A program made the translations under genes and the position numbers. 56,920 nucleotides of DNA. Origin: an uncultured Bacilli bacterium. Its GTDB lineage: Bacteria > Bacillota_I > Bacilli_A > RF39 > UBA660. Under the pieces are notes generated by a model. The model saw only the letters and a list, made by a program, of their open reading frames with translations, was not told where the DNA came from and made no database searches. This document shows, one piece after another, positions 1 through 56,920 of the stretch. Every line of letters begins with the position of its first letter. Within the stretch, counting starts at the first letter, position 1. The DNA lies in assembly GCA_947600015.1 (NCBI GenBank), contig CANQFX010000001.1, positions 1 to 56,920 on the forward strand, written 5' to 3'.

Positions 1-91
1 TTTCGGTGCGATTACTTTTTTTATTACCATATTTTCCCTTTGTTTTTATTAGTTATCATCTACAAAGGAATTTATTCAAAAGAAAGAAACA

Positions 92-304
92 CTAATCCAA
101 AATTTCTAAATTATCAACTAATAAATCACTATAACTAAAAGATTTTACTTTGCAATCCTCTAAGGTAATAATAAAAATCGCTGGATACATTGCTGTAATC
201 ACTCCCTGGAACTCATCCACTTGATTTCTTGTACCGCGAAAACGAAAGGAATGAAGTTCTCCTTGATTCTTTTTTACTAATTCTTTCATCTTTTCAATCG
301 TCAT
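92..304 (-). CDS. veg: Veg family protein (DUF1021)
   Basis: 70 aa. The stretch YPAIFIITLE...KSFSYSDLLVDNLEI resembles B. subtilis Veg as I recall it. It follows ksgA-yabG as in B. subtilis. Its start overlaps the yabG stop as ATGA. Confidence 0.8.
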   Translation of the reverse strand: MTIEKMKELVKKNQGELHSFRFRGTRNQVDEFQGVITAMYPAIFIITLEDCKVKSFSYSDLLVDNLEILD

Positions 305-1086
305 CTTGGATACCCCACATACATTGTTCCATTCGTAATAATTCCTCCCATTCCATCACTCCCATATTTGGTTTTTTCAATTAATCGAATCAAATCAATA
401 CTTTGATTTCTATCAGACAGCGCTAAAGAAGAAGCAATAATAGCTGGATCAAGAGCATGAATATTAATTCTTTTCGGACTAGAAGCAAAATTTGCACCTG
501 CTTTAATTAATTCCTCATAGTTTGATTGACAAGCACCAGCAATTACAATTAATTTATCTTGGCTTTTTTCATATTTTCTAGCTTCTTTAATTGCCTCAAT
601 AAAATTCTTCGTATTTTGGTAATTTCCTAAATCTTTGACATCCTTTTTTTTTGCATAATAGGCATCATGCCCAGTAATCACTACAATATCTGGCCTAAAT
701 TCTTTTAATAGTTCTTCAATCCGATAAGCCATATCCATTTCAGCAATAGTTATTCCATTTGCTTTAATATTCATATCCTTATAAAATTTCATACAACGTT
801 CTAAATAATCACTATCTCCATCAATATGAAGAATTTTTCCAGGTAAATAAAAATATTGACTACGATCTAATTGAATATCTCGTACATTTTCTTCAATAAT
901 TTGTTGATCGGAAAGATTATCATGATCTCCTTTTGCTTTTACAAGGTCTTTTAAATCGCTATCTGCATAAAGCCGCAAGTCAACTCCTTTTAATATCGCA
1001 ACATTTCCATTAATTTCTAGAATTTTAAATAAGATATCATGATTATGAGAAATACGAGTCACAAAGTCCCCAATTCTAAAATCCAA
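301..1086 (-). CDS. yabG: Sporulation-specific peptidase YabG
   Basis: 261 aa with a TTG start. The N-terminus MDFRIGDFVTR...ILFKI matches the YabG N-terminus (MQFQIGDMVAR). Conserved ksgA-yabG-veg order. A GGAG RBS lies upstream. Confidence 0.85.
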   Translation of the reverse strand: MDFRIGDFVTRISHNHDILFKILEINGNVAILKGVDLRLYADSDLKDLVKAKGDHDNLSDQQIIEENVRDIQLDRSQYFYLPGKILHIDGDSDYLERCMKFYKDMNIKANGITIAEMDMAYRIEELLKEFRPDIVVITGHDAYYAKKKDVKDLGNYQNTKNFIEAIKEARKYEKSQDKLIVIAGACQSNYEELIKAGANFASSPKRINIHALDPAIIASSLALSDRNQSIDLIRLIEKTKYGSDGMGGIITNGTMYVGYPR

Positions 1087-1168
1087 ACTATCATCTCCAC
1101 TAAATTTTATTCCAAAAAAAAAGAAATATTACTTTCTTTGTTTAATTTATATATGGATTAAATTTCTC

Positions 1169-1981
1169 TTATTCACTATTGTAATACAATAACAATTCAT
1201 TTGCTAATTCTACAAAAATTTCATAACGCAACTCTTCTGCCCGTACACTTAGAGTAAAATGGTGTCTTTTTAATACCTCTTCTATAATTTCTAAATTATA
1301 TTGTTTTAAATTATTTCTTATAGTTTTTCTTTTATATTGAAAACTATCCCGTATCAACTTTTCAAAAAAAGAAAAATCCTTCATTGGAAGTAACCTTTTA
1401 GGAGAAAAGGAAAGTACCATGCTATCTACATTTGGTTCTGGAATAAATTCCTTTCTAGAAACCAAAAATTCCTTCTTTATATTAAAATAATAATTTAATA
1501 ATACACTAATGGAGCTATACTGCTTACTACCACAATTGGCACAAAATCGTTCTCCTACTTCTTTTTGCACCATCATAACAATTTTATCAAAGAAAAGATT
1601 ACTATGAATTAACTTCAAAATAATAGGTGTTGTAATATAATATGGTACATTACTAATAAAAAATAAAGTTTGGTACTTATATTTTTTGACATCTTCCATT
1701 AAATCAGCTTCTAAAAAATCTTTGAATAAAACAGATACATTAGAATTATCTGCTAATCTAGAAGCTAACTCTTCTTTCAAATCGCAATCAATCTCATAAG
1801 CTAAAACATTTGCAGCCTGTTTTGCCAACTCTTTTGTCATAATTGCTCCACCAGGACCAACTTCTATTACTAAAGAATTTTGATCTAATTTTGAAAGCGA
1901 AACAATTCTCTTTACAATATTTTTATCTTTTAAAAAATTCTGACCATATTTTTTCTTAAATTTCATATTATATTTTTCCAT
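1169..1981 (-). CDS. rsmA: 16S rRNA (adenine1518/1519-N6)-dimethyltransferase RsmA/KsgA
   Basis: Contains KKYGQNFL and the SAM-binding motif VIEVGPGGG-like (EVGPGGAIMT). The ORF-track start (TTG at 1996) is trimmed to the ATG at 1981, which sits behind a GGGGA RBS. Confidence 0.9.
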   Translation of the reverse strand: MEKYNMKFKKKYGQNFLKDKNIVKRIVSLSKLDQNSLVIEVGPGGAIMTKELAKQAANVLAYEIDCDLKEELASRLADNSNVSVLFKDFLEADLMEDVKKYKYQTLFFISNVPYYITTPIILKLIHSNLFFDKIVMMVQKEVGERFCANCGSKQYSSISVLLNYYFNIKKEFLVSRKEFIPEPNVDSMVLSFSPKRLLPMKDFSFFEKLIRDSFQYKRKTIRNNLKQYNLEIIEEVLKRHHFTLSVRAEELRYEIFVELANELLLYYNSE

Positions 1982-2035
1982 ATATATCCCCAACAAATCA
2001 TATCATAAAATAAAGAATCATAAATTGCAATAAAT

Positions 2036-2650
2036 TTATCCTTTCAATTCTTCTTTCTTTTTAGCAATGCTCACCAGTCTTTTAATTTGAAATACAAAAA
2101 TGATAAAAACAGGTATTAAAATAGCAAGGAAAAAGCCAACAGGATTCGTCAAAAATTGTTGTATATATCCTAATTTAGGAATTTTCAAAATAACTCGTCC
2201 AAAAACATCACTTTCTCTTACTAATGATCGATCTTCAACTGTATTATTATCTCCTTTTGTACGGTATACATACTCTCCTGTTTGTGCTAATTGTTTTCCC
2301 ACAATACGATGAGTCACTGTCATGCCAGAATAACTAGGATCAGAGGACGTAAAAGTAATAATATCTCCAATATTCAAGTCTCCTTTTTCTACTCGCTTTA
2401 CAACAATAGCATCCTTTACTTTTATTGTTGGTATCATACTTGGAGAAACAATTACATAAGCATTAAATAACGGATTTTTATGATTTCCTAGTTTCGTGTT
2501 ATAAAATAAATCTCCAAAATAATATAGAAAAAAGAAAAAGAAAGTAATTAGGAAGAAAAAAAGGGCAAGTAAAAAAGCACGGAAAATAAATTTACTAATA
2601 TATTGAAACTTTTGAAAAAAAGTCAATTGCTCTGAATTAATATTTTCCAT
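2036..2650 (-). CDS. sipW: Signal peptidase I, SipW/ER-archaeal type (S26B)
   Basis: N-terminal TM segment, catalytic-Ser motif VSPSMIPT, His motif THRIVG, KGDNN motif, and a C-terminal TM segment. Strong RBS GGAAGGAGG. Confidence 0.8.
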   Translation of the reverse strand: MENINSEQLTFFQKFQYISKFIFRAFLLALFFFLITFFFFFLYYFGDLFYNTKLGNHKNPLFNAYVIVSPSMIPTIKVKDAIVVKRVEKGDLNIGDIITFTSSDPSYSGMTVTHRIVGKQLAQTGEYVYRTKGDNNTVEDRSLVRESDVFGRVILKIPKLGYIQQFLTNPVGFFLAILIPVFIIFVFQIKRLVSIAKKKEELKG

Positions 2651-2781
2651 GACCCTATTCCTCCTTCCCCTAGTTTATTTTATTATAATACTTATGTGAG
2701 AAAAAAACTATGATTTAGAAAGAAAAAGAAAAAACTTTACACAAAAAAAATAACCATTGCAGTTATTTAATTTCATTTAAA

Positions 2782-3381
2782 TTATTTTGCTTTAGCATAA
2801 GCAAATACTTGTATAGTACAATGATATTCGCCTGTTTGCGGAAGATTTCCACTCATCCACATACGAAGACGATAATTATCATTGGCATCTTTTTTTCGCA
2901 CTACTTTTGCAAGAGACATAGCACCTTTCGGAGAACCAAAATCAGATTTTTTCGTTTGACCCTGAAAGGCCATTGGTTCAGAAACTTTTACATAACTACC
3001 ACTTTTTTGATGTTCAAGATAAACATGCAAATTATCATCTGGAATATTACAAGAAGACTTCTCTTTTACTAAAGCAATTTCATATTCTAAAGAAGCTTCA
3101 TCTAATACAGTAGAACTAATTGTAAAATCAAAATATTGATCTGCACTATCTAATTTTTTACCTTCTTTATCACTCATTACTTTTGCATTTGTAATGGACA
3201 ACTCATGATTTTCATCTGTATAAGTCAAAGAGATTCTACCTGCATCGACATCTTGCTTTATCACTTTTTTTGGTTTTCCATAAAAAATTACAAATAAAAC
3301 CATCAAGAGAATAATTACTCCCACCGTTGTTCCAATCATTGTAAATATAAAATTTTTTGATACTTTACTTTGCTCCTGCAT
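2782..3381 (-). CDS. Hypothetical signal-anchored/secreted beta-rich protein (paralogue B of 3386..3964)
   Basis: 199 aa. It has one N-terminal hydrophobic helix followed by DVDA/GRISL. It aligns with the upstream ORF at ISL, SD..G.KL, YE..L.K and (L/Y)RLR(I/M)W(L/M)S. A GGGAG RBS precedes it, and its start lies 5 nt after the upstream stop. Confidence 0.65.
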   Translation of the reverse strand: MQEQSKVSKNFIFTMIGTTVGVIILLMVLFVIFYGKPKKVIKQDVDAGRISLTYTDENHELSITNAKVMSDKEGKKLDSADQYFDFTISSTVLDEASLEYEIALVKEKSSCNIPDDNLHVYLEHQKSGSYVKVSEPMAFQGQTKKSDFGSPKGAMSLAKVVRKKDANDNYRLRMWMSGNLPQTGEYHCTIQVFAYAKAK

Positions 3382-3385
3382 AAAT

Positions 3386-3964
3386 CTAAACTCCCTTTCC
3401 TCTAATTTGAATTGAAAAACTTCTATCTTCTAGCGAAATTACATAAGCATCAGAAAGCCAAATGCGCAAACGGAGTATTTTTTGTTCGTGAGGTTTTAAA
3501 GTTCCACGATAAAGCAATTTCCCTGAGGAATCTTTTTTCGCGACTTTTAAATCATAATAACTAGGTATTTTATTTTCTTCATAACCTTCTACTGGTTGAT
3601 TATTCTCATCTGTTAAGTAGCACTTAATATAATTTGACTTTATCTCTTTTTCTACTTCTTTTTTTGTTAAATATAACTCATAATTAACTTTATAATCAAC
3701 ATCTGATTTAACTACAAATTCAGAATATCCATAAATCAAATTATTTTCTTGGCCATCTACTAGTTTGCGACCAACAGTATCAGAAATTGGTAAACGATTT
3801 TCTATCTGTAAATTAATTGTCCCAGAAATACTATGTAGGGAAATAGCAGCATCTAAATTAATATTTTTAAAAAGATACATGTAAAGAGCAACCCCAAAAA
3901 TCACAATACACCCAAGGATTAAAAAGAAAACACGAACCATTCTTCTTGAAAAGTGTTGTTTCAT
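3386..3964 (-). CDS. Hypothetical signal-anchored/secreted beta-rich protein (paralogue A)
   Basis: The ORF-track start is a GTG at 4000. The ATG at 3964 (MKQHFSRRMVRVFFLILG...) gives a classical n-region plus h-region followed by NLDA/AISL. It is paralogous to 2782..3381. Confidence 0.6.
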   Translation of the reverse strand: MKQHFSRRMVRVFFLILGCIVIFGVALYMYLFKNINLDAAISLHSISGTINLQIENRLPISDTVGRKLVDGQENNLIYGYSEFVVKSDVDYKVNYELYLTKKEVEKEIKSNYIKCYLTDENNQPVEGYEENKIPSYYDLKVAKKDSSGKLLYRGTLKPHEQKILRLRIWLSDAYVISLEDRSFSIQIRGKGV

Positions 3965-4045
3965 AACATCCGTCCTAACAAATAAAATAGAAAATATCAC
4001 ACGATTTTTCTACCCCTTATAATTAACTAAAGATTATCATAAAAA

Positions 4046-4801
4046 TTATGTAAAGTCAAATACCTTTACGGCATTATCCGTAGTAATTTCTGCAACCGTC
4101 TGCAAATCTGTATTACAAGCCTCCGCTATTTTTTCTGCAATAACTGGAATATATTTTGAACTATTCTTCTTACCGCGAAATGGATGTGGAGTTAAATAAG
4201 GACTATCTGTTTCTAACACAATAAAATCTAACCCTATCTTTTCTATCACTTGAACTAGATTACTGTTCTGAAAGGTTACAACGCCACCAATGCCTAAATA
4301 AAATCCCATGGATTGATAAATTTTAGCAGTTTCATAGCTACCACTAAAACAATGAATAATTCCTCTTACTGAAAATTGTTTTAATATTTCAATTGTATCT
4401 TTGGTTGCATCTCTACTATGAATAACAACAGGAAGATGTAATTCTTCTGCTAATGCTAATTGTTTTTTAAATAACAAAATTTGCTCTTCTCTTGTTGATT
4501 TATCATAATGATAATCTAAACCAATTTCTCCAATTCCTACTACATGAGGAGTAGAAAGCAATAATTGTTTCAAAGTTTCTAAATCTTGATCATTAATAGA
4601 AAGAACCTCTTCTGGATGATACCCTAACGTCAAATAAATCATTGGATATTTCATTGGAAATTCGATTCCTTCTTCTATGGATTCCTTACTACATAAAGAA
4701 ACAACAATCTTATCAATCCCTGATTCAATATTTTCTTTTATTACGAAATCAATATTATCATAATCTTCCTGAGATATATGACAGTGTGTATCAATAAACA
4801 T
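4046..4801 (-). CDS. tatD: TatD-family metal-dependent DNase/hydrolase (YabD)
   Basis: Contains FIDTHCHI and a GEIGLDY-type motif. It follows metG as in B. subtilis (metS-yabD). The AGGAG RBS abuts the first ATG (4810), so the second ATG (4801, 9-nt spacing) is preferred. Confidence 0.9.
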   Translation of the reverse strand: MFIDTHCHISQEDYDNIDFVIKENIESGIDKIVVSLCSKESIEEGIEFPMKYPMIYLTLGYHPEEVLSINDQDLETLKQLLLSTPHVVGIGEIGLDYHYDKSTREEQILLFKKQLALAEELHLPVVIHSRDATKDTIEILKQFSVRGIIHCFSGSYETAKIYQSMGFYLGIGGVVTFQNSNLVQVIEKIGLDFIVLETDSPYLTPHPFRGKKNSSKYIPVIAEKIAEACNTDLQTVAEITTDNAVKVFDFT

Positions 4802-4831
4802 TAAACACATCTCCTAAATAAAAATAATATA

Positions 4832-5005
4832 TTAATGGTGTTTGCTCCAACGATATATTTTAATTTTAATATAATAAAAAGTAACTACAAAAAAGTAAAT
4901 GACATCGATTATGTTTTTCTCTTCAAAAATATAAATAATTAAAAAAACTGCTAATGAAATATACATACTATCAAGAGAGAACATCTTTTCTAATTTGTTT
5001 TGCAT
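4832..5005 (-). CDS. Small hypothetical membrane protein (57 aa), absent from ORF track
   Basis: My translation is MQNKLEKMFSLDSMYISLAVFLIIYIFEEKNIIDVIYFFVVTFYYIKIKIYRWSKHH. It has two hydrophobic segments. The AAAGGAGA RBS lies 6 nt upstream of the ATG. It sits in the metG-tatD gap on the same strand. Confidence 0.5.
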   Translation of the reverse strand: MQNKLEKMFSLDSMYISLAVFLIIYIFEEKNIIDVIYFFVVTFYYIKIKIYRWSKHH

Positions 5006-5113
5006 AAATTTCTCCTTTAAATATATTTACTACAAAAGCGACTGCATTTCCACTATATCATAGAAAAAAAGCAAAAGAAAAAATTTTCTCTTACTTTTTA
5101 TTATATTGACAAT

Positions 5114-6655
5114 TTATTTTACATTCTCTAGAAAAAACTTTTCCTTATCAATTCTTTGAAACAATGGAGATGGACTACCTAAATGATAAGATAGATTTTC
5201 TTCAAAAGTAGAAATTTTACAATTTGTATTTAATTGTTCTAACATTTTTTGACTAGTTTCTGGCATAAAGGATTCTAATAATAACGCACTAACACGAATA
5301 GATTCTAACAAATGATAAAGTACCGTTTCTAAACGGTCTTGTTTAGAGTCTTCTTTTGCTAATACCCAAGGCATTGTTTCATCAATATATTTATTTGAAA
5401 GACGTAATAGTTGAAAAATTTCTGTAATAGCATCACTAATCTGCAATTCTTCCATTTTTTCACTTACAACTCGATTTAGAGAAGAAATATGAGCAAGAAA
5501 TTGTGAATCGATCGTTTCTTGTACCTTCTTATTAGAAATATGTCCCTCAAAATATTTATTTCCCATAGAAATCGTTCTTTGAACTAAATTTCCTAATACA
5601 TTAGCTAGTTCCCCATTAATTCGATCAATTACCAATTCATAAGTAATATTTCCATCACTAGAAAAAGGAATTTCATGAAGTAAATAAAAGCGAACAGCAT
5701 CTACACCAAATTCTTTAACTAAATCATCTGCATAAATAACATTTCCACGAGATTTACTCATTTTATCGTCATTCATTAAAAGCCACGGATGGCCAAATAT
5801 TTTCTTAGGCAATTCCAAACCTAAAGACCATAAAAAGCAAGGCCAATAAATACTATGAAAACGAATAATATCTTTCCCAATTAAATGTAAATCTGCTGGC
5901 CATCTTTTTTTAAATTCTTCGGTTTCATTTTCTACATCATATCCAATATTTGTAATATAATTTGTTAATGCATCCAGCCAAACATAAACAACATGTTTGT
6001 CATCAAAATCTACAGGAATTCCCCATTTTAACGATGTTCTAGAAACACATAAATCTTGAAGTCCTGGCTTTATAAAATTATTTATCATCTCATTCTTCCT
6101 AGATACTGGTTGAATAAAATCAGGGTGCTCCTCAATATACTTTTCTAAACGATCTTGGTACTTACTAAGTCGGAAAAAATATGCTTCTTCTGTTTGAAGA
6201 GAAACTTCTCTACCACAATCCGGACACTTACCATCTACTAACTGAGATTCTGTCCAAAAAGATTCACAAGGAGTACAATAAAGGCCCTTATATTCTCCTT
6301 TATAAATATCCCCATTTTCATACATTTTTTTAAATATATGTTGTACTACTTTTTCATGATGTGAATCTGTAGTACGAACAAATCGATCATAACTTGTATT
6401 CATTAAATCCCATATCGTACGAATCTCTTTTGCAACACTATCAACAAATTCCTTAGGGGAAACATTTGCCTCTTTTGCTTTTTCTTCTATTTTAATCCCA
6501 TGTTCATCTGTACCTGTTTGAAAATAAACATCATAACCTTGATATCTTTTAAATCTCGCAATTGCATCAGCTAAAACAATCTCATACGTATTACCAATAT
6601 GAGGTTTTCCAGAAGTATAGGCAATTGCCGTTGAAATATAATAACTTTTTTTCAT
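5114..6655 (-). CDS. metG: Methionyl-tRNA synthetase (short form, no C-terminal tRNA-binding domain)
   Basis: HIGH-type motif KPHIGNTYE, KMSKS motif, and Zn knuckle CTPCESF...CPDCG. Confidence 0.95.
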   Translation of the reverse strand: MKKSYYISTAIAYTSGKPHIGNTYEIVLADAIARFKRYQGYDVYFQTGTDEHGIKIEEKAKEANVSPKEFVDSVAKEIRTIWDLMNTSYDRFVRTTDSHHEKVVQHIFKKMYENGDIYKGEYKGLYCTPCESFWTESQLVDGKCPDCGREVSLQTEEAYFFRLSKYQDRLEKYIEEHPDFIQPVSRKNEMINNFIKPGLQDLCVSRTSLKWGIPVDFDDKHVVYVWLDALTNYITNIGYDVENETEEFKKRWPADLHLIGKDIIRFHSIYWPCFLWSLGLELPKKIFGHPWLLMNDDKMSKSRGNVIYADDLVKEFGVDAVRFYLLHEIPFSSDGNITYELVIDRINGELANVLGNLVQRTISMGNKYFEGHISNKKVQETIDSQFLAHISSLNRVVSEKMEELQISDAITEIFQLLRLSNKYIDETMPWVLAKEDSKQDRLETVLYHLLESIRVSALLLESFMPETSQKMLEQLNTNCKISTFEENLSYHLGSPSPLFQRIDKEKFFLENVK

Positions 6656-6679
6656 ATTTATAACTCCCTTCTTTTCAAT

Positions 6680-6930
6680 GAAATAAATTATGCAAATAAA
6701 AAAATTATTATAATATAAGGACGAAAAATATTCGCGGTACCACCTTACTTTATAATAACTTTCTATTATACACTTGAATAGTTAACGCCTATTTACGACT
6801 ATACCTACCTATCGATATAGTAGTTCAGAAGCCATATCTTATTTTTCTATTTATTCTCTTTTCCACCATCCGAGTTCTCTTTTATAAATTTCCTAAAAAT
6901 AAGACTCTCCGTCATAACTTTTAAGTTATG
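6680..6930 (-). promoter_or_regulatory. T-box leader (tRNA-sensing riboswitch) of metG
   Basis: On the minus strand, AAGGTGGTACCGCGAATATTTTTCGTCCTT (plus coordinates about 6717-6748) carries the invariant T-box GGTGGTACCGCG at 6733..6744, inside an AAGG/CCTT plus CGAA/TTCG antiterminator. Upstream there are a GACGGAGAGTC (GA/AGAGA-like) element and ATG triplets in candidate specifier positions. An extended -10 TGTTATACT lies at 6936..6944. Confidence 0.75.
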
Positions 6931-6953
6931 GCCATAGTATAACATAGTTTTTC

Positions 6954-7484
6954 TTATTCTTCAATATGTTTTCCTAAAAATTGAGACGCAACTTGAACTA
7001 ACTTCTCATCTAATTGACTGATATCATTTTTATCAGATATTACCAACACTAGCCCGATTGCATCACCATTCATAATGATAGGACAAATGACATAAGAAAA
7101 AACTTCTTTCTCATTTTCCAAAAGTTCTATTTCATGATTATTATATTCTACAATGTTTTTTCGTTCCTTCATTATATTTTCTAACATCTTAGAAATATTC
7201 TTATCTAAATATTTTTTTTTCAAATTCCCAGACACGGCAACAAAACGATCTCGGTCTGCTATCAAAATGTTTTTTTGAATTGTGCTATGAATAATATCTG
7301 CTAGTTGTTTTGAAATTTCTTCTATATTAGTCATTTTTGAAAATTTTTTTAAAGCAATCATTTCTCTATCTACAAAAATCTCCAATGATTCTCCATCACG
7401 GATTCTAAGAGTACGTCGAATTTCTTTTGGAATAACAATTCTTCCCAGATCATCTACTCTTCTTACTACACCAGTTGATTTCAT
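6954..7484 (-). CDS. spoVT: Stage V sporulation protein T (AbrB-type N-domain plus GAF-like C-domain)
   Basis: MKSTGVVRRVDDLGRIVIPKEIRRTLRIRDGE is an AbrB/SpoVT swapped-hairpin domain. About 176 aa, matching SpoVT length. It lies next to mfd as in B. subtilis. The start is trimmed from GTG 7499 to ATG 7484, behind a GAGGAA RBS. Confidence 0.85.
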   Translation of the reverse strand: MKSTGVVRRVDDLGRIVIPKEIRRTLRIRDGESLEIFVDREMIALKKFSKMTNIEEISKQLADIIHSTIQKNILIADRDRFVAVSGNLKKKYLDKNISKMLENIMKERKNIVEYNNHEIELLENEKEVFSYVICPIIMNGDAIGLVLVISDKNDISQLDEKLVQVASQFLGKHIEE

Positions 7485-7513
7485 ACAATTATTCCTCACT
7501 TTCTACATACTAA

Positions 7514-7542
7514 TATTTTTCCTAGATTATTATGATTTATAC
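7514..7542 (-). promoter_or_regulatory. Candidate forespore (sigmaF/sigmaG-type) promoter of spoVT
   Basis: The minus strand reads GTATA-N15-GGAAAAATA. This fits my recollection of the sigmaF consensus GYATA-N15-GGHRARHTX. It lies about 20 nt upstream of the spoVT RBS. Confidence 0.4.
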
Positions 7543-7659
7543 CTAATATTTACCTCTCACTATTATTATAATAAATATTCCCTAAAATTCCCTTGGTAAA
7601 TATTTCCATATTCCTATAAAAGCAAAAAAAGAAACGTTCTTTCGTTCCTTTTTTATTCT

Positions 7660-8316
7660 TTATTTCTCCGTTGTTTGAAAAAGTCTAGAATTTTCTAAAG
7701 TAAATAGATAATGATCTGTTTGTTCTTTAATCCCATTCATTAAAGTAGTGTCTTTCACTAAAATTTTAAAATCAATATTTTCTAATAATTGTCTTTGATA
7801 AGGTCCTGAAATAAATTTTACAAAATCGTTGGTAATTTTCTTTTTCGCTTCTTCAGCAATATTATCTGTAAACATATTGTTTACATTATTGACAATCTTT
7901 TTTTGTATAGTTAGTTTTAATTTTTCTTTTAATTCCTTTTTTATTTGTTTATTTATGGAAGTAAAATCTTTCCTAGTTAATTTGATTTCTCCCTCTTGCG
8001 TCTGAAATAAACTTTCTATTTTTTGTTCCAAATAATTCATTCGAATTTTCTTTAAATTCTTACAAAAGTGAATCATTTCCTTACGATAATTACTTAAAAT
8101 TTTTTCTAGTTCCTCTATATTTAAAATTGTTTTATTTTTTTTCGCAATATCTAATATTTTGGTTTTAATGACATCCATAGAATCAAGGGGAGGTTTTTTT
8201 AACAAGGAAAGAATGTCTTCTTCAAATAATACTTGTGTATTATTTTGCATATTTTCTATGATTACTTTCCGATAATTATTTAGATGCTGCTTCTTAAATT
8301 CTTCTAATGTATCCAT
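7660..8316 (-). CDS. Hypothetical soluble K/E-rich, predicted helical protein
   Basis: 218 aa with a strong AGGAGTG RBS. A hairpin plus T-run follows at about 7621-7655. I recognise no motif. Confidence 0.6.
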   Translation of the reverse strand: MDTLEEFKKQHLNNYRKVIIENMQNNTQVLFEEDILSLLKKPPLDSMDVIKTKILDIAKKNKTILNIEELEKILSNYRKEMIHFCKNLKKIRMNYLEQKIESLFQTQEGEIKLTRKDFTSINKQIKKELKEKLKLTIQKKIVNNVNNMFTDNIAEEAKKKITNDFVKFISGPYQRQLLENIDFKILVKDTTLMNGIKEQTDHYLFTLENSRLFQTTEK

Positions 8317-8360
8317 GTCTTACACTCCTAGTATATTAAATTTAACAATTTTTTGCTAAA

Positions 8361-11300
8361 TTAGTCAAGACTATTCCCAAAATTATTATAAATTTTATCC
8401 AATAGTTCTACTAAATAATATACTGGATGTTTTTCAAGTTTTATAATATCTAAAACAATAATTAAATTACTACCTTTACTCATAAAGCGGAACATATTAG
8501 TAATAGAAAAAGCATCCATAAAAATCACTTCTGTATCAATTTTTTCTACTACACTACTAGGAAAAACAACTTCAATAGAATTTCTATTTTGATGAACATT
8601 TGAAATTTTTAATTTTTTAACTAATTTTTCAAACCACTCTTCATACATATAAATAATGATACTTTCCTCTAATTTACCAAATCGATCTTCTAATTCTACT
8701 TTTACTTCATCAAACTTTTCTTTAGAATCAATCTCATTAATTTTCTGATGAATTTCAATTTTCAATTCATCCTCATTAACATATGAATCATCTATGTGCG
8801 TAGTAACATTTAAAAGTGGTTTTGTATCAGTATCATCTTCTTCTTCACGTGATTCTATATTTTTCTTATGATTGATTTCTTCATTTAACATTTTCAAATA
8901 TAAATCGATTCCTACAGAATCAATAAAGCCTGCTTGCTCACTACCCAAAATATCTCCAGCTCCACGAATAGATAAATCACGAGTTGCGATAGAAAAACCG
9001 CTGCCTAATTCAGTAAATTCTTTAATTACATTTAATCTTTTAATCGCTGTTTCTGTAAGGCTTTTAAATGGCTGATACATCAAATATGCATAAGCAAATT
9101 TATCACTTCGCCCTACTCTACCCCTAATTTGATATAATTGACTTAATCCAAATCGATCCGCATCCAAAATAATTAATGTATTTACGTTTGGAATATCAAT
9201 ACCTGTTTCTATGATAGTAGTACAAACCAGTACATCATACTCATGATGAATAAAATCTAAAATTTTACCTTCTAATTCATTCTTTGTCATTTGTCCATGA
9301 GCACTCACAATCCTTGCTTCTGGTACCAAATTTTGTATCCGAAACATTGCTTCATCAATCGATTGCACACGGTTATATAAAACAAATACTTGTCCATTAC
9401 GAGATAATTCTTTATATATAGCATCTTTCAAAATCTGATCATTTTCTTCTACTACATAAGTTTGAATTGGATATCGATTTACAGGAGGAGTTTCAATGAG
9501 AGAAAGACTACGAATTCCTACCAAAGACATTTGTAAAGTTCTTGGGATAGGAGTAGCGGTTAAAGTTAATACATCAACATTCGTCTTATATTGTTTAATT
9601 TTTTCTTTATGTACTACACCAAAACGTTGTTCCTCATCAATAACAAGTAACCCTAGATTTTTTACTTTAACATCATCACTCAATAAACGATGTGTTCCAA
9701 AAACTAAATCAATCGTACCATTAGAAAGTCCTTCTAAAATTCTGTTCACCTCTTTTGGTGTAGTAAAACGATTTAATAAAGCAATAGAAACAGGAAAATC
9801 TTTAAACCGAATTTTTGCATTTTCATAATGTTGGTTAGATAAAATAGTAGTAGGACACAAAAATAGAACCTGTTTAGAATCTAAGATAGCTTTAAAAGCA
9901 GCAACAAATGCAACTTCCGTTTTCCCAAAACCTACATCACCACACAAAAGACGATCCATAGGAGTAGAAGATTCCATATCTTCCTTTATCTGTTGAATAG
10001 CCATGATTTGTCCCTTTGTGAGTTCATAAGGGAAGTTTTGTTCAAATTCCAATGACATGGCACAATCTTTAGAGAATGCAAAACCTTTTCTTGATTCTCT
10101 TTCTGCATATAAAGATAAAAGTTGATTGGCCAAATCTCCCACTTTTTTACGTACTCGTGCTTTTGTTTTCTGCCATTCTGTTCCACCTAATTTATGAATT
10201 TTAGGAACACTTCCTTCTTGAGAAGAATATTTGCATAGTAAATCTATTTTTTCGACAGGAATATAAATTTTATCCGTTCCTTGATATAAAACCTCAAGAT
10301 AATCTTTTGTAATGCCTGAAGAAGTCAAAGTTTTAATCCCATTATAAATTCCAATTCCATGTATATTATGAACAACATAATCTCCTACAGATAGTTTATT
10401 AATATCTTTAATACTTGTTGCATATTTAAATTTAGTATTATATTTCTTCTTTGTTTCGCGATTTAAAAATAATTCTTTTGCTGATAAAAACACAAAGTTT
10501 TGATAAATAAACCCCTCATTTATCTCTTTTTCAATTAAATTTACTTGCCCTATTTTTATGCTTTCTAATGTTGATTCTACTACTTTCATATTTAATTTTT
10601 TTACTAAACTACGTAATTGATAATTTTTTAAGCAAATAAGTATTGTTTTCCCCGTATCAATAGAATTGCGAATAAATTGATTAATCATCTCAACGTTTTC
10701 TGAAAATGGAGATATACTTTTTACATTAAAATTAACAATAGAGGAAATATCTTGATTCCTTGCCAAATTATCAATAGATAAATAATAAATAGGAAAAGAT
10801 GGTAAAATTTCATTAAAGGAAAACATATAATCAGAAGAGAAAGAAACGTCCTTACTTTCTTTATATGTAGCAACTTCGTTCATAATATTACCATAACTAA
10901 TTTTTAATTGTTCATAATCTTTAAAAATCGTAATAGGTTGTTCTAAATAATCATAAATAGAATTAACTTTCCCATATACTTTCAAATATTTTTGTTTTCC
11001 AAAATGTTCTTCCTTTACTTCCTTTTCTACTAAGAATTCGAAATAAGGTTTGATTTTAACTTGATTTAATTTTTTGATTGATTTTTGAGTTTCAGGATCA
11101 AAAGAGCGTATTTCTTCTATTTCATCATCAAAGAATTCAATACGGATTGGATTTTCTTCATCTATTGGAAAAACATCTACAATAAATCCACGAACCCCAA
11201 TCTCCCCTGTTTTATTTACAATCGTATCTCTTGTATATCCACTCATAATAAGTTTTTCTACTAATTTTTGAGGAGAAATATGATTTCCCACTTCCAATTC

Positions 11301-11678
11301 TAATAAATAATTTTTATAAACCTGTTTCTGTGGTAAAAATCGCAAATACCCCATTAAATTTGTAATAACAATTTTTTTATCATCATAAAATGTATGATTT
11401 AAAGTATCTAATCTTCGAATTTTCAAATCAGGACTAATTGCCAAAGCCTCACTCGTTAAAAAATCATCCATAGGAAAAAGATAACATTGCTCTGTATAAT
11501 TTTTTAAAGAAGAATAAAGTTGATTTGCTTCATATAGTGAATTCACAACAACTAAAATATCTTTATTTTCCTGGCTTAACATCTTAGTTAAATACAAACA
11601 AAAAAATTCATTGGTAAGACCAACCATACCCATGTTCTTTTTTATATCAATAGAAATCATTTGATCAAAAACATTCAT
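8361..11678 (-). CDS. mfd: Transcription-repair coupling factor Mfd
   Basis: 1105 aa. Helicase motifs GDVGFGKTEVA, DEEQRFGV and QLYQIRGRVGRS. pth-mfd-spoVT synteny. Confidence 0.95.
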   Translation of the reverse strand: MNVFDQMISIDIKKNMGMVGLTNEFFCLYLTKMLSQENKDILVVVNSLYEANQLYSSLKNYTEQCYLFPMDDFLTSEALAISPDLKIRRLDTLNHTFYDDKKIVITNLMGYLRFLPQKQVYKNYLLELEVGNHISPQKLVEKLIMSGYTRDTIVNKTGEIGVRGFIVDVFPIDEENPIRIEFFDDEIEEIRSFDPETQKSIKKLNQVKIKPYFEFLVEKEVKEEHFGKQKYLKVYGKVNSIYDYLEQPITIFKDYEQLKISYGNIMNEVATYKESKDVSFSSDYMFSFNEILPSFPIYYLSIDNLARNQDISSIVNFNVKSISPFSENVEMINQFIRNSIDTGKTILICLKNYQLRSLVKKLNMKVVESTLESIKIGQVNLIEKEINEGFIYQNFVFLSAKELFLNRETKKKYNTKFKYATSIKDINKLSVGDYVVHNIHGIGIYNGIKTLTSSGITKDYLEVLYQGTDKIYIPVEKIDLLCKYSSQEGSVPKIHKLGGTEWQKTKARVRKKVGDLANQLLSLYAERESRKGFAFSKDCAMSLEFEQNFPYELTKGQIMAIQQIKEDMESSTPMDRLLCGDVGFGKTEVAFVAAFKAILDSKQVLFLCPTTILSNQHYENAKIRFKDFPVSIALLNRFTTPKEVNRILEGLSNGTIDLVFGTHRLLSDDVKVKNLGLLVIDEEQRFGVVHKEKIKQYKTNVDVLTLTATPIPRTLQMSLVGIRSLSLIETPPVNRYPIQTYVVEENDQILKDAIYKELSRNGQVFVLYNRVQSIDEAMFRIQNLVPEARIVSAHGQMTKNELEGKILDFIHHEYDVLVCTTIIETGIDIPNVNTLIILDADRFGLSQLYQIRGRVGRSDKFAYAYLMYQPFKSLTETAIKRLNVIKEFTELGSGFSIATRDLSIRGAGDILGSEQAGFIDSVGIDLYLKMLNEEINHKKNIESREEEDDTDTKPLLNVTTHIDDSYVNEDELKIEIHQKINEIDSKEKFDEVKVELEDRFGKLEESIIIYMYEEWFEKLVKKLKISNVHQNRNSIEVVFPSSVVEKIDTEVIFMDAFSITNMFRFMSKGSNLIIVLDIIKLEKHPVYYLVELLDKIYNNFGNSLD

Positions 11679-11682
11679 AATA

Positions 11683-12255
11683 TCACCTATTTTTTTGATT
11701 GTATTTACTCATTAAATCTTCAAAAGAAATCAAAAAGTAATCATCTAAAATTTGATTGAAAGAACAATATAGATTTTCATAAATATCCTGTTCTTTTTTT
11801 GAAAATTTACCCAGTACATAATCTTTTGTTTCCATTGCTTTATTATTAGAAATTCCTATTTTTAATCTTTTATACTGGTTTGTTCCAAGAGCCTGTTCAA
11901 TACTTTTTAAACCATTATGCCCACCACTAGAACCTTGACTTTTTAATTTAAAATTTCCTACTAATAAATCTAAATCATCAGAAATAATTAAAATATCAGA
12001 AATATCAATTTTAAAAAAGTGAACAAAACTTTCCACAACTCCTCCAGAAAGATTCATATAGGAAAGTGGCTTCAAAAAAATTACTTTCTGATGATATAAT
12101 GTTGTTTCTAAATATAATCCATTAAATTTATTTTTCCACACAAGATTCGGAATATTCTTATAATTAATATATTGATCCACCACCTGAAACCCTATATTAT
12201 GTCTAGTCTTTTCATATTCTCGTCCTGGATTTCCAAGTCCTACAATTAATTTCAT
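11683..12255 (-). CDS. pth: Peptidyl-tRNA hydrolase
   Basis: MKLIVGLGNPGREYEKTRHNIGF. 190 aa. Confidence 0.95.
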   Translation of the reverse strand: MKLIVGLGNPGREYEKTRHNIGFQVVDQYINYKNIPNLVWKNKFNGLYLETTLYHQKVIFLKPLSYMNLSGGVVESFVHFFKIDISDILIISDDLDLLVGNFKLKSQGSSGGHNGLKSIEQALGTNQYKRLKIGISNNKAMETKDYVLGKFSKKEQDIYENLYCSFNQILDDYFLISFEDLMSKYNQKNR

Positions 12256-12275
12256 CTAAATCACCTCAATTAAAT

Positions 12276-12291
12276 TATTTCCCGGGAAATA
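12276..12291. other. Noc-binding site (NBS), perfect 16-mer TATTTCCCGGGAAATA
   Basis: Exact match to the published B. subtilis NBS palindrome (core ATTTCCCGGGAAAT). It sits inside a 24-bp perfect palindrome (12272..12295) between the rsmI stop and the pth RBS. Confidence 0.75.
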
Positions 12292-12294
12292 ATT

Positions 12295-13134
12295 TTATTT
12301 ATTTTTATAATATTCTTGATAAACAACTGATTTTGCTACATTTCTTTCTTTCGCAACTATTTTCATTGCTTCTTTTTCACTACAACCATCCTCTAAATAT
12401 ATTTTCATATGCTCCATAATGGATAGATTTTGATAATTTACAATTTCCTGATTTCCTTCTACAATTAGTACAAATTCACCTTTTAATTGTTCTATAATTG
12501 GAATTAATTCATCAATTTTTCCACGAATTATCTCTTCATACATTTTAGAAATTTCTCTATGAAGACTAATTCTTCGATTTCCAAAAATAGAAAGCATATT
12601 AGAAAGAGTGTTTTTTATCCTATGAGGAGCTTCATAAAATATCATTGTATATTTTACCGATTTTAACAACTCTAACTCTTTTATTTGTTTTGAATTTTTT
12701 GAATTTAAAAAACCATAAAATAAGAAAGGTGATGGATTTATCCCAGATGAAATCAAAGCCGGAACAAAGGCAGTTGCACCAGGAAGACCAATTACATGAC
12801 AGCCATAAGCAAGTGCCTCAGATACAACTACATAGCCTGGATCGCTAATAATTGGAGTTCCTTGATCTGTTACAAGGGCAATGTTTTTTCCATTTTGAAG
12901 TTGTTTGACTACATCTGTTTTTATCTTATCTTCATTAAATTCATGACAACTAACCAATCTCTTTTTAATTTCATATTTATTTAACAATTTACTAGTTTCT
13001 CTAGTATCTTCACATAAAATAAAATCCACCATTTTTAATATATTTAATGCTCGAATCGTAATGTCCTCTAAATTTCCAATAGGAGTAGGAACTAAATATA
13101 AACTTGCACTTCCATCATAACTTTTTTGTTTCAT
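12295..13134 (-). CDS. rsmI: 16S rRNA (cytidine1402-2'-O)-methyltransferase RsmI (YabC)
   Basis: LYLVPTPIGNLEDITIRAL...CEDTR is the tetrapyrrole-methylase-fold RsmI signature. Confidence 0.9.
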   Translation of the reverse strand: MKQKSYDGSASLYLVPTPIGNLEDITIRALNILKMVDFILCEDTRETSKLLNKYEIKKRLVSCHEFNEDKIKTDVVKQLQNGKNIALVTDQGTPIISDPGYVVVSEALAYGCHVIGLPGATAFVPALISSGINPSPFLFYGFLNSKNSKQIKELELLKSVKYTMIFYEAPHRIKNTLSNMLSIFGNRRISLHREISKMYEEIIRGKIDELIPIIEQLKGEFVLIVEGNQEIVNYQNLSIMEHMKIYLEDGCSEKEAMKIVAKERNVAKSVVYQEYYKNK

Positions 13135-13862
13135 GATTTCACCTCAACTAATAACTGTGAATATTCCTCTGTTTTTTCACCATTTTCCTTATACAAAAGA
13201 AAAGGGGCTTCTATCTTTAAACCTATTTTTCCACCTTTTTGTCCCTCAATTAAAACTAGATTAGATTCCTTCAATGGATTTTCATAAACAAAGCGAATTC
13301 GTTTAGGTTCAATTCCATTTTTCCGAAACAAAGAAAAAATTTCGAGTAATCTTTCGGAGCGGTGAACCATAGCAAAATTTCCTCCATTTTTCAATATTTT
13401 TTTTACAACAATAATCATTTCTTCTAATGTTAATTTTAACTCATGTCGTGCTATGGTTTGTTCTAAACTATTTTTGAAAAAATTTTTCTCATTAATTTTA
13501 AAGTAAGGTGGATTGCACGTTACTAAATCGTATTGTTCTATATTTTCTTGTGTTACAAAATCTTTCACATCCATAGAAAGAATAGAAATTTGTTGTTCTA
13601 AATGATTCAATGATACAGACTTTTGAGCTAACAAACTAATTTTTTCTTGTAATTCTATTCCAAGAATTGGTTTTGTTGTCCTTAAAGACATAATAAGAGG
13701 AATAATTGCATTCCCAGTACATAAATCAACTATTTTTTTATCTCTTTTACGAATGGTTACAAAATTAGCAAGCATAATACTATCTAATGAAAAAGAAAAA
13801 TATTCTGAATCTTGATAAATTTTTCGATTTTTATATCCTAAAATATCATGCAAGACTTCCAT
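13131..13862 (-). CDS. SAM-dependent N6-adenine methyltransferase, YabB/TrmN6-like
   Basis: Contains an NPPY motif (TCNPPYFK) and a SAM-binding DLCTGNA. It occupies the position of yabB, upstream of rsmI. Confidence 0.75.
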   Translation of the reverse strand: MEVLHDILGYKNRKIYQDSEYFSFSLDSIMLANFVTIRKRDKKIVDLCTGNAIIPLIMSLRTTKPILGIELQEKISLLAQKSVSLNHLEQQISILSMDVKDFVTQENIEQYDLVTCNPPYFKINEKNFFKNSLEQTIARHELKLTLEEMIIVVKKILKNGGNFAMVHRSERLLEIFSLFRKNGIEPKRIRFVYENPLKESNLVLIEGQKGGKIGLKIEAPFLLYKENGEKTEEYSQLLVEVKS

Positions 13863-14649
13863 TTTTTTCTTCCTTTGAAATATTAATTATTCCTTTATTT
13901 TCTATTTCTACTTGATAAGATTCTTTTAACACATCAAGTGCTACTACTTTACCTTTACCTTCTGGTGTATCAACAATTGTTCCAATTTTTGGCAAATTCT
14001 TTTTTAACTTGCTATAAGTTTCATTTTCATAACCTAAGCAACATAATAATCTTCCACACACGCCATTAATTTTTGAAGGATTTAGAGCTAATAATTGATT
14101 TTTTGCCATATTAATAGATACACTATTAAAATCAGTTAAAAAGGAATTACAACATAAAAACAAGCCACAAGGTCCCAATCCGCCTATTCTTTTTGATTTA
14201 TCTCGTACACCTATTTGTCTTAATTCAATTCTAGTTTTATATTTTTGTGCTAATTTTTTTGCTAAATCACGAAAATCAACTCGGTTTTCTGCAACAAAAG
14301 AGAAAATCAATTGACTACGATCTAAATTATAAAAAGAATCAACAAAGTTCATATCAAGCAATAAATCTTTACTATATCTTTTTGCATCATTCAATGCTTC
14401 AGAAGCCTCATTCTCATTATTTTGTAATTGTTCTTGATCCTTTTCTGTAGCAATTCGTACTACTTTTTCCAATGGCAATAACAAATTTTTCTTGTTTTCT
14501 TCATAATTTTCTTGAATTACATTACCAATAAGTAAGCCATTTTCTGTTTCGATTACCACTTTTTCTCCTTTTTTTAAAGATAAAGAATTAGGAGATAAAT
14601 AATAGATATTTTTTGTATATTCCACACGAACAACAACAACCTCAATCAT
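13846..14649 (-). CDS. ricT: PSP1-domain protein RicT/YaaT
   Basis: Cys clusters GPCGLFLCC and GVCGRLLCCL. holB-yaaT synteny. The start is trimmed from TTG 14664 to ATG 14649, behind a GAGG RBS. Confidence 0.85.
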   Translation of the reverse strand: MIEVVVVRVEYTKNIYYLSPNSLSLKKGEKVVIETENGLLIGNVIQENYEENKKNLLLPLEKVVRIATEKDQEQLQNNENEASEALNDAKRYSKDLLLDMNFVDSFYNLDRSQLIFSFVAENRVDFRDLAKKLAQKYKTRIELRQIGVRDKSKRIGGLGPCGLFLCCNSFLTDFNSVSINMAKNQLLALNPSKINGVCGRLLCCLGYENETYSKLKKNLPKIGTIVDTPEGKGKVVALDVLKESYQVEIENKGIINISKEEKNGSLA

Positions 14650-14653
14650 AACC

Positions 14654-15514
14654 TCACACTCCAATCAATCGGGCAAATAAAGAATCTAACCACAATTTAT
14701 AATTCACATTATACACTAATTTTTCTTTTTCTTCTTCTAAAATTTGAATAATTTTGACAATTTGCTGCATATTCGTATTTTTAAAAGCACTAATAATTTG
14801 TTCTGTTGATGAAAATTGTGCAGAATCAGAACAATAGTTTAAATAATCAATACAAATATTTTCAATTTCAAAAATCATTGTTTTGGTTGTTTCCTTATCT
14901 ATCAGTATTTGTTCTAATATTTCCGAATAATGAATAAATAAACTTTCTTTTTCTAACATATACTTTAATAATAAAAAAGCATTATCAGAAAAAGAGGATG
15001 ATAATTGCGATTCTTTAAGAGAAAGAATTTGGCAGCGAGACAAAATTGTTTCTAATATTTGATAACGATTTGTAGTCACCAAAATTGCAATAATATCTTC
15101 CTCAGGTTCCTCTAAAAATTTTAAAATTGTATTTGCAGAAGAACTATTCAATTTATCCGCCTGTTTGATAATATAAATTCTTTTATTATTCAACATAGAT
15201 TTATTTTGATATTCTGATTTTAATTCCATTAATTGATTTCTTTTAATCCATTGTCCTTCTGGTTCAATTACCATTAAATCGGGGTATTGTCCATTATCAA
15301 TTAAATGACAAAGATTACAAGAAGAGCAAGAAGGATCGAAAACCATATTCTTTTGCTTTTTACATAATATCATTTTTACAAAAGTATAAATATAAGACAT
15401 ATCTGTATCATAATTATCAATTTCAATTAAATAAGCATGAGATAATTTATCTAAAGCAAAAAAATTTTGAATAATATCAAAAAATTGTTTCTTATTTGTA
15501 GATAGACTTTCCAT
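14654..15514 (-). CDS. holB: DNA polymerase III delta' subunit
   Basis: 286 aa. AAA+-like, with LSHAYLI, a Zn-module-like CSSCNLC, and KFLEEPE...SRCQ. Confidence 0.8.
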   Translation of the reverse strand: MESLSTNKKQFFDIIQNFFALDKLSHAYLIEIDNYDTDMSYIYTFVKMILCKKQKNMVFDPSCSSCNLCHLIDNGQYPDLMVIEPEGQWIKRNQLMELKSEYQNKSMLNNKRIYIIKQADKLNSSSANTILKFLEEPEEDIIAILVTTNRYQILETILSRCQILSLKESQLSSSFSDNAFLLLKYMLEKESLFIHYSEILEQILIDKETTKTMIFEIENICIDYLNYCSDSAQFSSTEQIISAFKNTNMQQIVKIIQILEEEKEKLVYNVNYKLWLDSLFARLIGV

Positions 15515-15521
15515 TTTAACC

Positions 15522-15707
15522 TCACAATATTAATATTTTGAATAAAACTAAAGCAACAAGAGAAGGAGCACCTAAAAAAGTAAGAAGTAATATACTAAAT
15601 AAATTAATAGGAATCATCATATTAAAATTAACAGCAATCAAATTATAACCATATAGTATAACAGCACTTAAAATAATATTTCGAATAAAACATAAAATTT
15701 TTTGCAT
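15522..15707 (-). CDS. bofA: BofA-family pro-sigmaK processing inhibitor (short)
   Basis: 61 aa with two TM segments. The C-terminal IPINLFSILLLTFLGAPSLVALVLFKILIL resembles B. subtilis BofA VPINLVTTAISGILGIPGIAALVVIKQFII (from memory). recR-bofA synteny. Confidence 0.7.
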   Translation of the reverse strand: MQKILCFIRNIILSAVILYGYNLIAVNFNMMIPINLFSILLLTFLGAPSLVALVLFKILIL

Positions 15708-15750
15708 TGTTTCACCTCTTTGTTAAAAGATTATGAAACAAGAAAAACGA

Positions 15751-16347
15751 TTATTCTATTTCTTTTCTATCATTTAAAGCTCGCTCCAAAGTTAAACTAT
15801 CAACATATTCCATATCTGCTCCTATTGGAACACCACTTGCAAGCCGTGTCACAGTAATATTCATACCTTCTAAAATTTTTTTGATATATAATGAAGTCGT
15901 TTCCCCTTCAATACTTGGCTTAAGTGCAAAAATAATCTCATGAAACTTTTCTTTATTAATACGATCAAGTAATTTTTCAATGCCAATATCTTCTGGATTT
16001 ACCCCATCTAAAGGAGAAATCAACCCATCTAATACATGATATTTCCCATGAAAAGTAGCTAGTTTTTCAAATAAAAACACATTTCTAGTATCTTCCACAA
16101 CACATAATACCGTTGTATCCCTAGTAGAATCACTGCATATATTACATAAATCTTGATCTGTTAATGTATTACAATTTTTACATTTATGAATTTGCTGTTT
16201 CACATTTTTTATACTATCGGAAAAAAGATTTGTTTGTTCTACTTCTAAATCTAAAATAGAAAAAGCTAATCGTTCAGCAGTTTTTTCTCCTATCCCAGGC
16301 AAAAACTTAAAACATTCAATTAAATCTTTTATACTTTTTGGATACAT
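15751..16347 (-). CDS. recR: Recombination protein RecR
   Basis: HhH motif LPGIGEKTAERLAF, zinc finger CKNCNTLTDQDLCNIC, and a Toprim domain. Confidence 0.95.
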   Translation of the reverse strand: MYPKSIKDLIECFKFLPGIGEKTAERLAFSILDLEVEQTNLFSDSIKNVKQQIHKCKNCNTLTDQDLCNICSDSTRDTTVLCVVEDTRNVFLFEKLATFHGKYHVLDGLISPLDGVNPEDIGIEKLLDRINKEKFHEIIFALKPSIEGETTSLYIKKILEGMNITVTRLASGVPIGADMEYVDSLTLERALNDRKEIE

Positions 16348-16353
16348 ATTTAA

Positions 16354-16647
16354 TTAAAACAATCCTGGTATATTTCCAAATTTTCCCATTTTCTTTTCCG
16401 TAGCATCATCTACTTTTTGATTAGCATCATTAATTGCAATTAAAATCATATCTTCTAATATTTCTAAATCATCTATATCTACTTCGTCCCTATTGATTTC
16501 TACTTTAATTACTTTTTTTGTTCCTAAAACCGTAACTTTTACAAGTGCACTTTCTCCAATAAATTCTGTTTTATCGATTTCTTCTTTTATTTGCATCATT
16601 TCCTTTTGTAAAGATTGTGCTTGTTTCATCATTGCTTGAATATTCAT
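16354..16647 (-). CDS. ybaB: Nucleoid-associated protein YbaB/EbfC (YaaK)
   Basis: 97 aa, MMKQAQSLQKEM...GKFGNIPGLF. dnaX-ybaB-recR synteny. Confidence 0.9.
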   Translation of the reverse strand: MNIQAMMKQAQSLQKEMMQIKEEIDKTEFIGESALVKVTVLGTKKVIKVEINRDEVDIDDLEILEDMILIAINDANQKVDDATEKKMGKFGNIPGLF

Positions 16648-16660
16648 ATAAATTCCTCCT

Positions 16661-18349
16661 CTATTCTACTTCTACAATATCACCAAATAGTTCTACTGCA
16701 TTATTACTTATTATATCATTTTTTTGTTGGCTTTCCAATATAATTTCTGGTTCCTCTACTATAACATAATGTTTATTATTTTTTATACTATTAATATATT
16801 TTATGCGTTCTTTTTCCCATTCTTCATCACTAATTATAGCAATATTTTGTGTTAATTTTGTTATTTTGTGATAGACATTTACCATTTGATTTAAATTTAA
16901 TAAATTTTGCTTCACAATAGAATCATATTCATAACTAATAATAATATTTTTTTCACTAGCAGCACGAACTTTAGAATCTAATAAATTACATACAATATAA
17001 CCAATTTCTGTATCAAAAGTATAATCTTTCAACAATTCCATAGCATCAATTACTTTTTTCAACACCGTCTTATCTGCTTCTGCCAATGTATTATTGACAC
17101 GAACTTTCATAATTTCATCTAAATTTATTATTCTAGGAGTAGAATCACTCAAAATTTCTTTTTTTTCTAAAGAAGATATATTATCTTCTTTTGTATTTTC
17201 ATCAAGAGGTTCTGTTTCCATACTTACTTTTTGATCTAAATTTAATTGTTTTTCGATATCATTTTCTTTTTCAGGAGTTGAAATTATTTCCCGGGAAATA
17301 TTTTTTTGGGAAATAATGGAATTTTGGATAAAAGTTAATAATAAAATTTCTATATATATTCTTGGATTTCCACTTTTCTGAATATCGAACATTTTTTCGT
17401 TTATTAAATTAATTAATTTTTGAATTTCCACAAGTGAATATTCCAATTTTTTTGAAGAAATATAATAATCTACTACCAATTTTCGCAAAAAATACATAAA
17501 TTGCATCATTACTTGTACCATATTTTTACCAAGTTCATCCATTTTATTTAAAAATAGGATTAATGAAGAAATATTCCCACTAAAAATGATTTTATACAAC
17601 TCCGTTAAGTCTTTTTTTTGTGCCATATTATTTAATTTAGAAAAATCTTCAACTGTAATTTGTTCCGAAGTGTAAGAATGCAGTTTATCTAGCATTCCTA
17701 GAGCATCTCTCATCCCACCATCACAAAATATAGCAATTTCATCCAATACATCTTCATCTATTTTAATAGATTCTTGTTTACATACATAATCAAGTCTACT
17801 TTTAATCATATTTTCAGAAATACGATTAAAGGAAAAACACTGACATCTAGAAATAATAGTTTCAGGTACCTTTTGTTGATCTGTCGTAGCTAAGACAAAA
17901 ATAGCATGTTCAGGAGGTTCTTCTAACGTTTTCAACAATGCATTAAAAGCTTCTATTGATAGCATATGTACCTCATCAATTATATAAATTTTATATTTCA
18001 ATTGTGATGGAACCAAAGAAATTTTATTTTTTAATTCTCTTATTTCATTAACACCATTGTTAGAAGCAGCATCAATTTCTATAATATCAACGCATTCTTT
18101 ATCAAAAGAAGCCAAACAATTTTTACATTTTCCACATAAATTTCCATCATGTGAATCAAGACAATTGACTGTCCTAGCAAATATTTTAGAAATTGTAGTT
18201 TTTCCTGTTCCTCTAGGACCAAAAAACATATAAGCATGACTAAAAGAATGATTTTTAATAGAGTTTTTTAATGTTTGAACAATTACATTTTGACCAACGA
18301 CATCATCAAAAGTTTGAGGTCTATATTTTCTATAAAGGGCATGATACAT
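16661..18349 (-). CDS. dnaX: DNA polymerase III tau subunit DnaX
   Basis: ALYRKYRPQTFDDVVGQ, Walker A GPRGTGKTT, DEVHML and SRCQ. The ATG at 18349 is preferred over the TTG at 18355. Confidence 0.95.
   Translation of the reverse strand: MYHALYRKYRPQTFDDVVGQNVIVQTLKNSIKNHSFSHAYMFFGPRGTGKTTISKIFARTVNCLDSHDGNLCGKCKNCLASFDKECVDIIEIDAASNNGVNEIRELKNKISLVPSQLKYKIYIIDEVHMLSIEAFNALLKTLEEPPEHAIFVLATTDQQKVPETIISRCQCFSFNRISENMIKSRLDYVCKQESIKIDEDVLDEIAIFCDGGMRDALGMLDKLHSYTSEQITVEDFSKLNNMAQKKDLTELYKIIFSGNISSLILFLNKMDELGKNMVQVMMQFMYFLRKLVVDYYISSKKLEYSLVEIQKLINLINEKMFDIQKSGNPRIYIEILLLTFIQNSIISQKNISREIISTPEKENDIEKQLNLDQKVSMETEPLDENTKEDNISSLEKKEILSDSTPRIINLDEIMKVRVNNTLAEADKTVLKKVIDAMELLKDYTFDTEIGYIVCNLLDSKVRAASEKNIIISYEYDSIVKQNLLNLNQMVNVYHKITKLTQNIAIISDEEWEKERIKYINSIKNNKHYVIVEEPEIILESQQKNDIISNNAVELFGDIVEVE
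17285..17300. other. Noc-binding site (NBS), perfect 16-mer, inside dnaX coding sequence
   Basis: TATTTCCCGGGAAATA encodes ...ISREII... in the dnaX linker region. It is a GC-core palindrome in otherwise AT-rich coding DNA. Confidence 0.7.
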
Positions 18350-18402
18350 ATACAAAATACCTCCTAAGCAAAAATATTATATCATAGAAAAAAATAGAAA
18401 TT

Positions 18403-18849
18403 TTATTTTTTTCTCCTTTTATTAAAAAAATCTTTCAAAATTTTCTTTCCTGACTCCGAAAACAAATTATTATATAAATTTACTTTTGGATTAATATGAT
18501 CTTTTGCTAAAATTTTTTCTAATAATTTGGTATTTTCATCAGTATTAGATAAAGCACAATATATATTTTGGATTCTTGCCTGTTTTATAGCACTTGCACA
18601 CATTGGACATGGTTCTAATGTAATATAGATATCACATCCATCTAATCGCCAATTATTTATTTTTTTTGATGCTTTTTTGATAGCTAACATTTCTGCATGA
18701 TAAATTGCACATTGATATTTTTCTTTCAAATTATGTGCCTTAGCTAAAACTTTTTCATTTTTTACAATTACAGTTCCAATAGGAACCTCCCCACAATCAT
18801 ATGCTTTTTTTGCTTCTAAAAAAGCGAGTTTCATATATTTTTCATTCAT
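18403..18849 (-). CDS. tadA: tRNA adenosine(34) deaminase TadA
   Basis: CDA motifs HAEMLAI and PCPMCASA. The start is trimmed to ATG 18849 (MNEKYMKLAFLEAKKAY) behind a GGAGTG RBS. The ORF-track N-terminal extension overlaps the SRP RNA. Confidence 0.9.
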   Translation of the reverse strand: MNEKYMKLAFLEAKKAYDCGEVPIGTVIVKNEKVLAKAHNLKEKYQCAIYHAEMLAIKKASKKINNWRLDGCDIYITLEPCPMCASAIKQARIQNIYCALSNTDENTKLLEKILAKDHINPKVNLYNNLFSESGKKILKDFFNKRRKK

Positions 18850-18865
18850 AAAATCACTCCAAACA

Positions 18866-18941
18866 AAAATGTGCACATAAAAGGAGGTTCTTAAGGCTGC
18901 TATTTTCCAATCCTGACCTGTTTCAAACACTTTTATTGCAC
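18866..18941 (-). ncRNA. ffs: Small (4.5S-like) signal recognition particle RNA
   Basis: The minus strand reads GTGCAATAAAAG...CAGGTCAGGATTGGAAAATAGCAGCCTTAAG...CTTTTATGTGCAC ATTTTT. This shows the domain IV signature (E. coli: CAGGUCAGGUCCGGAAGGAAGCAGCC), a GGAA tetraloop closed by AUU/AAU, complementary 5' and 3' ends, a U-tail, and its own promoter. Confidence 0.8.
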
Positions 18942-18947
18942 AAAATT

Positions 18948-18976
18948 ATTCTAATATAAATTAATAAAATTGTAAA
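18948..18976 (-). promoter_or_regulatory. SigmaA-type promoter of ffs
   Basis: The minus strand reads TTTACA (18976..18971), a 17-nt spacer, then TAGAAT (18953..18948). The predicted RNA 5' end lies about 7 nt downstream. Confidence 0.65.
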
Positions 18977-18979
18977 CAA

Positions 18980-18995
18980 TGTTTCACGTGAAACA
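18980..18995. other. parS site (ParB/Spo0J centromere), perfect consensus TGTTTCACGTGAAACA
   Basis: Exact match to the Firmicute parS 16-mer. It extends to an 18-bp palindrome (18979..18996). Confidence 0.9.
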
Positions 18996-19063
18996 TAGAA
19001 AAAATATAATTATCCATAGAAGTATATTTAATAGAATTTAAATTTATAAATTTGTAATAAAAT

Positions 19064-19079
19064 TATTTCCCGGGAAATA
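19064..19079. other. Noc-binding site (NBS), perfect 16-mer
   Basis: TATTTCCCGGGAAATA lies within a 26-bp perfect palindrome, AAAATTATTTCCCGGGAAATAATTTT (19059..19084). Confidence 0.75.
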
Positions 19080-19091
19080 ATTTTAGATTAA

Positions 19092-19107
19092 TGTTCCACG
19101 TGGAACA
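19092..19107. other. parS site, symmetric variant TGTTCCACGTGGAACA
   Basis: 18-bp perfect palindrome at 19091..19108. It differs from parS-1 only at the two dyad-related positions 5 and 12. Confidence 0.8.
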
Positions 19108-19110
19108 TAG

Positions 19111-19132
19111 AAAAAACAGTGTTGTTACACTG
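19111..19132 (-). terminator. Intrinsic terminator of gyrA
   Basis: The minus strand reads CAGTGT-AACA-ACACTG followed by TTTTTT. The stem includes the gyrA stop codon. Confidence 0.6.
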
Positions 19133-21587
19133 CTTTATCTGTTTCAATATTTTCATTGTCATCTTCTACAATATCTTCCTTATCCACAATGGTAACTGTA
19201 GAAACATATTGATCATCTTTTAAATTTATTAATCTAACACCTTGTGTAGCTCTCTTTAATGTTGAAATTTGTTCTAATGGCATTTTCATAAATACTCCAC
19301 TATTTGTGACAATAATTATGTCATGTTCTGAAATATTATCAACACATTTTAAAACTGCCATTTTACCATTTTTCTCTGTAACATTATATGCTTTAACGCC
19401 CTTACTACCACGATGTGTTAATCGATATTCATCAATTATGGTTTTCTTTCCATATCCTTTTTCAGTAACAATTAAAATTTCTTGTCCTAAATTTACTACT
19501 TCAGAACCAACAACAACACTATCACCTAAATCAATACCTTTAACACCAGAACTACTTCTACCCATAGAACGAATCTCATTTTCATTAAAGCGAACCATCC
19601 TACCATTACTAGCACCAATCACAATTTCATTTTTTCCACAGGTCTTTCTAACACTAATTAACTCATCATTTTCCTTTAAAACAATAGCAATTTTACCACT
19701 TTTACGGATATTATCAAATTCTTCTATCTTTGTTCTTTTGACGATACCTTTTCTAGTTGTAAATATGAAATATTTTGTTTCTTCATCACAAACCTTTAAA
19801 TCTAAAATCGAACTAATGTTCTCCTCTTTCTCTAATGGTAATAAATTTATAATTGGTAAACCTTTAGATTGCCTAGAAAATTCTGGTATTTCATAACCTT
19901 TCATTCGATAAATTCGTCCCTTATTAGAGAAGAATAAGATATAATCATGCGTACCCATAGAAACTAAATGTTCAACAAAGTCTTCTTCGTTCGTTGAAAT
20001 ACCTTTAATTCCAACACCGCCTCGATTCTGAGTTCGATAAGTGTCACTACGTAATCTTTTAATATAACCATTCTTTGTTAAAGTAACAATTATATCTTCT
20101 TCTGGTATTAATGACTCATCTTCAATATATTCAATTGCCGTCATATCAATATCAGTTCTTCGTTCATCACCATATTTAGACTTAATTTCTAATAATTCTG
20201 TTTTTATTACTTCCAAAATCTTAGCCTCACTAGCTAAAATTTCTTTTAATGAAGCAATTGTTTTTAATAATTCATTTAATTCATTTTCTATTTTTTCACG
20301 TTCTAATCCAGTCAAACGTCTTAATCTCATTTCTAAAATAGCATTAGCTTGAATTTCTGTTAATTTGAAATTTGTCATTAATCCACTTCTAGCATCATCA
20401 TCAGAATCAGAAGCACGAATTAATTTAATAACTGCATCAATATGATCAAGTGCAATTTTTAAACCCTCTAAAATATGAACTCTTTTTTCAGCAACATCTA
20501 AATCAAATTTGGTCCTACGAATAATAACTTCTTTTTGATAATCGATATATTTTGAAATAATATCTTTAAGTCCTAAAGTTTTAGGTACTCCTTGATCTAA
20601 CATTAAAAAGATAATACCATACGTAGTTTGAAAAGCAGTATGTTTGTATAATTTATTTAAAACAACTTGAGCATTTGCATCTTTCTTTAAAGTAATAGTT
20701 ATTTTTATTCCATCTTTTAAATCAGAATGATAATCTGCAATTCCTTCAATTGTTTTGTTATGAACAAGTTCTGCCACTTTATTTTTTAACTCTAATGTAT
20801 TAACGCCATAAGGAACCTCATTAACAACAATATATTGTCTGCCATTTTTCTCTTCAATTGTTGCTTTACTACGTATTGTAATAGAACCTCTACCAGTTTC
20901 ATAAGCCTTACGAATTCCACTATTTCCCAAAATAGTAGCACCAGTAGGAAAATCTGGACCCTTTATATATTTCATTAATCCATCTAAATCAATATCTGGA
21001 TTATCAATATAAGCAACACATCCATCGATTACTTCTTTTAAATTATGTGGAGGTATATTGGTAGCCATACCAACAGCAATTCCAGTAGTTCCATTAACCA
21101 ATATATTCGGAAAACGAGATGGTAAAACTGTAGGTTCCTTTTCACTTTCATCAAAGTTCGGAACAAAATCTACGGTATCCTTGTTGATATTTCGTAATAA
21201 TTCTAAAGAAATTTTTGATAATCGAGATTCTGTATAACGCATTGCCGCAGCACCATATCCTTCAATATTACCAAAATTTCCATGACCATCAATTAACATA
21301 TAACGATAAGAAAAATCTTGAGCCATACGAACCATTGCTTCATAAATAGAAGAATCTCCATGAGGATGGTAATTACCCATAACCTCCCCAACTGTTTTAG
21401 CACTTTTCCTATGTGGTTTATCTGGAGTGTATCCCGATTCATACATAGAATATAAAATTCTACGATGTACAGGTTTTAGTCCATCTCTTAAATCAGGAAT
21501 TGCACGAGCAGTAATAACACTCATGGAATAATCTAAAAAAGAATCTTGAACTTCTTTTACAATATTGTTATTTTCTAATCTATCCAT
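19125..21587 (-). CDS. gyrA: DNA gyrase subunit A
   Basis: 820 aa. AAMRYTE active-site Tyr motif, QRDR-like [13 protein letters not shown], and C-terminal beta-pinwheel repeats. Confidence 0.97.
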
Positions 21588-21599
21588 CGTTCAAACCTC

Positions 21600-23525
21600 C
21601 TAAATATCCAAGTTGGCATACGTTGCATTTTCCTCAATAAATTCACGACGAGGCCCAACTTCTTCACCCATTAATTTCGCAAATGTTTCATCTGCCGCAA
21701 TTACATCATCAACAGTAATTTTTCTTAATACACGCTGATGTATATCCATTGTTGTTTCATTCAATTCTTCTGCATCCATCTCTCCTAATCCCTTCATACG
21801 AGCAATTTCATATTTTACATTAGGTCCAAGAGTAGCTAAATATTCATCTCTTTCATTATCATCCAATACATATTTTCTCGTTTTTCCATGAGTAATTCTA
21901 TATAATGGTGGTTGTGCAGCATAAACATGGCCAGCTTCCACAATTGGTCTAAAAAAGCGATAAAATAATGTCAATAATAATACTCGAATATGACTTCCAT
22001 CTACATCAGCATCCGTCATAATAATAATTTTATGATAACGAAGTTTAGATAAATCAAATTCTTCACCAATCCCTGTACCGAAAGCCGTAATAATGGTACG
22101 GATTTCTTCATTAGATAATGCACGATCTAATCGCGCTTTTTCCACATTTAAGATTTTTCCACGCAAAGGTAAAATTGCTTGTGTCATACTATCTCTACCT
22201 TTAATAGCAGATCCTCCTGCAGAATCCCCTTCTACCAAGAAAATTTCACTAATAGTAGCATCTTTACTTTTACAATCAGACAATTTTCCATAGAAATTTG
22301 TTACATCTAAATCACCTTTTCTTCTTGTTAATTCACGTGCTTTTTTAGCAGCAACACGCGCACGCGATGCAGTCATAGATTTATCAACAATTACCCTAGC
22401 TTGATCTGGATTTTCCATTAAAAATCTTTCAAATGCTTCTGAAAATATCTTATCAGCAATTCCTCTAACTTCACTATTACCAAGTTTTGTTTTTGTTTGC
22501 CCTTCAAATTGTGGATCAGGATGTTTTATAGAGATAATCATGGTAATACCTTCTCGAACATCATCACCTGTCAAAGAATCATCTTTATCTTTCATTAATC
22601 CAGCATTTGTAGCATATTTATTTAAAATTCTCGTTAAAGCTCTTCTAACTCCATCTTCATGAGTTCCACCTTCTGGTGTAGTAATATTATTAACAAAAGA
22701 ATAAATACTAGAATTATACGTTTCATTATATTGTAATGCTACTTCTACTTTTATATCTTTTTCTTCTCCTTCAATATCAACAATCGTTTCATGAATAGGA
22801 TTTTTATTTTTATTAAGCATCGCTACATATTCAACAATTCCTCCTTCATAACAGAAAGAATCTTTTTTATCTGCTTCCCTATCATCATATAAGGTAATAC
22901 GAAGGCCCTTATTTAAAAATGCTAATTCTTTTAATCTAGTTTTTAAAATATCATAATCATATACCGTAGTTTCTGTAAAAATTTGATCATCTGGTTTAAA
23001 ATGAACAGTAGTTCCTGTTCTATCCTTATCACATTGATCTATAATTTTTAAATCATCATCAGCATGTCCACCACGACTATATCTTTGATAATAAACATTC
23101 CCATCTTTATATATTTTTACTTCTAACCAATCACTTAAAGCATTTACGACACTAGCACCAACACCATGAAGACCTCCAGATACTTTGTATCCTCCTCCAC
23201 CAAATTTACCTCCGGCATGTAATACTGTATAAACTGTTTCTACTGTACTTTTTCCTGTTTTTGGATGAATATCTACAGGAATTCCTCTTCCATCATCTTT
23301 TACTATTATACTATTGTCTTTTTCTATAGTAACCTCAATATGAGAACAATACCCTGCTAGGGCTTCATCAATTGCATTATCAACAATCTCCCATACTAAA
23401 TGATGTAATCCTCTAGAACTTGTACTACCAATATACATACCTGGTCTTTTTCTAACTGCTTCTAATCCTTCTAATACCTGAATTGCAGAAGAATCGTATA
23501 CACCTTCTACTTTTTCTTCATTCAT
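21600..23525 (-). CDS. gyrB: DNA gyrase subunit B
   Basis: 641 aa. [37 protein letters not shown] and [10 protein letters not shown]. Confidence 0.97.
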
Positions 23526-24643
23526 CTTATATACTTCCTTTCTATATTGCCATTTTTTACTTCATAAATATTTGCCTGTTCGAGATATTTTTTATTAATA
23601 TTTTTTAAATCAGTTGTTGTTATAATACTTTGAATATCTTTATTATTCATAATTTTCAATAATTGATTCCTTTTTCTAATATCTAATTCACTAAAAATAT
23701 CATCTAACAATAAAATAGGATACGTATTACAATATTGATAAAATATTTCTATTTCTGCTAATTTAAAAGAAAGAACAGCAACCTTCTGTTGACCTTGAGA
23801 TCCATATATTTTTAAATCTTTTCCATTCAATATAAAAGACAAATCATCCCGATGTGGACCATAAAGAGTCATACCATAATTTAGTTCTTTTAAATAATTT
23901 CTTTTAAATTTTTCTTTTAATACTCGATAAAGATTATCTGTTTTATAATCTTCAAATTCAATATTTGGTTGATAAATAATTTTTAATCCTTTTTCAGAAG
24001 AAATATCTTGATAAATTTGATCTATATTTTCATTGATTAAATCTATATATTCTTTTCTTTTTTGGTAAATAATAATTGCTTTTTCTATCAGTTTATCTGT
24101 AATAATATCTAAATAATTTTTATCTGCAATACTACTACTAAATAATATTTTTAAATATTCATTTCTTGTTTTTAGTATTTTATTGTATTCATTATACGTA
24201 TTTAGATAAACCTTAGACATTTGTGAAAGTTCTATATTTAACAGATTTCTTCTAACATTAGGAGAATTTTTAATTATTTCTAAATCATCTGGCGTAAAAA
24301 CGATTACATTCAAATAAGAAATATAATCAGCCACTTTTTTGATATTTGTTTGGTTTATTTTTAATTTTTTCGTATTTTCAATCATTTCTACTTCTAATTT
24401 AGAAATAATGTTATCTTTTTTTATAACTCCTTTTATTTGACATTTTTTCTGATTAAATTGAATAATATTAGGATTATTTACTACTCTATGGGATTTTGTT
24501 AAAGCTAATATGGTAATTGCTTCTAATATATTTGTTTTCCCTTGAGCGTTATTTCCTACAAAAATATTCATATGCTTTCCAAATTCAACATTCATATTAG
24601 AATAATTCCTAAAATGAATTAATTTTATTTTAGTTAGTTTCAT
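23522..24643 (-). CDS. recF: DNA replication and repair protein RecF
   Basis: Walker [14 protein letters not shown], signature SQGQQK, and Walker [12 protein letters not shown]. It overlaps the gyrB start by 4 nt. Confidence 0.95.
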
Positions 24644-24741
24644 TTAACATTATTTAAAAGACACATACAATCACCTATCCCCTATTCGAGTATTACTATA
24701 CGTACATACTTATTATATCATAAATTGCCTTAAAAAGCACG

Positions 24742-24767
24742 AAAAAATAGTTTTAAACTATTTTTTT
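24742..24767. terminator. AT-rich palindromic hairpin downstream of the comK-like gene
   Basis: AAAAAATAGTTTTAAACTATTTTTT is a perfect palindrome flanked by A and T runs. It could terminate transcription in both directions. It is weak because it contains only AT pairs. Confidence 0.35.
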
Positions 24768-24804
24768 GTCTCTTATATTAAATTCAATATCTTATTAGAT
24801 AAAA

Positions 24805-25266
24805 TCAATTCATTTTATTCATCTCTATTTTTCTTTTTCTCATAATAAAATCTAATCTAGAAGCTCTAGATATTTGATTTTCTATTGTTCTATAAGAACA
24901 TGGAACGATAATTTCCTTATGATTATCAAAAATAATCTTTGTATTATTAGCATCAATTTTTTTAAAAGATTGTACTCTTTTTAACGAAATCCAAATACAA
25001 TCTTCAGCAAATGGAGATGTCGTAGGAAATACAATTAAATTATTTGTATCTTCTACAAGAATAGGAACTTTATATTCTGCTCCTAAAATATCTTTTGCAC
25101 TTTCTTTTCTTCCGTTGTACGTACTTCCAAAATACTTACAACTATCTTCCATAATTTTGAATGGTGATTGATTAATTATGTATCTGTCATCATCTTCATA
25201 AACTAAACTTGTTTCTTTCTCATTTGGTATAATTGCTAAGGTGCCATTACTTACTTCATATTTCAT
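24805..25266 (-). CDS. comK: ComK-family competence transcription factor
   Basis: 153 aa. YEVSNGTLAIIP..., SCKYFGSTYNGRKES, PILVEDTNNLIVFPTTSP, and CIWISLKRV...VPCSYRTIENQISRA parallel B. subtilis ComK (YEVNGATIAVLP, SCRFFGSSYAGRK, PIMVDPSNQIFLFPTLS, SYNSFENQVYRTA; from memory). Confidence 0.8.
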   Translation of the reverse strand: MKYEVSNGTLAIIPNEKETSLVYEDDDRYIINQSPFKIMEDSCKYFGSTYNGRKESAKDILGAEYKVPILVEDTNNLIVFPTTSPFAEDCIWISLKRVQSFKKIDANNTKIIFDNHKEIIVPCSYRTIENQISRASRLDFIMRKRKIEMNKMN

Positions 25267-25427
25267 TTTTACTTTCCCCCTATCTTATGAAAACGTTTTT
25301 ACGTTTTCGGCAACAATATATCATACTTCTTTGTCAAATTTTGTCGAAATATGTATTATAATCCTTTCAATATATTATTCTCTTTTTATTTTGCTTTTCC
25401 AAAAAAAAAGAAACAAATTTGCTCCTT

Positions 25428-26555
25428 TTAATATGTTCTTATAGGCAATACAAGTTGAGTTAAAGATTCATCTTCTTTCGATTTTACTAAAATAGGTTTA
25501 ATATCTCCTACGAAATGAATATCCACATTTTCTGTGGAAAAACTTTTTAATGCTTCCATCATATATTTCGCACTAAACGAAATCTTGATATCTTCTTTAC
25601 TATCTTTTTTAATAGTCATTTTTTCTTCTACCCTACCAATTTCTGCAGAACTACTTTTTAATGTTAATATATTTCCATTTGTCTCTAAAGTAACAATATT
25701 CTTTTCTTTATCACTAGTTAAAATACTAACTCTATCAATTACATCATAAAAATCAATTAAATTTGTACTGATAACTATAAAAGATTCTTTTGGTAATAAA
25801 TTCGATGTATTTGGATATGTACCATTAATTAATCTAGACTCAAATTTTAAATTATCATTGGTCAATAAAATTTTATTATTAAATATATGTAAGCAAACTT
25901 CTTCTTCATCATTTCCTAATATTTTAGAAAATTCAATAATATTATGACTAGGAATAACTATATTATAATTATCTTCACTTACTTTATTTAATTTAATTAC
26001 TTTTCTAGCTAGACGATAAGAATCAGTAGAATTACATTCTAAAATGTCCCCTACAATATTAAAATTTATTCCCGTAAGTACAGGTTTACTTTCTTCATTG
26101 GAAGCAGCAAAAGCAGTTTGATTTACAATACTTTTAAAAGTTTTTACATCCATGCTAATTTTTTTCTTGCTTTCTTCTAAATTAATATTTGGATATTCAC
26201 TTTCACTAATTCCATTTAAATTAAATTCACTATTTCTAGTATAAATTCTAATTTTTAATTCATCAATTACTTCGATATTAATATATCGATCTGGCAATTT
26301 TCTAACAATATCCAAAATATATTTTCCTTGAATAATAATACTACCTTCTTTTTCAATAGTAAAATTATTATCTCCTTTGCTATCAATACTAGTTTGAATT
26401 GTAATATCATTATCACTAGCAGTTAATGTTAAGGTTCTCTTTTTTAATTCAAATTTGATTCCTGCTAACACAGGAATTAAATTTTTAGAAGAAATTGCTT
26501 TTGATACTTTATTTAGTGCATCTAATAGTAATTCTTTTCTAATTGTAAATTTCAT
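25428..26555 (-). CDS. dnaN: DNA polymerase III beta sliding clamp
   Basis: 375 aa, MKFTI.KELL..L..V...I......PVL.GI. dnaA-dnaN synteny. Confidence 0.95.
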   Translation of the reverse strand: MKFTIRKELLLDALNKVSKAISSKNLIPVLAGIKFELKKRTLTLTASDNDITIQTSIDSKGDNNFTIEKEGSIIIQGKYILDIVRKLPDRYINIEVIDELKIRIYTRNSEFNLNGISESEYPNINLEESKKKISMDVKTFKSIVNQTAFAASNEESKPVLTGINFNIVGDILECNSTDSYRLARKVIKLNKVSEDNYNIVIPSHNIIEFSKILGNDEEEVCLHIFNNKILLTNDNLKFESRLINGTYPNTSNLLPKESFIVISTNLIDFYDVIDRVSILTSDKEKNIVTLETNGNILTLKSSSAEIGRVEEKMTIKKDSKEDIKISFSAKYMMEALKSFSTENVDIHFVGDIKPILVKSKEDESLTQLVLPIRTY

Positions 26556-26686
26556 AAATCTATCCTTCTTTCTTATTTTTTTATTATTATTACAGTGGAA
26601 AAAGTGTAAAACTGATTCCTACTTATATTTTATAAAGATTTAACTAAAATTTCAACTTGGGGAAAACTTTTTAATTTTATATAAAT
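26556..26686 (-). other. oriC downstream element (dnaA-dnaN spacer): DnaA boxes plus candidate DnaA-trio/unwinding tract
   Basis: The minus strand carries TTTTCCCCA (26666..26658), then TTTTCCACT (26602..26594), then G, TAATAATAATAA (26592..26581) and an A-rich run extending to the dnaN RBS. Confidence 0.55.
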
Positions 26687-28066
26687 TTAAACAATCCCTA
26701 TATCTTTTGTTAATTTTTCAATAATATTAGCTAAATCTTTATTGACTTTTAATTCCTTTTCAATTTTTTCATAGGAATACATGATAGTAGAATGATCTTT
26801 CCCTCCAAACTCTATACCTATCTTAGGAAAAGATTCCCCTGTAAGATTTCTACACAAATATATAGCAATATGCCTAGGTAAAGCAATAGTTGAATTTCTT
26901 TTTTTACTTTTTATATCTTCTACGGAAATTTGAAAATATTCTGACACAATCTTTTGTATACGATGAATATCATTTTTTTCTCCCATACCTTTACTAATAA
27001 AATCTTTTAAAGCTTCAATGGCTAAATCTAAAGTAATAGGAGCTCCTCCCATAATCGTAGAATAAGCTATAAGACGAGTAATAGAACCTTCTAATTCTCT
27101 TACATCTGTACCGATATTAGAAGCAATATAGTCAACTACTTCATCTGAAATTTCTTGTTCAAAATTACCAGCAATTATTTTTTTTCTTAAAATAGCAGTT
27201 CTTAAAGCAAAATCAGGCTGTCGAATATTAACAGTAAGGCCCCATCGGAATCGCGTTCGGAGTCTATCTTCTAATAATTTTAAGTCATCGGGAGAACGAT
27301 CAGAGGAGATAATAATTTGTTTGCTATCATTATATAAAGTATTAAAAGTGTGAAAAAATTCTTGTTGTGTTTGTGTAGCTCCTCCTAAAAATTGAATATC
27401 ATCAATAATTAAAACGTCAATATTTCGATATTTATTTTTAAAAAAGTCTATATAATTAAAATTAGTACCATTATTATCTTTTTTATTAATACCAATAAAG
27501 TCTTGAATAAATTGATCACTAGTAACATACAAAACTCGTCGGTTACTATTTTCAATAATATAATTACCAATTGCGTGCATTAAATGTGTTTTTCCTAAAC
27601 CACTATTACCATAAATAAATAAAGGATTATACATATTACCAGGATTTTCCGCAACAGACAAGGCTGCCGCATGAGCAAATTTATTACTATTTCCAACAAT
27701 AAATGTTTCAAAAGTATATTTTGGATTTAAATTTGTTTGAATCTTATTTACAGTAGTATTAGATTGATCACTTGTATTATTTTCTATTATTTGTTCTTTT
27801 TTTTCAAAAATTTTTTCTATTTCTTCTTGTAATAACAAAACAATTTCAAAATTTGTTCCTGTAATTTCATTTAAATTATTAAAAATAAGTTCAGAATATT
27901 TTTCTAATAAATGTTGTTTATGAATAGGCATAGGAACAATAATATAAGCTTTTCCATCGTCTAAACGATATAAACGAGTATCAGAGAACCAGGTATCAAA
28001 TGCCAATGAATTAAGTTCAGTTTTTATTTTATTTAAAAACTTTGTCCATAAAATATCGACATTCAT
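26687..28066 (-). CDS. dnaA: Chromosomal replication initiator DnaA
   Basis: Walker A GNSGLGKTHL, DDIQFL, sensor/box VII motifs, and a C-terminal HTH (RHIAIYLCR...GGKDHSTI). Confidence 0.97.
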   Translation of the reverse strand: MNVDILWTKFLNKIKTELNSLAFDTWFSDTRLYRLDDGKAYIIVPMPIHKQHLLEKYSELIFNNLNEITGTNFEIVLLLQEEIEKIFEKKEQIIENNTSDQSNTTVNKIQTNLNPKYTFETFIVGNSNKFAHAAALSVAENPGNMYNPLFIYGNSGLGKTHLMHAIGNYIIENSNRRVLYVTSDQFIQDFIGINKKDNNGTNFNYIDFFKNKYRNIDVLIIDDIQFLGGATQTQQEFFHTFNTLYNDSKQIIISSDRSPDDLKLLEDRLRTRFRWGLTVNIRQPDFALRTAILRKKIIAGNFEQEISDEVVDYIASNIGTDVRELEGSITRLIAYSTIMGGAPITLDLAIEALKDFISKGMGEKNDIHRIQKIVSEYFQISVEDIKSKKRNSTIALPRHIAIYLCRNLTGESFPKIGIEFGGKDHSTIMYSYEKIEKELKVNKDLANIIEKLTKDIGIV

Positions 28067-28159
28067 TCTACCATCTCCCCAAAAATATAAAATATATAAA
28101 ACTTAAAATTATATTAACCTAAATTTGGGAAAAAAGAAATAGTTTTTCTTTAAAAAAAA

Positions 28160-28291
28160 TATTCCACAAAATATTCACAAAATTTTCCACAATCAAAATA
28201 TAAAAAAATAAAAGTTAAATAGAGTTTTCCACTTTTTCCACAATTTTTTATTAACATGAGTGAATTTAAAATTCCACAGTTATGTGGAAAT
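28160..28291. other. oriC upstream DnaA-box cluster
   Basis: Boxes are TATTCCACA 28160-68, TTTTCCACA 28183-91, TTTTCCACT 28225-33, TTTTCCACA 28234-42, AATTCCACA 28270-78 and an inverted ATTTCCACA 28283-91. A degenerate TATTCACA lies at 28172-79. All sit in the dnaA-rpmH divergent spacer. Confidence 0.85.
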
Positions 28292-28323
28292 AGAGGAAAA
28301 AGATAGAATATATCATTTTTTAA

Positions 28324-28353
28324 TTGACAAAAACTAAAATATATTATTATAAT
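28324..28353 (+). promoter_or_regulatory. SigmaA-type promoter of rpmH-rnpA
   Basis: TTGACA (28324-29), an 18-nt spacer, then TATAAT (28348-53). Confidence 0.6.
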
Positions 28354-28382
28354 AATGTAGATTTATGTCTGGAGGTGGAAGA

Positions 28383-28505
28383 ATGAAAAGAACATATCAA
28401 CCAAATAATCATAAAAAATCAAAAAAGTTAGGTTTTTTTGCTCGCAAGAAAACAAATATTTTAAATCGTCGTCGTCGCAAAGGACGCAAAGTTCTTTGTA
28501 AATAA
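28383..28505 (+). CDS. rpmH: 50S ribosomal protein L34 (40 aa; absent from ORF track)
   Basis: My translation is [50 protein letters not shown]. Canonical position before rnpA. Confidence 0.9.
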
Positions 28506-28506
28506 T

Positions 28507-28530
28507 ACCGCTGCTAAACAGTGGTTTTTT
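28507..28530 (+). terminator. Hairpin plus U-run between rpmH and rnpA (attenuator/terminator)
   Basis: ACCGCTG-CTAAA-CAGTGGT followed by TTTTT. Confidence 0.5.
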
Positions 28531-28555
28531 ACTCTGATGAAAAAGGTGAGTAAGA

Positions 28556-28909
28556 ATGAGAAAATTATATATTGTAAAAAAAACAGAAGATTTTAACAAA
28601 ATTATAAATAAAGGAACTTATAAAAAAAATCAAAGTTTCATTATTTATTATGAACCAAATAAATTAAAATATAATCGTTATGGTATCTCTGTAGGAAAGA
28701 AATTAGGAAATGCAGTATTTAGAAATAAATATAAAAGAAAAATCCGTGCAATTATTGATAATAATAAAAAAAACTATATTAATAAGAGAGATTATATTAT
28801 AATATTAAGAGAAGGAGCAAAACAAAAAACATTTCAAGACTTAACAAAGGAGTTTTGTTCATTAATAGAAAAAATAGAGAGAGGAAAATCAAATGAACAA
28901 AGAAAATAA
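28556..28909 (+). CDS. rnpA: RNase P protein component
   Basis: 117 aa, basic. The KK.EDF..I...G and RNK.KR..R motif (AVFRNKYKRKIRA) is present. rpmH-rnpA-yidC synteny. Confidence 0.9.
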   Translation: MRKLYIVKKTEDFNKIINKGTYKKNQSFIIYYEPNKLKYNRYGISVGKKLGNAVFRNKYKRKIRAIIDNNKKNYINKRDYIIILREGAKQKTFQDLTKEFCSLIEKIERGKSNEQRK

Positions 28910-29831
28910 GAAAAAAATAAAAATAGGTATTATTATTTTGTTATTATTAATTACAACGGGATGTACTACCACATTAACAGATAAAAATAAACAACCAGTA
29001 AAAAATGAAGAAACAGGTCAAAACTTAACAAAAAATATTATTTGCAAACCAACAAATAAAGAAACAATAAAGCAATATGAAAAAAATGGGGTTAAAATAG
29101 AAAAATTACCAGATTGTGAAGATTTTAAAGTTACATCTGGAAAATATGAAGGATTATGGACTAGTCTTTTTGTAAAACCTTTGGCTTTTCTACTTTTATT
29201 ATTAGGAAAACATATTGGCAATTATGCATTATCATTAATTATAATAAGTTTATTAATTCGATTAATTGCTTTTCCAATTACAAAAAAGACAGCATTACAA
29301 TCCGAATTAATAAAAAAAGCACAACCAGAATTAGATAGAATTCAAAAAAAATATAAAGATAAACAAGATCAAGAATCAATGATTAAACAAAATCAAGAAA
29401 TGATGATGGTATATAAAAAATATAATATTAATCCTTTATCAGGTTGTTTATTTTCTATGTTGCAATTGCCAATTTTAATAGCATTCTTCGAAGCAGTACA
29501 AAGAACACCAGCAATGTTTGAAGATAAATTATTAGGATTACAATTAGGGACAACCCCAACAGTAGGTTTCCAAACAGCAACTTTTTACTCTTATATAATC
29601 TTAATGTTAATTATTGCATTTACAACATTTTATTCATTCAAAATGAATTCCACAGGAAATATGCAAGATCCAAGTATGAAAATGATGCCAATTATGATGT
29701 CAGGAATGATTATTATTACTGCATTGTTCTTACCTTCTGGATTAGGAATTTATTGGGCTACATCCAATTTATTTACAATTATTCAAAATATAATAGTGAA
29801 AAGGAGTAAAGCAGTAAATGGAAAAGCATAA
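28893..29831 (+). CDS. yidC: Membrane protein insertase YidC/SpoIIIJ (lipoprotein type)
   Basis: Lipobox LLITTGC and a multi-TM 60-kDa-IMP core (PLSGCLFSMLQLPILIAFF). Synteny supports the call. Confidence 0.9.
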   Translation: MNKENKKKIKIGIIILLLLITTGCTTTLTDKNKQPVKNEETGQNLTKNIICKPTNKETIKQYEKNGVKIEKLPDCEDFKVTSGKYEGLWTSLFVKPLAFLLLLLGKHIGNYALSLIIISLLIRLIAFPITKKTALQSELIKKAQPELDRIQKKYKDKQDQESMIKQNQEMMMVYKKYNINPLSGCLFSMLQLPILIAFFEAVQRTPAMFEDKLLGLQLGTTPTVGFQTATFYSYIILMLIIAFTTFYSFKMNSTGNMQDPSMKMMPIMMSGMIIITALFLPSGLGIYWATSNLFTIIQNIIVKRSKAVNGKA

Positions 29832-30438
29832 ATTTATAGGAAAAACAAAAGAGGATGCAATAGAAGAAGCAAAAATCAAATTACAAGAAACAGAAGATAA
29901 TTTAATTATTAAAGAAGCAGAAGAAATAAAGGGTGGTTTATTTAAAAGTAAAAAAGTAGAAATAGAAGTAATCGAAAAAAGAGAATTAATAAAATATATT
30001 AAAGAATTTTTAAGTCAATTACTAAAAAAATTAGGATTTACTAGCAATATTGAAATCAAAAATAAAGAAGAAGTACCAACATATATTATCTATTCTGATA
30101 ATGATTCATTATTAATAGGTAAAAATGGCAAAAATTTACAAGCATTATCTATCATAACGACACAACATATCAATCAAATTATTGGAAAGAATTTTAAATT
30201 CATCATTGATATTAATTCATATAAGCAAAAACAAGAAAAAAAATTAATCTTTCTTGCAAAAAAAATTGCTCGTGAAGTCGCAACAACTAAAATTGAAGTT
30301 AAATTAGATCCAATGAATTCTTACGAAAGAAGAATTATTCACAATGCATTAACAAATAATAAAAAAGTTTATACAGAAAGTGAAGGAGAAGAACCAAATC
30401 GCTATATTGTAATAAAGCCAAAAGAAGTGGATGAATAA
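29818..30438 (+). CDS. jag: Jag/KhpB RNA-binding protein (KH plus R3H)
   Basis: 206 aa. The C-terminal R3H region is MNSYERRIIHNAL...ESEGEEPNRYIVI. It follows yidC. Confidence 0.85.
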   Translation: MEKHKFIGKTKEDAIEEAKIKLQETEDNLIIKEAEEIKGGLFKSKKVEIEVIEKRELIKYIKEFLSQLLKKLGFTSNIEIKNKEEVPTYIIYSDNDSLLIGKNGKNLQALSIITTQHINQIIGKNFKFIIDINSYKQKQEKKLIFLAKKIAREVATTKIEVKLDPMNSYERRIIHNALTNNKKVYTESEGEEPNRYIVIKPKEVDE

Positions 30439-30467
30439 ACAGTATGATAAAAAATACTGTTTTTTTA
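30438..30467 (+). terminator. Intrinsic terminator after jag
   Basis: AAACAGTAT-loop-ATACTGTTT followed by TTTTT. A TGCTATAAT extended -10 for mnmE follows. Confidence 0.6.
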
Positions 30468-30543
30468 CGATTAAAACAATATAAAATTTCCTTTTTCTAG
30501 AATAATATGCTATAATAGCAAAGGAAAAAAGGAGGGACTCTAA

Positions 30544-31902
30544 ATGAATGATACAATCGTTGCAATTTCAACTGCTATAGGAATAGGAGCTATTTCTATT
30601 GTTCGATTAACAGGAAATAAAGCAATTTCAATTGTAAATAATTGCTTTAAAGGAACAGATTTAACTAAAGTAGAGTCTCATACAATTCATTATGGATATA
30701 TTTATGATAAAGAAGAATTAATAGATGAAGTATTAGTATCTGTTATGAAAGCACCAAAGACATTCACAAGAGAAGATGTAGTAGAAATTAATTGCCATGG
30801 AGGAATTATATCTACAAATAAAGTATTAGAAACAATATTAAATTTTGGTGCCAGATTGGCAGAACCAGGAGAATTTACAAAAAGAGCATTTTTAAATGGT
30901 CGAATTGATTTAGTAGAAAGTGAATCTGTAATGGACTTAATTAGTAGTAAAAGTGAAGAAGCGAATAAATTAGCTTTATCACAATTAAAAGGAAATCTTT
31001 CTTATTTAATAGAAGATTTTCGCAATAAATTAAAAGATTTATTATCTTCAATCGAAGTAAATATTGATTATCCAGAATATCATGATATAGAAGAAATCAC
31101 AATTGAAAAAATTCAAGAAAATATGAAAGAGATGAAACAAAAATTAAAAAGATTAATTGAAGAATCAAAAAATTCAAAAATAATTAAACAAGGAATTAAA
31201 ACTATTATTGTTGGCCGACCTAATGTTGGAAAAAGTAGTATTTTAAATCAATTATTACAAGAAGAAAAAGCAATTGTGACAAGTATTGCAGGAACAACAA
31301 GAGATACCGTAGAAGGAGAAATTTTAATTGATGGCATTCTATTAAATTTAATTGATACTGCAGGTATTCATAATACGGAAGATACCGTAGAAAAAATAGG
31401 AGTAAAGAAAAGCTTATCATTAATAAATGATGCAGATCTAGTAATTGTAGTATTAAATTATAATGAAAAGTTAACGGATGAAGATGAAATAATTTTAGAA
31501 AAAACAAAAAATAAAAAAAGAATTATTGTATTAAATAAAAATGATTTAGATAAGAATATTAATATTGACAGAATAAAACAAGAAGAAAATATCGTAGAAA
31601 CAACAGCAACGAATATAGAAGGAATGAAATCTTTAAAAGATAAAATCAAAGAATTATTTCAATTAGAACAATTAAAAAATAATGATTATAATTATTTAAC
31701 AAATGCTAGACAAATTTCTCTTGCAAAAAAAGCATATCAAAGTTTATTAGATGCAGAAAAAGGAATCAATGACAAACGACCAATAGACATGATAGAAATC
31801 GATTTAAAGGAATGTTTTGATCATTTGGGCGAAATTATCGGAATTACATATGATGAGGAAATTATAGATCATTTATTTGCCAATTTTTGTGTAGGAAAAT
31901 AG
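30544..31902 (+). CDS. mnmE: tRNA modification GTPase MnmE
   Basis: G1 motif [17 protein letters not shown], and the C-terminal CVGK. Confidence 0.95.
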
Positions 31903-31912
31903 AGGTGAAACA

Positions 31913-33781
31913 ATGGAGTATGAAGTAATTGTAGTTGGAGGAGGTCATGCAGGTTGTGAAGCAGCTCTTGCAACTTCTAGAAAGAATCATAAAACTTTAC
32001 TAATTACTGGAAATATAAAAAATATTGCTGATATGCCTTGTAATCCATCAATTGGAGGGCCAGCAAAAGGCATTGTAGTAAGAGAAATTGATGCCCTTGG
32101 TGGAGAAATGGGAAAAAATACAGATAAAAGTACTCTCCAAATAAAAATGTTAAATACAAAAAAGGGTCCCGCAGTGCAAGCATTAAGAGCACAAGCAGAT
32201 AAAATTATTTATCCCCAAGAAATGTTAAAAACACTACAAAATGAAAAAAAATTAGAGATAAGAGAAGCAATTGTAGAAAAATTATTAATAAAAGATCAAA
32301 AAGTGATTGGTGTAGAATTAGAAGACAATACTAAGATTTACTCTAATATAGTAATACTAACAACAGGAACATATTTAAAATCAATGATATTAACAGGTTC
32401 TGAAAAAATACCAAGCGGACCACATGGTGAAAAAGAATCAAAATATTTAAGCAATCACTTAAAAGAATTAGGTTTTAAAATCTTACGCTTAAAAACGGGA
32501 ACTCCTCCTAGAATTGCAAAAGATTCAATTGATTTTAGTAAAGCATCATTAGAATTAGGAGATAATGATGAAAAAACATTCTCTTTTGACAATGAAGTTT
32601 ATTATGATGTAAAAAAACAAGTTCCATGTCATTTAATATACACAACATTAAAAACACATCAGATTATAAAGGAACATCTTCAAGAATCAAGTATGTATGG
32701 TGGTTATGTTGAAGGTATTGGCCCTCGATATTGTCCATCCATTGAAGATAAAGTTGTACGGTTTCAAGAAAAAGAAAGACATCAATTATTTTTAGAACCA
32801 GAAAGTATTTATTATGATGATATTTATATTCAAGGATTTTCTACTAGTATGCCTCATTATGTACAAGAAGAAATGGTACATAGTTTACCAGGACTAGAAC
32901 ATGCAAAAATATTAAAATATGCTTATGCGATTGAATATGATGCGATTGATCCTAAACAATTAAAACAAACCTTGGAAACAAAAATAATTGAAAATTTATA
33001 TACAGCTGGACAAATTAATGGTACGAGTGGTTATGAAGAGGCAGCTGGCCAAGGATTGATTGCAGGAATTAATGCTGCTTTAAAGTTAGAAGGAAAAGAT
33101 CCATTAATTTTAAAGAGAAATGAGTCTTATATAGGAGTACTAATTGATGATTTAGTTACAAAAGGAATTAAAGATCCTTATCGTTTATTAACCTCTCGTG
33201 CTGAATATCGTTTGTTATTGAGAAATGATAATGCGGATTTGCGATTAAGAGAGTATGGATATAAAGTAGGCTTGATTAATGAAAAAAGATATCAAAAATT
33301 TCAACAAAAGAAACAAGACATGAAATCTCTATTTGAATTATTAAAAGAAACGAGGATTACACCTAAAAAAGAAATAAATGAATATATAGAAAAAATAAAC
33401 TCTACACCATTAAAAGATGGAATATCCTTATATGAATTAGTAAAACGACCAGAAATTTCGATAGAACAACTCCATTTTTTTAAAAATATACCTTATAGTA
33501 AAGAAGTACAAGAAGAAGTAGAAATTAATATAAAGTACGAAGGTTATATCAAAAAAGCAACCAAAGAGGCAGAAAAAATGCTTTTATTAGAGGAAAAACG
33601 AATCCCTTTAGACATTGATTATAATAAGGTTCCTAATCTTGCAAGTGAAGCGCGACAAAAATTATTGGAAATAAATCCTACAACAATAGGACAAGCCTCA
33701 AGAATTAGCGGAGTTAACCCTGCTGATATTTCAATATTAATGGTGTATTTAAGAAGGAATTATCAAAATGACAAAAGATGA
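31913..33781 (+). CDS. mnmG: tRNA uridine 5-carboxymethylaminomethyl modification enzyme MnmG
   Basis: FAD motif [12 protein letters not shown]. 622 aa. Synteny supports the call. Confidence 0.95.
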
Positions 33782-34424
33782 ATTTAGACAAGAACTAGAA
33801 AAATTAAATATTTATTTGACAGAAGAACAATATAAAAAATTAGAACAATTTTATGAATTATTAATCGACTGGAACAAAAAAATTAATTTAACACGTATTG
33901 TAGAAAAAGAAGAAGTATATTTAAAACATTTTTATGATAGTTTAACAATAACAAAGGTGATTGATTTATCTACAATAAAAACATTATGTGATGTAGGGAC
34001 AGGAGCAGGATTTCCAGGAATCGTATTAAAAATTTGTTATCCAGATTTAGAAATTACTCTAATTGATGCCCGAAACAAAAGAGTTCTTTATTTAAATGAA
34101 ATAATAAAAACATTAAATTTAAAAAAAATAAAAGTAATACATATAAGAGGAGAAGAATATAAAGAACAGTTTGATTGTGTTGTTGCAAGAGCAGTTGCTA
34201 ATATTGAAAAACTAGTAAAATATACGATGCATTTAGTAAAAGAAAATGGTATGTTTATTGCAATGAAAGGAGATATTTCAACAGAGTTTTCTAAAAACAT
34301 ACGAAAAATAATAGAAAGAGAATATAAAATAGAAAAAACGGAAATTTTTCTATTACCAAAAGAAAATAGTAAAAGAAGTTTAATTGTATTAAAAAATACT
34401 CCAAAAAAAGAGAAAAGTAATTGA
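33768..34424 (+). CDS. rsmG: 16S rRNA (guanine527-N7)-methyltransferase RsmG
   Basis: WNKKINLT and [10 protein letters not shown]. It follows mnmG. Confidence 0.92.
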
Positions 34425-34492
34425 AAGATTACTTTTTTTGTTTTATAATGTTAATATAGGGATAATAAAAGAATAAAAAGCGAGGGAGTATT

Positions 34493-35881
34493 ATGAATAC
34501 AGAAACGAATGATGAAGTAGTATATTTACATTTAGATGATATTATACCAAATCGATTTCAACCACGCGAAGTATTTGATGAAAAAGCATTAAAAGAACTC
34601 GCTGTATCAATAAAAGAACATGGTGTAATTCAACCAATTATTGTAAGAAGTGTAAATGGAAAATATGAAATTATTGCTGGTGAAAGAAGATATAAAGCCT
34701 CTGCTTTAGCTGGATTAACAAAAATTCCTGCTATTATTAGAGATTTAGATGATAAAGAAAGTTCTAAAGTAGCCTTGCTAGAAAATTTACAAAGGAAAAA
34801 TCTAAATCCAATAGAAGAAGCAAGAACATATCAAAAAATTTTAGAATTAGATGAAATGACACAAGAAGATTTAGCAAAAACAATGGGGAAAAGTCAATCC
34901 GCAGTAGCAAATAAATTAAGATTATTATCTTTACCAGATGAAATTCAAGATGCGCTATTAAAAGAACAAATTTCAGAACGTCATGCTAGAACTTTGCTAA
35001 ATATACCAGAAGAGAAAACACAAAAGGAAATGTTAAAAAAAGTAATAAATGAAAAAATAACAGTACGAGCTTTAGAAGAAGAAATCAAAAAAATGTATCC
35101 TAAAGAAAATGAAAAAGAAAATGAAGAAATACCAGAAAATGTAGTAAATGCAAAGGAAACAGTGTCTACAAATGATTTTGTAAATACAAATCCATTAATG
35201 CCAACAGCAGAATTACCAGAAGATACATCGAATTATGGAAAAGTGACAATTGTTCCTCCTAAAGAAGATAATGCAGAAGACACAATGGTAGATGAAGAAA
35301 AACCAACGCCTAAATTTATCAATTATGGAGAAATTAAAGATGATGAGGAAGAGGATGCTGAAAATGATGTTCTTTCTAACACAATAGAACCAATTGATAT
35401 CAATAAGATGAAAGAAACAGCAACGGATATTAATGACAAAAAACCAGAACCAGTAGCAGATTTAGATAGTCTTTTAAATTTAAATTTACCACAAGAGAAG
35501 GCTCAAGAAGTACCGAATGAAAATGGCTTTAAGTTTATTACTCCAGCAGAAGAAATTATAAAAAGTGATGAAGAAGAAAGTAAACAAGAACCAACAGGAG
35601 ATTATTTTAAAACTCCAGATTTAGTACCAGTAGAATTACCTTCTGAAATTCCAACTGCAAAAACAGAAAATGTGTCCATTAATTCTGTATTAAATGAAAC
35701 TCCAACGATAAATGCTCCAGCAGAAAATAAAGAACAAATTTCAATTGATACCGCAGTAGATAAAATAAGAGATTTAGTAAAAGAATTAAAAACGAATGGA
35801 ATAAAAGTAGAAACAAATGAAATGAATTTTGAAAAATCATATCAAATTATTATCAAACTAGATAAAAATAATAATGAATAA
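34493..35881 (+). CDS. noc: Nucleoid occlusion protein Noc (ParB-family), atypically long (462 aa)
   Basis: It occupies the rsmG-noc-soj-spo0J position. ParB N-domain motifs IIPNRFQPR and GERRYKA are present. The HTH GKSQSAVANKLRLLSLP...ISERHARTL carries Noc-type residues (Q, K, R), where the Spo0J paralogue has R, M, G. The C-terminus DKIRDLVKELKTNGIKVETNEMNFEKSYQIIIKL resembles the Noc C-terminal domain. Confidence 0.85.
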   Translation: MNTETNDEVVYLHLDDIIPNRFQPREVFDEKALKELAVSIKEHGVIQPIIVRSVNGKYEIIAGERRYKASALAGLTKIPAIIRDLDDKESSKVALLENLQRKNLNPIEEARTYQKILELDEMTQEDLAKTMGKSQSAVANKLRLLSLPDEIQDALLKEQISERHARTLLNIPEEKTQKEMLKKVINEKITVRALEEEIKKMYPKENEKENEEIPENVVNAKETVSTNDFVNTNPLMPTAELPEDTSNYGKVTIVPPKEDNAEDTMVDEEKPTPKFINYGEIKDDEEEDAENDVLSNTIEPIDINKMKETATDINDKKPEPVADLDSLLNLNLPQEKAQEVPNENGFKFITPAEEIIKSDEEESKQEPTGDYFKTPDLVPVELPSEIPTAKTENVSINSVLNETPTINAPAENKEQISIDTAVDKIRDLVKELKTNGIKVETNEMNFEKSYQIIIKLDKNNNE

Positions 35882-36021
35882 AGATGGTATTAATAAAAAA
35901 GTGGATTCAAAAAAAGAAAAATCTTTTTCTTTTCAAAAATCTACTTTTTTTGTCAAAAATATTTCAAAAAGAAGAAATCTTTGGTACAATATAAGAAGTA
36001 CAATGGGAAAAAGGTGATTAG

Positions 36022-36807
36022 ATGGGAAAGATTATTTCATTAGTAAATCAAAAAGGTGGCGTAGGAAAGACAACAACAAGTATTAATCTTTCCGCATCTT
36101 TAGCAGTACTTGGAAAAAGAGTATTATTAATTGATTTAGATCCACAAGGAAATACTACAACAGGAGTAGGAATTAATAAAGCTGATATTGAAAAAAGTAT
36201 TTATGAAGTTCTAATAGGTGAATGTAAAATATCAGAAGCGATGATAAAAACAAAATATAAAAATTTATATGTTCTTCCTGCTACAATTCATTTGGCAGGA
36301 TTGGATATTGAATTGATAGAAAAAAGTAGACAAAACAATGGTTTTTTAAAGGGTGAACAATTGAAAATTCATTTGCAAGATATAAAAGAAAGTTTTGACT
36401 ATATTATTATTGATTGCCCTCCTTCTTTAGGAGTAATTACAACAAATGCCTTAACTGCCTCAAACTCAGTTATTATTCCAGTGCAGTGTGAATTTTTTGC
36501 TTTAGAGGGAATTACTCAATTATTGAAAACAATTATGCTAGCACAAAAAAGTTTAAATCCAACTTTGGATATCGAAGGAGTTTTGCTTACGATGCTAGAT
36601 TCTAGAACAAATCTTGGTTTTGAAGTAGTAGAAGATATTAGAAAGTTTTTTAAAGAAAAAGTATACAATACAATTATTCCCCGACTAGTACGGTTAACAG
36701 AAGCTCCATCACATGGAGAACCTATCATTGCTTATGATCCAAAAAGTAGAGGATCAGAGGCATATGTGAATTTAGCGAAGGAAGTGATTGAACGAAATGG
36801 ACAATAA
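36022..36807 (+). CDS. soj: Chromosome partitioning ATPase ParA/Soj
   Basis: Deviant Walker A NQKGGVGKTTT. 261 aa. It lies immediately upstream of parB. Confidence 0.95.
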   Translation: MGKIISLVNQKGGVGKTTTSINLSASLAVLGKRVLLIDLDPQGNTTTGVGINKADIEKSIYEVLIGECKISEAMIKTKYKNLYVLPATIHLAGLDIELIEKSRQNNGFLKGEQLKIHLQDIKESFDYIIIDCPPSLGVITTNALTASNSVIIPVQCEFFALEGITQLLKTIMLAQKSLNPTLDIEGVLLTMLDSRTNLGFEVVEDIRKFFKEKVYNTIIPRLVRLTEAPSHGEPIIAYDPKSRGSEAYVNLAKEVIERNGQ

Positions 36808-37684
36808 AAGAAGAGCTTTAGGAAGAGGGTTAGAAGAATTATTTAATAATGAACCAATAGATTATAACAAAGTAGAAGAAAAAATTTTAACAACTACGCC
36901 AAAAGAACAAATTACCATGGTTAAAATAGAAGAATTAAGAAGCAATCCGTATCAACCTCGAAAAGTATTTGATGAACAAGCATTACAAGAATTAGCAAGT
37001 TCCATTAAAGAACATGGAGTATTTCAACCCATTATTATTAAAAAAAGTATTAAGGGGTATGAAATAATTGCTGGAGAACGTCGTGTAAAAGCATCAAAAA
37101 TCGCAGGATTAACAGAGATTCCTGCTATTATTCGAGATTTTAATGACACAGAAATGATGGAAATAGCACTATTGGAAAATTTACAAAGAGAAAATTTAAG
37201 TGCCATAGAAGAATCCCAAGCTTACAAAAAATTACAAGAAACGCTAAACTTAACACAAGATCAATTAGCAAAACGACTTGGAAAGAGTCGTAGCCATATT
37301 ACAAATATGTTAGGATTATTAACATTACCAGAATCTATTCAAGAAAGAATTAATAATAAAGAAATATCGATGGGACATGCAAGAGTATTAAGCAAATTAG
37401 AAAATAAAGATCAACAAGAATCATTAACAAAAAAAATTGTAGAAGAAGGGTTGAGTGTTAGAAAATTAGAAGAATTAACTCAATCAAATCAACAATTTGC
37501 AAGAACTCATCAAATAAAACCAAAGAGACAAGAAAGAAATGAATATCATTATATAGAAGAGGAATTATGTGAACAATTAGGAACAAAGGTAAAAGTGACA
37601 AGTAATAAAATAGAAATAAGTTTTGTAAATAGTAATGATTTAAATAGAATATTAGAAATTATAAATATTAAACCTGGGAGGTAA
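36797..37684 (+). CDS. spo0J: Chromosome partitioning protein ParB/Spo0J
   Basis: ALGRGLEELF, NPYQPRKVF, GERRVKA, and the HTH GKSRSHITNMLGLLTLP. The ATG at 36797 is preferred over the TTG at 36788. Confidence 0.93.
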   Translation: MDNKRRALGRGLEELFNNEPIDYNKVEEKILTTTPKEQITMVKIEELRSNPYQPRKVFDEQALQELASSIKEHGVFQPIIIKKSIKGYEIIAGERRVKASKIAGLTEIPAIIRDFNDTEMMEIALLENLQRENLSAIEESQAYKKLQETLNLTQDQLAKRLGKSRSHITNMLGLLTLPESIQERINNKEISMGHARVLSKLENKDQQESLTKKIVEEGLSVRKLEELTQSNQQFARTHQIKPKRQERNEYHYIEEELCEQLGTKVKVTSNKIEISFVNSNDLNRILEIINIKPGR

Positions 37685-37686
37685 AA

Positions 37687-38508
37687 ATGATTTCTTTAAT
37701 GGATCTAATTAAAATAGATTTAAAATATATTTTTTATCCACTACTATATATCTTACTAGGAATGATTTCTTATACACTTTTAAAAAAAATCGTATACAAA
37801 ATAACTTCTTCGAATGAAAAAAAACTAAAATCTTCCCAAAAACAAAAGTTAAACACCATGAGGATTTTAATGCTAAATATATTAAAATATGGAGTTGTAA
37901 TTTTAGTTTTCTTAGCAATTCTTTCTGTTTTTGGCGTAAATATAAAATCAATTTTAGCAGGATTAGGAGTAACAACAGTATTATTAGGGTTAGCATTACA
38001 GGACTTAGCGAAAGATTTTATTGCAGGAATATCAATTATAACAGAAGGACAATATGAAGTAGGAGATACCATTGAAGTAGATGGTTTTATGGGTGAAGTT
38101 GTTTTTGTAGGATTAAAAACAACGAGAATAAGAAACTATAAAGGTGCAACCAAAATTATTGCAAACCATTATATGGATAATATAATTAATTATAGTCTTC
38201 ACAATTCTTTAGCAATTGTAGATGTATCAACAGGGTATGAACACGCTCCAGAAGAAATAGAAAAAGTATTAAATAAATTAGCAAAAAAATTAAATGGAAC
38301 AATAAAAGAAGCAACGGGAGAAATAGAAATACTAGGAATAGAAAATTTAGAGGATTCGGGAGTGATTTATCGAATAACATTAGAGGTGGAATCAATGAAA
38401 CAATATATCGTAGAAAGATATTTACGAAAAGAGGTAAAAAAAGCTTTTACTGAGGCAAACATAAAAATTCCTTATCCTCAAATTGAGGTGCATCATGGAA
38501 GTAAATAA
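37687..38508 (+). CDS. Small-conductance mechanosensitive channel (MscS family)
   Basis: Three TM segments followed by LQDLAKDFIAGISIITEGQYEVGDTIEVDGFMGEVVFVGLKTTRIR. Confidence 0.85.
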   Translation: MISLMDLIKIDLKYIFYPLLYILLGMISYTLLKKIVYKITSSNEKKLKSSQKQKLNTMRILMLNILKYGVVILVFLAILSVFGVNIKSILAGLGVTTVLLGLALQDLAKDFIAGISIITEGQYEVGDTIEVDGFMGEVVFVGLKTTRIRNYKGATKIIANHYMDNIINYSLHNSLAIVDVSTGYEHAPEEIEKVLNKLAKKLNGTIKEATGEIEILGIENLEDSGVIYRITLEVESMKQYIVERYLRKEVKKAFTEANIKIPYPQIEVHHGSK

Positions 38509-38695
38509 AACAAATTATACACTAGGAACAAAAGTAATCATGAAAAAACAACATCCCTGTGGTTCTAATGAATGGGAAATTGTTAGAATCGGGGCAGATA
38601 TAAAAATAAAATGTTTAAATTGCGGACGGACCGTTTTAATTCCTAGAATAGAATTTAATAAAAAAATAAAAAAGATAATTTCTCAGGAAGGATAA
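38495..38695 (+). CDS. DUF951-family small protein
   Basis: MKKQHPCGSNEWEIVRIGADIKIKCLNCGRTVLIPR is a typical DUF951 CxxC/PCG pattern. The ATG at 38495 lies behind a GAGGTG RBS. Confidence 0.7.
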   Translation: MEVNKTNYTLGTKVIMKKQHPCGSNEWEIVRIGADIKIKCLNCGRTVLIPRIEFNKKIKKIISQEG

Positions 38696-38699
38696 TATT

Positions 38700-40295
38700 A
38701 TGAATGATAAAAGAAGATTAAAATTAAAAAAATTTTATTTTCATCCAATTACAGTATTTTTATTTCTAATATTTATTACAGTAATTTTAAGTGCCATTTT
38801 ATCACTATTTCAAATGCAAGCAACGTATAATACAGTAAATACAAATACAAAAGAATTGGAACCAACGCTAGTTGCTGTGGAGAATTTGCTGAGTTTTGAC
38901 GGCATGAAGTTTATGATAAGTAATGCTGCCGTAAACTTTTTAAGTTTTAATCCCTTAGGTACCTTGTTAATTTCATTAATTGGCTTAACGATTGCTGAGG
39001 GAACAGGATTTATTGAAATATTTTCCAAAAGAGTATTAAAAAAAATTCCTAAATCTACATTTACGTTTATTCTCTTATTTATTGCGACAATTTCATCGTT
39101 AATTAATGAAGTAGGATACAGTATTTTAATTCCCCTAGCAGCTTTAATTTACTTTATTAACGGAAGAAATCCAATTTTAGGAATCACTACCGCTTTTTGC
39201 GGAGTAGCATTTGGATACGGAGTATCGATTTTTGTTGGATCTACAGAAATTTCTTTAATCGATTATACAAAAAATGCTGCCTTATTAATTGATGAATCTG
39301 CCCATATTTCTCTTACCTCCAATTTAATATTTATTATAGCAGCATCCATCTTATTATCCATAATTGGAACGATTATTATAGAGAAAATTATTGCTCCAAA
39401 AATAGGAAAGTATAAAAAAGAAGAAGAGTTTGCAAAGACAGAGCAATATCGAATTATTAATTTAGAAGAAGAAGAGCAAAAAGAAATAGAAAAAGATCGT
39501 AATGAAAAGAAAGGACTAAAATGTGCTTTAATTGTTGCGATTATTGTGATTTTTGCATTCATTTATATGTTAATTCCAAATCTTCCTTATTCTGGAATGT
39601 TATTAGATATGAAGGAAACAACTTATCTTAATCAATTGTTTGGAGAAAATGCTTATTTTCAAGATGCATTTACTTATATTATTTCAATTTTATTTATTGC
39701 AACAGGAATCGCTTATGGAATAGGATCGAAATCAATTAAGAATGATAAAGAGATTGTTTCAAACGCAAGTAAAAATTTCGAAAAAATAGGAAGTATATTA
39801 ATTTTAATTTTTGTTGTTTCACAGTTTATAGCGATTTTTAGAAAAACCAATATAGGAGTTGTAATTACGGCATGGCTGGCAAGTTTATTAGAACATTTAG
39901 AAATTACAGGAATTCCATTAATTATCGTATCATTAATTCTCATTGCAATATCTAATTTTGTGTTAACGGGAACTTCTGCAAAGTGGCTTATCTTCGCTCC
40001 TATTGTTGTACCAATGTTTATGCAATCGAATATTTCTCCTCAATTCGCTCAAATTGTTATGCGTGCTGGAGACTCTATGACAAATGGTTTTACTCCCCTA
40101 CTCGCTTCTTTTGTAATCTATTTAGGATATTTAAATATTTATAATTTGAATAAAGAAAAACCATATACAATAAAAAAATCTCTAAAGATGATAAGTCCTT
40201 ATTTCTTATTAATTAGTTTATCTTGGATTTTACTTATTGTCGGTTGGTATGTGATTGGACTTCCTATTGGTCCAGGAGTATACCCAACAATATAA
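38700..40295 (+). CDS. AbgT-family transporter (aminobenzoyl-glutamate/antimetabolite efflux type)
   Basis: 531 aa, polytopic. The N-terminal pattern FLSFNPLGTLLISLIGLTIAEGTGF is typical of AbgT. Confidence 0.75.
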   Translation: MNDKRRLKLKKFYFHPITVFLFLIFITVILSAILSLFQMQATYNTVNTNTKELEPTLVAVENLLSFDGMKFMISNAAVNFLSFNPLGTLLISLIGLTIAEGTGFIEIFSKRVLKKIPKSTFTFILLFIATISSLINEVGYSILIPLAALIYFINGRNPILGITTAFCGVAFGYGVSIFVGSTEISLIDYTKNAALLIDESAHISLTSNLIFIIAASILLSIIGTIIIEKIIAPKIGKYKKEEEFAKTEQYRIINLEEEEQKEIEKDRNEKKGLKCALIVAIIVIFAFIYMLIPNLPYSGMLLDMKETTYLNQLFGENAYFQDAFTYIISILFIATGIAYGIGSKSIKNDKEIVSNASKNFEKIGSILILIFVVSQFIAIFRKTNIGVVITAWLASLLEHLEITGIPLIIVSLILIAISNFVLTGTSAKWLIFAPIVVPMFMQSNISPQFAQIVMRAGDSMTNGFTPLLASFVIYLGYLNIYNLNKEKPYTIKKSLKMISPYFLLISLSWILLIVGWYVIGLPIGPGVYPTI

Positions 40296-40315
40296 CACCC
40301 TTTGGTGTTTTTTTA
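40294..40315 (+). terminator. Intrinsic terminator after the AbgT gene
   Basis: AACACC-CTTT-GGTGTT followed by TTTTT. Confidence 0.65.
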
Positions 40316-40395
40316 ATGTAGATATTTAAAGGAAAATATGATATTATAAAAAGCAAAGAAAAAAGAAATGAATATAGGAAGAAAAGAGGAAGAAT

Positions 40396-41496
40396 ATGAG
40401 TCTAACAGCAGGAATTGTAGGATTACCAAATGTTGGGAAATCCACCTTATTTAATGCAATTACTAATCAAAAGATATTAGCAGAAAATTATCCATTTGCT
40501 ACAATAGAACCAAATGTTGGAGTGGTAACTGTACCAGATAAACGCATGGACGAGTTAAAAAAAATGTATGACCCAAATCGTTTTATTCCTACAACATATG
40601 AATTTACAGATATTGCAGGACTTGTCAAAGGAGCAAGTAAAGGAGAAGGATTAGGAAATAAATTTTTATCTCATATTAGAGAAGTTGATGCCATTGTTGA
40701 AGTTGTAAGATGTTTTGATAACAGTAAAATAATTCACGTAGAAGGAACGATTGACCCAATAAGAGATATAGAAACAATCAATTTAGAATTAGCTATTGCC
40801 GATTTAGATATTATTAATAATAGATTAGAAAAAGTATCGAAAAAAGCAAGAACGACAAAAGATAAAGATACAATAATAGAAGTGGAAACTTTAGAAAAAG
40901 CAAAGAAAGCTTTAGAAGAAAATAAACCACTAAGACAAATAGATTTTAGTAAAGAAGAGAAAAAAGTATTAAAGTCATATAGCTTTTTAACAATAAAACC
41001 CATTATTTATCTAGCAAATATAGAAGAAGATGAATTAGAAAAAGAAGATAATAGCTATGTAATACAAGTGAAAGAATATGCCAAAAAAGAAGGGTCACAA
41101 GTAGTAAGTTTATGTGCTAAAGTAGAAGAAGATTTAAGTGAGCTAGAAGAAGCTGATAAAAAAGAAATGCTAGAAGCATTAGGATTAACTGAATCAGGTC
41201 TAGATAAATTAATAACGGCAACTTATGATATTTTAGGACTTGCAACCTATTTTACTGTAGGAAAAGATGAAGTAAGAGCATGGACATTTAAAAAAGGAAT
41301 GAATGCCAAGGAATGTGCAGGTATAATTCATACTGATTTTGAAAAAGGATTTATAAGAGCAGAAGTAATATCATATACTGATTTAATAGAGTATGGAAGC
41401 GAATTAAAAGTAAAAGAAGCAGGAAAAGCAAGACTTGAAGGAAAAGATTATCTAATGCAAGATGGTGACATTTGTCATTTTCGATTCAATGTATAA
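40396..41496 (+). CDS. ychF: Ribosome-binding ATPase YchF
   Basis: GIVGLPNVGKSTLFNA. 366 aa with a C-terminal TGS-like domain. Confidence 0.95.
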   Translation: MSLTAGIVGLPNVGKSTLFNAITNQKILAENYPFATIEPNVGVVTVPDKRMDELKKMYDPNRFIPTTYEFTDIAGLVKGASKGEGLGNKFLSHIREVDAIVEVVRCFDNSKIIHVEGTIDPIRDIETINLELAIADLDIINNRLEKVSKKARTTKDKDTIIEVETLEKAKKALEENKPLRQIDFSKEEKKVLKSYSFLTIKPIIYLANIEEDELEKEDNSYVIQVKEYAKKEGSQVVSLCAKVEEDLSELEEADKKEMLEALGLTESGLDKLITATYDILGLATYFTVGKDEVRAWTFKKGMNAKECAGIIHTDFEKGFIRAEVISYTDLIEYGSELKVKEAGKARLEGKDYLMQDGDICHFRFNV

Positions 41497-41509
41497 AGGA
41501 GGAATAAAT

Positions 41510-42004
41510 ATGAAAATAAAAGAGTTATTATTACAAAAAAAGAAACAATTATTAGCATACTCTCTAGTTGCAGGACTAGGATTATCTACATTAACAGGAT
41601 GTGATGGTGAATTTTCATATAATACAGGTGATAATGGACAAATAGAAGTATCAGATACAATTTCTTATAATAATCTAATTAAATGTGAATTTTTAGTTTT
41701 TCACTATCCAAATAATAATATGCAAATATATATGGCTGAAAAACAAGAAAATCTATATACAAGTAAAATTATTTTCAAATATTATTACGACATAGAAACG
41801 AATCTAGAAATACTTTACATAAGTAATAATCATTCTGAAAAAGATAATGGCCTTGAATCATTTGAAGAATTTAAAGTAGAAAATTTTCTAATAGAGCATA
41901 AATATCAAAAAAATGAATATACAATAGAAGATATAAGAAAATATATAAATGAATTCAAAGTAGAGTATCAAAATAATAAAAATAAGCAATTAATAAAAAA
42001 ATAA
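41510..42004 (+). CDS. Hypothetical lipoprotein
   Basis: MKIKELLLQKKKQLLAYSLVAGLGLSTLTGC contains a lipobox. An AAGGAGG RBS lies 7 nt upstream. The ORF-track extension back to 41462 overlaps ychF and was removed. Confidence 0.65.
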   Translation: MKIKELLLQKKKQLLAYSLVAGLGLSTLTGCDGEFSYNTGDNGQIEVSDTISYNNLIKCEFLVFHYPNNNMQIYMAEKQENLYTSKIIFKYYYDIETNLEILYISNNHSEKDNGLESFEEFKVENFLIEHKYQKNEYTIEDIRKYINEFKVEYQNNKNKQLIKK

Positions 42005-42012
42005 TAAAAAAA

Positions 42013-42041
42013 TTTACAAATAATAAATAATTTGTTATAAT
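42013..42041 (+). promoter_or_regulatory. SigmaA-type promoter of rpsF-ssb-rpsR
   Basis: TTTACA, a 17-nt spacer, then TATAAT preceded by a TG (extended -10 TGTTATAAT). Confidence 0.65.
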
Positions 42042-42047
42042 ACATAC

Positions 42048-42081
42048 GAGTATGCGAAATACTCCTTGCCACATAGGTGGC
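42048..42081 (+). promoter_or_regulatory. Structured rpsF 5' leader (two hairpins; candidate S6:S18 autoregulatory element)
   Basis: GAGTAT-GCGAA-ATACTC (42048-64) and GCCAC-ATAG-GTGGC (42068-81) lie between the promoter and the AAGGAGG SD. Confidence 0.4.
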
Positions 42082-42108
42082 CGAATAGTCCAAAAGGAGG
42101 TGTAAAAT

Positions 42109-42396
42109 ATGGATAAATATGAAATTATGTTTATCGTAAAACCAGATATGGAAGAAGCAGAAATTAAAAAAACAGCAGAAGATATGAAAAAAGTTTTAGT
42201 AGATCAAAAAGCAAATATCTTAGAAGAAAAACCAATGGGACAAAAAGAACTTGCTTATGAAATTCGTAAGTTTAAAACAGGATACTATTACTTATATGTA
42301 GTTGAAGGTTCATCTACTGCTGTGAAAGAATTTGATCGCGTTGCTAAGATTAATGAAAATCTACTTCGCCATTTAATCGTTAAAGTAGAAAATTAA
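42109..42396 (+). CDS. rpsF: 30S ribosomal protein S6
   Basis: MDKYEIMFIVKPD.... rpsF-ssb-rpsR operon. Confidence 0.95.
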   Translation: MDKYEIMFIVKPDMEEAEIKKTAEDMKKVLVDQKANILEEKPMGQKELAYEIRKFKTGYYYLYVVEGSSTAVKEFDRVAKINENLLRHLIVKVEN

Positions 42397-42414
42397 TAGA
42401 AAAAGAGGTAATTT

Positions 42415-42894
42415 ATGAATAAAGTAGTTTTAATTGGAAGATTAACGAGGGACCCAGAATTAAGATATACAGGGAATAATACACCCGTTGCATCTTTCAC
42501 TTTAGCTGTAAACCGAACTTTTGCAAATCAAGCAGGAGAAAGAGAAACGGACTTTCTTAACATTGTTGTTTGGAGAAAGCAAGCAGAAAATGTAAAAAAT
42601 TATTTAAGCCAAGGAAGTCAGGTTGCGGTAGAAGGTCGCATTCAAACAAGAAGTTATGATGGACAAGATGGACAAAAACGATATGTAACAGAAATTGTTG
42701 CAGATAATGTAGAATTTTTAGGCTCAAAGTCAAATTCAAATAGTTCTAATCAATCTACTTCTAGTAACAATGAAGAACCAACTCCATATGATTTTGAATC
42801 TGCTCCTGAACCAAAAGGAACAGATGTAAGCAATAATCCTTTTGCAGATTTCGGTGCAAATATTGAAATAAGTGATGACGAATTACCATTCTAA
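42415..42894 (+). CDS. ssb: Single-stranded DNA-binding protein
   Basis: [19 protein letters not shown] is an OB fold. Low-complexity tail ending in the acidic tip DDELPF. Confidence 0.95.
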
Positions 42895-42906
42895 AAGGAG
42901 GAAAGT

Positions 42907-43125
42907 ATGGCAGAATTTGTAAGAAGAAAGAAAAAAATATGTATGATGTGTGCAAAAAAAGCAACTGTTGACTATAAAGATCCTGAAACTTTAAAACGAT
43001 ATGTTAATGAACGAGGAAAAATCGTTCCTAGAAGAGTGACAGGAACTTGTGCTCTACATCAAAGAGTAGTTGCACAACAAATTAAAAGAGCTCGTGCAAT
43101 TGCACTAATGCCTTATACAAAGTAA
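42907..43125 (+). CDS. rpsR: 30S ribosomal protein S18
   Basis: [13 protein letters not shown]...DYKD...[24 protein letters not shown]. Confidence 0.95.
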
Positions 43126-43129
43126 AAAT

Positions 43130-43158
43130 AAGTATATGCAAAATATACTTTTTCTTTT
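43130..43158 (+). terminator. Intrinsic terminator after rpsR
   Basis: AAGTATAT-GCAAA-ATATACTT followed by TTTCTTTT. Confidence 0.6.
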
Positions 43159-43224
43159 GTAGAAATATTAGACAAAATACCTAAATTATTATATAATAAA
43201 AGTGATATTTAATAGGAGGCAGAA

Positions 43225-44214
43225 ATGGGAATTATAAAGCAAAGAAAAGAACTAAATAAATCCATAAGAAAATCAAAAAATATTTTCCTAATGGCTCATC
43301 AAGATTTGGATTTAGATGCTTTAGGAAGTTCTATTGGAATGTATATGCTTCTTACCAAAAAAAGAAAAAATTGTTATATCATTATCGATGATAAAAAACA
43401 TGAATTAGGAGTACAAAAAGTATTAAAAGAATTAGAAGGATGTATAAAAATAATAAAAAGTGAAGACCTTGAAAAATATCTTCATCCAAAAGATAAAAAA
43501 AATCTATTAATTGTATTAGATACGAATAAAGTGGAATTAGTTCAAAGTAAAAAACCATTAGAAAAAATAAAAAATAAAATGATAATTGATCATCATGAAT
43601 TAGGAAAAACAACAATTAAAGATGCCATCATAATTAATGATACAGAGGTATCTAGTACATGCGAAATGATAGCAGAATTGATTGAATATTATGAAATAGA
43701 ATTAGATTCTTATTATGCTACTCTTTTACTCGCAGGAATTGTATTAGATACGAATAATTTTACATTAAAAACAAATAATGAAACTTATTATGCTGCTTAT
43801 TACCTTTCTAGTTTAGGAGCAAGTGCCAAAAAAGTACAATATTTATTAAAACAAGATATCTTAGAATATACAGAAAGACAAAAATTATTATCTCATATAG
43901 AAACGATTGAAGATAAAATCGCTTTTACAAAAGCAACCCCTTATACTATTTATAGAAGAGAAGATTTAGCTAAAATTGCAGATACGCTACTTTTCTTTAA
44001 TAATATAGAGGCCTCTTTTGTCATTGGAAAGATTAGCAAAGATGTGATTGGATTGAGTGCTAGAAGCCTAGGAAATTATGATATTAGTAAGATTTTGGAA
44101 AGACTAGGAGGCGGTGGAGATACATATAATGGTGCCGCTAAATTTGAAGGGAAAACCATAAAAGAAGTAGAACAAGAACTAAAAAAACAAATTCAAAAAG
44201 AAGAAGGCGAATAA
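43225..44214 (+). CDS. DHH/DHHA1 phosphoesterase, GdpP catalytic-domain-only homologue
   Basis: Motifs [29 protein letters not shown] and GGGGD. It occupies the gdpP (yybT) slot between rpsR and rplI. It is only 329 aa, with no TM, PAS or GGDEF region. Confidence 0.8.
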
Positions 44215-44215
44215 A

Positions 44216-44656
44216 ATGGAAGTAATCTTTATCAAAGATCTAAAAAATCAAGGAAAAAAGGGACAAATAAAAAAAGTAAAAGATGGATATGCAGAAAACT
44301 TTCTAATTAAAAACGGTTATGCTATAGTAAAAAATAGTGAAAACTTAAAGAAATTAGAACAAGAAAAAGATAAAGTAGCAGCAGAAAATGCAGAAAAAAA
44401 GAAACAAGCAGAAATGTTAAAAAAAGAATTAGAACAAGTAACATTAGAATTTAAAGTAAAAACAGGAGAACAAGACAAAGTATTCGGGAGTATAAGTGTA
44501 AAACAAATAAAAGACGAACTTAAAAAAAAGAACTATTCTATTGAAAAAAGTCAAATTAATTTAAATGATTCTATTTCTACATTAGGATTTCATCATGTAA
44601 AGATTAATTTATATCCAGGAGTAGAAACTACAATAAAGATTCATGTAATAAAATAG
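44216..44656 (+). CDS. rplI: 50S ribosomal protein L9
   Basis: [31 protein letters not shown]. Confidence 0.95.
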
Positions 44657-44666
44657 AGGTGAAGAT

Positions 44667-46019
44667 ATGTCAGCAAGAACATTACCTAATAATTTAGAAG
44701 CAGAACAATCTGTGCTAGGAGCCTGTTTTTTATCGAAATATGCTCTTCAAAAAGCCGCAGAAACTTTAACAAAAGAATCTTTTTATGATGAGAGAAATGG
44801 TAAAATTTTTAATACACTCGCAACACTAGCAGAAGAAAAAATTCCCATTGATATTACAACAGTAACAAGTTATTTACAAAAAGACAATGCATTATCAGAA
44901 GTAGGAGGAGTAGAATATTTATCTGAAATTATTAATTTTGTTCCTACAGCAAGCAATGTTGACTATTATATTCAAACAGTAGAAGAGTCTGCCATTATTA
45001 GAAGATTAATTCAAACGGCAACCGATATTGCCGAAGAAGGATATAAAAATGAAGAAAGTATTAATGACCTTTTAGACAATTCTGAAAAGAAAATATTAAA
45101 TATTGTTAAAAAACGTAAATCCAGTGAATTTCGCTTGATAAAAGATGTATTAGATAAAACCCAATCAGATTTAGATCAACTTTCTCAACATAAAGGAGAA
45201 GTGACAGGGCTTTCCACAGGATGGTATGATTTAGATCGCGTTACTACAGGTCTTCATTCTGGTGAATTAATCATTATTGCTGCCCGTCCCGGAATGGGAA
45301 AAACTGCCTTTGCTTTAAACTTAGTAACACATGTTGCCATGACACAAGAAAAGTCTGTTGCTCTATTTAATATGGAAATGCCTGCAGAACAACTTGCAAC
45401 AAGAATGTTAGCCTCTGTTGGGCAAGTAGAAGGAAATAAACTTAGAACAGGAAATCTAATGCCAAATGATTGGAAACGCGTTAATGAAGCAATATCTCAG
45501 CTTTCTCCAACAAATATAGTAATGGATGATACCCCAGGAATTACAATTGGAGAAATCAGAGCAAAATGTCGTAGATTAGCAAGTAGTGAAAATGGCCTAG
45601 CTTTAATTGTAATAGACTATTTACAATTAATCTCAGGAGGAAAAAATTATGGAGTTAATCGTCAACAAGAAGTATCTGATATTTCTAGAAGTCTGAAGAC
45701 ACTAGCTTTAGAGTTAAATATTCCTATTATTGCTTTATCTCAATTATCTCGTGGTGTAGAATCACGAGAGGACAAACGCCCATTAATGAGTGATTTAAGA
45801 GAATCTGGATCTATTGAACAAGATGCTGATATTGTAGCCTTTTTATATCGAGAAGATTATTATAAGAAAGGTCCAAAAGAAGAAGGCGACACAAGTATTA
45901 GTGAATTTATTATTGAAAAACACAGAAGTGGACCATCTACAACAATAGAACTTTTATTTAAAAAAAGCACAATGACTTTTTTAAACTATAAAAAAGAGAA
46001 AGAACCATTGGAGGGATAG
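44667..46019 (+). CDS. dnaB: Replicative DNA helicase DnaB (DnaC in B. subtilis nomenclature)
   Basis: PNNLEAEQSVLGA and Walker A ARPGMGKTAF. RecA-like C-domain. Confidence 0.95.
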   Translation: MSARTLPNNLEAEQSVLGACFLSKYALQKAAETLTKESFYDERNGKIFNTLATLAEEKIPIDITTVTSYLQKDNALSEVGGVEYLSEIINFVPTASNVDYYIQTVEESAIIRRLIQTATDIAEEGYKNEESINDLLDNSEKKILNIVKKRKSSEFRLIKDVLDKTQSDLDQLSQHKGEVTGLSTGWYDLDRVTTGLHSGELIIIAARPGMGKTAFALNLVTHVAMTQEKSVALFNMEMPAEQLATRMLASVGQVEGNKLRTGNLMPNDWKRVNEAISQLSPTNIVMDDTPGITIGEIRAKCRRLASSENGLALIVIDYLQLISGGKNYGVNRQQEVSDISRSLKTLALELNIPIIALSQLSRGVESREDKRPLMSDLRESGSIEQDADIVAFLYREDYYKKGPKEEGDTSISEFIIEKHRSGPSTTIELLFKKSTMTFLNYKKEKEPLEG

Positions 46020-46020
46020 A

Positions 46021-47511
46021 ATGAAAAAATTTGAAACCATCTTTTTTCTTATTATATTATTTTTCTCTATCTTTTTAGGAACTGGTCTTTCTTTACAAAA
46101 GATCAATCCCAAAACTGTATATCATGTATATTTAAAGGGAAAATCAATAGGAATAATTGAATCCAAAGAAGAATTAGAAAAATATATTAATGAAAAGCAA
46201 CAAGAAATCAAAGAGAAATATCATGTTGATAAAGTCTATTTACCGGAAGAATTAGATATTTTAAAGGAAATTACATATGATGATGAAATAGAATCAATTC
46301 AAGAAATATATAAAAAAATTAAGGACATCTCCCCTTTTACAATTAAAGGCTATGCAATTAAGATTAAGGGAATTGATACGAAAGATAATAAAGGTAAAAA
46401 AGTAAAAGGTAAGGACCAAACAATTTATGTATTAGACAAAAAGGTATTTTCTGATGCAGTAGATAGTTTAGTAAAATCATTTATTCCAGAAGAAGAATAT
46501 ACCGCTTATGCCAATAATACACAAAAAGAGATTAAAGATACTGGAAAACTTATTGAAAATATATATATTGAAAATAAAATTACAATAAAAAAACAAAATA
46601 TTCCAGTAGATCAAACAATTTATCAAGAAAAAGAGAATTTAAGTAAATTTTTACTGTTTGGTACAACGGAAAAGCAAAAAACATATGAAGTAAAAACAGG
46701 AGATACGATTGAAGACGTTGCATTTAATAATAAAATATCAACAGAAGAATTTTTAATTGCAAATCCTTCTTTTTCCGATACAAATAGTTTATTATATGCC
46801 GGACAAGAAGTAACAATTGGAATTTTGAAACCACAATTTAATATTGTAGAAGAAGACCACGTCGTAGTAAGAGAAGAGAAAAATTATACAACGGAAACGA
46901 GATATGATAACAGCAAATATGTAGGATACAATGAAGTGATTCAGAAAGGGTCAAAAGGAGAAAATAAAGTAACGCAAAAAATCCAAAAAGTAAATGGAGA
47001 AACAAAAAATGTAGTCACAGTTACCACGGAAGTAATCAAAGAACCAGTCAACGAAATTGTTGTCAAAGGTGGAAAAGAGTCCAATTATGGTGCAGGCTAT
47101 GGAACTGTTGTTGCGACAAAAGGTCAGTGGGGATGGCCAGCAACATGTGCTTCCATTTCTAGTCCATTTGGATGGCGTTGGGGAGTATTGCATGATGGTA
47201 CTGATATTGCAGGATGTGGATACGGTTCTAATATTTTTGCCGCTCAATCTGGAACAGTAGTACAATCTGCTTATAAATATGATAATGGGCAATATATTAC
47301 AATTGATCATCATAATGGTTATTATTCTATGTATGCGCATTTATGCAATGGATGTCGTTATGTAAAAGTAGGAGATAATGTCGTAAAAGGTCAAGTGATA
47401 GGAGCAATGGGAATGACAGGTGCTGCGACAGGAGTGCATGTTCATTTCGCAATTTGGCAAGGTTATCCTTATCGTGGAGGAAGAGCGTTAAACGCGATGA
47501 ATTTCTATTAA
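46021..47511 (+). CDS. Membrane-anchored peptidoglycan hydrolase: LysM plus G5 plus M23 metallopeptidase
   Basis: N-terminal TM segment. LysM is YEVKTGDTIEDVAFNNKISTEEFLIANP. The G5-like region is around EVIQKGSKGENKVTQKIQKVNGE. M23 motifs are HDGTDIA, YSMYAHL and GVHVHFAI. Confidence 0.8.
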   Translation: MKKFETIFFLIILFFSIFLGTGLSLQKINPKTVYHVYLKGKSIGIIESKEELEKYINEKQQEIKEKYHVDKVYLPEELDILKEITYDDEIESIQEIYKKIKDISPFTIKGYAIKIKGIDTKDNKGKKVKGKDQTIYVLDKKVFSDAVDSLVKSFIPEEEYTAYANNTQKEIKDTGKLIENIYIENKITIKKQNIPVDQTIYQEKENLSKFLLFGTTEKQKTYEVKTGDTIEDVAFNNKISTEEFLIANPSFSDTNSLLYAGQEVTIGILKPQFNIVEEDHVVVREEKNYTTETRYDNSKYVGYNEVIQKGSKGENKVTQKIQKVNGETKNVVTVTTEVIKEPVNEIVVKGGKESNYGAGYGTVVATKGQWGWPATCASISSPFGWRWGVLHDGTDIAGCGYGSNIFAAQSGTVVQSAYKYDNGQYITIDHHNGYYSMYAHLCNGCRYVKVGDNVVKGQVIGAMGMTGAATGVHVHFAIWQGYPYRGGRALNAMNFY

Positions 47512-47512
47512 T

Positions 47513-48268
47513 ATGAAAGTAAAAGTAATCGCAAGTGGTTCCAAAGGAAATTGTTCCATTGTCCTAGCCAAAAAAACAAATCTCATTATTGATATGGGAA
47601 TTTCATACTTGACCTTAAAAAGAAATATAGAAGACTCTTCCCTTACCTTTGCTGATTTTGATGGTATTTTAATTACTCATTGCCATAAAGATCATATTAA
47701 TGGACTTTCTACCTTAGTAAAATATACAAAACTAAATGCTTATATTCCAGAAGCAATGTATGAAAGTTTAAAAGAATATCTCCCAAGAGAACGATGTATT
47801 TTTATTGATGATCATTTTAAAATCAATGAAATAGAAATTGAATTAATTCATACTTCTCATGATGCCCCTTGTTCTGTAGGATTTATAATTTCTTCAGAAA
47901 ATAAAACGTTAGTATATGTTACAGACACTGGTTATATTAATCGAAAATATTTAACAAAAATGGCCAAAAAAGAGATGTATATTATAGAAAGCAATCATGA
48001 TGAAGAAATGTTAATGGATGGACCATATCCTAGGTTTTTAAAAGAACGTGTAATTAGTGATATCGGTCATTTATCAAATAAAACTTCTGCAAGGTATTTA
48101 AAACAATTAGTAGGTGAAAATACAAAACATATTATTTTAGCTCATTTAAGTGAAAAAAATAATACGGAAGAACTAGCATTGAATACAGTGAAAGAAAGTT
48201 TGAAGGATAAGGAAATAGAAATTTTAATTGCCCATCAACATGAAGAATGTCCTATCATTGAGGTATAA
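47513..48268 (+). CDS. MBL-fold metallo-hydrolase (YycJ/WalJ-like)
   Basis: Contains THCHKDH (the HxHxDH motif). 251 aa. It precedes rlmH, as yycJ does in B. subtilis. Confidence 0.75.
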   Translation: MKVKVIASGSKGNCSIVLAKKTNLIIDMGISYLTLKRNIEDSSLTFADFDGILITHCHKDHINGLSTLVKYTKLNAYIPEAMYESLKEYLPRERCIFIDDHFKINEIEIELIHTSHDAPCSVGFIISSENKTLVYVTDTGYINRKYLTKMAKKEMYIIESNHDEEMLMDGPYPRFLKERVISDIGHLSNKTSARYLKQLVGENTKHIILAHLSEKNNTEELALNTVKESLKDKEIEILIAHQHEECPIIEV

Positions 48269-48269
48269 A

Positions 48270-48725
48270 ATGATAAAAATATTAGCCGTCGGAAATATAA
48301 AAGAAAAATACTTAAAAGAAGCAATAGAAGACTATAAAAAAAGAATTAAAAAATATACAAAAATAGAAATAATAGAAATAAAAGATGAAATTGTGGGTGA
48401 AGAAAGCAAACGAATCCTGTTAGAAGGAGAAAGAATAAAGAAATATATTACAGAAAAAGACTATATCATAACATTGGAAATTGAAGGGATACAAGAAAGT
48501 TCAGAAAGTTTCGCAGAAAAAATAAATAAATTACAAATAGAAACTAGTAATATAACTTTTATTATTGGAGGTAGTAATGGCCTTAGCAAGGAAATAAAAC
48601 AACAAGCAAAATGGCATCTTTCTATATCGAAAATGACTTTCCCACACCAACTTTTTCGAGTTATTTTGTTGGAACAAATTTATCGAGCTTATAAAATTAT
48701 AAATAATGAAAGTTATCATAAATAG
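48270..48725 (+). CDS. rlmH: 23S rRNA (pseudouridine1915-N3)-methyltransferase RlmH
   Basis: MIKILAVGNIKEKYLKEAIEDYKKRI...GGSNGLS...LSISKMTFPHQL is a SPOUT fold. The start is trimmed to ATG 48270, behind a GAGG RBS. Confidence 0.9.
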   Translation: MIKILAVGNIKEKYLKEAIEDYKKRIKKYTKIEIIEIKDEIVGEESKRILLEGERIKKYITEKDYIITLEIEGIQESSESFAEKINKLQIETSNITFIIGGSNGLSKEIKQQAKWHLSISKMTFPHQLFRVILLEQIYRAYKIINNESYHK

Positions 48726-48735
48726 GAGGTATCAT

Positions 48736-49398
48736 ATGATTGGGAATGATTGGGACATTCTATTAAAAGAAGAATATAAAAAAGACTACTTTCAGAAATT
48801 AATGAATTTTATTAAACAAGAATACAAAACAAAAACAATATACCCTAAACAAACAGAAGTATTTAATGCTTTTCGATATACAAATTTTGACAACATTAAA
48901 GTAGTGATTTTAGGGCAAGATCCCTATCATGGCCCAAATCAAGCAGAAGGATTATCTTTTTCTGTTAGTAATGAAGTTTTAAAACCCCCTTCTCTACAAA
49001 ATATATTTAAAGAATTAGAAACAGATTTAAATATTCCTTTTCCTAAAAAAAATTCTCTAAAACCATGGGCAAAAGAAGGAGTATTATTATTAAATGCTGT
49101 TTTAACTGTAGAAGCCCATACTCCGACTTCTCATAAAGATCGAGGATGGGAAATATTTACAGATGAGGTAATAAAAATAATAAATGAAAAAACAACCCCT
49201 ATAGTATTTATTTTGTGGGGAAGCTATGCCAGAGCAAAGAAAACGTTAATTACAAATCCTATTCATTACATCATTGAATCCCCTCACCCTTCCCCCTTCT
49301 CTGCCTATCATGGATTTTTTGGAAGCAAGCCATTTTCAAAAACAAATGAATTTTTAAAGAAAAATGGTATGAAAGAAATTAATTGGGCAATTGAATAG
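48736..49398 (+). CDS. ung: Uracil-DNA glycosylase (family 1)
   Basis: Motifs GQDPYHGPNQAEGLSFS and HPSPFSA. The start is trimmed to ATG 48736, behind an AGGAGG RBS. Confidence 0.93.
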   Translation: MIGNDWDILLKEEYKKDYFQKLMNFIKQEYKTKTIYPKQTEVFNAFRYTNFDNIKVVILGQDPYHGPNQAEGLSFSVSNEVLKPPSLQNIFKELETDLNIPFPKKNSLKPWAKEGVLLLNAVLTVEAHTPTSHKDRGWEIFTDEVIKIINEKTTPIVFILWGSYARAKKTLITNPIHYIIESPHPSPFSAYHGFFGSKPFSKTNEFLKKNGMKEINWAIE

Positions 49399-49441
49399 AA
49401 AAAATATGCGTCTGTGTTAAGTATTAATTTAAAAAATAGAA

Positions 49442-50542
49442 ATGAGTGAAGATATGTCAACATCAACACAAGAAGAAATTAAAAACGTAATAGAATTTTA
49501 TATGTTAGCCAACCATTTAAAATATGCTACTAGAGATAATAAGCAAAGTTTAGCCGATCAAATATATGGGGCAATGATTTTAGCGGTAGCAATGAATTCC
49601 GAATACCATAAAACGGAAAATACAGGAAGAACAATAAAAACAATTTTGATTGAAACATTAGATTTTTACTATCCTAATGAAACAAAAAAATATATGGATA
49701 AAACATCTAAAGTTACTAGTACAGATAAAACTTCAAATAAATCATCAAACTTTGCATTTGAATGTATAATGTCAGAGTTAGCATTAGAATACTTTTTTGA
49801 AGAATTTCTAGTAGAAGAAAATATATGTGCTATGAATGTGGATGAATTATATAAAGTTGCTAAAAATTATGGTATCTTGGACCGATTAGGGAACGATGAA
49901 GCAAAAAATTATGAGATATTTCAATTCTATTATAAAAATCGCACCTTAAAAAAGAAAGAACGCAGTGGTTGGGATTCAAAACATTGGAATATTTCTATAA
50001 ATAGAACGGAAAGAATTTCGGAACATATTGTTGGAACAATAGCTTTAGCTATAGCTCTAGATTCGGAATTTGATTTTAAAATTGATATTGATGAAGTAGT
50101 TACGGCCTTATGTGTTCATGAAATAGGAGAAATCAGTATTGGTGATATCACACCTTTCGATGGTATTACTCCAGAAGAGAAAAAAGAAATTGAACATAAA
50201 GCCATGGTAGAAGCTTTAGGTAATCTTAAAAATAAAGACTTATTATTAAAACTATTATTTAGTTTTGACGAACAAGATACCTCTGAATCAAAATTTGCTT
50301 ATTATTGTGATAAGTTAGAAGCAGATATTCAAGCAAAAGTATACCAAGATATGGGATGTCAAAAATCTTTACATAATCAAGAAAATAATATTGTATTTCA
50401 AAATACTAGAATTAAACAAATACTAGAACAAGGAGCAGAAACGGCTTTTGATATTTGGTATACGTGGGATAAACCAATTTATGAAAAAGAACCAGTGTTT
50501 CAAAAAGTATTAAAATACATAAAAAATACAACAATCACATAA
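49442..50542 (+). CDS. Two-lobed HD-superfamily protein (degenerate N-copy plus YfbR-like 5'-nucleotidase-type C-copy)
   Basis: The C-half reads ERSGWDSKHW...ERISEHIVGTIALAIAL...VHEIGEISIGDITP...YYCDKLEAD. The N-half reads FYMLANHLKY...SLADQIYGAMILAVAM and lacks the metal ligands. Confidence 0.6.
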   Translation: MSEDMSTSTQEEIKNVIEFYMLANHLKYATRDNKQSLADQIYGAMILAVAMNSEYHKTENTGRTIKTILIETLDFYYPNETKKYMDKTSKVTSTDKTSNKSSNFAFECIMSELALEYFFEEFLVEENICAMNVDELYKVAKNYGILDRLGNDEAKNYEIFQFYYKNRTLKKKERSGWDSKHWNISINRTERISEHIVGTIALAIALDSEFDFKIDIDEVVTALCVHEIGEISIGDITPFDGITPEEKKEIEHKAMVEALGNLKNKDLLLKLLFSFDEQDTSESKFAYYCDKLEADIQAKVYQDMGCQKSLHNQENNIVFQNTRIKQILEQGAETAFDIWYTWDKPIYEKEPVFQKVLKYIKNTTIT

Positions 50543-50568
50543 AAAAAATAGGAAATCCTATTTTTTTT
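50542..50568. terminator. Bidirectional terminator between the convergent HD gene and pta
   Basis: AAAAAAAATAGGA-AA-TCCTATTTTTTTT. It overlaps the pta stop codon. Confidence 0.55.
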
Positions 50569-51550
50569 GTGCTTGAAGTGCAGTAATTGCTACTACGCCG
50601 ATAATATCTTCTACACTACACCCTCGTGATAAATCATTAATTGGTGCTGCAATCCCTTGGGTAATCGGCCCATAGGCTTCTGCTTTGGCAAGTCGCTGTA
50701 CTAATTTATAACCAATATTACCAGCATCTAAATCTGGAAAAATTAATACATTGGCCTTCCCTGCAATCTCACTATGAGGTGCTTTCTCTCTTGCTACCTC
50801 TGGTATAATAGCTGCATCCAATTGAAATTCTCCATCTATCTTATATTGTGGATAGTTTTCTTTTACAATAGAAAGAGCATTCGTTACTTTTTCTACATCC
50901 GCATGAGTTGCACTTCCCTTTGTAGAATGAGAAAGCATTGCTACCTTTGCTTCTTTTCCCACTAAAAATGAGAAACTTTCTGCACTACTAGCTGCAATGG
51001 CTGCTAACTCTTCTGCATTTGGATTTTGAACTAAGCCAGAATCCGCAAAAATAAAAATTCCATTTTCTCCATAAGAACAATGAGGAACAACCATTAAGAA
51101 GAAGGCGGAAACTAAACTCGTATTTGGTTTTGTTTTAATGATTTGTAGCGCTGGTCTTAAAGTGTTTGCCGTGGAATGACAAGCGCCAGAGACAACTCCA
51201 TCTGCCTTCCCTACTTTTACAAGCATACAAGCATAGTACATAAAATCATCCAATAAAAGATTTTTTGCTTGTTCCAAAGTTAGACCTTTATGTTTTCTTA
51301 ATTCAAAAAGTTCTGTTGCTAATTCTTCTGTTAATGTAGAAGTATAAGGATCAATGATATCAGCCTTAGATAAATCAAAAGAACAGATTTTTTTCATTTC
51401 TTTTTCGTTGCCAATTAAAATTAAGTGACAAAGATCTTCCTCTAAAATTTTATAAGCTGCTTCTAGTATTCTTTTGTCCATTGTTTCAGGCAAAACAATG
51501 GTTTTTTTCTCCATCTTTGCCCTTTTTTTCATACTTTCAATAAAACTCAT
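50558..51550 (-). CDS. pta: Phosphate acetyltransferase
   Basis: About 330 aa PTA_PTB domain (IVLPE..D.R.L.A; SGACHSTANTLRPALQIIK; INDLSRG). The start is trimmed to ATG 51550 (MSFIESM...), behind a GGGGG RBS. This removes the overlap with lemA. Confidence 0.92.
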   Translation of the reverse strand: MSFIESMKKRAKMEKKTIVLPETMDKRILEAAYKILEEDLCHLILIGNEKEMKKICSFDLSKADIIDPYTSTLTEELATELFELRKHKGLTLEQAKNLLLDDFMYYACMLVKVGKADGVVSGACHSTANTLRPALQIIKTKPNTSLVSAFFLMVVPHCSYGENGIFIFADSGLVQNPNAEELAAIAASSAESFSFLVGKEAKVAMLSHSTKGSATHADVEKVTNALSIVKENYPQYKIDGEFQLDAAIIPEVAREKAPHSEIAGKANVLIFPDLDAGNIGYKLVQRLAKAEAYGPITQGIAAPINDLSRGCSVEDIIGVVAITALQAQKK

Positions 51551-51560
51551 ATAAACCCCC

Positions 51561-52091
51561 TTATGCTTCTTCTTGTTCATTTAAGATTTCAAAAGGTTCC
51601 CTTTTTTCATGTTTATAAAACTCTTTCTTTTTATAGCGACTAAAAATAGCTACAAGATTAGCAGGGAAACTATTTACTAATTGATTATAGGAAACAACAG
51701 TATCATTATAAAATTTAATTGTTCCAATTAAGTCATCCTCATTATAATTAAGTTGTTTAATTAATGAGATTAATTTTTCACTTTTCATTAATTTTTCATT
51801 TTCTTCTAGTGTTTTGAATAATTCATTTGAAACGTTTCGCAGAATTTCATTTTTTTTCAAATGATTTTCTTCTGTTGTATCTAACCCTTCTAAAAACTCC
51901 TTTAATTTTAGTTCTTTCTTTATAATTGGTTTCGTCTTCTTTAAAATTTCTTCTTTCTTTTCTAATAATAAACCAATATTATTTTCTGCTTCGTCCATTT
52001 TTATATTACAAAATTGAAATTTACTTTTTTCTACTTTGCCAATGATAATAACTATAATAACAAAGACAATGGCACAAATAATTTCTATCAT
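51561..52091 (-). CDS. lemA: LemA family protein
   Basis: N-terminal TM segment. The C-terminal YNDTVVSYNQLVNSFPANLVAIF is a LemA signature. Confidence 0.75.
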   Translation of the reverse strand: MIEIICAIVFVIIVIIIGKVEKSKFQFCNIKMDEAENNIGLLLEKKEEILKKTKPIIKKELKLKEFLEGLDTTEENHLKKNEILRNVSNELFKTLEENEKLMKSEKLISLIKQLNYNEDDLIGTIKFYNDTVVSYNQLVNSFPANLVAIFSRYKKKEFYKHEKREPFEILNEQEEA

Positions 52092-52170
52092 AAACTTGCC
52101 TCACCTCAATACTAATCTCATTATATCAAAAGAAATAATAAGAAACAATAAAAATAGAGTAAATTTAAGA

Positions 52171-54150
52171 TTAGGTTCCTACTTGATTAGATGACTTTTC
52201 ATCGAAAGTTTGATCCGTTTCACGAGGTTCTGTTCCCTTAATAAAATACATAAGTTTTTGTTTTGGAGAATTTTGTGTTGCAGGTTTCCCTGAAATTGGT
52301 TCTACAAATACGGCCGAAACATTATCTGGTTTTTGATACCAAAAATCTTTTGCTTGCGCTTTTTCATAGTTTTCTACCGATTGATACCAGATATTTTGTG
52401 CATATTTATATTCGGAAGTAGAAAGAGATTGATTGTCATCATACCCACACCATACAGCACTCACAATATCAGGATTAAATCCAATATTCCAATTATCACT
52501 ATTTGTTGTTCCACTTTTTAGGGCATATTTATGCGTTAGTTTCGAAGAAAGACCTATGGCTGTAGGATAATTATAATCAATATAATCTGGATCATAAGTT
52601 CCTGTAAGCATATTATTAAGAATATAAACAAGACTAGAATTTAAAACTAACTCTTTTTTATTACTGGCTTGATATAAAACATTTCCTTCTTTATCTACTA
52701 CCTTTTCAATTAAGTGAGGAGTTACCTTGTATCCTAAATTAGCAAATGCGGAGTATCCAGCCGCCATTTCAATAATACTAATCTCATTCGTCCCTAAAGG
52801 TAAAGAAGGAACATCTTGCAAATTAGCAGTAATCCCTACTCTTTTTGCCACATTAATTAATGCATCACTTCCTAAAAATAAATGTGTTTTTACAGCATAA
52901 ATATTTTCAGAATATGCAATGGCAGTAGCCATAGAAATTGGTTTGTTCCCATAAGTGTCATTATAATTTTTGGGAGAATAATCGTCTTGATTTTGAAAAG
53001 TAAAAGTAGTAGCTTCACTCGTAAAAGCAGAACTAGAAGTAAACCCATTTTCCAAGGCAGCATAGTAAAGATATGGCTTCATCGTAGATCCTACTTGTCG
53101 TATGGAAGAAATCGCTCGATTATAAGAGGAACTTTGATAATCCCGTCCTCCAATCAATGCAAGAATTCCCCCAGTATTTGGATTCATTAAAACAGCGGAA
53201 ACTTGAATTTTAGACTCTTCAGGGATCGTTTCATCAATCGTTTTTTCTAAATTTCTTTGTGCATTAAAATCAAGATTGGTATAAATTTGTAATCCTTTGG
53301 TATCAGTATACGATTCTGGGATAGAATGAATTTTCTTTAACTCTTGCACTACTGCATCTTGATAATACATAATAGTACTTAATTCCTCTTGTTCTTCTTT
53401 TCCACTAAGATGCAATTCTTCTTGATATGCATTGTTTTTTTCCTCTTCTGAAATCACACCATTTTTTACAAGTAAATCTAAAACCAACAATTGTCTCTTC
53501 TTTGCCACTTCAAAATCAACAAAAGGAGAATAATTAGCAGGAGATTTAGGAATTCCTGTAAGAAGTGCAGCCTCAGCAAGAGTCAAATCTTTTGCTGACT
53601 TATTAAAATAAAAATTACTAGCATTTTCAATACCATATTTTCCATGACCATAATTAATTGTATTTAGATATCCTTCTAAAATTTCATCTTTTGAATAAGA
53701 AGACTCTATTCTCATGGTATACCACATTTCATCCCATTTTCTTTTCCAAGTCTTTGAAAAATCTAAAAATAAATTTTTTGCGTATTGTTGTGTTATTGTA
53801 GAAGCCCCCTGCTCTGTTTTTCCACTAGTAAGATTAATATAAGTAGCCTTTAAAATACGTAAAAAATCAAATCCATGATGTTTATAAAAATTTTTATCTT
53901 CTGTATTAATAGTTGCCTCAATTAAATAATCAGAGATTTGGTCTAAACTTACCCATTGTTTTGATTCATTCCCTTGAAAAAACACTTCTCCTTTTTGATC
54001 ATAAAACATCAAACTATTTGCACTATTAATTTCTAGTTTCGGAGCAGTCTTAATATAAATAAATACTCCTGTAATTACCAAAACAAATAAAATGAAAAAA
54101 AACATCATTATTTTAAATAAAATCTTTTTCTTTTTTCTTTTTCTATTCAC
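52171..54150 (-). CDS. Class A penicillin-binding protein (glycosyltransferase GT51 plus transpeptidase)
   Basis: GT51 motifs EDKNFYKHHGFD and GASTITQQYAKN. Transpeptidase motifs STMKP (SxxK) and KSGTT (KTG-like). GTG start. Confidence 0.92.
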   Translation of the reverse strand: MNRKRKKKKILFKIMMFFFILFVLVITGVFIYIKTAPKLEINSANSLMFYDQKGEVFFQGNESKQWVSLDQISDYLIEATINTEDKNFYKHHGFDFLRILKATYINLTSGKTEQGASTITQQYAKNLFLDFSKTWKRKWDEMWYTMRIESSYSKDEILEGYLNTINYGHGKYGIENASNFYFNKSAKDLTLAEAALLTGIPKSPANYSPFVDFEVAKKRQLLVLDLLVKNGVISEEEKNNAYQEELHLSGKEEQEELSTIMYYQDAVVQELKKIHSIPESYTDTKGLQIYTNLDFNAQRNLEKTIDETIPEESKIQVSAVLMNPNTGGILALIGGRDYQSSSYNRAISSIRQVGSTMKPYLYYAALENGFTSSSAFTSEATTFTFQNQDDYSPKNYNDTYGNKPISMATAIAYSENIYAVKTHLFLGSDALINVAKRVGITANLQDVPSLPLGTNEISIIEMAAGYSAFANLGYKVTPHLIEKVVDKEGNVLYQASNKKELVLNSSLVYILNNMLTGTYDPDYIDYNYPTAIGLSSKLTHKYALKSGTTNSDNWNIGFNPDIVSAVWCGYDDNQSLSTSEYKYAQNIWYQSVENYEKAQAKDFWYQKPDNVSAVFVEPISGKPATQNSPKQKLMYFIKGTEPRETDQTFDEKSSNQVGT

Positions 54151-54257
54151 TTTACTTCACCCTTTTCTTTTAATAGTATTTAAACAAAGAATTGAAAATA
54201 TGTATGAAAATAAAAAGAATTATGTTATAATCATTACTAGAAATTTCAGGTGAGAAT

Positions 54258-54617
54258 ATGCCAAAAATAAAAATAAAAGTAAGTTTAACAACGCAGGAAG
54301 AAAAGATAGAAAAAATATATAATGCTATTTATAAAGAACTAGAAGACTGTATTCTCTATCAAGAACAAGATGAAAACAAGACACTTGTGAAATATGATTA
54401 TAAAAATCAAAAATTAATAAGAGAAAATAAAGACTTTTGCATGATATATTCTTTTCAAAAAAACAAGATAACAAAAGCAAGTATTGAAATAAAAGAGTTA
54501 AATCAAATAGTATATTTAAAATTAAAAACAAAAGAAATAAAACAAGACGAAAAAAATATGAGTATTAATTATCAATTAGAAGAGGAAGAATATCAATATA
54601 AAATTGAGGTGATATAA
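54258..54617 (+). CDS. DUF1934 (YwiB-like) beta-barrel protein
   Basis: 119 aa, immediately upstream of and abutting argS, as ywiB does in B. subtilis. The call rests on position and size. Confidence 0.55.
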   Translation: MPKIKIKVSLTTQEEKIEKIYNAIYKELEDCILYQEQDENKTLVKYDYKNQKLIRENKDFCMIYSFQKNKITKASIEIKELNQIVYLKLKTKEIKQDEKNMSINYQLEEEEYQYKIEVI

Positions 54618-56366
54618 ATGAGTATAAAGAAAGAATTAGAGAAAGAATTAAAAGAAAAAATAAAAGAAGCAGGGTATGAAATAGAGAACTTTTTCTTACA
54701 GCCATCCAACCGTAAAGATTTAGGAGAATATCAAATAAATGATGCTATGGCGTTAACAAAAAAATATAAAAAACCTCCTAGAGAGATTGCCCAAGATATT
54801 ACAAAGGTATTAGAAAAGGATAACAGGTTACAAAATATTAATATTGCTGGTCCAGGATTTATTAATATTTCCTTAAGTGATGAGTTTTTAATCGAATGTT
54901 TCAATAAAATTCATCAAAATATCCAAGAAGCAATTGATACATTACCTTCAAAAAAAGTGATTATTGATTATGGAGGTGCCAATGTATCAAAAGCCTTACA
55001 TGTGGGACATTTACGAAGTGCGGATTTAGGAGAAGCCTTAAAAAGATTAGCACGCCTTTTGGGATACGAAGTATTAGCAGATGCCCATTTAGGGGATTAT
55101 GGAAGACCATTAGGACTTGTCATTTTAGAAATCAAAAAACATTATCCTGAATTGGCTTATTTTGATGAAACTTATCAAGGAGACTATAATGAAATTACTC
55201 TTCCTATTACAAATCAAGATTTAGAAGAAATTTACCCGATTGCCTCTTTGAAGGCAAAAGAAGATGAATCTTACTTAGAGGAAGCAAGGGAAATTACAGT
55301 TAAAATTCAAAATAAAGAACCAGGCTATTACAATTTGTGGAAAAAAGTAGTAGAAATTTCTAAGCAGGAAATTAAAAAAACCTATGAAGAATTAAATGTA
55401 TCTTTTGATTTATGGCAAGGAGAAAGTGATGCTGTAGAATACTTTGCTGAATTAAATGATATTTTTCAAACAAAAAATTTATTAGAAGAAAGTGAAGGAG
55501 CAAAGATTGTAGAAGTAAAAAAAGAAGATGATACATCTCCAATGCCCCCTCTCCTATTTATTAAGTCTAATGGATCTATTTCTTATGAAACAACAGATTT
55601 AACGACAATATTAGAAAGAAAGAAAAAATTTAATCCTGATGAGATTTGGTATTTAGCTGATGGTAGACAACAACTTCACTTTGAACAGGTGTTTCGTGCT
55701 GCTCGTCTTGCCCATCTTGTAGAAGATCAAGTAACATTAGAATATATTGGTTTTGGAACTATGAATGGTCCAGATGGAAAACCATTTAAAACAAGAGATG
55801 GTGGAGTAATGACTCTTAAAAATTTAATTGGACTGGTAAAAGAAGAAACAACAAAACGAATCAAAGAAGAGATTGTTTCTGAAACGGAAAAAGAAGAAGT
55901 AGCGCAAATGGTTGCTGTAGCGGCATTAAAATATGCCGACTTTCTACCACACAGAACTACAGATTTTATCTTTGAAGTAGATAAATTTTCGGATTTGGAG
56001 GGAAAAACGGGACCCTATTTACTCTACTCTACCATTCGTATGAAATCACTTTTAGATAAGGCCAAAAGCCTAAAGCAAGAAAAAGTGACACAAATAAAAA
56101 CCAAAGAAGAAAAAGAATTAGGACTCATGATATTAAATCTTTCTGATGTATTAATAAAATCATTAGAATCTAAAACATTAAATGATATTGCTGAATATTT
56201 ATATAATATTACTTCTTTATATAATAAATTTTATGCAGAAAATAAAGTATTAACAGAAGAAAATCAAAACTTACAAGAATCTTGGTTAGTTTTAACAAAA
56301 GTGGTATATGATATAAATAAATTACTTTTGGACATATTAGGAATAAAAGTTCCAAGAAAAATGTAA
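54618..56366 (+). CDS. argS: Arginyl-tRNA synthetase
   Basis: HIGH-type HVGHLRS. 582 aa with a C-terminal DALR anticodon-binding-like region. Confidence 0.93.
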   Translation: MSIKKELEKELKEKIKEAGYEIENFFLQPSNRKDLGEYQINDAMALTKKYKKPPREIAQDITKVLEKDNRLQNINIAGPGFINISLSDEFLIECFNKIHQNIQEAIDTLPSKKVIIDYGGANVSKALHVGHLRSADLGEALKRLARLLGYEVLADAHLGDYGRPLGLVILEIKKHYPELAYFDETYQGDYNEITLPITNQDLEEIYPIASLKAKEDESYLEEAREITVKIQNKEPGYYNLWKKVVEISKQEIKKTYEELNVSFDLWQGESDAVEYFAELNDIFQTKNLLEESEGAKIVEVKKEDDTSPMPPLLFIKSNGSISYETTDLTTILERKKKFNPDEIWYLADGRQQLHFEQVFRAARLAHLVEDQVTLEYIGFGTMNGPDGKPFKTRDGGVMTLKNLIGLVKEETTKRIKEEIVSETEKEEVAQMVAVAALKYADFLPHRTTDFIFEVDKFSDLEGKTGPYLLYSTIRMKSLLDKAKSLKQEKVTQIKTKEEKELGLMILNLSDVLIKSLESKTLNDIAEYLYNITSLYNKFYAENKVLTEENQNLQESWLVLTKVVYDINKLLLDILGIKVPRKM

Positions 56367-56477
56367 AAAAGTGTTGTGTTTCAGTAAGATATATGTTATA
56401 AGTTTATTGATAATTTTTTATAATAACAAAAAAAGAAATCCAAGCATATAATGTGTTAGTTGATATAGGAGGGCAAT

Positions 56478-56920
56478 ATGAGTCTTAAAAAAATGACAAA
56501 AGAAGAGTTAGAATTATTATCTAATAAAGATATTACCAATTTAATATTACAAGAAAGTAAAAAATCAATAAATACAGCAGATTTATTCAAAAAAATTATT
56601 GAATTACTAGAATTACCAAAAAATACCTTTGAAAAGAAAATAGGTGATTATTATACATCACTATCGACAGATAAAAGATTTATTTTACTTGATAATTCTG
56701 AATGGGATTTAAAAGATAAACATAAAGTAGAAATAGTTTTAGATGATGATATGGATGAAGATGCTATGGAAGACGAAGATGAAGAAGCATCATTTGATGA
56801 AGAAGATAGTGATAATAATGGTGATACTGATAATGATTCTATGGATAGTATCGAAATAACTGATGATGAGGTTGATTTAGATGACGATGATGATATGGAT
56901 GATTTATCAATTGTAGATGA
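56478..56920 (+). CDS. rpoE: RNA polymerase delta subunit RpoE (3' end runs off the window)
   Basis: My translation is MSLKKMTKEELELLSNKDITNLILQE...GDYYTSLSTDKRFILLDNSEWDLKDKH followed by a poly-acidic tail (DDDMDEDAMEDEDEE...). GGAGGG RBS. No stop codon occurs before the window ends. Confidence 0.85.
   Translation, partial: MSLKKMTKEELELLSNKDITNLILQESKKSINTADLFKKIIELLELPKNTFEKKIGDYYTSLSTDKRFILLDNSEWDLKDKHKVEIVLDDDMDEDAMEDEDEEASFDEEDSDNNGDTDNDSMDSIEITDDEVDLDDDDDMDDLSIVD

Follow-up and report, generated by a model that had tools for sequence, protein, structure and literature searches.

In the window analyzed here, a stretch of 56,920 nucleotides (27.8% GC) from an uncultured RF39-type member of the Bacilli, an open reading frame of the noc lineage follows rsmG and is followed in turn by soj and spo0J (Table 1). 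An earlier note on this DNA had called this arrangement, rsmG-X-soj-spo0J, the canonical noc slot, and gene calls and domain matches agree. The order mnmG-rsmG-noc-soj-spo0J is kept in 65 of 80 genomes, and some related genomes retain noc and a parS/NBS cluster without adjoining soj-spo0J. RF39 is known, in the literature covered, only from metagenome-assembled genomes. It is also predicted there to be walled, and the window encodes a class A PBP and a LysM/M23 peptidase; the organism is walled, and a division-related role for the protein remains meaningful.

The 68-nt spacer between rsmG and noc contains stops throughout all three frames of translation, and thus no frameshift can restore an N-terminal extension; the in-frame TAA at 34466-34468, which had been taken to bar an upstream extension, does so. 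A GAGGGAG ribosome-binding site precedes the ATG. The promoter-like site 5' of the open reading frame is near-consensus, which is a match in sequence and not proof of function. A terminator scan downstream of the open reading frame found none.

Table 1. Coordinates of the genes, protein regions and DNA sites in the window
Feature	Position	Strand	Details
rsmG	33768-34424		gene preceding noc
Promoter-like site TTGAAA-17-TATAAT	34421..34449	+	11/12 consensus matches; overlaps rsmG stop codon
noc-lineage ParB/CTPase gene	34493..35881	+	462 aa; no N-terminal membrane helix; real open reading frame
ParB_N CTP-binding domain	34514..34792	+	residues 8-100; PF02195 E = 1.3e-35; AF2 pLDDT ~80-90
HTH DNA-binding domain (DBD)	34796..35095	+	residues 102-201; PF17762 E = 4.9e-35; NBS-type reading residues
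Acidic, proline-rich linker, predicted disordered	35096..35743	+	residues 202-417; 216 aa; net charge -34
Linker island FVNTNPLMPTAELPEDTSNYGKVTIVPP	35177..35260	+	residues 229-256; invariant or near-invariant columns in 120 sequences
PKFINYGEI and acidic run KDDEEEDAEN	35309..35365	+	residues 273-291; local copy of family motif K-F-[FI]-N-[FY]-acidic
Linker islands IDINKMKETATDIN and VADLDSLLNL	35390..35482	+	residues 300-314 and 321-330; conserved columns
Linker islands FKFITPAEEIIKSD and GDYFKTPDLVPVELP	35528..35641	+	residues 346-359 and 369-383; conserved columns
Noc-like C-terminal (dimerization) domain (CTD)	35744..35878	+	residues 418-462; one helix then two strands
soj (ParA) and spo0J (ParB)	36022..37684	+	soj 36022-36807, spo0J 36788-37684; paralogous partition system directly downstream of noc
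NBS	12277..12290	.	pth/rsmI spacer; slot rarely occupied in relatives
NBS	17286..17299	.	within dnaX coding sequence
Composite site cluster	18980..19107	.	tadA/gyrA spacer, origin-proximal; parS, NBS, parS variant
parS TGTTTCACGTGAAACA	18980-18995	.	tadA/gyrA spacer cluster
NBS	19065-19078	.	tadA/gyrA spacer, between two parS sites
parS variant TGTTCCACGTGGAACA	19092-19107	.	tadA/gyrA spacer cluster

A Noc-lineage protein with a short acidic N terminus

Noc is a DNA clamp that restrains cell division over the chromosome. Central to its current model is an N-terminal amphipathic helix that, once freed by a CTP switch, anchors NBS-flanking DNA at the membrane. This highly conserved helix, MKHSFSRFFG..., is needed for Noc function in B. 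subtilis, and every homologue examined was reported to have it (Adams 2015; Jalal 2021). When the window Noc is aligned with canonical Noc, its residue 5/6 falls at residue 24 of the G. thermoleovorans protein and at residue 27 of the B. subtilis protein. The MKHSFSRFFGLGEKEQE... module is thus missing, together making up the ~20 initial residues of canonical Noc with the α1 membrane helix and α2. What stands in their place is acidic, with a net charge of -3 and a hydrophobic moment of 0.08 over the first 11 residues. Alignment, charge and hydrophobic moment all uphold the earlier reading of an acidic N terminus without an amphipathic helix.

The same feature recurs well beyond the window. A short acidic N terminus was present in 79 of 79 RF39-type gut genomes whose N termini were read, and the longest-ORF starts in 79 genomes yielded no helix-like N-terminal extension. 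The helix is likewise missing from 268 family proteins, in which PNRFQPR begins between residues 10 and 32 (median 19) versus residue 40 in B. subtilis, and the charge before this motif is negative in all but one (267/268).

Several lines of evidence place the protein with Noc. Its best PDB sequence matches are to Noc (212 bits to 7NG0/7NFU versus at most 180 for ParBs), its top fold matches are Noc structures, and the fold of its HTH domain matches that of the Noc DBD-NBS complex 6Y93 with a TM of 0.89 and an rmsd of 1.1-1.5 Å. The TIGR04285 model scores it at 298.5 bits, versus 239.5 for the adjacent Spo0J; the score lies below the model's cutoff of 315, and the match is broken into two stretches by the linker. 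In a tree, Spo0J and Noc-type proteins split at 100/100 bootstrap, with the window protein on the Noc side. The C-terminal ~45 residues have TIGR04285 (positions 214-255) as their top family match, although a weak one (E = 4.4e-4, 19.7 bits); this match, together with conservation of the domain throughout the family, bears out the earlier mention of a recognizable Noc-like C-terminal domain, which AF2 models at a pLDDT of 80-90.

The CTP-binding and hydrolysis motifs GERRYK (residues 63-68) and ENLQR (residues 97-101, with the catalytic N) are invariant in 120 relatives and align with the sequences of the Noc crystal structures, to which they are identical or conservatively substituted. The third basic residue of CTP box II (GERRxR) is K here, not R; the R91A mutation at the equivalent position is tolerated in B. 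subtilis Noc (Adams 2015). At the positions equivalent to 173/179/184/201, the window Noc carries Q135, K141, S146 and R163, whereas the adjacent Spo0J carries the parS-type residues R, M, T and G, so that the contrast of Q/K/R with R/M/G drawn in the earlier note is correct by residue alignment. The S at the position equivalent to 184 is unlike the K of canonical Noc. Q173 and R201 with a permissive K at 179 or 184 suffice for NBS binding (Jalal 2020), and Q135 and R163 together with K141 thus conform to this experimentally defined rule. Among family representatives, 149 of 149 have Q at the first reading position and R (in one case K) at the last, with S/N/T/A rather than K at position 184. 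From these conserved residues we infer that the window Noc binds CTP, forms a clamp and binds NBS.

Judged by its sequence and predicted fold, the protein is a genuine Noc-lineage, NBS-specific ParB-type CTP clamp. The earlier assignment as a Noc orthologue is thus supported, as to lineage, by PDB sequence and fold matches, specificity residues, cognate NBS and synteny.

The family set consisted of the best 150 cluster representatives at 50% identity. In all of them, as in the 79 genomes above, a short acidic N terminus goes with the Q-K-x-R signature and with an acidic linker, which is 89-573 aa in length. In these predicted proteins, the combination of a short acidic N terminus with a long acidic linker is clade-wide and family-wide and not peculiar to one gene. 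On this comparison the window Noc falls in a very large, uncharacterized family that is sister to canonical Noc, occurs in RF39-type low-GC gut Bacilli and abounds in gut metagenomes of humans and animals. In the literature searched, no characterized relative with the helix-less, long-linker architecture was found. In a neighbor-joining tree, the helix-less family and canonical Noc are sisters at only 62/100 bootstrap; the direction assumed in the earlier note, with the helix lost and the insertion gained, is not established.

The acidic linker and its conserved motifs

Between the HTH and C-terminal domains, residues ~202-417 contain 53 D/E, 19 K/R and 22 P (10% Pro), with AF2 pLDDT values mostly below 50-68. 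Searches of the linker against Pfam and NCBIfam matched no family, and no tandem repeats of significance were found in it. The region had been described as a ~215-aa low-complexity insertion. Its length and its acidic, proline-rich composition stand, and at least seven conserved short motifs are present. These include the three aromatic islands singled out at the time, which are among the best-conserved columns of the linker. The islands reach at least 90-100% conservation in a set of 120 sequences whose overall identity is only 58-70%. Short helices are predicted within IDINKMKETATDIN and VADLDSLLNL (303-309 and 323-327) and at FKFITPAEEIIKSD (351-364).

Over the wider family, the linker is net negative in 149 of 149 representatives. 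Most of the clade-specific motifs are absent beyond the nearest representatives. No transmembrane segments were found in 149 family linkers, save in one probable frameshifted C terminus, and in the AF2 model the linker is of low confidence, with no docking seen.

One motif does extend across the family. K-F-[FI]-N-[FY] followed by an acidic tail occurs in 41 of 150 diverse family representatives, versus 1.4 (maximum 6) in shuffled linkers. In sequence, it resembles the core of the canonical Noc helix, FSRFFGLGEKEQ. When a PSSM of the linker motif is run against 17,833 background windows, the canonical helix of B. subtilis ranks within the top 0.03% and that of G. thermoleovorans within the top 0.08%, and the register is exact, with canonical R-F-F-G-L against linker K-F-F-N-F. 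The resemblance is post hoc, with p ~0.01-0.03 after window correction, and the two canonical sequences are not independent. Read with that qualification, it lends some support to an aromatic island as an alternative tether. An 11-residue scan of hydrophobic moment and charge across the N terminus and linker found nothing above the lipid-binding threshold: linker windows reached D < 0.68, versus 1.13 for residues 1-11 of B. subtilis Noc, and high scores occurred only in folded domains.

These results bear on the possibility that the membrane helix has been relocated. In such a case classical nucleoid occlusion would have been kept, the membrane-targeting and autoinhibitory α1-α2 module would correspond to the linker motif (PKFINYGEI-KDDEEED), and weak multivalent lipid binding by this motif in many clamps at once would tether NBS-flanking DNA to the membrane. 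The excess of the motif over shuffled linkers and the rank and register of the canonical helix both favor such a relocation, as does the acidic run that follows the motif, as it does in canonical FSRFFGLG-EKEQE. The canonical helix is, moreover, itself weak, works only multivalently and can be replaced by an unrelated helix (Adams 2015). However, the motif is matched in only ~27% of representatives, the copy in the window is less hydrophobic (F, I, Y, I) and lies where AF2 pLDDT is below 50, the flanking linker is strongly anionic, and no linker window comes up to the lipid-binding heuristic. With the resemblance being post hoc as well, we consider a relocated helix unlikely.

NBS and parS sites near the replication origin

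A site scan confirms the three perfect NBS ATTTCCCGGGAAAT that had been reported in the window, against a chance expectation of 0.18 even with 2 mismatches. They account for all three CCCGGG hexamers of the window, each flanked T...A. In 13 of 55 related loci, dnaX carries a perfect NBS at the matching position, 1.0-1.2 kb into the gene. One NBS of the window lies between two parS sites, which the earlier note had missed.

In 80 genomes (1.44 Mb), no NBS or parS was found up to 10 kb on either side of noc, and a DnaA-anchored search was therefore used. It gave 13 loci, picked through DnaA homology alone and without reference to NBS or parS sites. In all 13, a perfect or one-mismatch NBS is interleaved with parS in the gyrA/tadA spacer, ~9 kb from oriC, and a Noc with a short N terminus and long linker follows rsmG. 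All NBS and parS of these loci lie in the gyrA-tadA-dnaX spacers, save for an NBS inside dnaX in two. Among the matches listed in a metagenome scan, ~115 of 120 loci with an adjacent NBS-parS pair were syntenic with the gyrA/tadA region; the scan was designed for adjacent pairs, and its frequency estimates are biased. Over ~2.3 Mb of ori-proximal sequence, NBS concentrate at the parS cluster and are rare outside it. Given that the sequence examined is the 25-57 kb around oriC, NBS may also lie dispersed over the whole genome, as they do in B. subtilis; in the canonical pattern the terminus region is free of them.

The sites are interleaved at distances of 20-80 bp. No single rigid NBS-parS distance was found, only modes ~10 bp apart, of which those near 26 and 36 bp are stronger than those at ~47, 58, 68 and 78 bp. 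The spacing of these modes suggests helical phasing, a signal that is weak outside the search range (Rayleigh power 5.4, n = 89). The presence of interleaved parS/NBS clusters beside gyrA, conserved across the lineage, points to an origin- or centromere-associated role.

Such a role could be confined to the centromere. A second clamp loaded between parS sites would then shape the ParB partition complex, for instance by limiting or insulating ParB spreading or by preventing over-condensing through a polyanionic brush, and the protein would have no part in division. The linker would be passive, mainly enlarging the clamp lumen or serving as an entropic or electrostatic bristle. The interleaving of the two kinds of site, the distance modes and the concentration of NBS at the parS cluster all fit this account. 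In ParB clamps, the tether between DBD and CTD forms the lumen that holds DNA, and the insertion lies exactly in this tether. Further, linkers that vary so widely in length yet are always acidic are typical of regions selected for composition and not for sequence. But the near-invariance of seven linker islands within the clade goes beyond mere composition, and the one motif that spans subfamilies argues for specific binding. The persistence of noc and the cluster without adjacent soj-spo0J in some genomes may also make strict dependence on ParAB doubtful, and the phasing is weak where it falls outside the search range. A purely accessory function with a passive linker thus seems quite unlikely to us.

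A proposed mode of action and its relation to known systems

The weakest alternative, in which a mis-called start, a frameshift, an assembly error or a degenerating Noc with a neutrally expanded linker would explain the architecture, draws on the metagenome-assembled, fast-evolving, reduced genome of origin and on the sub-cutoff TIGR04285 score, but it is extremely improbable and effectively refuted by the comparative data, given the upstream stops in three frames, the promoter-like and ribosome-binding sites before the ATG, the identical architecture in 79 independent genomes and 268 proteins, the strong conservation of NTD, DBD, CTD and linker islands, and the conserved cognate NBS, one of them maintained inside dnaX.

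The earlier note had inferred another tether, a partner protein or a function away from the membrane. The reading that we tentatively favor, with somewhat less than even confidence, is that of an NBS-loaded CTP clamp that sits beside ParB at the origin and acts through linker motifs that recruit protein partners. By analogy with the ParB/Noc mechanism, the window Noc would load at NBS, close into a CTP-dependent sliding clamp and spread locally. Because NBS and parS are interleaved, Noc and ParB would load next to each other on shared origin-proximal DNA. The linker would be the effector, its motifs recruiting one or more division or segregation proteins to the origin-proximal nucleoprotein complex. 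The link from chromosome to envelope or divisome would then be protein-mediated, unlike the direct lipid binding by the N-terminal helix in Bacillus subtilis. These last two steps are the least certain. Since the linker motifs vary between subfamilies, any partner interface would not be universal. Counting against a partner is the observation that genetic screens with canonical Noc turned up no protein partner (Adams 2015). The protein probably works differently from the textbook Noc.

A bolder synthesis would join several of these elements. In it, the α1-α2 module takes the form of a motif within the linker, Noc and ParB load together on helically phased, interleaved NBS/parS arrays as a mixed, origin-proximal "composite centromere," and anchoring of the origin or centromere is ancestral, the genome-wide nucleoid occlusion of Bacillus, with its N-terminal helix and scattered NBS, being derived. 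We regard this combination as rather improbable.

In general, this large natural family, which has the CTPase core, the NBS-reading residues and the NBS sequence but no helix, tests which parts of Noc are essential. The long acidic, motif-bearing linker of this family lies where the clamp encloses DNA, and the absence of the helix suggests a mode of action that is protein-mediated or depends on a relocated motif. The interleaved parS and NBS near oriC suggest, further, that one stretch of DNA can be loaded with two paralogous CTP clamps, which raises directly testable questions about the traffic of clamps, about partition complexes of mixed composition and about how nucleoid occlusion arose in evolution. 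The gene and sites are short enough for synthesis and for tests in vitro or in B. subtilis. New here are the interleaved NBS/parS clusters in the gyrA/tadA spacer and the family-wide K-F-[FI]-N-[FY]-acidic linker motif; neither a Noc without the helix nor composite clusters of parS and NBS were found described in the literature searched, in which coverage was incomplete.

The closest known system is canonical Noc (B. subtilis YyaA; G. thermoleovorans 7NFU/7NG0; B. subtilis Noc-NBS 7OL9/6Y93). The two share the same domains and GERR/ENLQR motifs, ~50% identity over NTD and DBD, Q173/K179/R201-type reading residues, an identical NBS palindrome, TATTTCCCGGGAAATA, and the same gene slot from rsmG to soj-spo0J. 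They differ in that the window Noc has no equivalents of residues 1 to ~23/26 (α1 and α2) and in that its DBD-CTD tether, which spans 7 positions in the TIGR04285 model, comprises ~216 acidic, motif-bearing residues. They differ also in the distribution of their sites. In the regions seen, NBS of the family are clustered with parS near oriC, whereas those of B. subtilis are scattered around the chromosome (Jalal 2020; Jalal 2021).

Chromosomal ParB/Spo0J resembles the window Noc in fold, in its presumed CTP-clamp cycle and in loading at a 16-bp palindrome near oriC, and in the RF39-type lineage the sites of the two are physically interleaved. Nevertheless, the window Noc reads DNA with Q/K/-/R, where ParB uses R/x/x/G, and groups with Noc at 100/100 bootstrap. 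It has no N-terminal LG-R/K-GL ParA-activating peptide, in contrast to the adjacent Spo0J, which carries KRRALGRGLEELF as its N-terminal ParA-contact peptide. Its linker is also long and acidic.

Two further systems bear on the partner-recruitment reading that we favor. SlmA of Escherichia coli, a member of the TetR family, binds specific chromosomal sites and antagonizes division through protein-protein contact. If partner recruitment is right, SlmA would be an analogue in function only, in that division would be antagonized by protein contact and not by lipid binding; its fold is unrelated, and it has no CTP clamp. KorB of plasmid RK2 (PDB 8QA8/8QA9, among the fold matches) is distant (~30% identity), plasmid-borne, directed to another DNA site and outside the Noc lineage. 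But it is likewise a ParB-family CTP clamp, and the title of entry 8QA9 describes it in co-complex with another protein of RK2, so that there is precedent for cooperation between a ParB-like clamp and a partner.

Identity of the Noc-type protein

The protein encoded between rsmG and soj/spo0J belongs to the Noc lineage and is of the type that reads NBS, the Noc DNA site, and not parS, the ParB/Spo0J site. Its best sequence matches in the PDB are Noc of G. thermoleovorans (7NG0/7NFU, 212 bits) and of B. subtilis (7OL9, 192 bits), with ParB/Spo0J structures reaching at most 180 bits. Noc structures also rank first in a fold search with the AlphaFold model, which is confident at residues 8–201 and 418–456 and low elsewhere, and the predicted DNA-binding domain (DBD) superposes on the Noc–NBS complex 6Y93 with a TM score of 0.89 at 1.1–1.5 Å. 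In a neighbor-joining tree of the N-terminal CTP-binding domain (NTD) and DBD, Spo0J and Noc-type proteins separate in 100/100. Jalal et al. described four positions at which the specificity of ParB can be changed from parS to NBS; the switching residues are Q173 and R201, and one lysine, at 179 or 184, is enough (PMC7383237). At these positions the window protein has Q, K, S, R and the adjacent Spo0J R, M, T, G.

The NCBIfam Noc model, TIGR04285, matches the protein in two stretches at 298.5 bits (the neighboring Spo0J scores 239.5), below its curated cutoff of 315 bits; the C-terminal ~45 residues resemble model positions 214–255. Thus fold, conserved CTP-motif residues, reading residues, cognate sites, synteny and C-terminal domain (CTD) are those of Noc, and the N-terminal membrane helix and a score above the cutoff are missing. 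The protein should be filed as a new subfamily, or variant, of Noc and not as its functional equivalent; no description of a helix-less, long-linker Noc was found in the literature searched, coverage of which was incomplete.

Canonical Noc begins MKHSFSRFFGLGEKEQEPEIAEHDTNKEEILEIPVNAIVPNRFQPR (B. subtilis) or MKHPFSRLFSFGEKEQEEMEEKQEREEVRHIPVKSIIPNRFQPR (G. thermoleovorans) in the PDB sequences, and the window protein MNTETNDEVVYLHLDDIIPNRFQPR. In the alignment, its residue 5/6 pairs with residue 24/27 of canonical Noc, which leaves it without α1, the membrane-targeting sequence, and without α2; over the first 11 residues the charge is −3 and there is almost no hydrophobic moment. Adams et al. 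called the helix "extremely" conserved, predicted it in every homologue they examined and observed that NocNΔ10 does not function (PMC4331003); according to Jalal et al. (PMC8429893), the helix is autoinhibited on the NTD until CTP frees it. The earlier note had proposed, from its own reading of the DNA, an ORF in the noc slot with NBS-type reading residues, an acidic, helix-less N-terminus and an acidic, proline-rich insertion before a Noc-like CTD, and each of these points stood up to the comparisons.

Positions of features in the window and motifs of the linker
Feature	Position	Strand	Remarks
NBS	12277		pth/rsmI spacer
NBS	17286–17299		Inside dnaX (16661–18355, −), encodes ...KNISREII...
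Perfect parS	18980		tadA|gyrA spacer
NBS	19065		tadA|gyrA spacer, between two parS sites
Palindromic parS variant TGTTCCACGTGGAACA	19092		tadA|gyrA spacer
ComK-family gene (PF06338), small	24805–25266	−	Between dnaN and recF
rsmG	33768–34424		Upstream neighbor of Noc-type ORF
Noc-type ORF, 462 aa	34493–35881	+	Between rsmG and soj/spo0J
ParB_N (Pfam)	Residues 9–100		Window protein
HTH_ParB (Pfam)	Residues 102–201		Window protein
Linker islands 1–2			MYPKE; FVNxNPLxPTAxLPEDTSNYGKVTIAPP; near-invariant, 120 sequences
Linker island 3			PKFINYGEI, then acidic run; near-invariant, 120 sequences
Linker islands 4–5			IDINxIKENAxDIN; ADLDSLLNI; near-invariant, 120 sequences
Linker islands 6–7			FITPAEEIVKTD; EDYFKTPDL; near-invariant, 120 sequences
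soj/spo0J	36022–37684		Downstream neighbors of Noc-type ORF
MscS-like membrane channel gene	37684–38508		Begins 3 nt past spo0J stop
Class A PBP and LysM/G5/M23 peptidase genes	52171–54150 and 46021–47511

NBS and parS sites near the origin

The count of three perfect ATTTCCCGGGAAAT NBS in the window, also made in the earlier note, was confirmed, against 0.18 expected even with two mismatches. They are the only CCCGGG hexamers of this 27.8% GC stretch, and each extends to TATTTCCCGGGAAATA. One lies in a parS–NBS–parS cluster (18980–19107) in the spacer that separates gyrA from a tadA-like deaminase gene, ~9 kb from dnaA; no description of such composite clusters was found in the literature searched, which was incompletely covered. 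In 13/55 related loci, dnaX carries a perfect NBS at the same point as in the window, and a DNA site appears to be maintained inside this coding region.

A metagenome scan for NBS within 5–30 bp of parS returned at least 120 stretches, ~115 of them syntenic with window 8–28 kb at protein identities of 35–90%; the listed contigs (L081–L160) have 19–35% GC throughout. Because the scan required one adjacent NBS–parS pair, loci anchored on DnaA were used as an unbiased control: nine close relatives and four distant-lineage loci, with DnaA ~45% identical to that of the window. In all 13 of these 21-kb loci, every NBS and parS falls within the gyrA–tadA–dnaX spacers, bar a dnaX-internal NBS in two, and the gene after rsmG encodes a Q-[K/R]-x-R protein of 353–489 aa with a short N-terminus and a long linker. 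Over the 120 scan loci listed plus these 13, in a survey limited to ori-proximal DNA, 264/304 NBS and 388/429 parS map to the gyrA|tadA spacer, the tadA|dnaX spacer or a contig end beside these genes. Within ±10 kb of noc, neither site was found in 80 genomes (1.44 Mb total). The same 13/13 loci keep the ComK-family gene between dnaN and recF, which is unusual for the dnaA-dnaN-recF-gyrB core.

The gyrA|tadA spacer of related low-GC genomes (L081–L213) holds up to nine parS and eight NBS. One locus (L151) reads P-N-P-N-P-N-P-N-P within 300 bp (P, parS; N, NBS), three (L097, L084, L082) each contain four to five P-N pairs, spaced ~260–420 bp, and another (L148) has seven parS at 38-bp spacing plus an NBS. 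Distances between NBS and parS centers (loci L081–L209) peak near 26 and 36 bp, with lesser bumps around 47, 58, 68 and 78 bp. A Rayleigh test gives a power of 16 for a 10.7–11 bp period over all 218 de-duplicated adjacent pairs and a weak 5.4 for a 10.3-bp period over the 89 pairs that lie beyond the distances searched, which suggests helical phasing of the two sites. Five loci, one from a close relative (L206) and four from the distant lineage (L210–L213), have no soj-spo0J beside noc, where WXG100 or Band_7 genes follow instead, and still contain parS, in up to nine copies; there, ParAB is either encoded elsewhere or lost.

A family with a long acidic linker

A search of 5.8 billion proteins gave >120 clusters of 425–510 aa, 58–68% identical across ~99% of the query. 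A scan of species-representative genomes gave 409 relatives, the best 80 of which all match residues 1 to ~458 and come from metagenome-assembled genomes labeled uncultured Tenericutes, Mollicutes or Bacilli, Mycoplasma sp. CAG:877 or Candidatus Faecimonas. The last is GTDB genus CAG-877 (order RF39, family CAG-611; ~28% GC, 1.4 Mb; PMC8035907), and the DnaA of the window shares 82% identity with a protein recorded under Ca. Faecimonas intestinavium. Genes for a class A PBP and a LysM/G5/M23 peptidase in the window show that the source organism, labeled Tenericutes in records, makes peptidoglycan, in agreement with the walled cells predicted for RF39 (PMC10868615). The window has jag-mnmE-mnmG upstream of rsmG, and the complete order mnmG-rsmG-noc-soj-spo0J-mscS occurs in 65 of the 80 loci; mscS follows spo0J in 72. 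It may be co-transcribed with the partition genes, and its product is a candidate envelope partner.

The wider family was taken as the top 150 matches in an exhaustive search of 50%-identity cluster representatives (248–519 bits, 316–821 aa). Their N-termini always lie only a few residues ahead of PNRFQPR. The P of this motif is residue 10–32 (median 19) across 268 family proteins and residue 40 in B. subtilis, and the stretch in front of it has a net negative charge in 267/268. The first specificity position is Q in all representatives and the last R in all but one (K), with K179 in 143/149 and N/S/T/A, not K, at 184. All 149 measurable linkers are net negative (89–573 aa, median 224) and, apart from one probably frameshifted C terminus, free of transmembrane segments. 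The comparison with relatives proposed in the earlier note thus finds the helix-less, long-linker architecture family-wide. In the tree, canonical Noc, represented by two sequences, is sister to the family, whose monophyly reaches only 62/100. The helix may have been lost in the family, as envisaged in the note, or gained in the Bacillus branch.

Possible roles of the linker

In the window protein, the linker (residues ~202–417) holds 53 D/E, 19 K/R and 22 P, for a net charge of −34. It has no Pfam or NCBIfam match and no significant tandem repeats, and short helices are predicted at 303–309, 323–327 and 351–364 with low to moderate confidence (AlphaFold). Seven islands are near-invariant among 120 sequences with only 58–70% overall identity. 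Most are clade-specific, other subfamilies having their own (INPFQ, FLNIDVP, NQFLPNFD, PGFMD, SLGSMFD), and the linker has expanded and diversified repeatedly. One subfamily (P0170–P0203), with proteins up to 821 aa, has linkers of 330–550 aa rich in N/S/T/Q with repeated motifs of its own (NQFLPNFD, PGFMD, SLGSMFD, MGLNDY). A single motif is shared between subfamilies: [KR]-F-[FI]-N-[FY] with acidic residues after it (e.g. PKFINYGEIDDDE, GKFFNFLEDEE), present in 41/150 representatives versus 1.4 (maximum 6) for shuffled linkers.

In ParB-type clamps, the DBD–CTD tether is the part that encloses DNA. Because the acidic insertion sits exactly in this tether, the clamp lumen would have to be far larger and negatively lined. 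By the established ParB/Noc cycle, the protein would nucleate at NBS, bind CTP, close its N-gate and slide; Noc and ParB clamps, loading within one stretch of a few hundred base pairs, would occupy overlapping ori-proximal DNA. Our leading, if tentative, reading is that the effector role has shifted to the linker, through whose motifs one or more protein partners would be recruited to the origin-proximal complex.

Several other possibilities bear on the same observations. First, K-F-[FI]-N-[FY] could be a relocated weak membrane or autoinhibitory module, so that classical tethering persists, which we consider unlikely. In a position-specific matrix built from the linker instances, the best window of both canonical N-termini is the membrane-helix core, in register: FSRFFGLGEKEQ (B. 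subtilis residues 5–16) falls in the top 0.03% and FSRLFSFGEKEQ (G. thermoleovorans) in the top 0.08% of 17,833 background windows, a post hoc result for two N-termini homologous to each other that, at ~34 windows per N-terminus, amounts to roughly p = 0.01–0.03. The resemblance may be taken as a lead. The scan of the insertion for amphipathic helices, which the earlier note had advised, gave no lipid-binding-like window in the window protein by a hydrophobic-moment and charge heuristic. Second, the protein could be an accessory of the ParB complex with a largely passive polyanionic linker; the shared NBS–parS clusters and uniformly negative linkers would fit, the near-invariant islands would not, and we regard this as quite improbable. 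Finally, an artefactually short N-terminus or a decaying gene is effectively excluded: stops close all three frames of the 68-nt rsmG–noc spacer (the in-frame TAA at 34466–34468 barring extension, as the earlier note had held), the ATG has ahead of it a promoter-like site, TTGAAA-17-TATAAT (matching at 11/12 positions), and a ribosome-binding site, GAGGGAG, and none of 79 N-termini examined among the best genome relatives is extended.

The action of B. subtilis Noc is defined by its N-terminal membrane helix, which the window protein is without.
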